DNA of 64,000 nucleotides, from NCBI GenBank assembly GCA_038245785.1, contig JBBRSB010000021.1, positions 21,322 through 85,321 on the forward strand, read 5' to 3'. The notes beneath the pieces were generated by a model. That model did not search any database. It worked only from the letters and a program-made list of their open reading frames with translations, and had not been told where the DNA came from. The translations under genes and the position numbers were made by a program. Below, piece by piece: positions 1-64,000 of this stretch. Position 1 is the stretch's first letter; every line of letters begins with the position of its first letter. This stretch comes from Gloeobacterales cyanobacterium (GTDB lineage Bacteria > Cyanobacteriota > Cyanobacteriia > Gloeobacterales > PMM-0068).

Positions 1-2
1 TC

Positions 3-1613
3 GCCACTAAACGAACGGAACGAGAAGAGTTTATCCAGCAAGTAGTGTCTACCCTAAAAGAATCCCTGGTTGAGATCGGGGTCGAGAATGCAGAAGTTAC
101 GGGCCGACCAAAGCATCTCTGGGGCATCTATGAGAAGATGCAGCGCCAGCAAAAAGGATTTAACGAAATTTATGATGTGTCTGCCGTCCGTGTGATTGTT
201 CACTCCGTAGACCAGTGTTATCGGGCCCTATCTGTCGTTCATAACCAGTTTCGTCCTATTCCTGGACGCTTCAAAGACTACATTGGGCTACCGAAACCAA
301 ACGGCTATCAATCTTTGCATACGGCTGTCATTGGTTCAGAAGGGACTCCAGTAGAGGTGCAGATTCGGACCGACGAGATGCATCGCATCGCAGAGTATGG
401 AGTTGCGGCCCACTGGAAATATAAAGAATCGGGTTCCGTCACCGTTAAACCAGAGGAAGAGCGCTTTACCTGGCTCCGGTCCCTACTGGACTGGCAAGAA
501 GACCTCAAAGATTCTCAAGAATACTTGCAATCGCTGAAAGAAAATCTCTTCGATTCGGAAGTTTATGTTTTTACGCCGAAAGGGGATGTGATTGAGCTGC
601 CTCGGGGCGCTACTCCCATTGATTTTGCATATCGCATTCATACAGAAGTAGGCAATCGATGTACGGGCGCGAAGGTGAATGGCCGGCTGGTGACCTTGGA
701 CACAGAGCTGAAGAATGGCGACATTATTCATATCCTGACGGCCAAGAATGCCCATCCCAACTTGGACTGGATCAATATCGTCACCACCAGTTCTGCCAAA
801 AATAGAATCCGTCAGTGGTACAAGCGCTCGCACCGAGATGAAAATATTGCCCGTGGTCGAGAACTGCTAGAAAAAGAGTTGGGCCGTCCGCACTTAGAAG
901 GTTTGCTGAAATCAGAACAGATGCAGCGCATTGCAGAACGCCTGAACTATCAAGCGCCGGAGGATCTCCTGGCGGCCTTAGGCTATGGAGAAGTGACGGT
1001 CGCCGCTGTCTGCAACAAGCTTCAAGAAAAAGCGCGTGAGCAGCAGAAGAAAGCAGCAGAAGTACCGGATAGTGCCGGTATCACGCCTGAGCAAGTAGCG
1101 TCTCTGCTTCCGCCGATCCCGCGCAGTCTGCCCCGCAATGACCAGCCGATCCTTGGGGTCGAAGGCATCGTTTCCCACCTTGCCCGCTGTTGCAATCCCC
1201 TGCCTGGAGACCCCATCGTCGGGATCGTCACACGTTCCAGCGAACGGGGAATCACGATTCACTGCCAGAATTGCTCGAATGTGGATAAGGTCAACTCAGA
1301 ACAGTTGATCCCTGTCCAATGGAACCGCAACTACGTTGCGGGTAAGCCAACGACCTATGCTGTGGACGTCCAAGTGGAAGTTATTGACCGCGTGGGCGTA
1401 CTCAAAGATATCTTGGACCGTTTGGTCGGAGAGCGGATCAATATCCGCAAAGCACAGGTGAAAACCTTTTCTACCCAAACAGCCACTATTGACCTGTGTA
1501 TCGAAGTGACGAACAAAGAACAACTTAGTCACACCATTGCCCAGGTGGAAAAAATCTCGGATGTGCTCCGGGTCCGCAGGTTGAATCGGGTGAGTGAAGG
1601 TCCTGCCAACTGA
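3..1613 (+). CDS. relA: Bifunctional (p)ppGpp synthetase/hydrolase, 5' part outside window
   Basis: Open frame from window start; synthetase motifs (GRFKDYIGLPKPNGYQSLHT, EVQIRT), TGS domain (VFTPKG..GATPIDFAY), C-terminal ACT domain. Confidence 0.95.
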   Translation, partial: ATKRTEREEFIQQVVSTLKESLVEIGVENAEVTGRPKHLWGIYEKMQRQQKGFNEIYDVSAVRVIVHSVDQCYRALSVVHNQFRPIPGRFKDYIGLPKPNGYQSLHTAVIGSEGTPVEVQIRTDEMHRIAEYGVAAHWKYKESGSVTVKPEEERFTWLRSLLDWQEDLKDSQEYLQSLKENLFDSEVYVFTPKGDVIELPRGATPIDFAYRIHTEVGNRCTGAKVNGRLVTLDTELKNGDIIHILTAKNAHPNLDWINIVTTSSAKNRIRQWYKRSHRDENIARGRELLEKELGRPHLEGLLKSEQMQRIAERLNYQAPEDLLAALGYGEVTVAAVCNKLQEKAREQQKKAAEVPDSAGITPEQVASLLPPIPRSLPRNDQPILGVEGIVSHLARCCNPLPGDPIVGIVTRSSERGITIHCQNCSNVDKVNSEQLIPVQWNRNYVAGKPTTYAVDVQVEVIDRVGVLKDILDRLVGERINIRKAQVKTFSTQTATIDLCIEVTNKEQLSHTIAQVEKISDVLRVRRLNRVSEGPAN

Positions 1614-1697
1614 GCGCTTAGGCTTGAGAGAGAAGGAATCCTGGGGGATCGCTCGTACTATACTGTCGCAGGGAATGAATAGTTTACAAATGGGACA

Positions 1698-2270
1698 ATG
1701 GCAATTTCCTTGATTTTGGCTTCTGAATCTCCGTATCGCAGAGAACTGCTACGCCAGATGGGTATTGAGTTTCGAGCGTTTGCCAGCCAGTACGCTGAGG
1801 TGATGGATAATGCTATGCCTCCTGATAAACTGGTGATACATAATGCCTTAGGCAAAGCGCTGGCGGTCCAGCAAGCCTATCCAAGAGATTTAATTCTGGG
1901 CGCGGATACGATTGTTTTCCAAGATGGGCATGTGTTGGGAAAGCCCCATGACATGAAAAAGGCCACGGCCATGCTGCAGATGCTGCAGGGTCGCTGGCAC
2001 ACCGTCCACACGGGCATGGTCTTGATTGAAGAGACTCAGCATTTGTTGCGCTGTGAGACGACTCGGGTCAAATTTCGTCCTCTAACCCTTCCACAGATTT
2101 GTGCCTACCTCGCTACCGGGGAATCCGTCAACGCAGCAGGGAGCTATTCGATCCTGGGAATAGGAGCTAGCTTGGTGGAAAAGATTGAGGGCTGCTACAC
2201 CAACATCGTTGGCCTATCGTTGCCTGTTCTTGTCGATATGCTTTTGGAGTTCGACCGCCCTGTCCTGTAA
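1698..2270 (+). CDS. maf: Maf family nucleoside triphosphate pyrophosphatase
   Basis: LILASESPYRRELL, ILGADTIV, LGKP, IEGCYTNIVGL motifs. Confidence 0.92.
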   Translation: MAISLILASESPYRRELLRQMGIEFRAFASQYAEVMDNAMPPDKLVIHNALGKALAVQQAYPRDLILGADTIVFQDGHVLGKPHDMKKATAMLQMLQGRWHTVHTGMVLIEETQHLLRCETTRVKFRPLTLPQICAYLATGESVNAAGSYSILGIGASLVEKIEGCYTNIVGLSLPVLVDMLLEFDRPVL

Positions 2271-2279
2271 GGTCCGTTC

Positions 2280-2921
2280 CTACTCTGTCTGAGTATCGTC
2301 AGCGCCTTCCTTTCCCTGGACATTCTTGATCGCATCAATAGCAGCCGCAGCCCCGACCATAATGTCGCGTTCTTCACCCCCAAGGTACATCCGCCCAAAA
2401 CTGCCGAAGGGTAGTACTTCAAGGATATTAATGTTCGCTGCTTTTTCCGCTTCGTTTGCCGCTAGCGCAATATAGGCTGCAGGTTCAACTTCCATAACAA
2501 AAAGAGTTTGACCAGACAGGAGCATCTGACCGCGCTTAAAGCGGTTGATAATCTGGGTCTGGTGAGGATCAACGTTGCGGATAATCTGGCTAGAAATTAC
2601 CTCAGGCTTAATCCGGTCCCGCTCAGATAGCTTCAAATACTCTAGGATTGCTCCGCCTGCAGTTTTAACTTCTCCCTGGCGATTGGAATGGAGCTCAAGA
2701 CTTCCATAGAGGCGCTCGACCATCTGTAACCCAGGCCGCACCACCGCTGACTTCAGGGCAATGTCTGTGACTCGATTAATCTCCATGCCCGGAGAAATTT
2801 CCACCCATAGCGAGGCATCGCCGGGTAAGGGCAGAAAGCCATGAGCAATCGTCCCTAGAAAGGCAGCGAATTGGTGTTGAAGACTATCAAGGTAGACGTA
2901 GCCGCGTAGTTGAGCACCCAA
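2280..2921 (-). CDS. ccmP: Tandem BMC-domain beta-carboxysome shell protein CcmP
   Basis: Closely follows cyanobacterial CcmP ([44 protein letters not shown]); TTG start. Confidence 0.9.
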
Positions 2922-3061
2922 GATATTTTTTCGCAGAGAATAGGCCCATCATCCCACAAGTCTTCCCGGCTTTACAAAGCGCAATATTTTTCTGTTCTAA
3001 TGTCCTGTCTTAAACTTGATGGAGGTTCCAGCTAAGATTGAGGACGCCCAGAAGTGGTTTG

Positions 3062-3309
3062 ATGAAGACAGATGCACTCTTTTATGAGCTTTTTCAAGAA
3101 TTCCCGGAATTCTTTTTTGAACTGATTGGACAAACTTCTGAGGAAGCTCAGTACTACCGTTTCACTGCCACGGAGATTAAACAAACGGCCTTCCGGTTGG
3201 ATGGTCTGTTTATGCCGACGCGCCCCGATAAGCCGCTGTATATTCTCGAAGTCCAATTCCAGAATGATCCTCAGTTCTATGGTCGGCTCTTTGCAGAGAT
3301 GTTTTTATA
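3062..3309 (+). pseudogene. Rpn/DUF2887-family PD-(D/E)XK protein, truncated by IS481
   Basis: MKTDALFYELFQ..EIKQTAFRLDGLF..EVQFQ typical N-terminus; cut at the IS481 left end, remainder not seen. Confidence 0.8.
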
Positions 3310-3379
3310 TGTGTGAATCACAAAGATGGTTGCCAGTTGAGAGATGGTAAAGTTCCCCTAATCGTGTGGGGAACTTGCC

Positions 3380-4375
3380 ATGGAGACAAAGGTCAAAATG
3401 CGTCTTGGCTGGGTGCAGCACTATGAAAAAACGGGCAATGTTAGCCTGACCAGCCGCTGTTGTGGTATTTCTCGCCCGACCCTGCGCAAGTGGGTTAACC
3501 GCTACCAAGCAGAGGGATTGGAGGGGTTGCTTGACCGGAGTCACCGTCCCAAGCGATGCCCACCGAAAAAGGTGAATGCGCAACACCTGCTCTGGATTGG
3601 ACAAATACGCAAACGCCGTCTAGGTGCCCGACGCATTCAAGGAGAGTTGCTGCGACTCCATCAAGTGTCTTTCTCTACGGCCACCATCCACAAAGTGCTC
3701 AAGCAACAGGGCTATGGGCTATTGAAGGCCACCCGTCGTCCCGGCAAAGGGCGTAAGCGCTATCAAAAAGACATTCCTGGAGAGCGGGTGCAAATGGACG
3801 TATGCAAGATTGGCCCGAAGCTCTATCAATTCACAGCTATCTCGGCTCCGCCTGCGGGACATGATGATTGCACACGCCTCAAAATTATTCGGCTCTACCC
3901 AAATAAGGCTTCAGCCAGCACCCTAGCTTTCTTAGAAATCATCATCGCTGAGTTTCCTTTTCCTATCCAACGACTGCAAACAGACCGGGGAGAGGAATTT
4001 ATGGCCCATGCTGTGCAACGACGATTAATGGAGTTGCATATAAAGTTTCGGCCTACAAAACCTCGTTCTCCTCATCTCAACGGCAAAGTGGAGCGAACCC
4101 AGCGCACAGACTGGGAAGAGTTTTATAGCCAAGCGGACCTCGACTTCAAAGCTCCAGACCTGCCAGGGCAATTGCAGCAGTGGCAGGACTATTACAACCG
4201 GGAACGAAGGCATAGCTCTATCGGTAAGTCTCCCTGGCAAAAATTGCAAGAACTCGTTCCCTCGATTCCGACTCTAGAGCAGGTTAGGTCAATTTACCAG
4301 AGCTCAACAGAGCGAATCCGTCATGCCCACTATCAACGCGATATTGGCAAGGTTAGATGGGTTTGGTCGTTGTAA
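3380..4375 (+). CDS. IS481 DDE transposase (carries a 7-aa in-frame insertion)
   Basis: N-terminal HTH, VQMD, QTDRGEEF, LNGKVER motifs. Confidence 0.9.
   Translation: METKVKMRLGWVQHYEKTGNVSLTSRCCGISRPTLRKWVNRYQAEGLEGLLDRSHRPKRCPPKKVNAQHLLWIGQIRKRRLGARRIQGELLRLHQVSFSTATIHKVLKQQGYGLLKATRRPGKGRKRYQKDIPGERVQMDVCKIGPKLYQFTAISAPPAGHDDCTRLKIIRLYPNKASASTLAFLEIIIAEFPFPIQRLQTDRGEEFMAHAVQRRLMELHIKFRPTKPRSPHLNGKVERTQRTDWEEFYSQADLDFKAPDLPGQLQQWQDYYNRERRHSSIGKSPWQKLQELVPSIPTLEQVRSIYQSSTERIRHAHYQRDIGKVRWVWSL
3841..3861. repeat. 21-nt micro-element CTCGGCTCCGCCTGCGGGACA inserted in frame
   Basis: Removal restores the TAIDDC motif; 19/21 identical to 9781-9801. Confidence 0.8.
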
Positions 4376-4396
4376 ACCATCTTTGCGATTCACACA

Positions 4397-4495
4397 TTCC
4401 AGCAGAATCTTACGCTTGACTCCAGTCTTGGAATATTCAATGACATCCGCCCAACGAATTGCGGTAGTCTTCGATGACCTTATGGTCGCGGTCAT
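4397..4495 (-). pseudogene. N-terminal fragment of a small (possibly cupin-like) protein cut by IS481
   Basis: RBS plus MTATIRSS..VIEYSKTGVKRKILLE runs into the IS end. Confidence 0.45.
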
Positions 4496-4561
4496 AGGAT
4501 TACCTCTTTAGGGTAGAGAGATTAATTTGAACGACAAGGACATTCGTGAATTGAGTATCTC

Positions 4562-5170
4562 TCAGTCAGTTACTAAGTCTGATGGCTGATTCCATCCCCC
4601 AGTGAAAACCAACTCAGTCAATGGTTTGCGGGTTCTAGGGGCGAGTTCCCTTTCTCGCAGCGATTCGGGTAAGGTTTTCGGATCGCCCAAATAACCAATT
4701 GCCATCATGGCCACTGGCTCCCAGTCCTCTGGAATACCAAATAGCGATCGCGCTTTGGCACCATCAAATCCTGCCATTTGGTGAACAAATAGATCTAGGG
4801 CGATTGCCTGAGTTGTCAGATTGCAAGCGGCTGCCCCCACATCGTGGAAAGCATGACGATTTTCTCTCCCGTCGTTGTCGAAGCGTAGTTTGGCAACCGA
4901 CAACATCAGCACTGGAGCACTCTTCGCCCAGGATTGATTGAATTCGACGAGGCAACTGAATAGACGGTCATACTCTGCTGGCTGGTCTTGGGTGGCCACC
5001 ATGAAGCTCCACGGCTGCTCGTTGTAGCAAGAGGCCGCCCATCGAGAGGCTTCCAACAAAATAAGCAATTTGTCTCGTTCAACGGTGCGATTTGAGAAAG
5101 CACGAGGGCTCCAGCGCCCACGAATCAAATCATGAACCGTATATTGATCATCAACTAGATTTTCGAGCAT
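4562..5170 (-). CDS. Nitroreductase family protein
   Basis: RWSPRAF, EASRWAASCYNEQPW, HQMAGFD; paralog of 42238-42846. Confidence 0.9.
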   Translation of the reverse strand: MLENLVDDQYTVHDLIRGRWSPRAFSNRTVERDKLLILLEASRWAASCYNEQPWSFMVATQDQPAEYDRLFSCLVEFNQSWAKSAPVLMLSVAKLRFDNDGRENRHAFHDVGAAACNLTTQAIALDLFVHQMAGFDGAKARSLFGIPEDWEPVAMMAIGYLGDPKTLPESLRERELAPRTRKPLTELVFTGGWNQPSDLVTD

Positions 5171-5237
5171 GGACTTGCCTCGTTAGTATTAGTAAATGTT
5201 CATCCCCCTCCCCGGTAAGCGGCCCGGCGGTCCGCCG

Positions 5238-6233
5238 TCATGCAAGCTTCAAAATACGCTCGGCATTGCGAAAGCATATTCGCTCTCGGTCTGTTTCACT
5301 GATCGGCGCTTCATTGATAAAGTGCGCCGCCTCTTGACTCGACTCGTATGGATAGTCAACAGAAAACAGGATTCGATCCGAACCGAGGGCCAAAATGGAG
5401 CAGAGAAGGGGCGGAAAGGAATCGACACCACTCGTTGTGATAACGACGTTGTCCCTAATGTATTGAGATGGCTGCTTGGCGAGAGTCTTCGTATGCGGCA
5501 CGATCACATAGCGGCTATCGAGTCGCCAAAGGTCAAAGGGCAATCCCTCTCCCATGTGCCCGAGTATGACCGTCGTTTTAGGGAACCGATCAAAAACACC
5601 ACCCACGATGAGTCGCATCACGTGGCTGGAAGTTTCGGTCTGCCACCCCCACATGGGTCCCGCTAATTCGGGGTAACCGCTCAGTACGACAGGCTCAACC
5701 TTCGGGTTAGCGGGGTGTAGGTAGATGGGTACGCCTAGATCTTGCGCCTGTTCCCAGACCGGGAAGAATTTTTCGTCGTCGAGGTATTCACCATTGGTGT
5801 GACCATTGATAAGCGCTCCCTTAAAGCCGAGTTGCTGTACCGCCCGTTCAAGTTCGGCGGCAGCTGCCGTGGGATCTTGCATTGGCAAATGGGCGAAGCC
5901 TGCGTAACGAGAGGGGTGTCGCTGAATGACTTTTGCCAGAAAGTCATTTACTTCTTTCGCCTTTCGCACAGCTACTGTGGCGTTAGGTTCGACCTGCACA
6001 CCCGGCGTTGTAGCACTCAACACCGAGATATCAATTCCCGCCTTGTCCATCTCCTCCAACCTCAAGCCATCGAAGTCGACTAGGCGTTTTTTGAAATCCT
6101 CCATTGGTTCTGGCGCCACGCCTTGCTCGGAGTTTGCGGAGTAGGATGCGAGCGCCTGCGTTAGGAAGTGTTCTTCCAGCGCTATTTTCTTGGTCTTTTT
6201 TTGCGGCGGAATGAAGATGCGGTCAAATCCCAT
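5238..6233 (-). CDS. Amidohydrolase-2 family (aromatic acid decarboxylase-like)
   Basis: KIALEEH, YLHP, ILGHMGEGLP, FSVDYPYE motifs. Confidence 0.85.
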   Translation of the reverse strand: MGFDRIFIPPQKKTKKIALEEHFLTQALASYSANSEQGVAPEPMEDFKKRLVDFDGLRLEEMDKAGIDISVLSATTPGVQVEPNATVAVRKAKEVNDFLAKVIQRHPSRYAGFAHLPMQDPTAAAAELERAVQQLGFKGALINGHTNGEYLDDEKFFPVWEQAQDLGVPIYLHPANPKVEPVVLSGYPELAGPMWGWQTETSSHVMRLIVGGVFDRFPKTTVILGHMGEGLPFDLWRLDSRYVIVPHTKTLAKQPSQYIRDNVVITTSGVDSFPPLLCSILALGSDRILFSVDYPYESSQEAAHFINEAPISETDRERICFRNAERILKLA

Positions 6234-6449
6234 GGGAAACCTCGCTTGTTTGGTGTTTAAAAGCTAAAGATGCGTCCCGGACAAGCGGGCGTATGTGCAC
6301 CTCCACACAGAGAGAGGCCTTATGACGGATGTACGGGGGTTGAGTAGCACCGGAACAGAAAACCACGTTAAGGCTGAAACAGCTACTGAGAAGGCGTTTC
6401 AAAAAGCAATTTTCAGAGCCTGGTAATTGGGTTAAGCCTCGCGCAACCC

Positions 6450-6735
6450 AACCGCCACCAGCGGCGGCGATGTCTCCATCTGTCCGGTGCTGAGAACCCG
6501 GCAGTTGCACTTCGATGTCGTCCGCGATCGCCTTCACCCCAGCAATCCGTTTGGCGGTACGCACGGCTTCCCCTTTCTCCATATAGTTGGTGGCGTAGCC
6601 ATTGAGTGTCACCGTGCTATCTTTCACCAGGACATCGATGTCTGTGACCTTGACCCCTGGCTCATATTTAAGCTCGGAAAGCACATCCGTCTTGAGTTCT
6701 GCATCAGTTCTCTTGATGATATTGATCATGGTCAT
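6450..6735 (-). pseudogene. BON-domain protein, truncated
   Basis: One BON domain (TDAELKTDVLSEL..VTLNG..GVKAIADDIEV), then the sequence loses homology at a REP-like hairpin. Confidence 0.7.
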
Positions 6736-6798
6736 AGTCTGTGTCCTTTATTTACGTGTCGCTTGACTGGCTTGCTCGATTAAAACCAATCGTCTTAC

Positions 6799-8418
6799 TC
6801 ATCGAAAAGCTTTAACCACAGCATCAAGGTTGACTTTTACAGACTTGTCATGATGCAGGATTGGCGGGATCTCTCGGTCGATGCCAAGCAGTTCATAGAC
6901 TGCCATTTGGGCAACTCGGACTGAATACTCGACCGTAAAGACAACATCCTCAGGGATTTCGACAAACTGGCTGACAAAAGCCAGGTTCTTGGAATTCTTC
7001 GGGACAGGCAGCGGTCTGTCTTTTGGTTCGCGAGGCATGAACATGCTCGTGATGTAGGGCATTCTGCATGGGATACAGTTTGCAGACGCGACCGTGTTTA
7101 GATCGAAATTCAGATGGCCACAAAGCTCCTGCAGGATATCTTTGCCGTTACAGTCAGACATCGATTTGGGAACGAAATTGCCTATTCGATCCGGGTGTAA
7201 TGCATATCCCCAAAACACCTGGACCTCTGCGGGTTGGTCGGCAAAATGTGGCTGATGAGCGAGCACGATAGACATAAGCCAATTGGAATCTTTGAAGGTT
7301 ACTAGGTTACCAGTGCCAGCTCTATTGCCAGAGAATGCCTCCATCTTGTCAAAAAAGACAGGGTCCCTGAGCGTAACCGTAAAGGACTCCCAGAAGGACT
7401 CTGGAATACTGGAATTGAACGCCGCTGGATTGCCGAACTCAGGACGGCCATTCGCCAGCTTTTCCCATAGAGCCCAACCACCACTATCTTTCTTTGTCAG
7501 GCGCTTGGGTGCACTCGTCATCGAGCCAAAACTCGACGCATCGGTCATCGAACCATTTTGAAAGAATACTAAATCTTCATCATCGATCGAGATGGTTTCG
7601 GTCTTGCCATTGCAGATATACTGAAGCGCATCAACGACAATCTTGCCGTTTTCGGTCTTCAAATCCAAGTCTGTCACCGTGCAATTAGCAACTAATTTGA
7701 TACCCTGCGCCTCCAGCCAATTCACCAGCGGTCGAACCAAGGAATCGAATTGATTGTAGACCGTGCGCTTGACACCAGCCAGGGTTTCAATCCGTGAGAA
7801 CTCCATCATGAAGCGATGGAGATAGCGTTTGAATTCCACTGCGCTGTGCCACGGTTGAAAGGCAAAGGTCGTAGCCCACATGTACCAAAAATTAGTCTTA
7901 AAGAATGACGGTGAGAGCCAATCCGTGATCCGGCTGCTGCCCAATTTCTCTTCAGCAGCCTCAATCAGTTTAAGCAACTCAATCCGATCCTGCATCGAAA
8001 ATCCCATCGACTCGACATCCAAAATGGCACGATTTCGATCGACTAGCCGCGCTTGGGAATGCGACTTGTTCTGCTGATTAAATTCGATTGTCTCCTCAAA
8101 CACCGTCTTGCTGGGGGACATTATGGAAGGGATTGATTTGAATAGGCCCCAAGTGCATTCGTAGTTGTCGGTCGTCAGCATGCGGCCACCGCGAAGGGTA
8201 TAGCCGTCCGTAGGTGTGCCGCCACCATCCATGCTACCGCCCACAACGGGCATCGCTTCAAAGATGGTGATATTGCGACCTGGGATGCCGCCGTCACGAA
8301 TCATGAAGGCTGCTGCGGCTAAGGAGCCAATCCCACCGCCTACCATATAAGCCTTGCGGTTATCACTGTTGGAGGTGCTGGATGTTATGGGTCGAATGGT
8401 CGATGATTGCTTTACCAT
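6799..8418 (-). CDS. Oleate hydratase (MCRA family)
   Basis: GGGIGSLAAA FAD motif, RGGRM, TTFAFQPWHSAVEF, VFTVEYSVR. Confidence 0.92.
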   Translation of the reverse strand: MVKQSSTIRPITSSTSNSDNRKAYMVGGGIGSLAAAAFMIRDGGIPGRNITIFEAMPVVGGSMDGGGTPTDGYTLRGGRMLTTDNYECTWGLFKSIPSIMSPSKTVFEETIEFNQQNKSHSQARLVDRNRAILDVESMGFSMQDRIELLKLIEAAEEKLGSSRITDWLSPSFFKTNFWYMWATTFAFQPWHSAVEFKRYLHRFMMEFSRIETLAGVKRTVYNQFDSLVRPLVNWLEAQGIKLVANCTVTDLDLKTENGKIVVDALQYICNGKTETISIDDEDLVFFQNGSMTDASSFGSMTSAPKRLTKKDSGGWALWEKLANGRPEFGNPAAFNSSIPESFWESFTVTLRDPVFFDKMEAFSGNRAGTGNLVTFKDSNWLMSIVLAHQPHFADQPAEVQVFWGYALHPDRIGNFVPKSMSDCNGKDILQELCGHLNFDLNTVASANCIPCRMPYITSMFMPREPKDRPLPVPKNSKNLAFVSQFVEIPEDVVFTVEYSVRVAQMAVYELLGIDREIPPILHHDKSVKVNLDAVVKAFR

Positions 8419-8499
8419 GTCCGAGTCTCCAGATATTTAGGTGGTTTGAATTGGAGTCATAAATCTAGGATGCAGCTAGGTTTTAAGCTGGGTGCCGTA

Positions 8500-9186
8500 C
8501 TAGTTTTTCGGTGCGGCTGTCGTATAAACTGCACGCGCCTGTGCCAACAACTGGTCTTCGGTCATGTGTTGTTGATTGACGATGACCGCACCGATTACTT
8601 TCTGTGCTATGTCTAGGTGATGTTCGTTGAGATCGACCAGCAGATGTTCCATCGCGCTGCTTGCTCCAGTCGAACTACCAAAAATCAGAATCTTCTCTGC
8701 GCCCCTCAGCGTCTGCGCTATCGCCTCGTAGAAGGATTTGAGTTCCGGCTGACGCTGATGACCCTTAGCTTCATTTGATACATAGTGCAGATGCCCACGT
8801 AAACCATCTGGATCGTAGGGTACAATCCGCTCCGGCACTGAGCCGTGCATTTCCGTCTGATAGATCCGAGCTTCACGATGGTCGATAATTACCAGTAGGT
8901 GGGCACCATCAGCGACAGTCTGATGTTCGGGTGCAGCCGTTCGCTCTAGGAAATGACGAATCTTCATTACTTCGTGGGTGTCATCTAAGTCTTTGTGCTT
9001 TGGTGAATGAATTGTCAGCGTCTCGCCATGCCGCGTAAATCGCAGATTGCCGTTATGCTCCTCCTCTACATCAGTGATGGAATTGAGCATCGATCGCACA
9101 TCATGCCACTGAAGGTTATGGGAAGCTGGGTGTTGAAGGATCGCATCATAAGTGGTTTGGTGAGTCATAGATATCTGGATATCCAT
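8500..9186 (-). CDS. Two-domain protein: HicA-like N-terminus plus eRF1 domain-2/host-attachment-like C-terminus
   Basis: HPASHNLQWHDVRSML..LTIHSPKHK; VIIDHREARIY..FYEAIAQTLRGAEKILIFG. Confidence 0.55.
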   Translation of the reverse strand: MDIQISMTHQTTYDAILQHPASHNLQWHDVRSMLNSITDVEEEHNGNLRFTRHGETLTIHSPKHKDLDDTHEVMKIRHFLERTAAPEHQTVADGAHLLVIIDHREARIYQTEMHGSVPERIVPYDPDGLRGHLHYVSNEAKGHQRQPELKSFYEAIAQTLRGAEKILIFGSSTGASSAMEHLLVDLNEHHLDIAQKVIGAVIVNQQHMTEDQLLAQARAVYTTAAPKN

Positions 9187-9780
9187 TAATTTCTCCTGCT
9201 TAATCTTGACAACTTCATCTGTAACTTTGACTGACTACCGTTTGAGTCACCGTGTGAATTGATTAATTATGATATAAATTTTAATTTGGCGACATTTTAC
9301 ATCATAATTATGCCGACTTGTATTTAGCCGAAATTATGCCATGCTTATACATCTCAAGCTATTCCCGCAGTTTGGTCAACATGGCGTTCGACGGAGTAGG
9401 CAATCTGTTGCGCTCTGGATGGGTTATCCCCGATGATTTTTCGACGTGTCTGCGTTCTGTCGAATGGTGGCAGCATCGTCAGCACTGGGTAAATCAAAGC
9501 GACAAAAGCAGGACGTGCTGAGACTCGATCGATCGCATCGACGGGCGCATAGCGCAATGCATCCGGGTATGTAAAGTATTTTGTGTCAAGGTAGAAATGG
9601 CTATACGGGAAACCTCCCTTCAAACTCAATTGCAAACCGATTTAGTGCACTCTTCCAATCTCGAATTAGCATCGTCCACTTCTTAGCAATGTTGTGAATC
9701 GCTAAATAAATGACTTTCATTGCCGATTCATCCGTCGGAAAAGAGCGATGGTTCCGTAAAACCTTGCGCAGCGTCATGTT

Positions 9781-9801
9781 CTCGGCTTCGCCTGCCGGAC
9801 A
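9781..9801. repeat. 21-nt micro-element (second copy), in frame
   Basis: Removal restores TTNAIESMNMTLRK. Confidence 0.8.
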
Positions 9802-10417
9802 CATGGATTCAATAGCGTTAGTTGTGTACATCGCTTTACGAATGTCAGCGGGGAAGGCAAAGAAGGGAATAATCCGCTCCCAATGATTCATCCAGGACTT
9901 GCTAATCGTCGGATATTGCTTGTCCCAGCGTTGGGCAAAGGTCATGAGGGCTTGTTCTGCCTGCCCATCGGTGGCAGCGCCATATACCAATTTCAGGTCA
10001 GCGGCGACAGCTTTGCGGTCTTTGTAGGAAACATAGCTCAACGCGTTACGCACCAAATGAACGATACAAAGCTGGATTTGCGTTTGAGGAAAGACCGTTT
10101 CAATCGCTTCAGGAAAGCCCGTGAGGCCATCCACACAGGCAATGAAGATATCCTTGACGCCCCGATTTTGGAGGTCGGTCAATACCGACAGCCAGAACTT
10201 GGAAGATTCATTCTGGGTCATCCACAGCCCCAATAGCTCCTTCTACCCCGCTAGATTTACCCCTAAGGCTAAGTGAATCGCTTTGTTGAGCACCCGCCCT
10301 TCATGGCGAACTTTCACCACTAGGGCATCGAGAAAGACAATCGGATAGACCGCATCGAGGCTACGATTCTGCCAGAGTTTGCGCTCCGCTTCTACCGCTT
10401 CGGTCACGTTAGAAATC

Positions 10418-10445
10418 AGGGCGGCCCCTGAGCTATGCCGAAGGG
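10418..10445 (-). repeat. 24-nt micro-element CCCTTCGGCATAGCTCAGGGG family with 4-bp direct repeat
   Basis: Removal restores VEVSHTLISNV; similar to 19088-19125. Confidence 0.7.
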
Positions 10446-11112
10446 TGTGGGACACTTCTACCCCATACAAATCGTGCAACTGTGCTTGGATATCTCGGGT
10501 CGTCATGCCACGGGCGTAGAGCGACAAGATCTTGTCATCAAAGCCGTTAAAGCGGGTCTGGCCCTTCTGGATAATCATTGGTTCAAACTCGCTGTGGCGG
10601 TCGCGCGGCACGGCAATCGCCGCTTCCCCAAACTCGCCTTTAATGGTCTTCTTGCTGTGACCGTTGCGGCGATTTTTTGGACTAACAGGCGCTGACTCTG
10701 CAGGCTCTTGTTCCAGATGAGTATCCAATTCAGCCGTTAAGCAGCGCTCGACTAAGGCTTTGGTCAATTGCTTGAAAATGCCGCCTTCCCCCATCAGGTC
10801 TTCGGGGTTACGATAGTCCTTGAGCAATTCATCAATGAGTTCCGGTCGAAAGGTCATGGTCTGTACCTCGGTGAGTTAGTTCATTAGATCTCAAGCTCTG
10901 ACCTTTGACACAAACTAATTTACACTCCCATGCATCCGGTTCGGTGGCGATCGTTCCTGCCAGATGTGCTCCTACCGAAAACCCAACAATACCGATCCGC
11001 TTTGAGTCGATGTCGAAACTGGCAGCACGACCGATGCCCCCAGATACCCCACGATCGTCGAAACTTTCTGATTCATGTCAATCGCTCCTTATTAAGTGAT
11101 AAAGAATATCCA

Positions 11113-11967
11113 TCAGCTAAGGGCTGTTTTATAATCGCGGGCAAATTCCTCAAAACTACGTGGTGCTTTATTGATCGCATCTTGCACACCAGACAACACA
11201 GCCGCCGCCTCATTGCGTCGATAATGCGCGTAATCTTCCAGCAGTCCTTCCGCTTGCCAGACTGGCATCCCGAAACCTAGCAGACTTTCGAGCATTGCTT
11301 CGGGTGAGACATCAACAAACGCAATCCGACGACCGATTGCGGCTGAGATATATTCTGCCATCTCACTATGCGTCAGTGCCTGCGGTCCCGTCAGGTTGTA
11401 AATCTTGTTCTCATGCCCAGTTTCTGTCAGCGCAGCTACGGCTACCGCTGCAATATCCCGTACGTCTACAACGCTAACTTTTGCATCGCCAGCGGCTGCA
11501 TAAAAGGCGTTCTGGGCTGCAATCGTCGATCGAAAGTTTAACAGGCCCTGCATGAACAGGTTGGGACGCAGAAATGTATGTGTTATTCCTGCCGCAACGA
11601 TCGCTGCTTCTACTGCCGCATGGTAGCGCAAATAACGCACGGGAGATTTGGCATTGGCGGCAAACTGTGACAGTTTAACAATGTGTTGAACTCCGCTTTG
11701 TCGTGATGTATCGACAAAGGCGATCTGTTGGGCTTGGGCATGTTCGGTTGAATTTGTGAGCAAAAACGCCCGTTCCACACCAGCAAGTGCCTTCAGTAGC
11801 GTCTCAGGTCGATCGAAATCTCCTTCCACTATCTCGACATTGGGTAAGGCGATCTCGTCTGCACGATGGCGATCTCTGACCATTGCGCGGACTCGCACGT
11901 TTTTTGCCGAAAGCTGCTTGATGATCTCGGCTCCATTGTTTCCAGTTGCACCAGTAATTAAAATCAT
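11113..11967 (-). CDS. NmrA-like atypical SDR / NAD(P)H oxidoreductase
   Basis: ILITGATGNNG, FLRPNLFMQ, VDVRDIA. Confidence 0.88.
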   Translation of the reverse strand: MILITGATGNNGAEIIKQLSAKNVRVRAMVRDRHRADEIALPNVEIVEGDFDRPETLLKALAGVERAFLLTNSTEHAQAQQIAFVDTSRQSGVQHIVKLSQFAANAKSPVRYLRYHAAVEAAIVAAGITHTFLRPNLFMQGLLNFRSTIAAQNAFYAAAGDAKVSVVDVRDIAAVAVAALTETGHENKIYNLTGPQALTHSEMAEYISAAIGRRIAFVDVSPEAMLESLLGFGMPVWQAEGLLEDYAHYRRNEAAAVLSGVQDAINKAPRSFEEFARDYKTALS

Positions 11968-11994
11968 GTTGATGATCCTTGATAATTGTTGTTT

Positions 11995-12250
11995 TTAAGA
12001 TGAGTGCTGACAGAAATTATCGAGCCAGTAACGAGTCCGACCGTCGAGATCCTTGATGCCGAAGACTTTGCCGAAAGGCATTTGCTTGAGAGGAAGGCTG
12101 ACTTCGGCTTTTTGGGATCGATCTCTGAAAGCTGCCTCAACATCATCTACAAGCCAATATGGCTCTGGCTCGCAATTGCCTGCCATCGGCTCGTCGCTGG
12201 CGATCGCGAAGGTGGCAAATTGGACGAATGTGAGGTGGTAACGCTCTACG
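11995..12250 (-). pseudogene. VOC/glyoxalase-like fragment
   Basis: YWLVDDVEAAF..QMPFGKVFGIKDLDG; no clear 5' end. Confidence 0.5.
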
Positions 12251-12340
12251 AGACACCATGATTGCAGGTGGTTGCCTTGTTTGTCGTGTCCGTTTTCCTT
12301 GCTGTTGTAGTGGCCCCTGCGGATTTGCCTATTCGTGCGA

Positions 12341-13894
12341 TCACTGCCCCTGCCTTCCACGTAGCTCGATCGCGTTTCGATCCAAACGGCTACGAGAGAA
12401 GTACTGGCGGTGGTGCACCACCGCCGATACGGAACTGAGATTCGCCACGCGAGCAAGTGGGTCGGCGGCCAGCAAGACGATATTGGCCTCCATTCCCGAA
12501 GCGATCCTGCCCATCGTTTTGGTGCGGCCCAGGAACCGGGCGGGTTCGACCGTCGTCATTTGCAGGATTTTCAACGGCGTCAGGCCAGCTTTTGCCAGCT
12601 CGGCAAACTCCTGACGCAACGCTTGTCCCGGAACATCGCCCTTTCCGTCGGTTCCGGTCATCATCTGTACTCCTTCAGCATTCCATAGCGCGACGACGGC
12701 GAGGCGCAGTTTATAGGTGTCGCGAAACGTCGCGCGCATCGCTGCTGGCAGTGAATGGAAATGTGCGGCCGATTCACGCCATGCCGTTTTCGTATCCTCG
12801 CTCATGTTCGTCAGTGCCGGGTCGGTTTCATACTCGGGCAGGTCGGCAAGTTCCTGTGTCCGCATCCGTACCAGCGTCGGCACCTGCCAGGTGTTGTTCG
12901 CCTTGAATGCCCGCGCGAGTGTCCGGCAACGCCCAATGTCGAAGCTGTCGAGCGCCCGTTGCCGCAGCGAGACTGTTGCCGACGAATCGTTCACCGTCGG
13001 ATTGATCAGTTGGCTATTGACGCGCTTCATGACGATATCGCCCACCACCGGTATGCGCATGATCCACCACGGGATCGCCGCGTCCTCCGTCTTAACGCGG
13101 CGAAGCTCAACAGGATTGGACGAACACTCAATCCACAGGGGGTTACCGGTTCCGAAATGCTCTATTGAGCTGAATCCCGCCTTTGAGGCTTCCAGCGGCG
13201 AGATGTCCGGTGGCAGGTGTCCGGCGGTCGGCAGCCCCAGGCGGTTGGCTTCGTCGATCGCGGCGAAAAACGCTGATCGCGGCGCGAGGATGATCTTGAT
13301 AAAATCGGCATGCTGCCTCTTCTGCCGATCGACCTCCGCTCGGGCTTCCTCCGGCGACCCGGCGTTGAACGGCATCAGGATCTCGCCCGGCATCGCTAGC
13401 AGATCCGGCGTGTCGACCCCGAGTGGAAGCCGTCCTTCATCCCTTGCCTTCAGGAGCTTCGGCGTACCCGACATCTGGCGAAAGCCGGTCACGCCTTCGG
13501 CCAGCATCGTCGCCAGCATCAACCGGGGCGATTTTGCGATCAGCGCATGCGAATGCATGTTGTTATAGCCGGGAACAGCGAAGCGATTGCTGCCGTTGAT
13601 CGTCGTGACGGATCCCGCCGGTCGGACATCCCGAGTCGGCAGTACGCTGACGATCTTCCCCTTGTTTGTAAGGATCGACATGGCTGGCCGTTCGCTGCCG
13701 TCGCTCGGGTCGACGACCGTGACGTTGTCGATACGCAGCAGACCGGCATTCGGCAACTGTTGTCGCGTCGGTTGTTCAGTACATGCCGCGATCGCCAGCG
13801 CCAGCAAGGCGGCAAGGAGGCGCGGTTGCCAAGCGCCCCGCGATGGTGAGGCCCGGCCAGATGTACGTGTAGCTTTATCTGTTGCGCTGTTCAT
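12341..13894 (-). CDS. Amidohydrolase family lipoprotein
   Basis: LAIAAC lipobox-like, PGYNNMHSH, GTD, GRIASGMEANIVLL; GC-rich. Confidence 0.8.
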   Translation of the reverse strand: MNSATDKATRTSGRASPSRGAWQPRLLAALLALAIAACTEQPTRQQLPNAGLLRIDNVTVVDPSDGSERPAMSILTNKGKIVSVLPTRDVRPAGSVTTINGSNRFAVPGYNNMHSHALIAKSPRLMLATMLAEGVTGFRQMSGTPKLLKARDEGRLPLGVDTPDLLAMPGEILMPFNAGSPEEARAEVDRQKRQHADFIKIILAPRSAFFAAIDEANRLGLPTAGHLPPDISPLEASKAGFSSIEHFGTGNPLWIECSSNPVELRRVKTEDAAIPWWIMRIPVVGDIVMKRVNSQLINPTVNDSSATVSLRQRALDSFDIGRCRTLARAFKANNTWQVPTLVRMRTQELADLPEYETDPALTNMSEDTKTAWRESAAHFHSLPAAMRATFRDTYKLRLAVVALWNAEGVQMMTGTDGKGDVPGQALRQEFAELAKAGLTPLKILQMTTVEPARFLGRTKTMGRIASGMEANIVLLAADPLARVANLSSVSAVVHHRQYFSRSRLDRNAIELRGRQGQ

Positions 13895-13943
13895 CGGGTG
13901 GTTAGCTCGCGGTAGGTCGTTTCGACGAAGGTCGGAAAGCGGG

Positions 13944-14072
13944 ACACCACACATTTCAACTGCGGCTCGTAGTCCAATCGGGTTGAACCTCATGCTGGCG
14001 ACCAGGATGTTGGTCTGAAATAGTCGGATGGCAGCCGCTTGTTGGTAAAGGCCTGCCGACCGGCGGATTGCG
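13944..14072 (-). pseudogene. Diverged remnant of the amidohydrolase at 14948-16021
   Basis: Aligns to 15108-15238 (TNILV..FNPIG.RAAVEMCGV). Confidence 0.75.
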
Positions 14073-14380
14073 GACTCCATATTCAAACCATTTTTAAAAC
14101 ATAATAACTATGGTTCAAATCACAAAATTCGGTATTGTTTAATCCTCATTCCTTACGAATTAATCGTTGGAGAAATTCTGGTGGTAGCGACTTGACGAAA
14201 TAGGCCTTTATTGGTTCATTGCGATTCGAGTTCTTCACATAAGATCCAGTTAGAAGAGGACGATATTCAGTCTGATGAGCAAGATATATTTTCATGAAAG
14301 CCGTACTAAAAGCCTGAAGATGAATGCGTCCTAATTCTGGATCGCGCTCAGAGAAGCGATTAGACGCTTTTGTATCAGAG

Positions 14381-14755
14381 TCATCGATTTGCACTAGTAA
14401 CTAACTCCTTGGGCTTTACCTTATCGCCTTCTCTAACGGCAACATTGGCAACTCTACCGCCGATTTTGGCAGAAACATCGGTTTCATAACCCTCAATCCG
14501 CCCGCTGAGAAAAATGCCATTCTCGTCAGGGTGGTAGAAAAACACGCGGTAGACTCCGAAGCCAACTCCGGCAACCAGCGCGATCGCCCCTAAAATTCGG
14601 AGTATCTTAGGAATCTTCTGCCACGGCTTTTGGGGAGGAGTGGTAGGGTCAGATGGCTGCTTCTGCTCCAACTCCGGAGTCTGCGGCTTTTCCTGAACCT
14701 GAGGGTCAGTTGTCTGTTGAGCACCATTGTTGGAATCAGTCTGGGTGGATGGCAT
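14381..14755 (-). pseudogene. HlyD-family membrane fusion protein, truncated
   Basis: TM helix then LSGRIEGYETDVSAKIGGRV..VREGDKV, ends abruptly. Confidence 0.75.
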
Positions 14756-14947
14756 AGCCGCTCCTTGGATAAAGAGTTGAAATGGTTTACGTAATGTATT
14801 GCTGCGAAGGGAGGTTATCGTCTCTGCAACGTCAGCGTTCATATCAACAAATAAATTGTGATGGGAGAGATCGAGAAGTTCAGTACGGCCACTGCCAATT
14901 GCGAATTTCAGGCATAGATGCACGGGTGGTTTCGTTCATTGCGTTGC

Positions 14948-16021
14948 TCATGGCGCGGTTAGGCCCAGGCGGAAAACCTTGTTGCTTGTCTTCCAGAACA
15001 CCATGTCGCGCTCGGCCTTGTTAGGAAACACGTCTTCGACGATCTTGACGTGTTCTTCAACTCCGTACGGGATGGGCCCGTAGTCACTGCCGAACACCAC
15101 TCGGTCAACGCCGCACATCTCAACGGCGGCTCGCACTCCAATGGGATTGAACCCCATGGTGTCGACCAAGATGTTGGTCTTGAAGTAATCGGATGGCAGT
15201 CGCTTGTTGGTGTACGGCCTGCCGGCTGGCGGGTTCGGGATGTCCTTGTAGTTGAGCTGCCAGGTGAAGTTGAGGCGGCCCAGAATCGACGCGAGTTCAC
15301 CTCCCATGTGGACGATCAGCACCTGCAGCTTCGGGTGGCGATCGAACACGCCGGAGCCAATCATGCGAGCGCCGTTGACGGTCGAGTCGAAGGGACGACC
15401 GACCGCCTCGTTGAGGCGATATTGCATGAGCAGTTCGTGCCCGATCGAGAGCATGGGCGGGTGAATGTGGACGACGAGATCGTTCGCCACCGCAAACTCC
15501 CACAGCCACTCCGCCTTCGGACTGTCCAGGTACTCGCGCTCCAACCCGTCGCCATAGCTGGACGCCACCGCAATCGCCTTGGCACCGCCCGTTTTGATCA
15601 TCTCCTCGATGACGGGCCGGCAGCTTTCCTCGAGCGCGTGCGCGTTGGCCATCAGCGCGAACTCGGTGGGATAGCGATCCCGGATCTCGAGGTATTCGTT
15701 GTTCACGAACTTGAGGGCGTCTACCGTGCTGACTCGGAGCAGATCCTTTGCGAACCATTCCACCTCACCGCCATTGCTCGCTAGGCTGAGCGTGACGCCG
15801 CCGGCGCGTTGCTTGGGCATCGCGTACTCCAGATCGAAGAACTCGCGATAGCAGATCAGGTCCTTGTCGTTAGATTGCGGGAATGATTTCTTTGAGTCAT
15901 ACAAGCCTGCGTCCTCCATCTTGGCCGCGAGCTTGGGTCCGATCGGGTGCCGGTGGGTATCGACGATTGCTGGGCGTTCCGTTCCGTTCGGCGGTGTTTG
16001 GGCTAAGTTAACTTGATTCAT
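14948..16021 (-). CDS. Amidohydrolase-2 family protein
   Basis: VDTHRH, VHIHPP, VHMGG, FGSDYGP; GC-rich. Confidence 0.85.
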   Translation of the reverse strand: MNQVNLAQTPPNGTERPAIVDTHRHPIGPKLAAKMEDAGLYDSKKSFPQSNDKDLICYREFFDLEYAMPKQRAGGVTLSLASNGGEVEWFAKDLLRVSTVDALKFVNNEYLEIRDRYPTEFALMANAHALEESCRPVIEEMIKTGGAKAIAVASSYGDGLEREYLDSPKAEWLWEFAVANDLVVHIHPPMLSIGHELLMQYRLNEAVGRPFDSTVNGARMIGSGVFDRHPKLQVLIVHMGGELASILGRLNFTWQLNYKDIPNPPAGRPYTNKRLPSDYFKTNILVDTMGFNPIGVRAAVEMCGVDRVVFGSDYGPIPYGVEEHVKIVEDVFPNKAERDMVFWKTSNKVFRLGLTAP

Positions 16022-16125
16022 GATTTTCCTTGTGTACACTTGCTTGAGTTAGGCTGAAATTTAATCGCTCTGCGGATTTTGTTGCAAAGACTTGTTCAGT
16101 GTCAAACAATCAGCTTTTTATCTAT

Positions 16126-16165
16126 TTAGCGCCGTGTTAGCGCCGTGCAATTTAGCGCCGTGCAA
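16126..16165. repeat. Short tandem repeat TTAGCGCCGTG x3
   Basis: Directly visible. Confidence 0.7.
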
Positions 16166-16319
16166 TCTCGGAGCCTAAATGTCGGTTCTGACCGCTTTTC
16201 TTCACTGTTTAGTCTAAATTCCAGTCGTTTAGGAACAGGATCGAGGCAACGATGCCAGCTAGTACGGCCATTGCCAATTCAGAATCACAGGCATATCCTC
16301 TCCGTGTTTTGTGATGTAT

Positions 16320-16403
16320 TGTCTGTGGTTTAGGTTGCGCGATCGCTTCGAGTGTCAGAACGTCTGGCTCACCGTATTGATGAACGCGGATTGCTTGCAT
16401 CAT
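16320..16403 (-). pseudogene. N-terminal fragment of an NADP-dependent oxidoreductase
   Basis: MQAIRVHQYGEPDVLTLE..PKP resembles the start of 34306-35253. Confidence 0.6.
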
Positions 16404-16487
16404 CTTACTTCCAGATTTTTATGGTGTATTAAAAACGATCCAATCCTGAGTGCCTTGCGTTTTTATTAAAAGCTGATGAGAACCTAA

Positions 16488-16585
16488 TAAGTAGCTAGGT
16501 GGAATTAAGAAGTCCCCCTACCCTCCGGGCAAGGGGGACGGCGATAGCTGGGGGCTCTGTGTTCGCTTTAATTAAGCCCACCCAC
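16488..16585. mobile_element. Degenerate MITE-like element containing a GTCCCCCT..AGGGGGAC hairpin repeat
   Basis: Imperfect inverted ends (AAGTAGCTAGGTGGAATTAA / TTAATTAAGCCCACCCAC); inner hairpin 16512-16539. Confidence 0.45.
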
Positions 16586-16595
16586 AGTTGTCATT

Positions 16596-17132
16596 TCACG
16601 CTCTTGACGCGACACCTAGGCTGATTCTGTCGAGCATCTGCTTCGCCTGACTTACATCCTCTTCGCTACCTGTCACCAGGATGATGAACTCGCCCGCTTC
16701 ATTAATTTGAGTTTCGTACTTCAGCACCTCGTGCTCCGGGATGCCTAACCCTCCCAATGCACCCGCCAGTCCTCCCACGGCAGCAGCACTAGCGCCACCA
16801 ATCACAGTGCCTTCCAACCAACCCGCCAACACTCCAACAATTGGACCGGCAATAACGATTGGAGCGATGCCGGGAATAAATACCACTCCAGCCCCTGCTA
16901 AAATGCCAAAGAAACCGCCAACGAAGCTTCCCCAGTAACCACCTCCTACAGCTCCAGCTTGGGCTGTATCCTTCCAGGTAAGAAAACCGCGTACTTGCTC
17001 AGTGGTCTGGTAATCTTTGCCGATAATCGAGAGCTTTTGCAGATCGAAGCCTTGTTTTTGGAGTTCCAAGACAACCCTTTCTGCTTCTGTATGCGAAGGT
17101 AAATGAGCTACAACGGTATGTGCATATGTCAT
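16596..17132 (-). CDS. General stress protein (YflT/DUF1269-like membrane protein)
   Basis: LQKQGFDLQKLSIIGKDY, Gly-rich TM helices, GLGIP. Confidence 0.75.
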   Translation of the reverse strand: MTYAHTVVAHLPSHTEAERVVLELQKQGFDLQKLSIIGKDYQTTEQVRGFLTWKDTAQAGAVGGGYWGSFVGGFFGILAGAGVVFIPGIAPIVIAGPIVGVLAGWLEGTVIGGASAAAVGGLAGALGGLGIPEHEVLKYETQINEAGEFIILVTGSEEDVSQAKQMLDRISLGVASRA

Positions 17133-17239
17133 GAGTTTGTTTCCTTTATTTATGTCAACTAACTTCTTCGACAAGCTTGCTTTAATAAGAGAGGCGGAGG
17201 TCGTTACTCCTTCTGCTTCTTGCCTTCTGCACTCGTGTC

Positions 17240-17665
17240 TCACTTCCTCGTAGTCCCCGCAGCAGTCTCGGCATCTAGTCTTGCGGCTATCGCTGCCAGG
17301 TTAGCTTCTTCAGCTTCTTCTATCGTCGCCATGGCTAGGAAGGTTGCCGTATTGGCATAGTCTTCAGATTGATCGGCTCGATGTTCAAGTTTCTTGACTT
17401 CGCGACTGGCTTTCCATTCCTCGACATGCGACTTCACCTCAGATTCTTTTTCCTCAAATTGAGTTTTGAGCTTTGCCCGATACCCATCGAATTCTTGTTT
17501 TTTAGCGTCTAGATTTGTCTTCGCTTCGTCAAGTTTCGCTTGAATTTCAGCTTGAGTTTTTTCTGGTGCAGATCGCATGGTTTCCCTCAGCGATTTCGTC
17601 CGATCTTCAATGGCTTCTAAATTGTCATGAAGTTTTTTAGTAAAGTTGTCAATCGCAGTACTCAT
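17240..17665 (-). CDS. Hypothetical coiled-coil protein
   Basis: RBS; 141-aa charged helical ORF. Confidence 0.7.
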   Translation of the reverse strand: MSTAIDNFTKKLHDNLEAIEDRTKSLRETMRSAPEKTQAEIQAKLDEAKTNLDAKKQEFDGYRAKLKTQFEEKESEVKSHVEEWKASREVKKLEHRADQSEDYANTATFLAMATIEEAEEANLAAIAARLDAETAAGTTRK

Positions 17666-18002
17666 GATGATTTCTCCTAGTCAAGTATGTTGAGCTTTTG
17701 AAGTTTGGCTCTATCCTTGCCGAGTTTCAATTAAATCCCAGCTTAGATTGCTTCCACCTTGAATTAGATGGTTGCAAAAGTTGTTCAAGACAACCTATAC
17801 CTTTTGGATGTTTTATAAGAGCGCTATGTAAACTAGTGAAATATGACTCAAAATTTTACCTGGTTGTAAAAGGATCGTTTAACACTTTCGGCAGCAATGA
17901 CATAAGTAGGTTGGTCCAATTAAACATATATAGATTTCTCGAAATCCCCTTATCGAGGGGGTTCTGGCTTAAGCTATATCATTATTATTTTGGTTTATCC
18001 AC

Positions 18003-18808
18003 TTAGAGCGCCACAATTAATACCAGCACAAAACTAAGAGGCAACGGTTGAAATCCTAGCAGTCTTGCCAGGGGCGTTAAGGGAATAATTAATGTGACGG
18101 CAACTCTTGCCAGCGTTGCTCCCAACAAATACTTTCCTGGCTTACTTCTAAGAATGGATTGTCGGGTACGAACTACCAGTACAACCAGCGAAGCTGAGAT
18201 CACAGACTCCAGAAACCAGCCAGTTCTGAATTGTTCTGGCTGAGCTTGCAACAGCAGCATTAGTACCCCGAAGGTGAGGTAATCAAATATTGAACTCAGC
18301 AGTCCAAACACCACCATGAAGTTGCGGATGAACTCGATATCCATGCGGCGGGGTTTGTTTACCAATTCCTTGCCTACCCGATCGGTCGCGATGGTCATTT
18401 CCGGGAAATCAGTCAATAGGTTCATTAGCAAAATCTGACTGGGCAGTAGGGGCAAAAAGGGCAGAACTAGAGAAATGCCTGCCATGCTGAACATATTGCC
18501 GAAATTAGCGCTCGTTGCCATAAACACGTATTTGAGCGTATTGGCAAATGTGACCCGTCCCTCCTTCACACCCTCGACCAAGACCTTCAGATCCTTCTCC
18601 ATCAGCACAATATCTGCTGCCTCCTTTGCCACATCATCTTTTGTAAACAGGATACTTAAGCGTTTACGGTTGAAATCGTAGGGCACTTCATCAAGTTTTT
18701 GATAGCTAGAGATGTCGAATGTCTTGTGCTGACGAATCGCTTCGTCGATCGGATTCACGTAGCCTGACTCAGACGCGGCATTTAAATAGGCGTGGAACAG
18801 GACGCGAT
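18003..18808 (-). pseudogene. mgtA: Mg2+-transporting P-type ATPase remnant with internal deletion
   Basis: NPIDEAI, VPYDFNRKRLS fused directly to DVAKEAADIVL; SANFGNMFS, FRTGWFLES. Confidence 0.8.
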
Positions 18809-18901
18809 TTAAGTGTCAGCTTTGAGATCCCTGTTTATGTTAAAGGGAAGTAATCTGCTATCTTGGGCCATGATTCAGATCTCTCACCCCATAACGATTT
18901 C

Positions 18902-19087
18902 ATGATTTGTCCTGACTGCCATTCGAGGCTGTTCACTCAACTGAAGCGCACCACCAGTTTGGGCTACACAATTTTTCGCTGCAAGTCATGTAAGCGCGAT
19001 TACAACGAGCGCACGAGGACACCCTTTAATCACCTACAAGTCCTGACTGATATCGTTTTCGAGGTCTTATTGTGCCGAGTTCGCTAA
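18902..19087 (+). pseudogene. IS6-family transposase N-terminal fragment
   Basis: CPDC..LGYTIFRCKSCKRDYNERTRTPFN zinc-ribbon start. Confidence 0.65.
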
Positions 19088-19125
19088 CCTTCGACAGAGC
19101 TCAGGGCAGGAAGCTCAGGGGCCAC
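19088..19125 (+). repeat. Compound CCTTCGACAGAGCTCAGGG micro-repeat
   Basis: Two AGCTCAGGG units in tandem/nested at the IS6-IS110 junction. Confidence 0.7.
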
Positions 19126-19575
19126 CGCTTCGCCATAGGTATTGGTTGCTTCCAGGCAAGCATGAACTTGATTGACGCCTGTCTGGTTCAGCCATTGCAA
19201 TAAGGTTTGATGTCCTTCTGGCGTATTGGTGACTACTTTTGGCTTCGGCTTTTTTCCAGGTAGAAGCAGGGCCACCTGCAATTTGTGTTTACCCACATCA
19301 ATTCCGAGAACGGCTTGTACCATCAATCTTTCCCCTTGATGTCCTTAGAAAAGGAGACTGTCCCGCAACTAAGCTTGTTCATGCAGGTTCATCTCATCGT
19401 TTGAGAGACCTAAGATGCTGTCCAGCCTGCGGATGGCAGTCAAAGACGGTAAAAGGGTTTTATCTCAGGGCCAGGCTCAAAGCCTCAGCTTGTCTCAAAC
19501 TCTCTTTTACCGCTGACTCTTTAAGGCTAAGAGTCATTTGTACCAGTTTGTATCTGGTTGGTCTCAAGATACAAG
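19120..19575 (-). mobile_element. IS110 (IS621-like) left end with truncated recombinase (ORF 19326 to ~19120)
   Basis: LGIDVGK, CLEATNTY (DEDD RuvC N-terminus); left end begins CT-TGTAT at 19575. Confidence 0.85.
19356..19536 (-). ncRNA. Putative IS110 bridge RNA
   Basis: 5' hairpin (19514-19536); target loop closed by CGGTAAAAG/CTTTTACCG; donor loop closed by GACTG..CCGCA/TGCGG..CAGTC; guide segments include the core CT. Confidence 0.8.
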
Positions 19576-19890
19576 CTTGTCAAAGGGGAGTTCTTTCCAC
19601 TGACAGCCGAAGTACAACAGTTTTAAGATGTAGTTGAAGATGACATGCAAAGTGAGCTTTGGCTGAGGACCGCGAGTCCCCCCTGTGCAGGTGGGGCAAG
19701 ACAAATTCTTCAAACTGTTCTAAAGTCAAATGAGTGGGAATCCCTTGACTGGATTGAGATTGAGCCATCGAAACTCCTAACGACTGTCAAACTCATAAGA
19801 CTAAAGTCTTTTTGGTTTGAATGATGGAAAGGCAAGTATCTAAAGGCTTTCAGACAAATTCACACAGCAGGGAAAACCCGCAACCAGTTG
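19576..19890 (-). pseudogene. IS5-like transposase 5' fragment, frameshifted and interrupted by IS110
   Basis: LTLEQFEEFVLPHL..RGPQPKL..IFNYILKLLYFGCQWKELP across a frameshift. Confidence 0.6.
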
Positions 19891-20030
19891 TAAGTGTTAA
19901 GGAGGTCAGCCAGAATATTCGGCATTACCCAGATCCTAAAAGTCAATCAGGGCGATGACTCTAGCCGTTTGAGATCTTCCGTTTAATTGGCCCAAACTAC
20001 TTACGAATACCTCCTCCTCGGGACAAGCCA

Positions 20031-21695
20031 ATGAGCACCATCGAAACTCGTGAGCTTCAGATGTTTCCAATCTTCGACTTTGTTCAGGTCGAAACGGCGA
20101 AGCGCTTCGCTAGCGGCGAGGCTCGCCGTTTTGTGCCTGATGAGATTGTCTTTAGCGTCGGCGAACACAGCGCACCAGCTTGGCTCGTCCTGGCTGGAGA
20201 AATTAACGTTTTCCGCCCCGCCGGACTCGTTAACGAGGCTGCAATCACCACCCATGGAGTTGGCCAACTGACTGGCGAGGTCAGCCAGTTGGCTGGGAGG
20301 CCATCGCTGGCTGGGGGGCGTGCAGGTCCCAACGGTTGCATGGCACTCCCCTTCGATGCTGCCCATCTGCGTGCTTTGGTAGTCGGTTCAGCTGATGTTG
20401 GCGAAGTGGTGATGCGTGCATACATCCTTCGCCGCGTCGGCCTTATTGAAGAGGGTGGGGCGGGATCGGTGCTCGTTGGTATACCTGCCTCCCCAGACCT
20501 TGTTCGGATTCAGGGCTTCCTTACACGCAATTGCTATCCGCATCTCGTGCTGGATGCCTCCTCAAATCAAGAAGGGCAGGTCTGCCCAAATGGAACTGTA
20601 TTGAAATGTCCATCAGAGGTAGAGGTAGGGGCATGCCTTGGCATCACGCCAGATCTCGATCCGAATATCGTGTACGATGTCGCCATCGTTGGAGCAGGCC
20701 CTGCTGGTCTTGCAGCAGCCGTTTACGCTGCATCCGAGGGCTTATCCGTGATCGTGCTTGACGAATGTGCTGTCGGCGGACAGGCTGGTGCTTCTAACCG
20801 AATTGAGAATTATCTTGGCTTCCCAACAGGTATCTCTGGGCAAGCTCTAGCTGGGCGAGCTTTCAGCCAAGCACTTAAATTCGGGGCCGAGATCGCCATC
20901 CCTGTGGAGGTACTAAGGCTTGATTGCCACGCATCTGGCCGATACCTTGGTGCTCCGTTAAAGCTCGACTTATCCGGTGAGCGCTCTGTTCGCTCCCGCA
21001 CTGTAATTGTGGCGTCGGGCGCTCGCTATCGCCGTCCAGATGTGCCCAACTTAGCAACCTTCGAAGGGGCTGGCATCTCCTACTGGGTCACTCCAGTCGA
21101 GGCGAAACTGTGCGAGGGAGAAGAGATCGCGCTAGTTGGTGCTGGCAATTCGGCTGGACAGGCAGTGGTCTTCCTCGCACCCAAAGTGAAGCGCCTTCAT
21201 ATGGTTGTTCGAGGTAATGGACTGGAGGCATCGATGTCGCGCTACCTCATTGACCGGATCGTGGCGCTCCCCAATGTCGAATTGCATGTCGGCTCGGAAG
21301 TAATCGCACTCGAAGGCGATCGAGCCACTGGCTTATCCGCAGCTGTTTTCCGGGATCGTGCAAGCAGTGTAACTCGTCATTGCCCACTTCGCCATCTCTT
21401 TTTGTTCATCGGTGCTGATCCAAACGCTGCATGGCTCCAAGGCTGCGCCACAACCGACGATAAGGGGTTTCTTGTGACGGGGCAGGACTTCCAAGGGGAT
21501 GCCAAGGTATGCGGGCGTCCGGTTCTTCCACTCGAAACCAGCTTACCTGGTGTCTTCGCTATTGGTGATGTTCGCGCAGACTCTACCAAACGCGTCGCTG
21601 CAGCCGTCGGTGAAGGTGCTGCTGTCGTGGCCCAGATTTACGCTTCCCTAGCCAGCTATACAGTGCTGACAAAAACGAGTGACCCTATCCAATAA
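20031..21695 (+). CDS. cNMP-binding domain plus TrxB-like FAD oxidoreductase (16-aa internal deletion)
   Basis: GEVSQLAGRPS, VGAGPAG, IENYLGFP, GAGNSAGQA, FAIGDVR; paralog of 23560-25251. Confidence 0.85.
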   Translation: MSTIETRELQMFPIFDFVQVETAKRFASGEARRFVPDEIVFSVGEHSAPAWLVLAGEINVFRPAGLVNEAAITTHGVGQLTGEVSQLAGRPSLAGGRAGPNGCMALPFDAAHLRALVVGSADVGEVVMRAYILRRVGLIEEGGAGSVLVGIPASPDLVRIQGFLTRNCYPHLVLDASSNQEGQVCPNGTVLKCPSEVEVGACLGITPDLDPNIVYDVAIVGAGPAGLAAAVYAASEGLSVIVLDECAVGGQAGASNRIENYLGFPTGISGQALAGRAFSQALKFGAEIAIPVEVLRLDCHASGRYLGAPLKLDLSGERSVRSRTVIVASGARYRRPDVPNLATFEGAGISYWVTPVEAKLCEGEEIALVGAGNSAGQAVVFLAPKVKRLHMVVRGNGLEASMSRYLIDRIVALPNVELHVGSEVIALEGDRATGLSAAVFRDRASSVTRHCPLRHLFLFIGADPNAAWLQGCATTDDKGFLVTGQDFQGDAKVCGRPVLPLETSLPGVFAIGDVRADSTKRVAAAVGEGAAVVAQIYASLASYTVLTKTSDPIQ

Positions 21696-21815
21696 TGCCA
21701 ATCCCTTATATCTATGCACAGACTGTTCACTCACAGGAAGACCTTAGTTAAAAAAGCGTATCTACTCTCCTATCGGTCTAGCAATCGCTTCCGATATCTG
21801 CTTTTGGGACGATAT

Positions 21816-23558
21816 CTAGAGTTGAATGGACGAACCAAGATATACTAATCTAAATCGCATCGCCAACACCTCAGCCTCGGTAAGTGCGCGTTCTTGCTCG
21901 TGATACATCCATTTGCTGATTTGGTCGGCATCGACCTCTAATAGTTCAAGTACGAATGCTGCGACATCCAGCCCTCTTGGAAGGCTCCGGTCGATAACGG
22001 CAAAGACATCGAGTGCTCGGAACTGTTGGGCTTCCTCCTCCTCGCGAACGACTGCTACCTTCTTGAGATCTGGAAAGAGGGAGTTCACACTTGTTGAGAG
22101 TTCGCGATAAACTTCCAGGGTCGGCGCAGTCAGCACGCTAACCCGACGACTACCCAACGCAACTGTCTCCCAGATTCTGGGATCGGCCAGATTTCCAAAT
22201 ACGGCAATGTAGCCGTCAGCAACGGCCTCACGAAGGCGCTGGTCGTCTCGCTCGATCGCGGTGTAGCCGATGCCAAATTCATTCAGGGCATCAGCCAGGG
22301 TGCGACCAATCCTACCCATTCCAGCAATAATTACTGGGGCAGAGATTTCGCGCGGCTGAAGCTCTGGGTCTATGCCCTGCGAACTCTGTAGGCGTATCCG
22401 TCCAGCCAGATCTCGCCCAGCCTGGGCAAGGGTCGGTGTGAGCGCCAGGCTGAGCGCTACAGCCGAAATCAAAACAGCGATCACCTGCGGCCCCACCAAT
22501 GCGCGTACAGTGGGCAAGCTAAAAATGACAAAAGCAAATTCTGAACCTTGCGCTAGAAGAAAGCCAAGCTGGACTGACCCTGGTGCCGACCAGCGAAAAG
22601 CCAAGCTCGCAGCAGCATTCGTCAGGATCTTCACTACAACAAGCAATAAAGCGACGCCGATTACACCCGGCCAGAGCCTCAGCAACATTGAAAAATCGAG
22701 GGAGAAGCCGACCGAAATAAAGAAGAAACCAAGAAGCAATCCACGGAAAGGCTTGATCTCGGACTGTATGATGGCGCGATAGGGTGTCTCGGAAATGATC
22801 ATGCCTGCGAGGAACGCACCGAGGGTCAACGATAGGCCAATCGCTCCGGTCGCCCAGGCAGCCGAGAGCGATACAAGCAGTGCCATCGCAGTGAAGACTT
22901 CCTCGTTACGACCACGCCCAACTAGATCGAACAACGGACGAACGACTACGCGGGCAAGCAGCACCGCTATCCCAAATGCTATCGCGGCCTTGGCGAGGGC
23001 GAGACCCACTGTCGGCAGGATCGCATCGTTGGTCCCAAGTGCCCCAGCGACAATTAGCAGAAAGATTGCTGCCACGTCCTGAAAGATAAGAATGGCCGTC
23101 GCAGTGAGTCCAACAGGGCAATTCTGCTGCTGCCGCTCTGCGATCAGACCGACTACGACCGCAGTCGAGGAAAGGGCCAGCGTAGCGCCGACGATAAATG
23201 CTGCTACGGGTGGCAGTCCGAATAGCATCGCAATCAACCCGATGGCAAGTGTTGCGCCTAGAACCTGTACTGGCCCGAAACCGAAGATGTCGCGGGCCTG
23301 ACTGCGGATATGTCCGAGGGAAAAGTGAAGTCCGATATCGAATAGGAGAAAGACGATGCCGAGTTCGGCCAGCACCGAGATCGTCGCACTGCCCGACACG
23401 GCATCGAGCCCGATAGCATGGAGCCCTAGGCCAAGGGCGAGATAACCGACGATCGGGTTGAGCCCGATCGTACGTGACCCGACCGCAGCGACCACACCCA
23501 AGGCCAGGAGGAGGACGACGGGAACGAGCGCTACAAGGATGCCATGCGGGTCGCCCAT
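21816..23558 (-). CDS. CPA2 cation:proton antiporter (KefB/KefC-like) with KTN domain
   Basis: AELGIVFLLFDIGL, ALSSTAVV, LIFQD, GMGRIG. Confidence 0.88.
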   Translation of the reverse strand: MGDPHGILVALVPVVLLLALGVVAAVGSRTIGLNPIVGYLALGLGLHAIGLDAVSGSATISVLAELGIVFLLFDIGLHFSLGHIRSQARDIFGFGPVQVLGATLAIGLIAMLFGLPPVAAFIVGATLALSSTAVVVGLIAERQQQNCPVGLTATAILIFQDVAAIFLLIVAGALGTNDAILPTVGLALAKAAIAFGIAVLLARVVVRPLFDLVGRGRNEEVFTAMALLVSLSAAWATGAIGLSLTLGAFLAGMIISETPYRAIIQSEIKPFRGLLLGFFFISVGFSLDFSMLLRLWPGVIGVALLLVVVKILTNAAASLAFRWSAPGSVQLGFLLAQGSEFAFVIFSLPTVRALVGPQVIAVLISAVALSLALTPTLAQAGRDLAGRIRLQSSQGIDPELQPREISAPVIIAGMGRIGRTLADALNEFGIGYTAIERDDQRLREAVADGYIAVFGNLADPRIWETVALGSRRVSVLTAPTLEVYRELSTSVNSLFPDLKKVAVVREEEEAQQFRALDVFAVIDRSLPRGLDVAAFVLELLEVDADQISKWMYHEQERALTEAEVLAMRFRLVYLGSSIQL

Positions 23559-23559
23559 C

Positions 23560-25251
23560 TCAGACGATGCCCGAACGGCTGGCAAGTGCGGTGTGGATCT
23601 GGGACACGACGGCCGCACCTTCGCCGACGGCCGCAGCGACCCGTTTGGTAGAGCCTGCGCGAACATCACCAATGGCGAAGACGCCGGGCATGCTGGTTTC
23701 GAGCGGAAGGACCGGGCGTCCGCATGCCCTGGCATCACCCTGGAAGTCCTGCCCCGTCAGAAGGAAACCCTTGTGGTCGGTCGTGGCGCAGCCCTGGAGC
23801 CAGGCGGCGTTTGGATCAGCCCCGATGAACAGGAAGAGGTGGCGAAGCGGGTAATGTTGGGTTACACCGCTTGATCGATCTCGGAACAGAGCTGCAGACA
23901 GGCCGGTCACACGATTGCCTTCGAGCGCGACCACTTCCGAGTCAATATGCAGTTCGACGTTGGGGAGCGCCGCGATCCGGTCAATGAGGTAACGTGACAT
24001 CGCCGCCTCCAGTCCCTTACTGCGGACAATCAGGTGAAGGCGCTTCACTTTGGGCGCGAGGAAGACCACCGCCTGTCCAGCTGAATTGCCGGCACCGACC
24101 AGCGCGATCTCCTCTCCCTCGCACAACTTCGCCTCGATTAGGGTTGCCCAGTAAGAGACGCCAGCGCCCTCAAAGATGGCTAGGTCGGGCACGTCCGGAC
24201 GGCGATAGCGAGCACCTGAGGCGACGATCACCGCGCGGGCGCGGACGGAGCGGTCACCGGATAGGTCGAGCTTAAATGGAGCGTCGGGGCGTCTGTCGGA
24301 CGCCTGGCAATCGAGCCGCAGGACCTCCACAGGGATGACGATCTCGGCCCCAAATTTTAGCGCCTGGTTGAAAGCCCGCCCGGCCAGGCCCTGGCCGGAG
24401 ATGCCTGTCGGGAAGCCGAGATAATTCTCAATTCGGGCAGAGGCACCGGCCTGTCCACCGACGGCGCGTTCGTCGAGCACAATCACGGATAAGCCTTCGG
24501 ACGCGGCGTAAACGGCTGCTGCAAGACCAGCAGGGCCCGCTCCGACGATAGCGACGTCGTACACGACATTTGGATCGAGATCAGGCGTGATGCCAAGGCA
24601 GACCGCTACCTCCACGTCCGTCGGACGTTTCAACACGGTTCCGCTCGGGCAGACCATCAAGGGCAGGTCTGCGGGCAGGACGCCGAGCCGTTCGACCAGC
24701 GCATGGCCTTCCTCATCGGAGGCGGCGTCCAGCACGAGATGCGGATAGCAATTGCGGGTGAGGAAGCCTTGGATCCGGACGAGGTCCGGAGATGCGGGAA
24801 TGCCGACGAGCACCGATCCCGCACCGCCCTCCTCGATGAGGCCGACGCGGCGGAGGATGAATGCGCACATCACCACTTCGCCGACATCGGCCGAACCGAC
24901 CACCAGTGCACGGAGATGGGCAGCGTCGAAGGGTAACGCCATGCAACCGTTGGGACCGGCACGCCCCCATGCCAACGACGGCCTCCCGGCCAGCTGACTG
25001 ACCTCGCCGGTCAGCTGGCCAGCGCGATGGGTGGTGATCAGAGCCTCGTTAACGAGCCCAGCGCGACGGAAAACGTCGATTTCTCCGTCCAGGACGAGCC
25101 AGGCTGGCGCGCCGCGTTCGCCGACGCCGAAGACGACCTCGCCGGGCGCGAAACGGCGAGCCTCACCGCTGGCGAAGCGCTTTGCGGTATCGACCTGAGC
25201 GAAGTCGAGGACTGGAAACATTTGATGCTCGCGGGTTTCGATGGTGCTCAT
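23560..25251 (-). CDS. cNMP-binding domain plus TrxB-like FAD oxidoreductase
   Basis: Same motifs as 20031-21695; full length; GC-rich. Confidence 0.88.
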   Translation of the reverse strand: MSTIETREHQMFPVLDFAQVDTAKRFASGEARRFAPGEVVFGVGERGAPAWLVLDGEIDVFRRAGLVNEALITTHRAGQLTGEVSQLAGRPSLAWGRAGPNGCMALPFDAAHLRALVVGSADVGEVVMCAFILRRVGLIEEGGAGSVLVGIPASPDLVRIQGFLTRNCYPHLVLDAASDEEGHALVERLGVLPADLPLMVCPSGTVLKRPTDVEVAVCLGITPDLDPNVVYDVAIVGAGPAGLAAAVYAASEGLSVIVLDERAVGGQAGASARIENYLGFPTGISGQGLAGRAFNQALKFGAEIVIPVEVLRLDCQASDRRPDAPFKLDLSGDRSVRARAVIVASGARYRRPDVPDLAIFEGAGVSYWATLIEAKLCEGEEIALVGAGNSAGQAVVFLAPKVKRLHLIVRSKGLEAAMSRYLIDRIAALPNVELHIDSEVVALEGNRVTGLSAALFRDRSSGVTQHYPLRHLFLFIGADPNAAWLQGCATTDHKGFLLTGQDFQGDARACGRPVLPLETSMPGVFAIGDVRAGSTKRVAAAVGEGAAVVSQIHTALASRSGIV

Positions 25252-25296
25252 TGGCTTGTCCCGAAGAGGCTGTACTTCAATAACGGTCAAGTGAAG

Positions 25297-25500
25297 CTAG
25301 ACATATTGGGTGTCGGCGAACCCGCCAGCGATATCCACATAATAGTCGTAGCGGCGGAGAAGGAAATCGTCTCCGAAGTAGAAATCCTGTTCGGTGCTAT
25401 GGCTAGCGATGGTCGCAGCCCGCGCCAGGTCTCCGCGCCCTCCTGTCCTGGCGCGATTTCCCCAACGCCGACCCCCGGCATCGTCAGGAAGAAGTGAGCG
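25297..25500 (-). pseudogene. Frameshifted fragment of a conserved hypothetical protein
   Basis: GC-rich coding-like stretch (ETWRGLR / IASHSTEQDFYFGDDFLLRRYDY) split over two frames. Confidence 0.4.
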
Positions 25501-25788
25501 AACAGAAAATGCAACGATGTTTTCGCAAGCGTTTGAATTGTCTGTGAGTTGTATAGGTTCTACTAAAACGTCCAAAAGGTATAGGTTATCTTGAACAACT
25601 TTGGCAACCATTCAATCAAAGACAGAAGCGACATGGGGCTTGCTAAACGTGCGGTTCTGCACTTGCAGTTCAAATCTATGGTTTTAGGAGATGGTTATGA
25701 ATATTGTCGTCTATGGAGCTACTAGAAATTCTGGCAGCGAGATTGTGAAGGAGTTGCTCTCGCGTGGTTGCAAGGTCGTTGGCGCGTT

Positions 25789-25839
25789 TTAACTCAAAGA
25801 ACTTGAGTGTTCTAAATCGAGCGCACGCTGAAGAATGAA
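25789..25839 (+). promoter_or_regulatory. Conserved 51-bp upstream element, copy 1
   Basis: TTAACTCAAAGAACTTGAGTGTTCTAAA-N11-CTGAAGAATGAA ahead of the VOC gene. Confidence 0.75.
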
Positions 25840-25886
25840 GTGTAACCAACATAGGCATTAAGCTCACCAACCTAACGGAGAACAAG

Positions 25887-26354
25887 ATGAGCAGCATTAA
25901 CGTGGACAGTAAAAATATGAAACTCGAGGTTTTGGTGGTGCCCGTCTCCGACGTCGATCGAGCCAAGCGCTTCTATGAGACGTTGGGGTTTCGGCTGGAT
26001 GCCGACTTCGTCACCGATGAAGACTTCCGGGTGGTGCAGCTGACACCTCCCGGCTCGGAGTGCTCGATCATCATCGGCACTGGAGTCACGTCAGCCGTGC
26101 CGGGCTCAGTTCAGGGTCTGCACCTCGTCGTTTTCGACATTGAGACAGCCCGCGCCGAACTCGTTGACTGCGGCGTCGAGGTGAGTGAGGTGTTCCACGA
26201 CGTGGGAGGGATCTTCCACCACGACGGAACCGAGGGACGGGTAACTGGACCTGATCCGAAACGTCGCGACTATGGCTCGTTTGCCTCGTTCAGTGACCCG
26301 GACGGCAACGGTTGGCTGCTCCAAGAGGTGAAGACGCGGGCTCCCGGACGGTGA
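25887..26354 (+). CDS. VOC/glyoxalase family protein
   Basis: VPVSDVDRAKRFY, FSDPDGNGWLLQE. Confidence 0.88.
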   Translation: MSSINVDSKNMKLEVLVVPVSDVDRAKRFYETLGFRLDADFVTDEDFRVVQLTPPGSECSIIIGTGVTSAVPGSVQGLHLVVFDIETARAELVDCGVEVSEVFHDVGGIFHHDGTEGRVTGPDPKRRDYGSFASFSDPDGNGWLLQEVKTRAPGR

Positions 26355-26425
26355 TGGGACATCAGCTACTCAAGGGCATTGATTCACTGCGAAACGTTTG
26401 TACATGTTCACAAAGGAGCAATATC

Positions 26426-27241
26426 ATGAGCAATCTAACCAATAAGACCGCAAAGACCGCACTCGTTACTGGAGCATCCAGTGGAATCGGTGCCGTCTAT
26501 GCCGATCGTTTCGCAAAGCGTGGTTTCGATCTCGTTCTGGTGGCGCGTGACTGCACCCGAATGGAGGCTCTGTCCGAACGACTGCACCGGGAAACTGGGG
26601 TGGCGATCGACGTCCTTCAGGCGGATCTCACCAACGTGGATGATCTCGCCCAGGTAGAGGAGCGGCTACGCACCGACACGCGCATCAGTATCCTGGTCAA
26701 CAACGCTGGTGCCAGCGTTGCCAGCAGTTTCGTCGAGCAAAGCCCGGACGAGGTGGCTAAAATCATCAGCCTTAACACCATAGCGCTAGCGCGGCTTGCT
26801 AGCGCCGTCGCCCCACGGTTCGTCAAGGCGGGCGAGGGCGCGATTATCAACATCAGTTCGGTGGTTGGGTTAGCACCGGAATTCGGTCTGACCGTCTATG
26901 GCGCAACCAAAGCCTTTGTTCTCTTCCTCACCCAGGGTCTCCACCTCGAACTTGAACCTAAAGGTGTCTATGTTCAGGCTGTGCTACCGGCATCAACACG
27001 GACGGAAGTCTGGGAGCGCTCAGGTTGGGATATGAATGCGCTACCGCCTCTTATGGAAGTTGATGAACTGGTGGATGCCGCCCTTGTTGGCTTCGATCGC
27101 CGTGAAACTGTCACCATCCCGTCCCTTCCCAATGCAGACCAGTGGGACACCTTCGAGGCTGCTCGGCAGAGCATGATCCCAAATTTCAACCAGGTGCATG
27201 CCGCAGACCGTTATCGCCTCGTGACACCTAATCGGGGCTAG
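26426..27241 (+). CDS. SDR family oxidoreductase
   Basis: TGASSGIG, NNAG, YGATK. Confidence 0.9.
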   Translation: MSNLTNKTAKTALVTGASSGIGAVYADRFAKRGFDLVLVARDCTRMEALSERLHRETGVAIDVLQADLTNVDDLAQVEERLRTDTRISILVNNAGASVASSFVEQSPDEVAKIISLNTIALARLASAVAPRFVKAGEGAIINISSVVGLAPEFGLTVYGATKAFVLFLTQGLHLELEPKGVYVQAVLPASTRTEVWERSGWDMNALPPLMEVDELVDAALVGFDRRETVTIPSLPNADQWDTFEAARQSMIPNFNQVHAADRYRLVTPNRG

Positions 27242-27474
27242 CCTCGCGTTTGAGATCGCCCACAATCAATCTCATTGAAAGTATGCAGCAAACAGACTTG
27301 TTTGACGACACGAATTTGTCCCCCTGCCATTTGATTTGGCGCTGTACGCAAAAGCAATTCGCTCGTCGTTTTGATCGCGGCTGACGTGACCTAGAGACAG
27401 TGACATTTACGAGGGTGCGATCGCTTATCTGGCAAGCAATTCAACAAACCATCACAGAGAACAATATCACAGCC

Positions 27475-28851
27475 ATGTTTTTAACAAAGAAAAAAATTCA
27501 AGGCTTTTTGCTCATTCTGGCACTCACCATTAGTGCGGTAGTCGGTTTATCCATGCGCTATGCCGAAGTAGTCGCAGCACAGCCATTCGCTCAAAAGACT
27601 GTGGCAACGGGGTATCGGGCACCACCCGCTGCCGTGGCGCAGCAACCCACACAGACTGGTGCACAGGACAAGAGCGCAACTGGAGACAAGGCAATCCGCC
27701 CCTTCCGCATCAATGTGCCAGAAGCGGCACTCGTCGATCTCCGCCGCCGCGTCGTGGCGACACGGTGGCCCGACCGGGAGACGGTTACGGATCAGTCGCA
27801 GGGCGTGCAGTTGGTGAAGCTCCAGGAACTCGTACGCTACTGGGGAACGAACTACGACTGGCGGAAGGCAGAGGCGAAGCTGAATGCCTTGCCGCAGTTT
27901 GTGACTCAGATCGATGGGGTTGACATTCAGTTCGTACACGTCCGCTCTCGCCATCCGAATGCCATGCCGCTGATCATCACACATGGCTGGCCCGGCTCCA
28001 TCTTCGAACTCCTGAAGGTCATTGGTCCGCTCACCAATCCCACAGCCTATGGAGGACGCGCGGAGGACGCCTTCGATCTCGTTCTGCCCTCAATGCCCGG
28101 TTATGGTTTCTCGGGCAAGCCGCAGGGCACTGGGTGGAACCCCGACCACATCGGTCGCGCTTGGCACGAGCTGATGGGGCGTCTGGGATACAAACGCTAT
28201 GTGGCTCAAGGCGGCGATTGGGGTTCGGTAGTCGCGGACGTGATGGCGCATCAGGCACCGGCGGGGCTGCAGGGCATCCACGTCAATATGCCTGCGACCG
28301 TGCCAGCGGATGTCGCGAAGGCCCTTAACAACGGCGATCCAGCACCGACCGGTTTGTCCGATAAGGAGAAGGCTGCGTTCGACTCACTGAACACCTTCTA
28401 CAAGAAGAACACTGGCTACGCCGCCATGATGGTAACCCGCCCGCAAACCGTGGGCTACGGATTATCAGATTCGCCAGCCGGACTGGCTGCCTGGATGTAT
28501 GACAAGTTTGCCCAATGGACGTATAGCGGTGGCGAGCCTGAGCGGTCACTTACTAAAGATGAGATGCTTGACGACATCACGCTCTATTGGCTCACGAACA
28601 GCGCGATTTCTTCCGCGAGACTCTACTGGGAGAATAATGCCAACAACTTCAACGCCGTGGACATCTCCATTCCTGCTGCCGTGACGGTCTTTCCTGGCGA
28701 GATCTACCGAGCGCCACGCAGCTGGGCCGAGCGTAGTTACCACAAGCTCATTTATTTCCACGAGGTTGATAAGGGCGGTCACTTCGCAGCGTGGGAACAA
28801 CCGGAACTCTTCGCTACCGAGATCCAAGCGGCGTTCAGATCACTGCGCTAG
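27475..28851 (+). CDS. Epoxide hydrolase (EHN plus alpha/beta hydrolase) with N-terminal signal/anchor
   Basis: IRPFRI, HGWPGS, PGYGFS, QGGDWG, GGHFAAWE. Confidence 0.9.
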   Translation: MFLTKKKIQGFLLILALTISAVVGLSMRYAEVVAAQPFAQKTVATGYRAPPAAVAQQPTQTGAQDKSATGDKAIRPFRINVPEAALVDLRRRVVATRWPDRETVTDQSQGVQLVKLQELVRYWGTNYDWRKAEAKLNALPQFVTQIDGVDIQFVHVRSRHPNAMPLIITHGWPGSIFELLKVIGPLTNPTAYGGRAEDAFDLVLPSMPGYGFSGKPQGTGWNPDHIGRAWHELMGRLGYKRYVAQGGDWGSVVADVMAHQAPAGLQGIHVNMPATVPADVAKALNNGDPAPTGLSDKEKAAFDSLNTFYKKNTGYAAMMVTRPQTVGYGLSDSPAGLAAWMYDKFAQWTYSGGEPERSLTKDEMLDDITLYWLTNSAISSARLYWENNANNFNAVDISIPAAVTVFPGEIYRAPRSWAERSYHKLIYFHEVDKGGHFAAWEQPELFATEIQAAFRSLR

Positions 28852-28863
28852 TGGGAGAGGGGA

Positions 28864-28892
28864 AGACGGCTCGCACAACATGCGAGCCGTCT
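28864..28892. terminator. Perfect 12-bp intergenic hairpin (terminator or RNA stabiliser)
   Basis: AGACGGCTCGCA-CAACA-TGCGAGCCGTCT; no U-tract. Confidence 0.5.
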
Positions 28893-28943
28893 GACCAAAC
28901 CACACGCGACAACATCGATCTGGATTCAATTGGAGAGAGACAA

Positions 28944-29996
28944 ATGTCCACAGAAATCAACCATCATCGCCGCCGCTTTTTGGGCACTGCGGCTATGACC
29001 ATTGCTGCCATCCAACTCGGCATGTTCGGTCCCACGAACGCGTAATCTAGCAAGACAAAATTGGCAGATCTGCCCAAAATTAAGCCGGGGACGAACACAT
29101 CATTCGGCTCACTGAAGCAGATCGATGCTGGCGTCCTGAATGTCGGATACGCTGAAGCTGGTCCCGCAAATGGTCGTCCGGTAATTCTTCTACACGGTTG
29201 GCCCTACGACATTCACAGCTATGTCGATGTTGTCCCTCTGTTAGCATCGGCGGGCTACCGAGTGATCGTGCCGTATCTGCGCGGCTATGGCATGACGAGT
29301 TTTCTTTCAAGTGAAACGTTCCGAAATGGCCAGCCATCGGCAATTGCTCTCGATATAATCGCTCTGATGGACGCTCTCAAGATTCAGAAGGCAATCCTCG
29401 CTGGTTTTGATTGGGGAGCGCGGACAGCCGACATCATCGCGGCACTCTGGCCTGAACGCTGTAAGGCGCTCGTCTCGGTGAGCGGTTATCTGATCGGCAG
29501 CCAGGAATCCGGTAAGATGCCGTTACCGCCAAAAGCTGAACTCCAATGGTGGTACCAATATTATTTTGCCACCGAACGCGGTCGAGCAGGCTACGACGAA
29601 TACCGACACGATTTTGCTAAGCTCATTTGGCAGATTGCATCGCCGAAGTGGAACTTTGATAATGCCACGTTTGATCGCAGCGCAGCGGCCTTCAACAACG
29701 CGGATCATGTCAGCATCGTGATCCATAATTACTGCTGGCGGCTCGGACTAGCTGAAGGCGAGCCGAAATATGACGATCTGGAAAAGCGGCTTGCTGAAGC
29801 TCCAGTCATCACAGTGCCTACCATTACCCTTGAAGGCGATGCCAATGGTGCGCCGCATCCAGATCCCAGTTCCTATGCCAGGAAATTTTCGGGCAAATAT
29901 TCGCACCGCACTATTAAAGGCGGCGTCGGGCACAATCTGCCTCAAGAGGCCCCACAGGCCTTTGCCAAAGCTATCGTCGAAGTTGACGGTTATTGA
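28944..29996 (+). pseudogene. Tat-signal alpha/beta hydrolase with in-frame TAA at 29043-29045
   Basis: HRRRFLG signal, stop, then same-frame HGWPY, GFDWGAR, GHNLPQE. Confidence 0.8.
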
Positions 29997-30137
29997 TCCG
30001 GCCTTAGCCTGCGTAAGGATATGACAACAATGGGATGAGTATGAGGGACCGCAAAAAGCACCGGATCTGCATCTAGAGGGGGCACTAGAAATCAAACATC
30101 TCCATTACCTAGCTAATTCTAAGGAGGATGGAATTTC

Positions 30138-30434
30138 GTGCAACCAATTACACATCGAGTTGAATCTCTGCTGATTCAAGCTGAACAAGCACACGGTCAT
30201 TATGAACAAACAGTTTTGAATGGAGTCTATGATCAAGATTGGGCAATCTGGTATGCAAACTATGCGATTGACCAAGGCATGGAAAAAGTACTAAACAGGT
30301 CATTCTTAGGAGAACGATTGAGCCAATTTCTTAGCCAGAGTTATGAGCAGTATAAAGCAGAGAAATCTCAGAAAACTTGGGCTGCCTATACTTCTCAAAA
30401 GTTGGTGGAGGAATGGGTAGAAGATCCGACTTAA
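30138..30434 (+). CDS. Hypothetical protein
   Basis: Strong RBS (AGGAGG), GTG start, 98 aa. Confidence 0.65.
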   Translation: MQPITHRVESLLIQAEQAHGHYEQTVLNGVYDQDWAIWYANYAIDQGMEKVLNRSFLGERLSQFLSQSYEQYKAEKSQKTWAAYTSQKLVEEWVEDPT

Positions 30435-30832
30435 TCTGCTCAATCTTAATCGGTTATGTTGCAAAAACAGGTCGATGGTGCCGAAGGATATCGCACCTGC
30501 CGCCGCCTTCACTCTGCTGGCATCTCTGTCCTTTTCACAGACGAAATTCCAGCAGAGAAGACCGTCAGCGGCAATGCCATGTTTACGAATCCTCAGCTAG
30601 CACCAAGTCCAACTAAGTAGATCGGATGTCACAGGTCTGCGATTAAATGGACTGACCGCCGGAGACTTTAATGCGCTGAGCATTCACCCATTTGTTATCT
30701 TCAGAAAGTAGAGAGGCGATCGCTCCCCCAATGTCATCCGGCAGACCGACCCGACCGAGCGCTGTTAGGAAAGCAATCTGTTGATTCATTTCTGGGTTAT
30801 AGCGGACTGCACCGCCGCTGAAATCGGTTTCG

Positions 30833-30857
30833 TTGGCGAAGCCTCTCCCAAAGGAGA
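30833..30857 (+). repeat. SDR5-like micro-element (25 nt) in TCG^ATCGC
   Basis: TTGGCGAAGCC-TCTCC-CAAA-GGAGA. Confidence 0.85.
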
Positions 30858-30935
30858 ATCGCACCAGGAGCCACCACATTTACCGCAATCCGTCTCGATC
30901 CTAACTCCTTTGCCATGTAGAGGGTTAGAGTCTCG

Positions 30936-30959
30936 ATCGCGAAGCGTCGGCTCTGCCGA
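30936..30959 (+). repeat. SDR5-like micro-element (24 nt)
   Basis: ATCGCGAAGCG-TCGGC-TCT-GCCGA followed by ATCGC. Confidence 0.85.
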
Positions 30960-31681
30960 ATCGCGCCTTTCATACTTGCATAAGCGGCATAGCCGGGGGA
31001 GATAATCCGCGTCAAACCAGTAGAAACGTTTACAATTCGTCCGCCGTCATTGATCAGTGGCAGTAGTTTCTGAGTGAGGAAGAAAACACCCTTGACGTGA
31101 ACATTCATCAAGTGGTCGAAATCTTCTTCAGTCGTCTCGGCAAAAGACGAGTGAACGCCCGTTCCAGCATTATTCACCAAGAAATCAAAATGCTCGGTTT
31201 GCCATTGATCTTTGAGTAACTGCTGGGTAAGTCCAGCGAAACTATCAAAAGTTTTAGTGTCGGCAGTATCGAGTTGCAGTGCCACCGCTTTTGCGTCAAA
31301 TGCTTCGATTTCAGCAACGACTTTAGCGGCTTCCTCGGCATTGCGATGGTAAGTGACGATGATATCAACCCCTTTTTTAGCCAGATTCAAAGCGGTACTT
31401 TTGCCCAGTCCTCGGCTCGCTCCGGTTACCAATGCGATTTTGTTCATTGCCTTATCCTTCTAGAGTGTTGTTTAGATCTATTCGCTGCTAGATACAGGAG
31501 CGTAACAGGATGAATCGTTTCATCGTGTTCTCCTTGGGCTTTGCCTAAAGGCTGGGAAGTCAGAAAGTTTAACGTCACTGTTACGCACGCCAGCGATAGT
31601 CCAGAGGAATCCAGGTGTAGCCCTGAACTCTCGCGACAACTCTTATTTCATGGACAGTATTTGCGACACAACCTCGCCAAG

Positions 31682-32656
31682 TTAGCCCTTAACGACTGGC
31701 TTGTAATCCAGTGTGGCACGATCCCAATGCCCTAAGTTAGCCGCTGCCTCGTAAGTGCTTTGCAGGAATGCCATTACCTTTGCCTCTGGATTATCAGCTT
31801 GTCGTACTGCTTCATAAGGCAGCATGAATTCCTGCATGTCTGGGCTGTAAAAGGCTTCTTGCGGTTGGATGGGATAATCCTTGAAGCCCTCTGGTGCCGG
31901 ATAGGCATAAGCGTAGAACAAGGCTTCGATTGAGCCACCGCCAAACCAAAAACCACAACTACTAACCTCATATGAGTAGGCTTCTCGCGTCACCCAATCC
32001 GCCATGTGTGGCACTCCACCCGGATGTTCGGGTGCACGCCGTCCCGAAAAGCGCGTCACTGCTAGGTCAAAGCTGCCCCAGAAGAAATGGACTGGGCTAC
32101 ACTTGCCAGCATAGCGAGCGCGGAAGACGGTCAGCAGGCGATCGGCTTCTACCAGAATCTGCCAAAACCGTTGGGCAGATTCTGCATCGTAAGCCACATG
32201 TTGCTCGTCTTGCTCAAAGGGAATGGGGTCAGCCACTTCCTGCGGCATCGTCCAGATCTGAACTTCGATGCCCATGTCTCTCAAGGTACTCATCACGGCT
32301 TGATAGAAAGCAGCTACAGAGCAAGGAGCAAGTGCGATCCTTCGCATCATGCCATCGCTCGTTTCAATCAGGAGTTGATGTTGTAGGAAGTCAAAGGTGA
32401 TTTGAAAGCTACGGAGACCATCAGGCATCGTCCCAGTCGTAAGCCCGCGTGGTGTGACATACAGCGTTGAATGCCACCAGTGATTCATTTTGGGTGCTAA
32501 CGCTAAGCGAATTTTGCCAATAATTTGCGTCCACAGATGCAGCGTTTCATAAGTGTCTTGCCAAGCGGCAAGCGGCAGGGGAAGCCAACGATCGGTAGAG
32601 GAAAGGTGAGTGGCAGTTGTCATGCTACGAATCTCCATGCGAGTAGTTACTGTCAT
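31682..32656 (-). CDS. DUF5996 family protein
   Basis: TLHLWTQIIGKIRLAL, SPVHFFWGSFDLAVTRFSGR. Confidence 0.8.
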   Translation of the reverse strand: MTVTTRMEIRSMTTATHLSSTDRWLPLPLAAWQDTYETLHLWTQIIGKIRLALAPKMNHWWHSTLYVTPRGLTTGTMPDGLRSFQITFDFLQHQLLIETSDGMMRRIALAPCSVAAFYQAVMSTLRDMGIEVQIWTMPQEVADPIPFEQDEQHVAYDAESAQRFWQILVEADRLLTVFRARYAGKCSPVHFFWGSFDLAVTRFSGRRAPEHPGGVPHMADWVTREAYSYEVSSCGFWFGGGSIEALFYAYAYPAPEGFKDYPIQPQEAFYSPDMQEFMLPYEAVRQADNPEAKVMAFLQSTYEAAANLGHWDRATLDYKPVVKG

Positions 32657-32801
32657 GTAAACGTTAAGTTCAAGAGTTGAGGAGTTGTATGTTTTTTGAT
32701 TACTTTGTCCTACTTATCAATACGTTTATGCAGCCTGCGCCTGCCTTAGAGGTTTTTTTTAGTCCGCTTGCTACGGAAATGCCAATTTGTCCTGAGTTAG
32801 A

Positions 32802-33791
32802 CTACGGCTCATTGACCAAGACTACTAATTTCCCTTTTGCCTGGTTAGACTCCATATATTGATGGGCTTCGACAATTTCACCGAGATGGAAAGTACGGTC
32901 AATATTGACCCGGCTTTGCCCCGCAGCGACACCATCAATAAAGCGTTGTAGCTGTTCAACCGAAAGGTCTTTAGACTCGCCAGTGTAGATAGTCAGTCGC
33001 ACTGTGTGAGGAATATCATTCATCGGTGAAAAGTTAGGTAGTGCCCAAGCATTGCCCAAAATCCCGGTCATGCAAACGATACCGCCAGGCGAAACGCATT
33101 GCAGTGAATCAAGCAGAGTAGTGGTGCCCACGAGTTCCAAAACGCGATCGACGCCTTTAGGAAAGCGCTCATGGATGGCGGGTGCGATCGCACCCTCATC
33201 AATCACCACCTGATCAGCTCCATTTGTGCTTAGAGCCTCTGCCTTAGCAGCATTGCGAGTTGTAGCAATCACGGTTAACCCCAGTGCTTTAGCAAGATGG
33301 GCTGCGGTCATGCCAACTGATGAGGTGCCGCCTCGAATGAGCAGCGTCTGCCCTGCCTGCACACCCAAACCGGACACGAGTGAACCGTAGGCAGTCTGGA
33401 ACATTTCTGGAATGGCTCCTAACACTGCCCAATCCAGATCAGTCTCGATTTGAAAGACACAAGCTTGCGGAACACAGGTGTATTCGGCATAGCTCCCATC
33501 AAAGTCCCGTCCCATACCGCCCATAATGGCAGCAACCTTTTGACCCGGTTGAAACGGCGTGTCAGGGGCGGCTTCGACAAGACCCACACACTCAATGCCC
33601 AAAACCCGAGGCCACTGCACATCAGGAGAGTGTCCCTGACGTGTAAACATCTCAGAACGATTAAGGCCAAACGCTTTGACCTTGATCAGCACCCACCCCG
33701 ATCGCGGTAATGGTTTGGCAATCTCTTGGAGCTGAAGGGCTGTTGGGTTGCCAGGGGATGCTAAAACAATGGCTTTCATCATGGTTTTCAT
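32802..33791 (-). CDS. MDR family quinone oxidoreductase
   Basis: VKAFGLNRSE, RGGTSSVG, GKLVV. Confidence 0.88.
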   Translation of the reverse strand: MKTMMKAIVLASPGNPTALQLQEIAKPLPRSGWVLIKVKAFGLNRSEMFTRQGHSPDVQWPRVLGIECVGLVEAAPDTPFQPGQKVAAIMGGMGRDFDGSYAEYTCVPQACVFQIETDLDWAVLGAIPEMFQTAYGSLVSGLGVQAGQTLLIRGGTSSVGMTAAHLAKALGLTVIATTRNAAKAEALSTNGADQVVIDEGAIAPAIHERFPKGVDRVLELVGTTTLLDSLQCVSPGGIVCMTGILGNAWALPNFSPMNDIPHTVRLTIYTGESKDLSVEQLQRFIDGVAAGQSRVNIDRTFHLGEIVEAHQYMESNQAKGKLVVLVNEP

Positions 33792-33801
33792 CCTGAAGGG
33801 G

Positions 33802-34182
33802 TTAATGAGGTGCTAGGGAAGAGGCAAATAAATATCGATGAATTTTCCAATCACCGTTCTCTTGCTTAAAGATAAACAGCTCATTGTTTCCTTCATCTGT
33901 CGTTTTGTGGTCGGCTAACACGGTTGTTGTGCCTGCTGACGTGGTGCGCACATAGGCGAGTTCTCCCATTGGCTCGACTTCATGGATCGTAAACTTGACC
34001 CGAAGTTGAATGGTTTGAAAGATTTGCTCGTAAGTAGCTTGAACGGCATCACGTCCGACTTGAGCCGAGGCAAACTGGGGCATGAAGATTGGCTCACTAC
34101 TGTAAAGTGTCAGCGCTGCCGCTGTATCCGAGACATTCAAAGCCTGCTCATACTGCTGGAGAACCTGTTGAATCTGTTGCAT
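33802..34182 (-). CDS. NTF2/SnoaL-like protein
   Basis: NNELFIFKQENGDWKIHRY. Confidence 0.8.
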   Translation of the reverse strand: MQQIQQVLQQYEQALNVSDTAAALTLYSSEPIFMPQFASAQVGRDAVQATYEQIFQTIQLRVKFTIHEVEPMGELAYVRTTSAGTTTVLADHKTTDEGNNELFIFKQENGDWKIHRYLFASSLAPH

Positions 34183-34305
34183 TGCTATGCTCCTAAATTT
34201 ATATGGTTTGAACCGACATGGACACGATGAAATCAATCAATCGACAGAAGTGAAGTGAGCGAGATGTAAAGAACAAAACGACGAATCGCTGCTCATTCCA
34301 TCAAC

Positions 34306-35253
34306 TTAAAGAGATGGGTGAACGACTTGCAAAACGAGCTTGCCGTGAGGATGACCGTGTTGGCTAACCTCCTGTGCTTTGGCGGCTTCTGCCAGCTCAA
34401 AAAGCTGCTCAACAGACACTTTGATCTGTCCATCATCGATCAATTGAGCAATCTGCAGTAGCTGTGAATTAACTCTGAGATTGGCGAAAACAGGAACCGC
34501 TTTAATGCCCTGCGGAATGCCCGATTCAGGCACACCAAGTGTGGAAACCAGAACGCCACCAGGACGAATGATTTGCCACGATCGCGCCTGCGTTTCTCCA
34601 CCGACCAAATCAAGCACCACATCCACATCCTTCACCTGCTGGTCAAACGGTTGACCAGCATAGTCGATCGCTTGATCAGCACCCAGCTTTTGCACATCGT
34701 CAAGGTTCGCCGCCGATGCCGTTGCAATGACTTGTGCGCCCTTCCACTTGGCAATTTGGATCGCATAGCGACCCACACCGCCCGCGCCACCATGAATCAG
34801 CACGCTCTGCCCTGCCTGGAGCTTTGCATCATCAAACAATGCTTGCCATGCGGTCATTGCCACAATGGGGACAGAAGCCGCGTGAATGTAATCGAGGGTT
34901 TTCGGCATTAGCGCGATCGCGTCTGCATAACCCACTGCATATTCGGCATAGGCTCCCGAAAGCGCCATGTCTGCCGTGCCATAAACGGCTTGTCCCGGTT
35001 GCAGTGTGGTAACGCCATCGCCCACACTTGCGACAACGCCAGCCACATCAGCGCCAGCAATCACAGGCAGCGGATAATCGAGTGCTTGTTTGAAAAACCC
35101 TTCACGAATCTTCCAATCGATCGGGTTTACACCTGCTGCATAAACTTGAATGAGTACTTCGCCTGCTTGAGGTTCAGGACGGGGCACTTCGTCGTACTTG
35201 AGGTTTTCAGCCCCTCCGTAAGCATGAATTCGGATTGCTTTCATCATTTCCAT
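34306..35253 (-). CDS. NADP-dependent MDR oxidoreductase
   Basis: AAGVNPIDWK, HGGAGGVG, GKLVL. Confidence 0.9.
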   Translation of the reverse strand: MEMMKAIRIHAYGGAENLKYDEVPRPEPQAGEVLIQVYAAGVNPIDWKIREGFFKQALDYPLPVIAGADVAGVVASVGDGVTTLQPGQAVYGTADMALSGAYAEYAVGYADAIALMPKTLDYIHAASVPIVAMTAWQALFDDAKLQAGQSVLIHGGAGGVGRYAIQIAKWKGAQVIATASAANLDDVQKLGADQAIDYAGQPFDQQVKDVDVVLDLVGGETQARSWQIIRPGGVLVSTLGVPESGIPQGIKAVPVFANLRVNSQLLQIAQLIDDGQIKVSVEQLFELAEAAKAQEVSQHGHPHGKLVLQVVHPSL

Positions 35254-35304
35254 TGTGATGTACTCCTAATAAATAGAATGGACAAACATTTCATCAATCA
35301 CTAA

Positions 35305-35830
35305 TCACTGGCGATCGAAATCTCGAACGTTACTAAATGAAAACGTGTGGCATCTGTTTTGCTCCATTGAAGATCCATCAACATACTGCTGACCACCGAT
35401 CGTTATGAATTCAACCGTGCTGGCGGGAGCCGCGAAATCTAATGAGGTAATTTCTTCTCTTTGAGCCTCGACTCGACCCAGCACAATGAGCTCCTTCCCA
35501 CTTGTGCCCGGTTTGAGGCTCAGGGCGTGCGCGTCAAGTTGTACGATCGCGCCCCGCACCAAGCTATTACCCTTACCGCCTTTTGTGATCACGTCCCCAA
35601 GCACGAGGATGCTGCCAAACGGTTTGCTGGTCTGTATCCCAATTGAGCCATTGCCATGAGTGGTAATGCTTTTAAATTCTGCATAAGCCAGAGTTCCGTC
35701 GTATAGATTGAATCCTCGCGCCCCCTCGCCATAGGTAGCCAGGTCGCCTTGTATAATCAGAGTCTGCAAATCTCCAAAATTCATGAATCCGATTCCACTT
35801 TCTATGAATGATTTTGCGTCGATCGCCTTG
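35305..35830 (-). pseudogene. C-terminal fragment of a beta-helix-like hypothetical protein
   Basis: Repetitive T.G.GA.G turns; no proper start. Confidence 0.45.
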
Positions 35831-36298
35831 CTAAGGCACCGATACTTCGCCGCCGTCCGGATTGCTCTGGAATGTCCAAGTACCACCCGATCGGAAGGTC
35901 GAACCTGTGCCAAAGGTGTCCTCCATGTACTGCATGTAGGTGACCAATCCGTCCTTCACCTTCGCCCAGACGGAGAACGGAGAGACAAACGTTTTATCGA
36001 GGTTCACTGAATGGACGGTGAAGCTGCCGAAGACAGCTACGTTCTCGCCTTCGCCGAAGATTTGCTGGATATCGAACGTCTCGATCGTCCAAAAGGTGTT
36101 GAGTTCCTGGAAAACTTTGAGGACGCTGGCAGGACCATCTTTATGCGTGCCTGCCCAAGGCATGAGCTTTTTCAGGTCGGGATTATCGTAGCTGAGCGAT
36201 ACGTAGACAGCATCGGGGGAGACGAGCGGGTTAACGACCTCAGGGTTGGTGGGGTCTTTGAGAATGGCTTGGACGATTTCTACTGGTGTACTCGACAT
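35831..36298 (-). CDS. NTF2/SnoaL-like protein
   Basis: MPWAGTH, VAVFGSF, YMQYMEDT; RBS GGAGG. Confidence 0.82.
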   Translation of the reverse strand: MSSTPVEIVQAILKDPTNPEVVNPLVSPDAVYVSLSYDNPDLKKLMPWAGTHKDGPASVLKVFQELNTFWTIETFDIQQIFGEGENVAVFGSFTVHSVNLDKTFVSPFSVWAKVKDGLVTYMQYMEDTFGTGSTFRSGGTWTFQSNPDGGEVSVP

Positions 36299-36388
36299 AT
36301 GTCCTCCTCCAAGGCTGCTTATGCGAGCCTGATCATCGGGTTTGATGGTTGTGAGACTTATTTAGGAAAGACTTAAACTCAAGTTCAA

Positions 36389-37909
36389 CTATTGAACAGA
36401 AACGCCAACACTGGGAATCGTGCCTGAGTTGAAGGCAATATGTTTGTACTCCAGGAATTCATCGATCGCCGTCAGACCATTCAGTCTGCCGTTGCCGCTG
36501 CGCTTGAATCCGCCCTCCTCGAACTCGTCCCAAACGATCGCCCAATCGTTGATCCAGATCGTGCCTGCATCGATCTCACGGGCGACGCGCAGTGGACGGT
36601 CAACATCTCTAGTCCAAATGCTCGCAGCCAAACCATACTCACTGTCGTTTGCGAGCTGCACCGCTTCTGCCTCAGTATCAAAGATTTGCATCGTCAGGAC
36701 TGGACCGAAGACCTCTTCCTGAACGATCGTCATTTTCGGATCGGTCACTTCCAGCAGCGTCGGACGGTAAAACGCACCGTTAGCGAGTGGACCTTCGACA
36801 ATCGGACCGCCACGTACAAGCACCTTCGCGCCCGCTGCGATCGCTTCCTCCACCATCTTGTCAACACGAGCGACGTTCAGCTTATCAATGAGAGGCCCCA
36901 TATCGCTGGACAGATCAGACGCAGGTCCTGTTTTAACGTTTTCCAGTCGCTGGGTGATCAGCGTGCGAAATTGATCGGCAACAGCACGCTGCACCAACAG
37001 GCGAGAACCCGTCATACAGAACTGCCCTGCAAAGGTCGTGAGTGCCTTCTCAACTTTTGGTGCAGCCGCCTCAAGATCAGCATCGTCGAAGATGATCATC
37101 GGTGTCTTACCACCAAGTTCGGTCTGAAACAGCTTGAGCGTCGCTGCCCCTGTTGCGGAAATCGCTTTCCCAGTCTGTGTGCTTCCCGTAAAGCTGATCA
37201 CACGAATATCTTTTGACTCCATGAGAAAGGACGATCCGCCTCTCCCTCTGCTTTCGCTGAAGACGTTGATTACACCCTTTGGCAAATCGGCAGCTTCAGC
37301 CAGTACCTGACTAAAAAGATAGTTGATTTGTGCTGTGTTGCCAGGTAATTTGAGCACTGTGGTGACACCAGCAGCCAGGGCTGGTGCCAAAGAACGCACG
37401 GTGAGCACGAGCGGCGAATTAAAGGGTGCCACGATTCCAGCAACGCCGATCGCAGACCGGGTGACGATCGAAAGGTGTCCCGGCAAAACTTCTAAAGCTC
37501 GTCCGTAATTCGTCAGAACGACAGATGCCCAGTAGCGAAACTTGCTGGGAATCATCTCGACTTCAAACGCTGCTTCAGCACGGATTTTGCCATTTTCGAG
37601 CGAGAGAATCTCGATCAGATCGTCTCGCCGTGCTTCAAAGCAATCCGCTATCTGATTCAAAACTCGTGCCCGGAGCGCACGATTGTGCTTCCAATCCAAT
37701 TCCCGAAAAGCCCGTACCGCAGCCTTAGTCGCTAGAACCGCATCTTCACGCCCACCATCCGCGTAAGTGCCAATGACCTCACCCGTGGCTGGGTTGATGC
37801 TCTCGGTATGCTGCGCTGAATCGATCCACTCACCATTAATCCAGTTTAGCGCTGGCGATCGCAGGTCAATATTCATTGTTGAGCCTTTCTGATCTATCTT
37901 TGCTAACAT
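36389..37909 (-). CDS. Aldehyde dehydrogenase
   Basis: SFTGS, ELGGK, GQFC, EEVFGP. Confidence 0.93.
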   Translation of the reverse strand: MLAKIDQKGSTMNIDLRSPALNWINGEWIDSAQHTESINPATGEVIGTYADGGREDAVLATKAAVRAFRELDWKHNRALRARVLNQIADCFEARRDDLIEILSLENGKIRAEAAFEVEMIPSKFRYWASVVLTNYGRALEVLPGHLSIVTRSAIGVAGIVAPFNSPLVLTVRSLAPALAAGVTTVLKLPGNTAQINYLFSQVLAEAADLPKGVINVFSESRGRGGSSFLMESKDIRVISFTGSTQTGKAISATGAATLKLFQTELGGKTPMIIFDDADLEAAAPKVEKALTTFAGQFCMTGSRLLVQRAVADQFRTLITQRLENVKTGPASDLSSDMGPLIDKLNVARVDKMVEEAIAAGAKVLVRGGPIVEGPLANGAFYRPTLLEVTDPKMTIVQEEVFGPVLTMQIFDTEAEAVQLANDSEYGLAASIWTRDVDRPLRVAREIDAGTIWINDWAIVWDEFEEGGFKRSGNGRLNGLTAIDEFLEYKHIAFNSGTIPSVGVSVQ

Positions 37910-38030
37910 CGTTTCTGCTCCTTACGTCTCTTCTCAGTAACTGAATTCGGCGTTGTTGAATCTATGCATGAATTGTTGAGCGGCAAAGCTGACTGTGATT
38001 GCCAATGGGCAGACCGCGTGAACAAACCAG

Positions 38031-38780
38031 CTAGGCGCTAAACCCACCATCGATCGTCAAGCTTGCGCCAGTAATGTACCCTGCCTCAGGACTAGCCAGA
38101 TAAGCAACCATCCCCGCAACCTCTTCAACGGTGCCGTAGCGGAGCAACGCTGTGTGCTTTTTAAGCATTTCAGCGAATTCGCCTTCTGGAGGGTTCGTCT
38201 CCGTTGCGATTGGTCCAGGCTGCACGTTGTTGATCGTGATCCCACGCGGACCCAGATCACGCGATAGCCCTTGTACCAGTCCTTGCAGCGCTGACTTGCT
38301 CATGGCATACACGCCCCCACCACTCCATGGAATCCGTTCAGCATTGATGCTGCCAATGTTGATGATGCGTCCACCCGCTTGCATATGCTTGACTGCGGCT
38401 TGCGTCGCCACAAAGACAGCACGCACGTTGACAGCAATGGTGCGATCGAAGTCCGCCAGTTTGAAATCATCGAGGGGGGCAAACGGTGATATGCCCGCAT
38501 TATTGACCAGGATATCAATGCCGCCCAAATTATCCACTGTCTGCTCAACCGCAGCGATCACTGCACTGGCATCGCCACTGTCGGCTTGAATGGCAAGAGA
38601 CCGGACACCTAGCGTTTGTGCTGCCTGGGCAATTTCGTTTGCTCGATCGGGCGAACTGCTATAGGTCAGGGCAACGTCAGCCCCTTCATTGGCTAAACTC
38701 TGGACGATCGCTGCACCGATACCGCGACTGCCTCCAGTGACGAGGGCACGTTTGTTTTTAAGTGTGGGGTTTATATTCAT
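38031..38780 (-). CDS. SDR oxidoreductase (BdcA-like)
   Basis: TGGSRGIG, NNAG, YAMSK. Confidence 0.9.
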   Translation of the reverse strand: MNINPTLKNKRALVTGGSRGIGAAIVQSLANEGADVALTYSSSPDRANEIAQAAQTLGVRSLAIQADSGDASAVIAAVEQTVDNLGGIDILVNNAGISPFAPLDDFKLADFDRTIAVNVRAVFVATQAAVKHMQAGGRIINIGSINAERIPWSGGGVYAMSKSALQGLVQGLSRDLGPRGITINNVQPGPIATETNPPEGEFAEMLKKHTALLRYGTVEEVAGMVAYLASPEAGYITGASLTIDGGFSA

Positions 38781-38812
38781 TGTGATGAGGAATTGGATAA
38801 GTTTGTACTGCT

Positions 38813-38863
38813 TTCATTCTTCAACGTCCACTCCGTTTGAAACACTCAAGTTCATTGAGTTAA
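38813..38863 (-). promoter_or_regulatory. Conserved 51-bp upstream element, copy 2 (similarity to copy 4 extends over ~38804-38927)
   Basis: TTAACTCAATGAACTTGAGTGTTTCAAA-N11-TTGAAGAATGAA on the minus strand. Confidence 0.8.
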
Positions 38864-39068
38864 GTAGCAAGTTAATCTTTTTACGTCTAAAGAGAGAGCT
38901 TTGAATGGAGTTGCACTGCGGAAAGCTTCATATCAGGTGAAAGCATCCGCTTCTACAAGTTCACTTGGCTCAAATATCTAGAAGCTTCAATCAGCGCTAG
39001 TTTTAGAGGATTAGAGCGCGCCACTGATTTACTCTTTGCGCCAGTTTTACTGCTCAGTCATATCGCTG

Positions 39069-39450
39069 CTAGTCGCGCCCTGCCACAATAATCTTTTCGA
39101 CCAAGCCGACAGGGTTAGAAAACATCACCTCATGGCTACCAGGCATTTGCACGAACCGAAATAGCCCCAAGCGGTTAGACATTCTGCGATAATCCCACTC
39201 GCCTTGCTGAGGTCGAGAGGTGTCTTCCATGCAGTAGAGGTAACTTTTGGGAATGGGCAGCGAGTAAAATTGCTGCAAGACCAACTTGTCAATTAACGGT
39301 TGATACGGTTCAGGCGATAATTGTGCGTAACTAGATTTAGCCAGGTCGAGGTCAGCGTCGTTGAGAAACGTTTCTCGCCAAATCTCAAAAGGTAGCATCA
39401 GCGTATTGTCATCCGATTCTCTTGCTAGCTTGTCGGATAACTTTTGAGCG
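39069..39450 (-). pseudogene. C-terminal fragment of an alpha/beta hydrolase
   Basis: PKSYLYCMED, MPGSHEVMFSNP; N-terminus absent. Confidence 0.7.
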
Positions 39451-39500
39451 TCCAGTGGGAGGATATCTCTTGCTTCTAATTTTTTCAGCAAAAGCGGTCG

Positions 39501-40532
39501 TCAGTCAGGAATTTTAGAGTCTTCGTAGATAGTCGCTCCCGCACTGTGGAGTTCATCCAAGAACCATTTGGTATCCGAGAGTAGCTCGGGTAGGTAAAGC
39601 CCAGGGCGGGCAGGAGAACGATTGTTCAGTCCCAATACCGACGCGAGAGAAAGAACGACACTCAGACCCGTGAGTGAGGCTGTGCCATGCTTGAACTCAA
39701 GCATCGATCGCGAACGCTTCGTTCGACCATCGGCCTCGCCCTCGATCTCGACGACGATCTCGGTCGCCGTCTCACCGCCCCGGCGGCGGCTGGACGATTC
39801 ACCATTCACCAGGTCGAAGCGTACATCCGGCGCTCCAGTGGCGGCATAGAGACTCACGGTATCGAACGTGGAAAATGCGGTGGCATCGAGCGATCGACCG
39901 TCGACTGATTCGAACTTGCCCTTTGCGGCGTCGCCGGACAGCCATACGCGCCGCCCACCCTCGAATACCATTGCGGGGGGAGCAGCCCCGTGTACCCGCT
40001 TCATGTCTTCGAGCGCCGCTGGACCGACTGGATCCTTCTCGTCGACGATTGCGCCGAGCCTGATGGATTGGACGATCTCGAAGCCTTTGGCACTGTTCAG
40101 TGCCAGAAACGTGGCCGCACCGGCCATCCAGTGACTGGCGAGCACGACGGGTGCTGCGGTCGCACGATGCGCGAACATCGCCAACTCGGGGCCGCTTTCG
40201 GTGAGAGCAGCGTTGATGTTCAGGTAAGGGACGCCCAAGTCCTGCGCGTAGCTCAGGCCTTTGAGTCCGGCTTCGGGAGCTAACATGACCACAGCAGCTA
40301 CGGTGACGTCGTCACCGAGGCCCAAGTGGGGCTTATCGATATCTATGGCAACGGCTTCGGCAGCGCCCACCTCCTGGGCGACTTCGCCTGCCGCTTGCAG
40401 GTTCCGTCCTCCGACGAGCACTCGAACGCTGGGGTGCATCTCGCGGAACCACTTGAGGGCAGCGCGCCCCACGAGGCCCGATCCTCCGGCGAAAAGTATC
40501 TGTCCTAAAGCAACCTTATTCTTAAGCGTCAT
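39501..40532 (-). CDS. Saccharopine-dehydrogenase-like NAD(P)-binding oxidoreductase
   Basis: GGSGLVG, GGRN; GC-rich. Confidence 0.75.
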   Translation of the reverse strand: MTLKNKVALGQILFAGGSGLVGRAALKWFREMHPSVRVLVGGRNLQAAGEVAQEVGAAEAVAIDIDKPHLGLGDDVTVAAVVMLAPEAGLKGLSYAQDLGVPYLNINAALTESGPELAMFAHRATAAPVVLASHWMAGAATFLALNSAKGFEIVQSIRLGAIVDEKDPVGPAALEDMKRVHGAAPPAMVFEGGRRVWLSGDAAKGKFESVDGRSLDATAFSTFDTVSLYAATGAPDVRFDLVNGESSSRRRGGETATEIVVEIEGEADGRTKRSRSMLEFKHGTASLTGLSVVLSLASVLGLNNRSPARPGLYLPELLSDTKWFLDELHSAGATIYEDSKIPD

Positions 40533-40537
40533 GATAT

Positions 40538-41320
40538 TTACCTCTTATTGTGAAACCAGTTGTAGTGTCTAAACAGCGATTCCTCCATCGACACTGAGTG
40601 TTGGCCGGTTACGAATCCGGCCTTTGGCGAACACAAATAGAGAACCGCTGCGGCGATTTCCTCTGGGTGTCCAATCCGTCCTAACGGTTGCATACTGTTC
40701 AAAGCGGCACGACTTTGCTTGTCCTGGCGGTATTCCTCATTCATGGGTGTTTCAATCACTCCCGGACAGATTGCGTTGACGCGCACACCCTGCGATGCAA
40801 ACTCCAGCGCCGCCGATTTCGTCAATCCGAGCGTGGCAAACTTGCTCGCGTTGTAAATAGCCGACCCAGGATGAGGACGAATACCTAGAAAGGAAGCCGT
40901 GTTAACAATCCCACCGCCGCCGGATTTAAGGATGGCTGGAATCTCGTGTTTTAAGCAGAGCGCGACACCGCGCACGTTGATAGCGAGAATGCGATCGATA
41001 GTGTTCTGCGTGACTTCTGTAATGGGAGCAGATTCGAGAAAAACACCAGCGTTATTAAAGGCAAAATCTAACTTGCCAAACGATTCCAAGGTTTTCGCTA
41101 CTATAGCGGCAACGTCATCTTCGATCGATACATCAGCTTGGACAAAAAGTCCTTTGCCACCCGCTTGCTCAATGAGCGCGATGGATTCTGCACCCTCACT
41201 TTCTCGCCGTCCAGCAACGACAACGCTGGCTCCTTCTTGGGCAAAGGCAACAGCAGTAGCGCGTCCAATACCAGAGGTGCCGCCAGTGACGAGAACAACT
41301 TTGCCAGTGAATGCTTTCAT
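40538..41320 (-). CDS. SDR oxidoreductase with C-terminal frameshift
   Basis: TGGTSGIG, NNAG, YNASK; the canonical TLSVDGGIAV* tail lies in another frame near 40600. Confidence 0.8.
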   Translation of the reverse strand: MKAFTGKVVLVTGGTSGIGRATAVAFAQEGASVVVAGRRESEGAESIALIEQAGGKGLFVQADVSIEDDVAAIVAKTLESFGKLDFAFNNAGVFLESAPITEVTQNTIDRILAINVRGVALCLKHEIPAILKSGGGGIVNTASFLGIRPHPGSAIYNASKFATLGLTKSAALEFASQGVRVNAICPGVIETPMNEEYRQDKQSRAALNSMQPLGRIGHPEEIAAAVLYLCSPKAGFVTGQHSVSMEESLFRHYNWFHNKR

Positions 41321-41462
41321 AGGAATATCTAAATGATTTTCGATTGATACGCTGTAATTCACGGTCTAGTAAAAATCTGCTACCGATCACGGCACCAGTT
41401 CAATGCTCACTAGTGACCCCATCGCTTGCTTCAATGAGCAGCGGGTGAGTTAAAAGTGAGTT

Positions 41463-42200
41463 TTAGGCGAGGTCAAACAACAAGATTTCAGCGCTGGCTT
41501 CGTTCGTTAGTTCTAACAGTTCTGGACTGTTAGTTTGCACACCATCGCCCTCTCGCAGTGATTCACCGTTGAGCGTCACGATACCGCGTGCAACCTGAAT
41601 CCAGGCAAAGCGATCGCTCCCCATCTCAAACGTAATGCGATCGCCCGATGACAAAACTGAAACATAGAGGTCAATATCTTGATGAATCACAACAGAATCC
41701 TCTCGTCCATTTTTTGAAGCCACAAGCCGCAGTTTGCCTTGTTTTTCTGCTAGAGGAAAATTGCGTTGGTTGTAGCGAGGAGTGATGTTTTGTCGATCGG
41801 GCAGCATCCAAATTTGCAATAAGTGTACTGGTTCAGTATCCGAATGATTAAATTCACTGTGTTGAATGCCAGTACCTGCGCTCATGATTTGGACATCGCC
41901 CGGACGCATGACCGAGCCAGTCCCCAGACTATCTTTGTGCGCCAGTTCTCCCGCCAACACATAGGTGAGAATTTCCATGTCCCGATGTCCGTGGGTGCCA
42001 AATCCCCCGCCAGGAGCAATCCGATCGTCATTAATGACTCGCAGCGATCGAAATCCCATGCGATCAGGATCTCTAAAGTCACCAAATGAAAAAGTATGGT
42101 AGCTATCTAGCCAGCCATTTTGAATATGTCCTCGAAGATTGCGTTGGTGTAACCTCTCCGAAGGGGAATCGTGAATGGTGTGTACGACAGTAGTAACCAT
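41463..42200 (-). CDS. Pirin family protein (8-aa micro-element insertion near N-terminus)
   Basis: WLDSYHTFSF, GFGTHGHRDMEI, MSAGTGIQHSE. Confidence 0.92.
   Translation of the reverse strand: MVTTVVHTIHDSPSERLHQRNLRGHIQNGWLDSYHTFSFGDFRDPDRMGFRSLRVINDDRIAPGGGFGTHGHRDMEILTYVLAGELAHKDSLGTGSVMRPGDVQIMSAGTGIQHSEFNHSDTEPVHLLQIWMLPDRQNITPRYNQRNFPLAEKQGKLRLVASKNGREDSVVIHQDIDLYVSVLSSGDRITFEMGSDRFAWIQVARGIVTLNGESLREGDGVQTNSPELLELTNEASAEILLFDLA
42144..42167 (+). repeat. SDR5-like micro-element (24 nt) in GCG^ATCGT
   Basis: TTGGTGTAACC-TCTCC-GAA-GGGGA; removal restores IHDRNLRG. Confidence 0.8.
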
Positions 42201-42237
42201 CTTCTGTGCCTCTTTGTATTAGTAGACTTGGTAAAAC

Positions 42238-42846
42238 TTAGTCAATGACCAGATCGGATGGCTGACCCCAGCCTCCAGTAAAAACAAACTCAGTCAGTGG
42301 CTTGCGGGTTCTGGGTGCAAGTTCCCGATCTTTCAATGCTGCTGGTAAGGTCTGTGGATCGCCCAGATACCCGATTGCCATCATGGCTACAGGTTCGTAG
42401 CCGCTGGGAATGCTGAACTGCGATCGCGCTGTTTCAGCGCTAAACCCTCCCATCTGATGAACGAATAGATCCAGCGCGATCGCTTGCGTTGAAAGATTGC
42501 TGATGGCTGCACCCACATCATAAAAGGCATGATGGTTTTCTTTGCCGTTGGACTCAAAGTGTATCTTGGCAACAGACAGCATCAGCACAGGGGCATTCTG
42601 CGCCCAGGCTTGATTAGATTCGACGAGACAACTGAGTAGACGAGCATACTCAGAGGGCTGGTCTTTCGTTGCCACAATCAAGCTCCACGGCTGCTCGTTG
42701 GCGGAAGATGCTGCCCAACGAGCGGCTTCCAGCAGGCTCAACAGTTTATCTCGTTCTACAGTGCGGTTGGAAAAAGCACGAGGACTCCAACGCCCACGAA
42801 TTAAGTCGTGAACTGTGTACGGAGCCTCAACCAAGTTTTCGAGCAT
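42238..42846 (-). CDS. Nitroreductase family protein
   Basis: RWSPRAF, NEQPW; paralog of 4562-5170. Confidence 0.9.
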   Translation of the reverse strand: MLENLVEAPYTVHDLIRGRWSPRAFSNRTVERDKLLSLLEAARWAASSANEQPWSLIVATKDQPSEYARLLSCLVESNQAWAQNAPVLMLSVAKIHFESNGKENHHAFYDVGAAISNLSTQAIALDLFVHQMGGFSAETARSQFSIPSGYEPVAMMAIGYLGDPQTLPAALKDRELAPRTRKPLTEFVFTGGWGQPSDLVID

Positions 42847-42980
42847 GGGACTACCTCATTTTTAGACAAAATCATTCAACAAATGACTGAATCGATACCC
42901 TCACGCTGGGCTAAATTCTGCTGCGTCGTCTGAGCGATCGCTCACTCAGGAATCATCGTGATTAATTTTGCGTGTGCCGT

Positions 42981-43097
42981 CTTAGAACCTATTTAAGAAT
43001 TCACAAGGGTGAGATTTCTAAGCATTATGTGGAGAAGCTAAGTCCATAAAGGACTCAGACATCATCAGCATCAATGCTTTACTAAATAAGTTCTAAG
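42981..43097. mobile_element. MITE-like element
   Basis: Terminal inverted repeat CTTAGAACcTATTTA / TAAATAaGTTCTAAG (14/15), non-coding interior. Confidence 0.6.
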
Positions 43098-43157
43098 ACC
43101 CTCGATCTCCAAAAGGAGAGCGGATTTGACACAACCATCACGGAGCACTGACTTTTA

Positions 43158-43874
43158 TTACACAGGGACAGGGACAGCGGCAGCCGCTTCAATCATTTTG
43201 ACGACTTCACTGGGATGAGAAATAAAAGGCACATGGCTCGCTTTAATCTCGGTCGTTTTGGCACCCATGCGTTCTGCCATAAAACGCTGTAGCTCAGGAG
43301 GAATCGCCTGGTCTTCCTGAGACACAAGATACCAGGAGGGAATTGTCTTCCAAGCAACGTGATCCACTGCTTGTTCAAAAGCCACACTCGCGATCGGCTT
43401 TTGCGTCGCTGCCATGATGAGTGCCTCGGCGATCGACGCATCTTGGGCGAAGACCGCACGAAACTCTTGACGATTGATGTAGAGAAAGCCTGCCGCATCA
43501 GGCACCAACGCCTTGATGAGTGGAGATGCGGCATATTTAGCACCCAATGCGCTAAGCGTTTCGCCTGCATCCGGTGCAAAGGCAGCAATATAAACCAGTG
43601 CCTGCACGTTGGGGTTGCCCGCCGCCGCACCTGTAATCACGATACCCCCATAGGAGTGTCCGACGACAATGACGGCACCCTTTTGGGCATCAATCACCCG
43701 CTTGGTTGTCGCAACATCGTCTGGAAGAGAGGTGAGCGTGTTTTGCACCGCCGTCACAGTATAACCATCACGTTCTAAAAGCGGAATGACGTGTTGCCAT
43801 GAAGTTGCATCTGCCCAGGCACCGTGTACCAGCACGATCGAGGGTTTGGCGATTGTCGTTTGAGCTAAAGGCAT
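43158..43874 (-). CDS. Alpha/beta hydrolase
   Basis: VHGAWAD, GHSYGG, ASHVP. Confidence 0.9.
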   Translation of the reverse strand: MPLAQTTIAKPSIVLVHGAWADATSWQHVIPLLERDGYTVTAVQNTLTSLPDDVATTKRVIDAQKGAVIVVGHSYGGIVITGAAAGNPNVQALVYIAAFAPDAGETLSALGAKYAASPLIKALVPDAAGFLYINRQEFRAVFAQDASIAEALIMAATQKPIASVAFEQAVDHVAWKTIPSWYLVSQEDQAIPPELQRFMAERMGAKTTEIKASHVPFISHPSEVVKMIEAAAAVPVPV

Positions 43875-43948
43875 GGTTTTGATATCCTATGTGTGATTTG
43901 TTGAGTTAGAGGTCAGATGAGGAACTGCAACCTCGTGACTCAGTTGTT

Positions 43949-43999
43949 CACATTCTTCAACGTTTAGCTGATTTAGAACACTCAAGTTCCCTGAGTTAA
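43949..43999 (-). promoter_or_regulatory. Conserved 51-bp upstream element, copy 3
   Basis: TTAACTCAGGGAACTTGAGTGTTCTAAA-N11-TTGAAGAATGTG on the minus strand. Confidence 0.78.
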
Positions 44000-44076
44000 G
44001 CGTTGATTTATCTTTCTATTCCTAAAGGAACATGGATGCTTTAGAGTTTCACGGCTTCAATTTTATTGCATAAGCT

Positions 44077-44631
44077 TTAATTTTTTAATGATTTGATATC
44101 GTTGGCGACTTGGGTTAAATCATTATTAAGCTGGTGACCTCCAAGAGTCATTTCACGAAAAATTGCCCAGGGAATATTTTTCTTATGTAACATGAAGTGA
44201 TTAAATGGAACTACATCATCATCCTTGCATTGATAGAAAAAAATTGGGATGCCTTTCGGCAGTTTATCAGAAAAATTTTCTTGCAGTTTTAGAGGCTGCA
44301 CCCAATCTTGGTTACCGCTCCAAAATGGAGGTGCAACAAGAAAAACTCCTGTAATATTTTTTGCAGTCTTCTTTTCAGAAAGATATTTTAACAACATGGA
44401 AGCTCCAAGAGAATGACCTACTAAAATAACTGCACCTTTAACAGAAGAAATCTCTTCGCCTATTTGCTTTGGCCATCCCGCTCCAAAAAATGGTACTTCA
44501 TCGGTAAGCATCTCAGGATAATGTACTTTGTAAGCAGTTCCCAAAGCTTTTCGTAAAGAAACAACTAATTTTAAATCTCCTTCATAACCAACATTACCAG
44601 CGCCTTGAATAAATAATATGTGTTTATTCAT
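44077..44631 (-). CDS. RBBP9/YdeN-like alpha/beta hydrolase
   Basis: GHSLGAS, DDVVP, GGHQL; markedly AT-rich. Confidence 0.82.
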   Translation of the reverse strand: MNKHILFIQGAGNVGYEGDLKLVVSLRKALGTAYKVHYPEMLTDEVPFFGAGWPKQIGEEISSVKGAVILVGHSLGASMLLKYLSEKKTAKNITGVFLVAPPFWSGNQDWVQPLKLQENFSDKLPKGIPIFFYQCKDDDVVPFNHFMLHKKNIPWAIFREMTLGGHQLNNDLTQVANDIKSLKN

Positions 44632-44715
44632 TTTTGCTACTATTTACTCCTGTCGATCGCGAAGCGGTGCGTTCGTATTGCCTGTAACGATCGTTGTCAT
44701 GATGGAAGCATCACG

Positions 44716-44975
44716 TTACAACAACCATTGGGTCAGCGGATGAACCAGGTAGCGGATCGAGAACGCCTCCCAGATCGCGCCGACAATGAATAGTGGGAGC
44801 GCGGTCAGGCTCAACCAACCGAGATGTTTTAGCCCACGGACGTAACCCTGACGACGGTTCCGAGTACCGATGGTTGCGGGGCGGAGCCAAGACCGACCGA
44901 GGATGTATGCACCGAACATCAGGAGGGCGTATGCCTGGAATTCGATCAGTGCCGTCAGCGAATGCGGGATCATGA
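44716..44975 (-). pseudogene. Duplicated 3' end of the SpoIIM-like gene
   Basis: Near-identical to 46063-46320 (IPHSLTALIEFQAY..HPLTQWLL). Confidence 0.85.
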
Positions 44976-45123
44976 GCGTGTTACTCATCATCAGTTCTTT
45001 GTCAGAGACTTGTGGCATCTTTTCCTGTGGCATGTGTGTTTCTCCTTCGACTCTGTTCGATGGGAAGTTTATGGATGGACTTTTACACGCGATCGGGTAG
45101 TGCTTTTTAACTAGGAAGCGATC

Positions 45124-45873
45124 TTAGATTTGTGCCATGCCGCCATCCACAAACAGCTCGATGCCGTTGACAAAGCTGCTGTCATCGGAAGCGAGAAAGA
45201 CAACAGCTTTGGCGATCTCGTCGGGCGTGCCGACTCTTCCCAGCGGGATACTGATGGCTTCGCTATCTATGAATGTCTGTAACTCCTCATCACTCAGTCC
45301 AAAGCGATCGTAACCAGGAGTCGGAACCGTGCCAGGACTAATAGCATTCACCCGGATTTTGCGTTCTTTAAGGTCGAGTGTCCAGTTACGGGCAAACGAT
45401 CGCACGGCGGCTTTGGTAGCGCTATACACGCTGAAGGCTGGGGTACCTCTGATGGAAGCAGTTGAGGCATTCAGGATAATGGAAGCGCCCTCTGGCATCA
45501 GTGGCAGCGCCTTCTGCACAGTGAAAAGTAGACCCTTGACATTGGTGTTGAATGTTTTGTCAAAGTGTTCTTCGGTGATCGATCCGAGCGGGATAAGTTC
45601 GCCACTGCCAGCATTAGCAAAGATCACATCCAAGTGACCTTGCTCTTGCTCGATCGTGGCGTAAAGACGATCGAGGTCTGCCAGATTTGAGACATCGCTC
45701 TGAACACCTATGACGTTTTTACCAATCTCTTCCACAGCGGCATCCAATTCAGTTTGGCGACGACCCGTGATGAAGACATGGGCACCTTCAGCAACAAAGC
45801 GTTTGGCAGTAGCAAGACCGATGCCGCTGGAGCCGCCAGTGACAAGCGCAACTTTTCCTTCTAGTTTGTTCAT
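45124..45873 (-). CDS. SDR oxidoreductase
   Basis: [17 protein letters not shown]; close paralog of 61803-62552. Confidence 0.9.
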
Positions 45874-46062
45874 GATGATGAATCCTGTGTAGTTGAGTTT
45901 TAGTGAAATTAGGAAAGCGATCGATGAGTGTGACAGACTTTCAACCGAAGATAAGGCGCAGATTATCCGCGTCAAGGAATTTGAGAATCGATGCGGCGTT
46001 ATCCACTCCTTGCCATTACGAGTGCCTCGGCTGTCGATACATCCGGGGCAAAGACCGAAGCA

Positions 46063-46743
46063 CTACAACAACCATTGGGTCAGCGGATGAATCAGGTAGC
46101 GGAGCGAGAACGCCTCCCAGATCGCGCCGACGATGAACAGTGGGAGCGAGGCCAGGCTTAGCCAACCGAGCTGTTGTAGCCCACGCACGTAACCCTGACG
46201 ATGGTTCCGAGCACTGATAGTTGCGGGGCGGAGCCAAGACCGACCGAGGATGTATGCACCGAACATCAGGAGGGCGTATGCCTGGAATTCGATCAGTGCC
46301 GTCAGCGAATGCGGGATCAGTCCCACCGCCGCGATCGCGGTAGTCGGAGCCAAGACTAAACCTAAAGTGAACGCCTTATACGCGAATAGGGCGATGCCAG
46401 CGAAGGGAACGATCAGCGAAGGGAGTACGATCCACAGCGCACCGGTCGAGACGTTGACTCCCAGGATGGTCAGTGAGAACAGCCAAGGGTTATAGATTAG
46501 CGATCGGACAAGATCCCCCGTTCCGTTGTCTTCCAGGATTGCCACCTGAGTTGCGCCTAGGTTAGGGAAGACCATCGCCATTACAAACCCGGCGATGACC
46601 AAGCCATACACAATGGCGTTGATGATGACGTAGGCGCGAAAATTGGCACGAATGATCTGGAAGGATTTGCGAAGAAATCGCAAGTGTTTTACTCCATCAT
46701 TTGGGTGAATAAGGCGCTTTGTGGCGATCGTTTTGCGTGACAT
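46063..46743 (-). CDS. Stage II sporulation protein M-like membrane protein
   Basis: Multi-TM, LIPH..IE and GAIWE motifs. Confidence 0.7.
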   Translation of the reverse strand: MSRKTIATKRLIHPNDGVKHLRFLRKSFQIIRANFRAYVIINAIVYGLVIAGFVMAMVFPNLGATQVAILEDNGTGDLVRSLIYNPWLFSLTILGVNVSTGALWIVLPSLIVPFAGIALFAYKAFTLGLVLAPTTAIAAVGLIPHSLTALIEFQAYALLMFGAYILGRSWLRPATISARNHRQGYVRGLQQLGWLSLASLPLFIVGAIWEAFSLRYLIHPLTQWLL

Positions 46744-46827
46744 ATTTTTAGCTCCGATGTTTGGTGATGAATGCAGTGATGCTCAGGAGTGAGAACCGCT
46801 GCATCCGTGGGCATAAATCGTCTACGA

Positions 46828-48993
46828 TTATTTCGCTGGCTTTACATCCAACCCCGTCCAGTGAGCGGCAAAGGCCCACATATCCGCCGTTTCCTCGATG
46901 ATCTTGTCGGTGGGTTTGCCCGCTCCATGTCCCGCGCGGGTCTCGATGCGGACGAGGTGCGGCTTGGGGCCGATATCAGCTGCCTGAAGCGCAGCGACAT
47001 ATTTGAAGCTGTGTCCCGGCACCACGCGGTCGTCCATGTCGGCGGTGGTGGCGAGGATTGCGGGATAGGCCTTGCCAGACTTGATGTTGTGATACGGCGA
47101 GTACTTCAAGAGGTTACGGAAATCCGCTTCCCGTGCCGGATCGCCATATTCGTCTAGCAACAATTTCCCGCCTGTAAACTGATCGAAGCGGAGCATGTCC
47201 ATGACACCGACCTGGGGCAGCGCGGCGGCGAACAAATCCGGTCGCTGATTGACCACCGCACCGATCAGGAGACCGCCATTCGATGCGCCCTGAATGGCCA
47301 AGCCGCCTTGTGAAGTGATGCCCTGTGCCTTCAGATACTCACCCGCAGCAATGAAGTCGTCGAAGACGTTCTGCTTGTTCTGCCGACGGCCCGCTTCGTG
47401 CCATGCCCTGCCGTATTCGCCACCGCCGCGAACATGTGCGACCGCGAATACTCCGCCTTGTTCGACCCATGCCATCAGGAAGGACGAGAAGGCGGGAGGG
47501 TCAAACAGTCCGAAGCCTCCATACGCATAGAGCTGCGTCGGTGCTGGGCCAGTCACATCCTTGCGCCGGACGATAAACATCGGGACGCGGGTGCCATCCT
47601 TGGACTTGTAAAAACGCTGTTCGACCGCGATCCGCTTGAGATCGATCGCCACCTTTGGCTGACTCCAGACGCGCGACGTGTTGCTCGCGACATCGTATCG
47701 GTAAATCGTGAACGGGGCATTGTAACTGGTAAAGGCGAAGAAGGTTTCCTGATCGTCTTGGCTGCCCTCGAAGCCGATCGCAGTGCCGATACCGGGCAGT
47801 TTCACCACGCCGTCAGCCTTGCCGCCGAGGGTGTAACGCCTGACCTCCGTCTTCACGTCAACCAGATACGAGAGCAGCAACCGCTCGCCGACCAGTGTTG
47901 CGCCGTTCAGCACCGAGTCCTGCTCTGGCACCACATCCGTGATCACCGGATTGGCGGCGGCGAGATCCATTGTCACCATTTTGAAGCGGGGCGCGTCCTT
48001 GGTGGTCATGAGGAAGAACTTCGTCCCCACATTGCCAGCGACAAACCATCGAGCGTCGAGGTTATCAACCAGCTTGCGTGGTTTCCAGCTTGCGCTCTTA
48101 AGATCTACGACCGTCAGGTTATAACCAGGTGTGCCTGGGCTGGAAAGGATCGCGACGTAACGCCCGTCTTTGGTGATGCTAAAGAAGGGATGGATCATGG
48201 TCGGCTGTTTGGGAGTCGCGTAAACCAGCCGATCCTTGGCTTGGGGTGTGCCGAGCGCGTGAAAATAGATGGCGTGATTTTTCAGACCCGCCTGGGACAC
48301 TGCACCCTGCTTCGGTTGGGGGAAACGAGCGTAGAAAAAGCCAGACCCATCCTTGGCCCACTCGATGGTGGTGAACCTCGCCCATTTGACCTGATCGCTC
48401 AACACCTTGCCCGTGTTCACGTCCAGTACCCGAATCGTGCGCCAGTCCGTGCCGCCGTCTTGCACCGCATAAGCCAGACGCTTGCCGTCGTTGGAAGCCG
48501 ACCATTCGGCCAGCGCGGTCGCCCCGTCCTTGGCCCAGGTGTTGGGATCGATCAGCACGCGCCCTGCGCCATCCAGGCTGTCGCGGACGTAGAGCACCCG
48601 CTGGTTCTGAACACCGGAGTTGCGCAAATAGAAATATCGACCGCCCTTTTTGACCGGAACGGTGAACGTCTCATAGTTGTTCAACTGCTTCAACCGAGCC
48701 TTGAAGATGTCTCGACCTGGTAGCGTACCCAGGTAAGCATCGGTGACTTTGTTCTGCGCTTCGACCCAAGCAGCGACGTTTTTATCGCTGCGGACATCGT
48801 TTTCCAGCCAGCGATAGGGGTCGGCGATCGTCTGCCCGAGATGCTTCTCGACGACATCGCCCCGCTTGGTTTCAGGATAGGCGATCGTAGGCATCGTCGC
48901 TGCGGACTGCGAGCAGGCGGAAGCGAAATAGGTGGCAAAGAGCAGCGGGAGAGCGAGAAAGGCTGCGCGGCGCATCGGTATCTTTTGAATCAT
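46828..48993 (-). CDS. Prolyl oligopeptidase (S9A) with lipoprotein-like signal
   Basis: DPYRWLE, GGGEYG, GASNGG, DDRV, AGHG; GC-rich. Confidence 0.93.
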   Translation of the reverse strand: MIQKIPMRRAAFLALPLLFATYFASACSQSAATMPTIAYPETKRGDVVEKHLGQTIADPYRWLENDVRSDKNVAAWVEAQNKVTDAYLGTLPGRDIFKARLKQLNNYETFTVPVKKGGRYFYLRNSGVQNQRVLYVRDSLDGAGRVLIDPNTWAKDGATALAEWSASNDGKRLAYAVQDGGTDWRTIRVLDVNTGKVLSDQVKWARFTTIEWAKDGSGFFYARFPQPKQGAVSQAGLKNHAIYFHALGTPQAKDRLVYATPKQPTMIHPFFSITKDGRYVAILSSPGTPGYNLTVVDLKSASWKPRKLVDNLDARWFVAGNVGTKFFLMTTKDAPRFKMVTMDLAAANPVITDVVPEQDSVLNGATLVGERLLLSYLVDVKTEVRRYTLGGKADGVVKLPGIGTAIGFEGSQDDQETFFAFTSYNAPFTIYRYDVASNTSRVWSQPKVAIDLKRIAVEQRFYKSKDGTRVPMFIVRRKDVTGPAPTQLYAYGGFGLFDPPAFSSFLMAWVEQGGVFAVAHVRGGGEYGRAWHEAGRRQNKQNVFDDFIAAGEYLKAQGITSQGGLAIQGASNGGLLIGAVVNQRPDLFAAALPQVGVMDMLRFDQFTGGKLLLDEYGDPAREADFRNLLKYSPYHNIKSGKAYPAILATTADMDDRVVPGHSFKYVAALQAADIGPKPHLVRIETRAGHGAGKPTDKIIEETADMWAFAAHWTGLDVKPAK

Positions 48994-49098
48994 TTTTGCC
49001 GCTCTCCAGTTTTTATTAGGAATCGATGGAACGACTGACGTAGAATTGCTCGCCGATAGTGGCAGATTGATGTTTCAATGGGACTGTAAATTAGTCTG

Positions 49099-49587
49099 TC
49101 AGGATGCCTTGAAGATGGTGTCTGCCGCGTCGAGGAAGGGCTTGAACAGGTCTTCTGGCCAGTTAGGATCGGTTTTGGAGGTGCGCTCTAGACACTTCCA
49201 AATGCCGTCGCGACGCTCAAAGATATCGTCGTAGGTACCAGTCGATACGGTTCCGATGTGCTCGGCTTTCCAAGATACAACCCATCGCCAGTGCGCTTCG
49301 GCTCGGTCAGCCGCGCCGGAAATCTCGAACGCGCCCATCGAGTGGAACCACTTGTCCATCGGGAAGACGCTGTGCGCGTAGTCAAACATCTGCTTCATGC
49401 CGTCAGGGCCCTCGAAGGTCGAAGTACGCAGATCGTTGACGTTGAATTTAGCCTCCGGCCAGTAAAGGCGATTGTAGAGGTCAACCTGCTCGCGCCCCCA
49501 ACCCTTGTCGATGCAACGCTGATGCATATTGAGCTGCTCGAAAATGGTAAAGCGATCGGTCACCGTGAGATCGTTGTTTTGAGACAT
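49099..49587 (-). CDS. SnoaL-like/NTF2 family protein
   Basis: GTYDDIFERRDGIWK; RBS AAGGAG. Confidence 0.8.
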   Translation of the reverse strand: MSQNNDLTVTDRFTIFEQLNMHQRCIDKGWGREQVDLYNRLYWPEAKFNVNDLRTSTFEGPDGMKQMFDYAHSVFPMDKWFHSMGAFEISGAADRAEAHWRWVVSWKAEHIGTVSTGTYDDIFERRDGIWKCLERTSKTDPNWPEDLFKPFLDAADTIFKAS

Positions 49588-49728
49588 TGAATTTCTCCTT
49601 TATGTTGAAGTTCTTGCAGGCAGTCACCGAGTTGATAGTGTTCTAGATTTGTGAGACTCCTGGAACGTCCAATAGACTTGTTCTGACATACCAAATAGTC
49701 TCCGAGATAGAATGCAGCAGGTTCAACC

Positions 49729-50736
49729 TCAGTGTTGCTGAGCAACCATTAGTCTTACTTCTTCATCCCCCCTAACGGTATCCGGCTCAACCAAATTCTC
49801 TTCGATCAAAGCGCGATTAATGAAAGTGGCAGCAAGCGTTCCACTCGTAACCGCTAAGGCAATCTGTGCATAAGGGCTAGACGCATCACCCACCGCATAG
49901 AGTCCAGAAATGGAGGTTTGCTTGCTCTCATCCACTTCTACGAGGTCATCGCTGTTTAATTTACAGCCTAACTTTGCGGCTAGAGGGCTATGCTGATACG
50001 ACTGAGGGTGTAGAAATATTCCGCGACGGGGCAGCACTTCATTGTTTGTAAAGACAATCCCGGTGAGGTTGCCATCTTGATGTTCTAGTCGGGCAATTTT
50101 TTCTTCGCGTAGCTGAACTCCCCAATTCAACAATTTCTGTTGTTGCTCATGACTCAACTCGGCAGAACCATCTGAACAAAGCACTAAATCGCGGCTCCAT
50201 CCGGTCAGTATCAATGTCATCATAAATCCCACCTCGCCTTTGCCATAAATTGCTAAAGGTTGATCTCGCACTTCCCAAGCGTGACAGTAAGGACATTGAA
50301 AAACGCTGCCGCCCCAAAGCTCAGCGAAGCCATCAATGGACGGAAGCGTATCTTTCATGCCCGTGGCTAATAGCAATTTCCGACCAATAAATTGCTTGCC
50401 ATCGCTCAGGGTTACTTGAAAGCGGTCGCGAAGCGTACCCGAAGGGTAGTCGCCCAATTTTTGAGCATCGACCACTTCACCCACCTGAATTTCGACACCA
50501 TCGTAAGGATGCAATTGCTCCCGTCCAATTTGCAGTAGTTGCGCGGGAGCAATTCCATCTCTGGAAAAGAAGCCATGAGTAGCATGAGCAACTTGATTGC
50601 GTGGCTTGCCAGCATCACAGACCAATACCCGTTTGCAGGCTCGCCCTAAAAGCAGTGCGGCACTCAAACCTGCTGGACCTCCACCGATAATAATCACATC
50701 AAAATCAAAATCATCAGTCCGTGAGTCAATGTTCAT
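49729..50736 (-). CDS. TrxB-like NAD(P)/FAD oxidoreductase with CPYC (8-aa micro-element insertion)
   Basis: GGGPAG, LATG, CPYCH, YAVGD. Confidence 0.88.
   Translation of the reverse strand: MNIDSRTDDFDFDVIIIGGGPAGLSAALLLGRACKRVLVCDAGKPRNQVAHATHGFFSRDGIAPAQLLQIGREQLHPYDGVEIQVGEVVDAQKLGDYPSGTLRDRFQVTLSDGKQFIGRKLLLATGMKDTLPSIDGFAELWGGSVFQCPYCHAWEVRDQPLAIYGKGEVGFMMTLILTGWSRDLVLCSDGSAELSHEQQQKLLNWGVQLREEKIARLEHQDGNLTGIVFTNNEVLPRRGIFLHPQSYQHSPLAAKLGCKLNSDDLVEVDESKQTSISGLYAVGDASSPYAQIALAVTSGTLAATFINRALIEENLVEPDTVRGDEEVRLMVAQQH
50425..50448 (+). repeat. SDR5-like micro-element (24 nt) in GCG^GTCGC
   Basis: GTCGCGAAGCG-TACCC-GAA-GGGTA; removal restores KLGDRFQV. Confidence 0.82.
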
Positions 50737-50889
50737 CACTTGTCCTAATTTTGCTGGCATTAAGTTAGCAGTAAGAGAAATGCGGAGAACGTCATATCGG
50801 AACTGCAAGCAGACGCAGCGGAGTGGTCTGGCTTAATGCTGAATCAGGGCTTGAGGCTCAAAACCTGCTCAAATTCTGTCCGAAGTATT

Positions 50890-51038
50890 GCTTGATAATG
50901 AGCTGAGGAGAAGCGTCCTCCGGTGTCGTCACCTGTGGCAAGGAAGGATTGTAGACTTCCCATATAGAACATACAGTCGAGCGTCGATCCGCGATGGTAT
51001 GCCACTGGCGATGTGATGTGAGTTAAGTTGGTGTCATA
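50890..51038 (-). pseudogene. Cupin-like protein 5' fragment
   Basis: YMGSLQSFLATGDDTGGRFS; the ATG after the RBS is out of frame. Confidence 0.5.
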
Positions 51039-51059
51039 ATTTTCCCTTTGTGTACTGCT

Positions 51060-51110
51060 TTTATTCTTCAACTTCCACTCCGTTTAGAACATTCAAGTTC
51101 ACTGAGTTAA
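51060..51110 (-). promoter_or_regulatory. Conserved 51-bp upstream element, copy 4, in the region divergent from the STAND gene
   Basis: TTAACTCAGTGAACTTGAATGTTCTAAA-N11-TTGAAGAATAAA on the minus strand. Confidence 0.8.
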
Positions 51111-51288
51111 GCAACGAGTTAGCTCTTCTATGTCTGAAGACGGATCTTTGAATGGAGGTATGGTGGAAAGCGAACCCGGTTCTTAAAATTCGCTACCCTT
51201 GGCTGTATAGAAAAGATTACTTAAGGCTTTACTTAGTACTCTTTTCTAGAAGGAATCGATTTACCCTATATCAACTGTTGCTCTGCCG

Positions 51289-54200
51289 ATGGATCTCAAC
51301 GTGGACAAATCTAGGCAAGGAAGCCCTGGGCGAGTGAGAGGTATGATCCTATCGCCTCAAGGGTGGCAGCGGTTTCAGACGGCAAAACAAGAGGTAGAGT
51401 CTGAGGAAACCTGGGGCAAGCATTTGACACAGGAAGACCTCAGCGATCGCACTGGGCTTTCACTCAACACTCTCGCTCGGATTTTTAAGCGTGAAATGGG
51501 AGTCGATCGTCAGTCCCTAGAGCATCTTTTCCGGGCGTTTGGGCTGGAATTAACCAAGGCAGACCATACTTCTCTCACCGCATCAGGAGAAGAAACGGAA
51601 AGCCAACGGGCAAACCCCAAGAACGATTGGGATAACGCGGTTGATACATCAGTATTCTACGGTCGTGAAGCCGAACTCGCACAACTGTGGCAATGGATCG
51701 TGGCTGATCGCTGCCGTGTCGTGGGATTGCTGGGGATCGGCGGGATTGGTAAAAGCACGACCGCTGTAAAAGCGGCACTCCAGATGCAGACAGAATTCGA
51801 GATTGTCATATGGCGATCGCTTGCCAACGCGCCATCATTGGATGAACTTCTATCCAGTCTGCTGAAATTTCTCATGCCGCTCTATGGGGAAGATCCCGTC
51901 ATTCCCACCACGCTCAATGAAAAGTTCTCTAAGTTAATGGAATATCTGCGATCGCGTAAATGTCTGTTGATCCTCGATAACGCTGAAACTATTTTGCGCA
52001 GCGAGCAGGTCGGGCATTGGCGATCGGACTATGAAAATTACGGACAATTGCTGCGAACGGTTGGAGATACCCCCCATCAAAGCTGCTTGCTGCTCACCAG
52101 TCGAGAAAAGCCCAGCGAGATAGGACTGATGGAAGGTGAACCGAACGTAGTGCGATCGCTCCTTCTAAGTGGACTCACCCCAGATGACGGACGCGCCATC
52201 TTTCGGCAAAAGGGGGCATTTACAGGTTCAGAAGCCGAATGGAGTCGCTTAATTCATCATTATGGGGGAAATCCCTTGGCGCTGAAGATGGTGGCAGCCA
52301 CAACCCAAGAACTGTTCGACGGCAGCATTCTGGAGACTTTAACCTGTATTGCTGAAGGAATTTTTGTTTTTGAAGGCATCTGCGATTTGCTTGATCGTCA
52401 GTTTGATCGCCTCTCTGAAGCGGAACAGAAAACATTGTTCTGGTTTGCGATTCACCGTGAGCCAGTCTCGATCGCAGACCTGCGCGAAAATGCGGTCGAG
52501 CTTGCCGATCAGCAAGGCGTACCAAATCTCATCAACTCGCTGATCCGACGGTCTCTCATCGAAAAAACAGATGGACTATTTTTCTTACAGCCTGTTGTGA
52601 TGGAATATATCACAGAACGATTTATTCAGCAGGTTTGTACAGAATTTGAGACTGCTCAGATTGATATCTTGCGAAGTCATACCTTGATTCGAGTCCACGC
52701 GAAAGATTACGTGCGAGAGATTCAATTGCGATTGATTATGCAACCTGTGATTGAACGGCTTCTATGTCAGTTTGGGAGCGCTTCGGAGATTGAAGTGCGA
52801 TCGCGGCAACTCTTGACGCAACAGCGGCAAAAAACAGGATATGTTGCAGGCAACCTGATCAATCTTCTGGTAAAGCTTCAGGTCGATTTGCGTGGCTCTG
52901 ACTTTTCAGATCTCGTGGTGCAGCAAGCCGACTTACGGCAGATCAGTTTGGCAGGGGTGAATTTTCAGAATGCTGATCTAACGAAGTCTATTTTTTCAGC
53001 GACGCTGAGTCACGTCATGTCGATCGACATTAGCCCTGATGGTCAAATTGTCGCAGTCGGCGATTTAAATGGCAGGATTTATCTCTGGAACATTGCAACG
53101 ACTCAACTGATCGCCACCTTTGAGGGACATATTGGCTGGGTGTGGTCGGTTGCCTTTAGCCCCGACGGTAAAACATTGGTCAGCAGTGGGGCTGATGCTT
53201 CAATCCGCTTTTGGGAGGTGCAAAGCGGTCAGTGTTTGCAGGTTTTGACAGAGCATACTAGCTGTGTTTGGTCTGTGAGCTTTAGTCCCGACGGGCAACG
53301 AATTGCTAGTGGGAGTAACGATCGAACGGTGCGCGTCTGGGATTTGCAGGGGCACTGTATTCATGTCATGGTAGGGCATACGGAGAACGTTTATTCAGTA
53401 CACTTCTCACCCAACAGTAAAACCTTAGCCAGTGGCAGTAAAGATACCTCCATTCGGATTTGGAATGTGAGCAATGGAGACTGCCTGAGTGTCCTTCAGG
53501 GACATACGGATGGAGTTCGTTGTGTGCGGTATAGCCCGGACGGTCAACTGCTTGCCAGTTGCAGTCAAGATCAATCAATCCGACTGTGGAGCAGGCTACC
53601 TTACGCTACAGCGAGTGCATCACAAGTTGCTGGCAAGCAGTCTGATGTCAGGGTACTGCATGGACATACCAATTGGGTTTGGAGCCTTGCGTTTAGCCCC
53701 AAGGGTGACATGCTGGCGAGCGGCAGTGATGATGGTACCCTGCGCCTTTGGCAGGTTCCCGACGGACAGCCCATCAATGTGCTCGACTGTCATACTCACG
53801 ATGTTTTTGCCCTGGCGATCAGCGCTGACGGTCAACATCTGGCTAGTGCTGGTCAAGATCAGGCGGCGCATCTTTGGAATCTACAAGGGCAAAGCCTCAA
53901 AACACTGCATGGCTTTACCAATGGTATTCAATCCCTGAGCCTCAGTCCTGTTAGCGTTAGCTTGCCGTCAGGCGTTGGTCAAACCCTCGCCAGTAGAGGT
54001 CAGGATGAAACGATTCATCTGTGGCATTTGCAGTTGAGTAACAATCACATATCGCTTTGTCCCGTCAAAACCCTCCACACCGCCACCATTGCGCTTGCGT
54101 CTTTAAGTTTTAGTCCCGATGGTCAAACCCTGGCAACCAACCGACGAGATGGCTCGATCTGTATGTGGGATGTGCAAACAGGGCAAATCAATCAGTGGTC

Positions 54201-54945
54201 AGGTCATGACGCGCCTGTGAGGGCAGTGCTCTTCAATCCCAGGGGTCAAACCCTGGCAAGCGGTAGTTACGATCAAACGGTGCGACTATGGGATGTGCAG
54301 ACCCATCTGTGTTTGCAAGTGCTGCGGGGTCATGAGAGTAGCATTGGGGCGCTTGCCTTTGACCTTGGCGGTCAACAGTTAGCGAGCGGCAGTTTTGACC
54401 AAACTATCCGCCTTTGGAATTTGCAAACCGGAAACTGTCTACGCGTTTTGCAGGGTCATACAGGCGGTATTCACGCTCTAGCAGTGCAGCCAACTGATGT
54501 GCATACAGGCGGCGGTCAACAGTTAGCGAGCGGCAGTTTTGACCAAACCATCCGCCTTTGGAATTTGCAAACCGGAGACTGTTTGCAGGTTTTGCAGGGG
54601 CATACAGGTGCCGTCTGGACGGTTGCCATTAGTCCCGATGGTCGATTCTTGGCAAGTGGGGGTGAAGACCAAACGGTTCGCTTGTGGGATCTGCAAACGG
54701 GGCAATGCCTTCAGATCTTGCACGAGCATACGAGTTGGGTCACTTCGTTGACCTTTAGCGCCGATGGTCAAATTGTCTTGAGTGGCGGTGACGATCACAC
54801 CATTAAGCTGTGGCATGTGCAGACAGGACATTGCCTAAGTACGGTGATGGTTGATCGACTCTATGAAGGCATGAATATTCAAGGAGCAAGCGGATTGACG
54901 ATCGCTCAAAAAGCCGCCCTTAAAACATTGGGTGCGTTGGCGTAG
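51289..54945 (+). CDS. Xre-HTH + NB-ARC (STAND) + pentapeptide + WD40-repeat protein
   Basis: [33 protein letters not shown] Walker A, LLILDN Walker B, LLTSR, GNPLAL; pentapeptide repeats; many GH..W repeats. Confidence 0.92.
53951..53974 (+). repeat. Degenerate SDR5-like insertion in a WD40 loop
   Basis: TTAGCGTTAGCTTGCCGTCAGGCG expands SPDGQ into [13 protein letters not shown]. Confidence 0.6.
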
Positions 54946-54960
54946 CCTATGCATAGCATA
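54937..54960 (+). repeat. SDR5-like micro-element supplying the STAND stop codon
   Basis: GCG^TTGGCGTAGCC-TATGC-ATA-GCATA. Confidence 0.75.
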
Positions 54961-55180
54961 CGAGCGTTGAGACGATTGCCTTAAGTCAGAGCTTAACTGG
55001 CAGATATTGAGTGGTGAAATTTGCGGAAATTTTGCAGACTGAGTTCATGTCGAAACAGCTTGCGCCATAGAAATAGATGACTGGAGCTTCCTTGCTATTT
55101 TTCAATCCTCAAAAATTCATCATTTTCCACACCGCAAAATTACGAGGAGTCGCATTCTACACCTGCGAAATTTATAGGCT

Positions 55181-56275
55181 ATGAACTTGTTACAATCGCT
55201 GCAACTACGGGGGCAATCAGTCTGGCTAGACGAGTTTGAGCGGGGCTGGATTACCAGTGATCAGTTGCAGCACTCTATTGATGACGATGGCTTACGGGGT
55301 GTGCTGTCAAACTTCCAAAGCCTGCAAGCTGCAATTAAAGGACAGGAGTACGATCGCGACTTCAGCACACTCGCCCATCAAGGGAGCAAGCTATCGGCTC
55401 GACAGTACTACGATTATGTGGTCATGCGAGACCTGCAATTAGCGGCTGACCTGCTAAAGCAAACCTATACTCAAACACATGGGCGAGACGGTTACGTTCA
55501 AGTTGATCTCCCGCCATACTCGCTATTGCAAGCTGAAACCGCGATCGCGGCAGCACAAAGCCTCTGGCAGCGCGTTGGGTGGTGCAACTTGATGGTGAGC
55601 CTTCCAGCTACTTCCACAATGCTGCCAGTGATCACACAACTGATTAGCGATCGCATCAACGTCAATGCAACGTCCGTGTTTTCTCAGACCACGTATGAGC
55701 AAGTATTCGATGCGTATCTTCGAGGTCTAGAAATTCTCATTCAACAAAATGAGTTTGTGAATGACATTGTGTGTTTTGCCAGCTTTCCCGTGGGTCATTT
55801 GGATACAGGCATACAGCCATACATTGCCAGTTCGTTAGAGACGACAGCGTTCGTTATGGCTCAAGCTAAATTGCTCTATCAACACTATTGCCGTATCTGC
55901 CAAAGTGCTAGCGCAGCCTTGCCCTTGGAAATGCGCTTGAGAGCGCTGCGTCAACAGGCAAAACCACCCCGTCTCATTTGGGATTGTACAGGCATGCAAC
56001 CTCAAGACGCATGGCGCTATATTCAAGCCTTGGCAGTTCCTGAAACAGCAATCGTCCTGTCTCAATCGACACTCGAAACTTACGGTGAAGTATCTTTACT
56101 TCCCACAAGCAGGATTGACACTTTGGAAGAGACTGAACAGATTTTGGCAAGTCTACCACCAATGAAAATTCCTTTAGATGAGATTGCCAACCGACTCTTC
56201 AATGAGGAAATAGCGCGATCAATGAAAGACTTTGACCAGTTATTGAATACGATCAAGCGAAAGAGAAGCAACTGA
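55181..56275 (+). CDS. Transaldolase-fold protein with degenerate active site
   Basis: GQSVWLD, DGYV, INVNAT.VFS, ASF; NLMVSLPAT instead of NLMIKIPAT. Confidence 0.75.
   Translation: MNLLQSLQLRGQSVWLDEFERGWITSDQLQHSIDDDGLRGVLSNFQSLQAAIKGQEYDRDFSTLAHQGSKLSARQYYDYVVMRDLQLAADLLKQTYTQTHGRDGYVQVDLPPYSLLQAETAIAAAQSLWQRVGWCNLMVSLPATSTMLPVITQLISDRINVNATSVFSQTTYEQVFDAYLRGLEILIQQNEFVNDIVCFASFPVGHLDTGIQPYIASSLETTAFVMAQAKLLYQHYCRICQSASAALPLEMRLRALRQQAKPPRLIWDCTGMQPQDAWRYIQALAVPETAIVLSQSTLETYGEVSLLPTSRIDTLEETEQILASLPPMKIPLDEIANRLFNEEIARSMKDFDQLLNTIKRKRSN
55908..55931 (+). repeat. Degenerate SDR5-like in-frame insertion
   Basis: CTAGCGCAGCC-TTGCC-CTT-GGAAA. Confidence 0.5.
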
Positions 56276-56354
56276 AAACGTAACCGTAATTCTTAGTTAA
56301 CCGCCGAAATGACGGCATCTGGAGAGTTCAATATTATTTCTCGACAGTAGAACA

Positions 56355-57034
56355 CTCAGGAATTTATTGGAGTTCTGTTTTCATGACCTGAGTTCTCGTA
56401 AAATTGGTGCCACGCTGGTTTGGTGCTTAGTGGAACCCAGCACTACAGCGCTAGAAAATATGAACCCTAACTTTGTGTTGCAGCAAATTGAAACCAGCGT
56501 GGTCAGCGATCGCTCCGTTGCCGTTTTGCGTCATCTTTTAACCTTTTAACCGACACCGACGGGGCAGCTATTCTCGATGCTCAAGCCCGCGCAATCGGCG
56601 TGGGCGTACAATTGAAATACTCTGAGACAAGTAAACGGCTGATTGAGCCACATACAGGCACCCGCCACACGTCAGCCCAACGCTTCTCCTATGATTTTGC
56701 TCAAGGCATTATTTTCGTCGTTTCGAGCGATGGTCCGGTGACTGTTTTCTCTAATGGTATGAGTGTGACTGACTTAGAAGTGCATTTGGCGGATGAAATA
56801 GCGATCGCCCGCCCAGAAGCGTCTCCTGTCACCGATGCGGAGGTTTTCGACTGCTCCAGTGAGGTTATTTGCCAGCGCTGCCAGAAACAGCTCAAGGTTC
56901 AGGAAACTGATAGCGGTGACTTAACAAAACAGGAAAAATCATTGTATTGCCCAGTGTGCGGTAATTTTCTTCATTCAGTCAGATGCAGTAATTTAGATGT
57001 TTATGTTGTCAAAGCTTTGCAGGCAGCATTTTAA
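56355..57034 (+). pseudogene. DisA_N/diadenylate cyclase domain plus C-terminal zinc ribbon, frameshifted
   Basis: IGATLV, TDGA, GTRHTSA, VVSSDG; 8-nt duplication TTTTAACC near 56536-56551; CQRC/CPVC. Confidence 0.75.
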
Positions 57035-57121
57035 AAGTTGTCGGAGTTACAGAGATAGAACAGGTTTTGTCTTTTGTGATCTCCTGCACTCCTCTATTCC
57101 TTCGTTCAGGAGAAATCATCT

Positions 57122-58138
57122 ATGCCCGCTAAAGTTGCTGTCAATACCGAACAAATCGCTATCAGCGATGGGTCTTCTTTTCTCGTCACCGCTCGTGATG
57201 CCTCCATTAATGACCAGCTCCCTCAGGGGTTCTTTGTCCGAGATACTCGGCTCATTTCATACTACGAGATTTCGCTCAACCGCACGCCCTTAAAACTTCT
57301 GGCTTCTAGTATCTTGACCCATCGAGTTGCACTGTATCAATTCACCAACCCAGAACTGCGAACCGTAAGTGGCACATTCCCCGAAGGTCGTATGATTGTG
57401 ACCTTGCGACGTGATGTCGTGGGAGGTCTCCATGAAGATATTCACATTACCAATCACCACATGCAGCAGGTCAAATTGCAGCTCATGCTGTCTCTGCGCT
57501 CCGATTTTGCCGATATTTTCCAGGTCAAAGGAAAGCAGCTATTGGCGCGGGGGCAAATGCAAACGGTTTGGGACGAGGGCAAGCTGACGACCGACTATCA
57601 GAATGGCTCTTTCCGTAGGGGGTTAATCACTGCAATGGAGCATTCTGACTCGCCACCCCGTTATGCCAATGGACGATTGATCTTCGATGTTGCCCTCGAA
57701 CCGGGTCAGACGTGGGGCGGATGTATCAACCATATTGCCCTAGCCGATGGCGATGTATTGGTACCTCGTCACACCAGTGCCGATATTGATGTCACCGAAG
57801 CTGGTAAGGTGCTGGCTAACTTTCTGGATATTTTCGGGAATTGAGCGGAAGAAAGAAGGATTCCCAGTTCCCTGCCCGGATGCCAATATCCCTCAAGCTT
57901 GGGCAGCGGGGTCTATTTTCTTTCTCATCCGCATGATGCTGGGTCTTGAAGCAGATGCCCCTAAGAGACACTACAGCTACACCCTGTTTTACCGGACTGG
58001 TTGCCGGACCTTGCGCTAACAAATTTGGAGATTGGTAAGGCGAAAGTTGACCTGCGCTTCTGGCGTGAGGGCAAACAAACCCGATGGGAAGTGACACGGC
58101 AAGTGGGTGAATTGGGATTCAAGCAACCGATCATGTAA
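57122..58138 (+). pseudogene. Amylo-alpha-1,6-glucosidase/glycogen debranching enzyme with large internal deletion
   Basis: N-terminal GFFVRDTRLIS..SDFADIF joined near 57829 to C-terminal PQAWAAG. Confidence 0.8.
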
Positions 58139-58167
58139 CTCCATCATTCGTCCGCAGAGTGAGTTGA

Positions 58168-58554
58168 TTATAGGAGTGCTTGTTGGATTAAAGGTGCAAT
58201 GACAGCGATGTTCTGCACCAACTCAACGGAGAGAGAGAACCGCTGTTGTAAGTAGATGGGGTCGTTGTAACTTAGCCATACCTTGCCGTCAGCCGCTTCC
58301 CATGCCAGTACTTTCAGGGGTAAATCCAGGGCGATCGTCGGCTCTGCCACCATCAGAAGCGTTCCGGCTTTCGGGTTGCCAAACAGCAATAACTGCGTCG
58401 GACGTAGGCTCAGCCCAACTTTTTCAGCTTCATCCTGTTGATCGATGCGGGCAAAAATGGTGATGCCTTTTGCTTGAAGGACGGCTGCTAAGCGATCGAT
58501 GGTTTCAGGCACGGCATACGGGCTGGGCTGGCTGATGATACCGTTTGCATTCAT
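58168..58554 (-). CDS. DUF302 domain protein
   Basis: IFARID, LFGNPKAGT, ALDLPLKVL. Confidence 0.88.
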   Translation of the reverse strand: MNANGIISQPSPYAVPETIDRLAAVLQAKGITIFARIDQQDEAEKVGLSLRPTQLLLFGNPKAGTLLMVAEPTIALDLPLKVLAWEAADGKVWLSYNDPIYLQQRFSLSVELVQNIAVIAPLIQQALL

Positions 58555-58597
58555 AGCATTGGACTCCTTTTAGAGCATTTCATCGACATTCGATATC

Positions 58598-59416
58598 TCA
58601 CACAGTGGGAATGGTTCCACCGTCAATCACATATTCCGTACCATTGATATAAGAAGCGCGATCGCTTACCAAGAAAGCAACAAGTTCAGCAACTTCTTCA
58701 GGGCGACCAGGACGACCCATCGGAATTCCTCCAAGAGAATCCATCAGCCCTTGTCTTGCAGTATCAAAGTCCGTTCCTGCATTTTCAGCTAATCTTTTTA
58801 TCAGTCCCGTAGCCGCTGCCGTCTCGATAAAACCGGGAGCAACAGTATTAACTCGCACCCCTCTCGGTGCAACTTCCTTTGAAAGTCCTTTGCTATAGTT
58901 CGTCAGTGCCGCTTTTGATGCTGCATAGGCCAGGGTGGCATCGTAAAGCGGGAGGGTGCGCTGGATCGACGAAATATGGATGATGACCCCCGAACCTTGT
59001 TCTAGCATCTTGGGCAGAAACGCCCGATCTAAGCGGACAGCGGCGAACAAATTAGCATTGAATGTCTGCTGCCAATCATCATCACTGAGGGCAAGTGCGC
59101 CACCGCTCGGCGCAGAAGAACCACCCACGTTATTGATCAGGATGTCCACGCCGCCGAGATGAGCAAGCACTTCCTTGACGACTTTTTCCACTCCATCAGG
59201 GGTGCTGATGTCAGACTGAATAAATAAATCCGGCGATTCTCCAAAGGAGAGGCTACGCCAACGCAGTTCATCAGGCTTGGAGCGGGCAGTTGTGATCACC
59301 TTTGCGCCAGCTTGCGTCAGACGGTTGACTATTGCTTTGCCCATGCCTTTCGTTCCGCCTGTAACCAGCGCTCTTTTGTCAGATAACTCGTTGGGGTTAA
59401 TTGGGATGGTTGTCAT
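58598..59416 (-). CDS. SDR oxidoreductase (8-aa micro-element insertion)
   Basis: [17 protein letters not shown]. Confidence 0.9.
59238..59261 (-). repeat. SDR5-like micro-element (24 nt) in a perfect HIP1 GCG^ATCGC
   Basis: TTGGCGTAGCC-TCTCC-TTT-GGAGA; removal restores ELRSPDL. Confidence 0.88.
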
Positions 59417-59470
59417 GAGCCTAAGCGCCTCGTTTGAGGATTTAGATCGTGAGATGTCTACACTAGGTGC

Positions 59471-60856
59471 CTATACCTTGGAAAACAGCATATTTAATCC
59501 TTCAGTCATCGTGGGATGAGTCAAAACGCTATCGCGCAGAACGGTATAGGGCATCTGAGCCTGCATCACCATCTGCACGGTTGAAATCACTTCTCCCGCT
59601 TCATGACACAGGAGCGAACAACCGAGAATCCGATCGGTCTTGGTATCGACAATCGCCTTCAGTAGTCCATCGGTTTGCCCCAGTGTTTTTGCTCTGGGAA
59701 TGGCTGACGCATCCAGCTTCATTACTCGAATTGCATACCCTTGTTGCTGCGCTTCGGTTTCGGTCAGACCTACATGAGCCAGTTCTGGATCGATGAACAG
59801 ACAGGAAGGAATTGGGCGATCGCGCGTGCTGCGATAGCCACCCTCAATCAGATTAGCTTTGACAATCCGATAATCGTCGAGCGACACATGGGTATATTCC
59901 GGGCCACCATTGATATCGCCTAACGCCCAAATCCCTGGCACATTCGTCTCTAGGCGATCGTTGACTCGAATAAATCCGCGTGCATCGATCTCCACACCAG
60001 CAGCAGCTAAATTTAAGCGATCAGTAGTGGGCGCACGACCGACTGCAACGAGCAAATGCGAACCTTGGAGTTCCATTTCCTGATCGGTAACTTGAAGCTG
60101 GAGTTGAGTCGCATTGTCAGCGCGATCAACTCTCAACACCTTTGCCTTCAGTAAGAATTCAATGCCGTCTCGTTCTAAGAGTGTTTGAACGGTGATCGCC
60201 ATATCTGGATCTTGTTGCGACAGGATTTGCCCACTTTGCCCAATCACGGTAACGCGACAGCCAAAGCGCCGAAACATCTGAGCAAACTCCAAGCCAATGT
60301 AGCCACTGCCGAGCACGATTAGATGCTCAGGCAACTGTTCTAACTCCATGAGCGACTCACTCGTCAGAAACCCAGCTTCTTTGAGTCCCGGCACGGATGG
60401 AATTAACGGGTGCGTACCAGTATTGATAAAGAACCGTTCTGCGGTGAGCAACCGATTCGTTCCATCGTCAATAACTTCAACAATTTTGGGAGCAACAAAC
60501 TGTCCCGTGCCAATGATCAGTTCGTGACCCAGCGCAGTTTCTAGATTATGCAAATTCATGTCACGCATGGATTCCACAACCGATCGTTTACGTCGGATGA
60601 CATCTGTTAGATCGACAATAGGTGCATTGGCTTTCACACCATACGCGGCGCTGTTTCGGACTACATTTGCCACATTGGCACTTGCCACCATCGTTTTGGT
60701 GGGAATGCAGGCGATATTGATGCACCCGCCACCAATCATGTTTAGGCTGCGTTCAACCAGAGCTGTTTTACGTCCGTCAGCAACTAGCGCAGGTGCAAGT
60801 GTTTTACCTGCTTTGCCGCTGCCAATAATAATGTCATCGTAATATTCAGTTTCCAT
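59471..60856 (-). CDS. Class I pyridine nucleotide-disulfide oxidoreductase (RclA/MerA-like)
   Basis: GGGCINIACIPTK, GSGYIG, HPTMTE. Confidence 0.9.
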   Translation of the reverse strand: METEYYDDIIIGSGKAGKTLAPALVADGRKTALVERSLNMIGGGCINIACIPTKTMVASANVANVVRNSAAYGVKANAPIVDLTDVIRRKRSVVESMRDMNLHNLETALGHELIIGTGQFVAPKIVEVIDDGTNRLLTAERFFINTGTHPLIPSVPGLKEAGFLTSESLMELEQLPEHLIVLGSGYIGLEFAQMFRRFGCRVTVIGQSGQILSQQDPDMAITVQTLLERDGIEFLLKAKVLRVDRADNATQLQLQVTDQEMELQGSHLLVAVGRAPTTDRLNLAAAGVEIDARGFIRVNDRLETNVPGIWALGDINGGPEYTHVSLDDYRIVKANLIEGGYRSTRDRPIPSCLFIDPELAHVGLTETEAQQQGYAIRVMKLDASAIPRAKTLGQTDGLLKAIVDTKTDRILGCSLLCHEAGEVISTVQMVMQAQMPYTVLRDSVLTHPTMTEGLNMLFSKV

Positions 60857-60901
60857 TCACATCTCCTTTGAGTTTGATGTCTTAGTGCAATGGCTGGAAT
60901 T

Positions 60902-60942
60902 TAATTTCTAACGTTTGCTGTTGGTCAATGTCTGTTGCAGCG
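60902..60942. repeat. ~41-bp direct repeat of the AKR gene 3' end (62678-62718)
   Basis: TAATTTCTAACGTTTG.T.TT.GTCAATGTCTGTTGCAGCG in both places. Confidence 0.75.
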
Positions 60943-61087
60943 AAGTCATCATCAGTGTTATGAATCGCCATGCTCGGATTGATGTCATTTTATGTTGCCT
61001 CCCTCACATATTCAGTACCAGTGATGAAGGAAGGGTTATGCCTCACCCTGGCTCCGGCAAATTGCGGTAAGGAACAGCCAGATTCGC

Positions 61088-61726
61088 TTAGTCTGCTGCG
61101 GCAAAGTGCGCCATCTGGTCTGCGTGTGCCTTCACGAACGACGGACGGGCTGTGGCTCGGACGACATATTCACGACAAGAGGGATGTGCTGCCAGCCCGT
61201 CGAACCTGTGAACCAAGCGCAGCACATCCGCCATGAGAATGTCGGCGACCGAGAATGTGCCGACCAGCCATTCGCGTTCTGCCAGGACCGTTTCCATGTG
61301 CTTGAGCCGGGCCTCAAGGAAGGTGTCAAAAAACTTCCGCATTGGCGTTTCGTCGGTGTCATCTGAGAACTTGAAAAAGGACCAAGGCTGGCTCGCGGCC
61401 TCGACTGAAGCGATCGCGGCGAACAGCCATTCTTTCGTATCGCTGCGGCCCCGTGGATCTGTCGGCATCAGCGTGTCACTGAGCTCGCCAAGATGGAGCA
61501 GGATAGCCCCACTCTCGAAGATCGAGATGTCTCCATCTGTCAACCACGGTACTTGCCCGAAGGGTTGGTGTGAGAAGTGCTCGGCATTTCGATCGCGAAA
61601 CGGCACGCTTTTGACGCTGTATTGCAACCCAGCTTCTTCCAGTGCCCACCTCACACGTAGGTCGCGCATATAGCCCCGTGGCATTTCAGGAACCCAATCG
61701 AACGTGGTGAGTATCAGGTCAGTCAT
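61088..61726 (-). CDS. Glutathione S-transferase
   Basis: QPFGQVP, FESGAI, FSVADI. Confidence 0.9.
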   Translation of the reverse strand: MTDLILTTFDWVPEMPRGYMRDLRVRWALEEAGLQYSVKSVPFRDRNAEHFSHQPFGQVPWLTDGDISIFESGAILLHLGELSDTLMPTDPRGRSDTKEWLFAAIASVEAASQPWSFFKFSDDTDETPMRKFFDTFLEARLKHMETVLAEREWLVGTFSVADILMADVLRLVHRFDGLAAHPSCREYVVRATARPSFVKAHADQMAHFAAAD

Positions 61727-61802
61727 TTTGAAACTCCTCTCGTTAGTACCGTGTGTTTACGTCTGTTTCTCGCAGCGAAGCGATTGATCGCTTTTAGGTG
61801 CT

Positions 61803-62552
61803 TCAAATCTGTGCCATACCGCCATCGACAAACAATTCGATCCCGTTGACAAAGCTGCTGTCGTCTGACGCGAGAAAGACAACGGCTTTGGCAATCTCAT
61901 CGGGCGTACCGACTCGCCCTAGCGGAATGGTGACGGCTTGACTATCTATAAATTCCTGCAACTGCTCCTTGCTCAATCCCAACTGGTCGTAGCCAGGGGT
62001 TGGAACCATGCCCGGACTAATCGCATTGACTCGAATTTTGCGTTCTTTGAGGTCGAGTATCCAATTGCGGGCAAACGAGCGCACGGCAGCTTTGGTCGCA
62101 CTATAAACGCTAAGAGCTGGGGTGCCTACAGTAGCAGCAGTCGAGGCGTTCAGAATGATAGCAGCACCCTCTGGCAGCAGCGGCAATGCCTTCTGCACGG
62201 TGAATAGCAAACCTTTGACATTTGTGTTGAATGTTTTGTCAAAGTGTTCTTCGGAGATCGATCCCAGTGGAGCGATTTCGCCACCGCCAGCATTAGCAAA
62301 AATTACATCAATGTGCCCCTGCGCTTGCTTGATCGTGGCAAACAGGCGATCGAGGTCTTCCAGTTTGGAGACATCACTCTGAATACCCGTGACGTTTTTA
62401 CCAATAGCTTCCACAGCAGCATCCAGTTCGACTTGGCGACGACCCGTGATGTAGACATCGGCTCCCTCAGCGACAAACTGTTTGGCAGTAGCAAGACCGA
62501 TGCCGCTGCTTCCACCCGTAATCAGCGCGATTTTTCCTTCTAGCTTTCTCAT
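61803..62552 (-). CDS. SDR oxidoreductase
   Basis: [17 protein letters not shown]. Confidence 0.9.
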
Positions 62553-62683
62553 TGTGGTAAATCCTGTGGTGTGTAGAGTTGTTCGGAATAGCGGGTGTGA
62601 CGATAGGGTGGAGTCTGCGAACAAGGAAGGGAATAGCCTTCAATATTGTCAATTGCCAAGCATTCATGCAGGAGGTCTAATTT

Positions 62684-63688
62684 CTAACGTTTGTTATTCG
62701 TCAATGTCTGTTGCAGCGCAGTTACATCGGCGGGGTAGCGATCGCCTGCTGCTACTCCTTTTGGCGCAACGGCTTCAATCCGCTTCAGGTCATCTGCTGT
62801 CAAATGAATGTCTGTTGCCGCAACATTCTCCTCTAGATATTTGCGCTGCTTGGTGCCTGGAATGGGGACGATATCTTCTCCCTGAGCCAATAGCCAAGCC
62901 AAGGCAAGTTGACTGGGTGTTGCACCTTTTTCAGCCGCGATCGCCTTGATCTGCTCCACTAATTGCAGGTTTTTGTAGAAGTTCTCTCCCTGAAAGCGCG
63001 GGGAAAATCGGCGGTAGTCGTCTGCTGCAAAATCATTTGGGCTGGTGAATCGTCCTGACAGGAAACCCCGACCGAGCGGACTGTAGGGCACAAATCCGAT
63101 GCCCAACTCCCGTACTACAGGCAGAATCTCATCCTCTGGATCGCGACTCCACAGCGAATATTCTGTTTGCAACACTGAAATGGGGTGAACGGCATGAGCG
63201 CGCCGAATTGTGGCTGGAGTGGCTTCCGAAATCCCTAAATAGCGAACTTTTCCCTGCTGCACTAGTTCTGCCATTGCCCCAATTGTGTCTTCAATGGGCA
63301 CATTCGGATCGATCCGGTGCTGATAGTAAATATCGATCGTCTCCACACCCAACCGCTTGAGCGAGGCATCACATGCTTGACGCACATACTCCGGCTTACC
63401 GTTAATGCCGTTCCACCCGCCATCGGTTGATCGCACAATGCCAAATTTCGTGGCGATCGCCACCCGATCGCGGCGACCTTCGATCGCTTTGCCCACCAAC
63501 TTTTCATTGGTAAAGGGACCGTACATATCGGCAGTATCCAGTAAGGTAATGCCAAGTTCTAACGCCCGATGAATGGTGGCGATCGCTTCTTGATCGTCCT
63601 GTCCACCATAGAAATCAGACATGCCCATACAGCCCAATCCTAGTTTTGAAACAATAAGTCCTTGACGACCGAGTTTGCGTGTCTTCAT
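62684..63688 (-). CDS. Aldo/keto reductase
   Basis: GLGCMGM, DTADMYG, IATKFG, PIPGT. Confidence 0.93.
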
Positions 63689-64000
63689 GAGTATTCTCCT
63701 GAGTATGTGGTTATTTTCTCGATCGGTATCTGCACAGCTTCTCTCCCCACCCATTGCTTGAATTTGTCGAATAGTTGGATGCCTAAGCCAGGGAGCGATT
63801 GTCTGCCAAAGGAATGTCCTTCGTTATTGCGCGACAAAGCCGCCATCAACGGCGATCGATTAGAGCTCTTGCACGAATCAGGCTGGAACTTTTAGGAAGC
63901 GTTCAAAATTGGAGATCCCTGCTATCAGATTCAAACGCAATCCAAATCGCCGTCGTCGATTGCGATACGGTCCAGCTAGGATTCGAAACACTTTTAGCAC

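Follow-up and report, generated by a model that had tools for sequence, protein, structure and literature searches.

A decayed left end of an IS621-type IS110 element that retains a bridge RNA with a small dispersed repeat as its predicted target

DEDD recombinases of the IS110/IS1111 superfamily choose their targets under RNA guidance, and in IS1111 elements (the seekRNA group) the guide RNA lies 3' of the recombinase gene. The closest described system to the one considered here is IS621 of E. coli, in which a bridge RNA works together with the recombinase (Durrant et al. 2024, PMC11208160; Hiraizumi et al. 2024, PMC11208158); PMC11208160 also gives the layout of its promoter and describes discontiguous pairing of its right donor guide. 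ISPpu9 and ISPpu10 of Pseudomonas putida are IS110 elements that target REP sequences (PMC12288879; bioRxiv 10.64898/2026.03.19.712850). Bridge-RNA targeting of small repeats by IS110 elements has already been described. The Nostocaceae reportedly carry small dispersed repeats (SDR), described in 2008 by Elhai and colleagues, which are said to be 21-27 nt long, dispersed, nested and recently mobile. Cyanobacterial small dispersed repeats are also treated in PMC5861425 and PMC4390886, and the former states that, among HIP1-rich genomes, none outside the Nostocaceae yielded an SDR-like repeat; our literature search found no published link between SDR and IS110 targeting.

We analysed a 64-kb stretch of DNA, here called the window, and conclude with a probability of roughly 80% that its positions 19575-19121 on the minus strand belong to an IS110 insertion sequence of the IS621 type of which only the left part survives, with a structurally complete bridge RNA whose target is a variant of a dispersed micro-repeat (Table 1). 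The left end proper occupies 19575-19327 (-). It opens with CT at 19575-19574, the junction core (CT or NT) expected for an IS621-type bridge RNA, and TGTAT follows directly at 19573-19569; the leader then runs, in the placement typical of IS621-type elements, straight into an ORF on the same strand that matches PF01548 (DEDD_Tnp_IS110). Since that match covers only profile positions 1-62 of 155, the recombinase is truncated, and a Pfam profile search found no PF02371 domain in it. The full relatives P0001 and L002, unlike the window copy, carry both domains; an autonomous IS110 element needs both, together with both ends, and this locus has neither the complete recombinase nor the two ends. 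We found no full-length copy of the window element in 14 genomes of its order, no match to it in plasmids and none (0) in an exact-pattern scan of metagenome contigs, and a metagenome scan seeded with the protein gave best matches of 57-62% identity, with no full-length window element; across 401 genomes of the phylum the sole full-length relative is one 79%-identical copy.

Table 1. Positions of the element, its guides and the neighbouring sequences in the window.
Feature	Position	Strand	Remarks
IS5-family (DUF4096/DDE) transposase, N-terminal fragment with frameshift	19588..19768	-	PF13340; forms the left flank; homologs 288 aa
Left target half CCCTTTGACAAG adjoining the core	19576..19587	-	may be left arm of micro-repeat or native IS5-like codons P-F-D-K
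CT core dinucleotide, left junction	19574..19575	-	read from sequence; left end CT|TGTAT common to most relatives
5' part of left end	19516..19573	-	-10-like TATCTT 19571-19566 and two 5' hairpins, 19558-19542 and 19536-19514; predicted fold
Bridge RNA core	19358..19515	-	target-binding loop 19512-19447; donor-binding loop 19427-19367
Left target guide AGACAAGCT	19487..19495	-	8/9 match to left flank plus core TGACAAGCT
Right target guide CCCTGAG	19464..19470	-	pairs with CT-CAGGG; aligned with relatives' guides
Left donor guide ACAGCATCT	19413..19421	-	identical in relatives L006 and L014; window's right end lost
Right donor guide GAACAAG	19374..19380	-	pairs with left-end CTTGT(A)TC
IS110 DEDD recombinase, N-terminal fragment	19121..19326	-	~67 codons ending ...TYGEAVA; downstream ORF 19326-19084
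Composite micro-repeat CCTTCGACAGAGCTCAGGGCAGGAAGCTCAGGGGCCAC	19085..19125	+	at recombinase gene break; 92% identical to G000 C14:79404-79440
Zinc-ribbon transposase, N-terminal fragment	18863..19087	+	PF12760 match below cut-off; broken at 19086/19087
Micro-repeat copy in frame in IS256-family transposase ORF (10243-10857)	10418..10445	-	sequence reading
Donor, written out: ACAGCATCTTGTATC			target, written out: CGACAAGCTCAGGG, also as CGACAAGCTCAGGGACC
Predicted repeat form CCCTTYGACAAGCTCAGGGRCCAC			form predicted from both flanks CCCTTYGACAAG-CT-CAGGGRCCAC

Evidence that the leader is a bridge RNA comes from its structure and from what its guides match. A covariance model (R1), built from 10 relatives with the window left out, two of those relatives being 79% identical, aligned over its full length to 19358-19515 (-) with 125.7 bits (E 1e-28) and no non-standard pair. 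This is its single match in the window, and in 68 of 87 sources the model finds the same element immediately 5' of the recombinase gene, in the orientation of that gene. The minimum-free-energy fold has a z of -3.05 relative to shuffles and, as expected of an IS621-type bridge RNA, the conserved structure comprises a 5' stem-loop and, after it, two internal loops, each with a hairpin inside. In a MAFFT alignment (A2) 82.5% of the cells are paired, compared with 34-52% when the partners are slid, compensatory changes occur in 18 of 28 pairs, and the observed values were reached in 0 of 500 shuffles; a further alignment (A3) of 63 distinct rows is 91% paired, having itself been fitted to the model. 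Rfam 15 gave no match to the window at the gathering threshold, and its E-value scan of 18900-19800 produced only two chance-level plus-strand matches, with no bridge-RNA family in the output, so membership in that class rests on our own covariance model.

The flank to the left of the element reads CCCCTTTGACAAG directly followed by CT, so that 8 of the 9 bases of the left target guide agree with flank and core. In relatives the right target guides match the adjoining right flanks over 4-7 nt. The window copy no longer has a right flank, and the orthologous empty allele in the host genome (C44 of G000, see below) reads CTCAGGG, a 7/7 match to a right target guide that appears to be 7 nt long. 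The target loop is in this way predicted to encode AGACAAG-CT-CAGGG. The right ends of L006 and L014 read ...GACAGCATCT, and their left donor guide is equal to that right end, ACAGCATCT; the right donor guide makes 5 contiguous pairs with the window's left end, or 7 with one bulged base, and the donor loop looks designed to recognise the junction of the element's own circle, ACAGCAT-CT-TGTATC. Such concordance extends over the family: across 43 distinct elements the left guide agrees with the left flank at a mean of 5.05 of the 7 non-core bases (2.30 +/- 0.18 in 2000 shuffles, maximum 3.02), and across 24 elements the right guide agrees at 2.54 of the 3 nt after the core (1.53 +/- 0.13 in shuffles). 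Substitutions are also denser in the guide columns than elsewhere. Between the window and L006, 6 of 13 guide columns differ and 21 of 146 other columns do (Fisher p = 0.010), the donor guides of the two being identical, and the 79%-identical full-length copy in another genome has guides that differ from the window's. Two elements 79% identical in DNA, with scaffold and donor guide kept and target guides different, amount to a natural reprogramming of the guides. A sequence-only reading made earlier had put the start of the element (CT-TGTAT at 19575) and every guide on the minus strand, correctly in each case, and had proposed the 8/9 left-flank match, a bridge RNA layout, guides arranged as in IS621 and a truncated recombinase; reading of the flank, the model alignment and fold, the published pairing rules, which the window and its relatives obey, and the partial PF01548 match bear all of these out.

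The predicted target is the GACAAG variant of a ~24-nt dispersed micro-repeat (CCCTTCGACAAGCTCAGGGACCAC) in the host. Its 13-mer core, GACAAGCTCAGGG, occurs 4 times in the host genome (G000) against a permuted-word mean of 0.15, a ~27-fold over-representation reached by 0 of 5000 permuted words, and two of the four copies have the full repeat context ..TTCGACAAGCTCAGGGACCAC... The pattern CCTTCG-N3-9-GCTCAGGG, which defines the dispersed micro-repeat, has 26 copies in the genome (five scrambled or reordered controls have 0-2 each), and CCCTT[CT]GACAAG has 7. For each of the two reprogrammed targets, enrichment is confined to the genome of the element's own host: the 12-mer GACAAGCTCAGG occurs exactly 7 times in G000 but 0 times in both G042 and G414, whereas the relative's target AAGCAAGCTACG has 28 in G042, 9 in G414 and 0 in G000, and the 14 contexts printed for G042 all belong to one repeat. 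Relatives in G042 and of the L002 type likewise each sit in a dispersed repeat of their own. The perfect 14-mer target is absent from G000, where there are 7 one-mismatch sites, only 2 or 3 of them micro-repeat copies and 4 of them outside the CCCTTCG..ACCAC family, and the strict 11-mer AGACAAGCTCA is not enriched there (5 copies, permuted mean 2.76). Only the rare GACAAG variant fits the left guide, and the abundant sub-family of the micro-repeat (..GACTCCGCTCAGGG..) misfits it. The earlier suggestion that the target resembles the micro-repeats is supported, the over-represented target being a variant of that family; of the copies it had named, 19088-19125 and 10418-10445, the right half matches while the left halves (CGACAGAGCT and CGGCATAGCT) fit the left guide poorly.

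A second look at an insertion of this type is offered by the metagenome run X2, where one contig shares 99% identity with the window, differing at 4 places over 19111-19587, and has the same 12 nt, CCCTTTGACAAG, at the same left end in different surroundings. These 12 nt reach 3-5 nt past the guide and equal the repeat's left arm. Past the left end the X2 contig has CCCTTTGACAAG and then 30 nt identical to a single-copy region, G000 C44:3010, where the host has an empty allele, ...cacGACAAG-CT-CAGGGcgagg; the left sides of the two alleles differ, with 27 nt in C44 where X2 has CCCTTT. The sequence-only reading had asked whether CAGGG follows the right end, and this indirect form of the check agrees with the prediction, in that the orthologous empty allele suggests CAGGG as the element's right flank, but no right-end junction of the subfamily with the window's guides was seen directly. 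The actual right flank of the window copy, like its transcription and any present activity, we infer rather than observe. The left flank in the window has a further aspect: IS5-like homologs read ELPI(D/E)K where the window reads ELPFDK, and because the flank aligns in this way with native IS5-like protein, this particular junction may have arisen by off-target insertion or by secondary rearrangement.

If the element behaves like IS621, an intact copy would leave its site in circular form, and the joined ends would make up a sigma-70 promoter, the right end contributing the -35 box and the left end the -10 box. The complex of recombinase and RNA would next integrate the circle into the repeat, at its CT. 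Relatives L006 and L002 do form TTGAC(T/C)-17 nt-TATCTT across the junction of right and left ends. No right end of the window type was found in the genome, and the junction promoter has lost its -35 box along with that end; the -10-like TATCTT is kept, and no promoter-like site was found on the minus strand over 19250-19850. The RNA library of run X11 holds one 151-nt contig, identical to 19333-19481, which is no proof of transcription. The recombinase gene breaks off where a micro-repeat has inserted or been rearranged: the frame in run X3 is uninterrupted past 19121 and continues ...AEALHAGGHLV, while in X2 a single 23-nt micro-repeat unit, absent in X3, is inserted exactly at the break. 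With the donor half-site and the -35 box gone and a recombinase of ~67 codons, the window copy cannot excise or insert.

Truncated transposase genes lie on both sides of the window copy, which is therefore a relic in a graveyard of insertion sequences. The zinc-ribbon fragment, which we take to be IS6-like, is continued in a contig of run X5 as ...CGCTA followed directly by CAAGCTCAGTTACCGG. The C-terminal part of the IS5-like gene was not found in the genome, the other genome copy ending before the insertion site, and a search of 301 genomes at E <= 1e-30 returned no intact copy, an empty answer that carries no weight. Micro-repeats have inserted in IS110 and IS256 transposase genes, with 24-nt units in frame within genes: the IS256-family ORF aligns 190 residues to 181 positions of PF00872, and the L002 recombinase has two insertions of 8 aa, one in each catalytic domain. 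We also considered whether the breakpoints at 19087 and 19588 are near-cognate products of bridge-RNA recombination. A likeness to the target in the native IS6-like ..TACAAG-CT-CAGTT.. and in the IS5-like ..TTGACAAG.. is suggestive of this, but neither junction is built like an IS110 end, and we rejected the idea.

A real bridge RNA need not have the micro-repeat as its natural landing site; it could specify a few unrelated sites and be only partly like the repeat, with just the right arm CTCAGGG in common. The missing perfect 14-mer, the 4 of 7 one-mismatch sites outside the CCCTTCG..ACCAC family, the lack of enrichment of AGACAAGCTCA, a window flank that is possibly IS5-like coding sequence, and the poor left-guide fit of the copies at 19088-19125 and 10418-10445 would all sit well with such sites, but the ~27-fold excess of the 13-mer, the full repeat context of two of its four copies, a 12-nt left flank that follows the repeat's left arm 3-5 nt beyond the guide, and the G042 and L002-type relatives lodged in their own dispersed repeats point to the repeat, and we consider a different landing site unlikely. 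Alternatively, the leader might serve the transposase gene only as a structured 5' UTR or as a regulatory region, with guide matches that are coincidental. The shuffles come nowhere near the concordance of guides with flanks seen in 43 distinct elements, substitutions gather in the guide columns, and the same layout has been shown experimentally for IS621 (PMC11208160), so that, even granting that Rfam has no match and that the element is known here from sequence alone, coincidence is scarcely credible.

The suggestion in the sequence-only reading that the orphan RNA could act in trans found no support, the junction promoter being lost and the only related recombinase being 70% identical over 67 aa. 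Spelled out, it would have the RNA still expressed and partnered by the IS110 recombinase of L002 type that this genome encodes, redirecting that element or promoting rearrangements at micro-repeats. The intact RNA core departs from the open-frame copy in X3 at one base only (19514), the L002 donor ACGGCAT-CT-TGTATC is one base off the window's donor guide, and read-through from the upstream gene on the same strand could conceivably supply a transcript; PMC11208160 has the IS621 bridge RNA functioning in trans, and PMC13626964 has it weakly expressed from integrated loci. These points have to be set against the lost -35 half and the lack of a promoter-like site on the minus strand, against the two 8-aa insertions of the L002 recombinase, one inside each catalytic domain, and against the distance between the orthologs, across which bridge RNAs are not known to be shared, and we judge such activity very improbable. 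A bolder proposal, to which we give little credence, is that the micro-repeat is itself a tiny mobile element, and that it and insertion sequences target one another, the repeat acting as a landing pad for IS110 and inserting in its turn in transposase ORFs; in its boldest form the proposal adds that orphan bridge RNAs persist as guide-only modules that steer a related recombinase or micro-repeat rearrangements in trans. The insertions cited for it are two in frame in L002, one at codon 67 of the window element and one in the IS256-family gene; micro-repeat copies were also noted at every breakpoint of the insertion-sequence graveyard. The X2 versus X3 polymorphism and the in-frame transposase insertions do provide a concrete handle on how very small repeats move, a question that to our knowledge has been open since the description of 2008.

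We prefer to read the locus as the orphaned left part of an IS621-type element with a complete bridge RNA, an ordinary member of a known system and probably a dead one, since its recombinase gene is cut short. For genome editing it adds one more ortholog, with a right target guide that is likely 7 nt, and no new mechanism. It differs from IS1111 elements in having its guide RNA 5' of the gene, in the left end, like the IS110 group. The micro-repeat resembles the SDR of the Nostocaceae in its tiny size, its dispersal (26 copies), its nesting and its signs of mobility (the 23-nt unit in X2 versus X3), the two having been set side by side by description and not by sequence. ISPpu9 and ISPpu10 are IS110 elements whose insertions lie in copies of a short conserved repeat, as is predicted for the window element; the window's target differs in being a ~24-nt repeat, and no REP palindrome, that itself occurs inside ORFs, and no insertion with both flanks was seen. 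Natural IS110 targets now reach from REP-type palindromes to a ~24-nt repeat also present inside genes.

From IS621, compared here by its published description, the window element is set apart by its host, apparently a cyanobacterium and so of a different phylum, by its guides (AGACAAG-CT-CAGGG against ATCAGGC-CT-AC), by a right target guide that appears to be 7 nt, and by the loss of most of the recombinase gene and of the right end; enterobacterial members of the family have proteins only 37-41% identical to the full-length relative P0001. The likenesses run through the whole design. Both have the RNA in the left end, 5' of the DEDD/Tnp recombinase gene, and in both the stem-loops at the 5' end precede first the target-binding and then the donor-binding loop. 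The 9-nt left guides of IS621 repeat in the same sense the left half-site together with the CT core, its right guides are complementary to the core and the half-site to the right of it, the right donor guide discontiguously, and the window's guides appear to follow the same rules. IS621 and the window's relatives share a junction promoter with its -35 box in the right end, and small genomic repeats, the natural targets of IS621, are probably those of the window element too.

The sequence-only reading had placed a bridge RNA with a target-binding and a donor-binding loop at the left end of an IS110 element, and its coordinates, read on the minus strand, are all correct (table). The window's own genome (G000, 255 contigs) holds one copy of this element and a full-length cousin on contig C7 (L002, 65% identical); a full-length relative, L006 (79% identical; recombinase P0001, 320 aa), lies in G042, the only such genome among 401 of the phylum. 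Genome contigs scanned with a protein seed yielded 79 loci, among them L014 of Oculatella, whose protein is 95% identical to P0001.

Features of the window element and the truncated genes beside it
Feature	Position	Strand	Remark
CT core, then TGTATCTTGAG	19575-19574	minus	read from sequence
Left target guide AGACAAGCT	19495-19487	minus	read from sequence
Right target guide CCCTGAG	19470-19464	minus	read from sequence
Left donor guide ACAGCATCT	19421-19413	minus	read from sequence
Right donor guide GAACAAG	19380-19374	minus	read from sequence
IS5-family transposase, N-terminal fragment	19588-19768	minus	other truncated gene beside element
Zinc-ribbon transposase, N-terminal fragment	18863-19087	plus	other truncated gene beside element

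Eighteen leaders from several phyla align to a common plan in which CT and TGTAT are followed by 5' hairpins and then by a pair of internal loops, with a hairpin inside each, and RNAalifold recovered the donor-loop helices and their covariation. A structure was written by hand on a MAFFT alignment of 10 sequences from which the window was left out; 82.5% of its cells are paired, versus 34-52% with slid partners, and 18 of the 28 pairs show compensatory change, values reached in none of 500 shuffles. The covariance model made from it after removal of two unsupported pairs finds the window at 19358-19515(-), its sole match in 64 kb, at 125.7 bits (E 1e-28); the match spans the whole model without a non-standard pair. 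Plain similarity contributes to this score, since the training set of 10 includes two sequences that share 79% identity with the window. Relative to shuffles, the fold of the leader has z = -3.05, and no family was found for it in Rfam 15. In 68 of 87 sources the model places the RNA immediately 5' of the recombinase gene on the same strand, and 91% of cells are paired in the alignment fitted to the model. The expectation that the region would fold and align as a bridge RNA is thus borne out by a model built without it and by covariation in its relatives; by architecture and guide logic, the window RNA is an IS621-type bridge RNA.

In IS621 the left target guide, 9 nt long, reads in sense as left flank plus core; the right one, of 4 nt with possible extension to 7, is complementary to core plus right flank; and the donor loop follows the same rules with a right guide that pairs discontiguously (PMC11208160). 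We set left ends by a TTGTAT-type motif, independently of the guides; the motif search left 9 loci without a left end. Right ends were located from the left donor guide. A model match and a left end were both present in 53 elements, and over the 43 distinct ones identity of left guide and flank at the seven non-core bases is 5.05, versus 2.30 +/- 0.18 in 2000 shuffles (maximum 3.02), a concordance that stands although the alignment has several off-by-one errors. For the right guide, identity over 3 nt past the core is 2.54 versus 1.53 +/- 0.13 in 24 elements, many of which share CTACG and are not fully independent. The window's left flank, CCCCTTTGACAAG before CT, matches its guide at 8 of 9 positions, as had been read, and an empty site paralogous to L014 (L196, ...gggAAGCAAG-CT-ACGggcaata) corresponds exactly to both insertion flanks. 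Two L002-type right ends (C2:140, C53:12452) continue as CTAATCAcc, 7/7 to the L002 right target guide; 7-nt right guides are thus used in this group. Of 13 guide columns, 6 differ between window and L006, versus 21 of the remaining 146 columns (Fisher p = 0.010), and both have the same donor guide.

The window guides spell AGACAAG-CT-CAGGG. This perfect 14-mer is absent from G000, where seven sites have one mismatch; GACAAGCTCAGGG has four copies there versus 0.15 for permuted words (0/5000 reach 4), GACAAGCTCAG has 12 versus 2.43, and the strict 11-mer that includes the first A, at 5 versus 2.76, shows no enrichment. Two of the four 13-mer sites have the context ..TTCGACAAGCTCAGGGACCAC.., and CCTTCG-N3-9-GCTCAGGG occurs 26 times in G000 versus 0-2 for five controls; this family of ~24-nt micro-repeats is real. 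One sub-family, ..GCTCCCTTCGACTCCGCTCAGGGAGC.., does not fit the window left guide; a second reads CCCTTCGRC-NNN-GCTCAGGGRCCAC, and the programmed target is the GACAAG variant of this second sub-family. Exact copies of the window target 12-mer GACAAGCTCAGG number 7 in G000 and 0 in both G042 and G414 (Oculatella), and those of the relative's 12-mer AAGCAAGCTACG number 0, 28 and 9, respectively. With one mismatch allowed, the latter has 68 matches in G042 versus 13 for a reversed control, and all 14 contexts printed are one repeat, ..cggaacaccgctRcgcggAAGCAAGCTACGgaact...

Other repeats were seen as well. In G414 the relative's 12-mer is clustered at C126:167603-170929 (three exact and two one-mismatch copies in ~3.3 kb), and the gctcCCTTCGACTCCGCTCAGGGagc sub-family often forms head-to-head pairs that give long perfect palindromes (G000 C15:39662/39685, C34:52419/52442). 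The L002-type IS110 of G000 targets another, longer dispersed repeat, ..ggaatttRtaccgaggtTGTCTGC-CT-AATCctcttaa.., with three empty copies (C2:209, C3:223065, C53:12339); more left and right ends of that element were seen where contigs stop (C9, C52, C2:140, C53).

Metagenome contigs from Logan show this element in other populations. A 1033-nt contig of run X2 spans 19111-19587 with four differences, and past the left end it shares 12 nt, CCCTTTGACAAG, with the window and then 30 nt identical to G000 C44:3010, a single-copy segment, so that C44 looks like the empty allele of the X2 insertion locus. There it reads ...ggacacGACAAG-CT-CAGGGcgagg, which agrees with the CAGGG right flank that had been predicted; this is the nearest equivalent of the proposed comparison, no right-end junction itself having been seen. 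Upstream of GACAAG the alleles differ (27 nt in C44, CCCTTT in X2). A hairpin-like element (gtacgggtttggcac ... gtgccaaacccctgta) surrounds the C44 site (C44:2950-3030) and, compared with the X2 allele, appears to contain a nested insert of 21-27 nt; the segment gcctgccggacacgacaRag is common to C44 and C174 (C174:1237).

The recombinase is truncated, as had been noted: the ORF at 19326-19084 covers only positions 1-62 of 155 of PF01548 (DEDD_Tnp_IS110), and similarity to relatives stops at ...TYGEAVA, near 19121. A 1247-nt contig of run X3 spans 19121-19587 with 12 differences, one (19514) in the 158-nt RNA core and four substitutions plus a 2-nt deletion in the 31-nt spacer ahead of the start codon; beyond 19121 its frame stays open as ...GEAVAEALHAGGHLV, like L006, and therefore an uninterrupted gene is present in another population. 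Exactly at 19121, X2 has a 23-nt unit, GCCGCCCTTCGGCAAGCTCAGGG, with GCC on either side.

Micro-repeat sequence also lies within transposase genes: at codon 67 of the window IS110 gene (19085-19125; 23 nt in X2, none in X3), in frame (~8 aa) at 10418-10445 within an IS256-family (PF00872) ORF, and as two in-frame 8-aa insertions in the L002 recombinase relative to L006 (C7:26570, 26945). These positions and the X2/X3 difference point to the micro-repeat being a very small, recently mobile element.

Micro-repeat sequence is found at both flanking breakpoints and at the IS110 truncation. The window left flank is ambiguous: it aligns to the native IS5-like protein (ELPFDK versus ELPI(D/E)K), but its 12 nt also border the X2 copy, where the surrounding sequence is different. 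It may have arisen by recombination at micro-homology or by near-cognate insertion. On a run X5 contig the zinc-ribbon gene runs on from ...CGCTA into CAAGCTCAGTTACCGG at window 19086-19087, and the native breakpoint sequence, ACAAG-CT-CAG, therefore resembles the programmed target over 10 nt. A P-type cation ATPase C-terminal fragment (PF00689; 18003-18758), without its N-terminal part, adjoins the insertion-sequence fragments, another sign of regional rearrangement.

The window copy fails as an autonomous element, its recombinase being incomplete and its right end and own promoter missing. The right end is absent from the window and the rest of G000, TTGACA of the flank and TATCTT are just 6 nt apart, and the minus strand showed no promoter-like site for the element; the IS5-like fragment upstream on the same strand might supply read-through. 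Weak bridge-RNA expression has been described from integrated IS621 loci (PMC13626964). The only related recombinase of G000, 70% identical over 67 aa, has an 8-aa insertion in each of its domains PF01548 and PF02371.

Architecture, guide concordance, target enrichment and the empty allele together support the sequence-only reading of a bridge RNA aimed at a dispersed repeat. Literature searches gave no link of IS110 with cyanobacterial bridge RNAs or Elhai's small repeats; the supplements of PMC11208160 may already list the ortholog group. Circle junctions of L006 and L002 would give TTGAC(T/C)-17 nt-TATCTT, matching the junction-promoter arrangement of IS621, in which deleting the right-end sequence takes away the -35 box (PMC11208160). 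For REP sequences it is established that IS110 elements target short repeats (PMC11208160; PMC12288879; bioRxiv 10.64898/2026.03.19.712850); the more unusual side observation here is the target repeat itself inside transposase genes.
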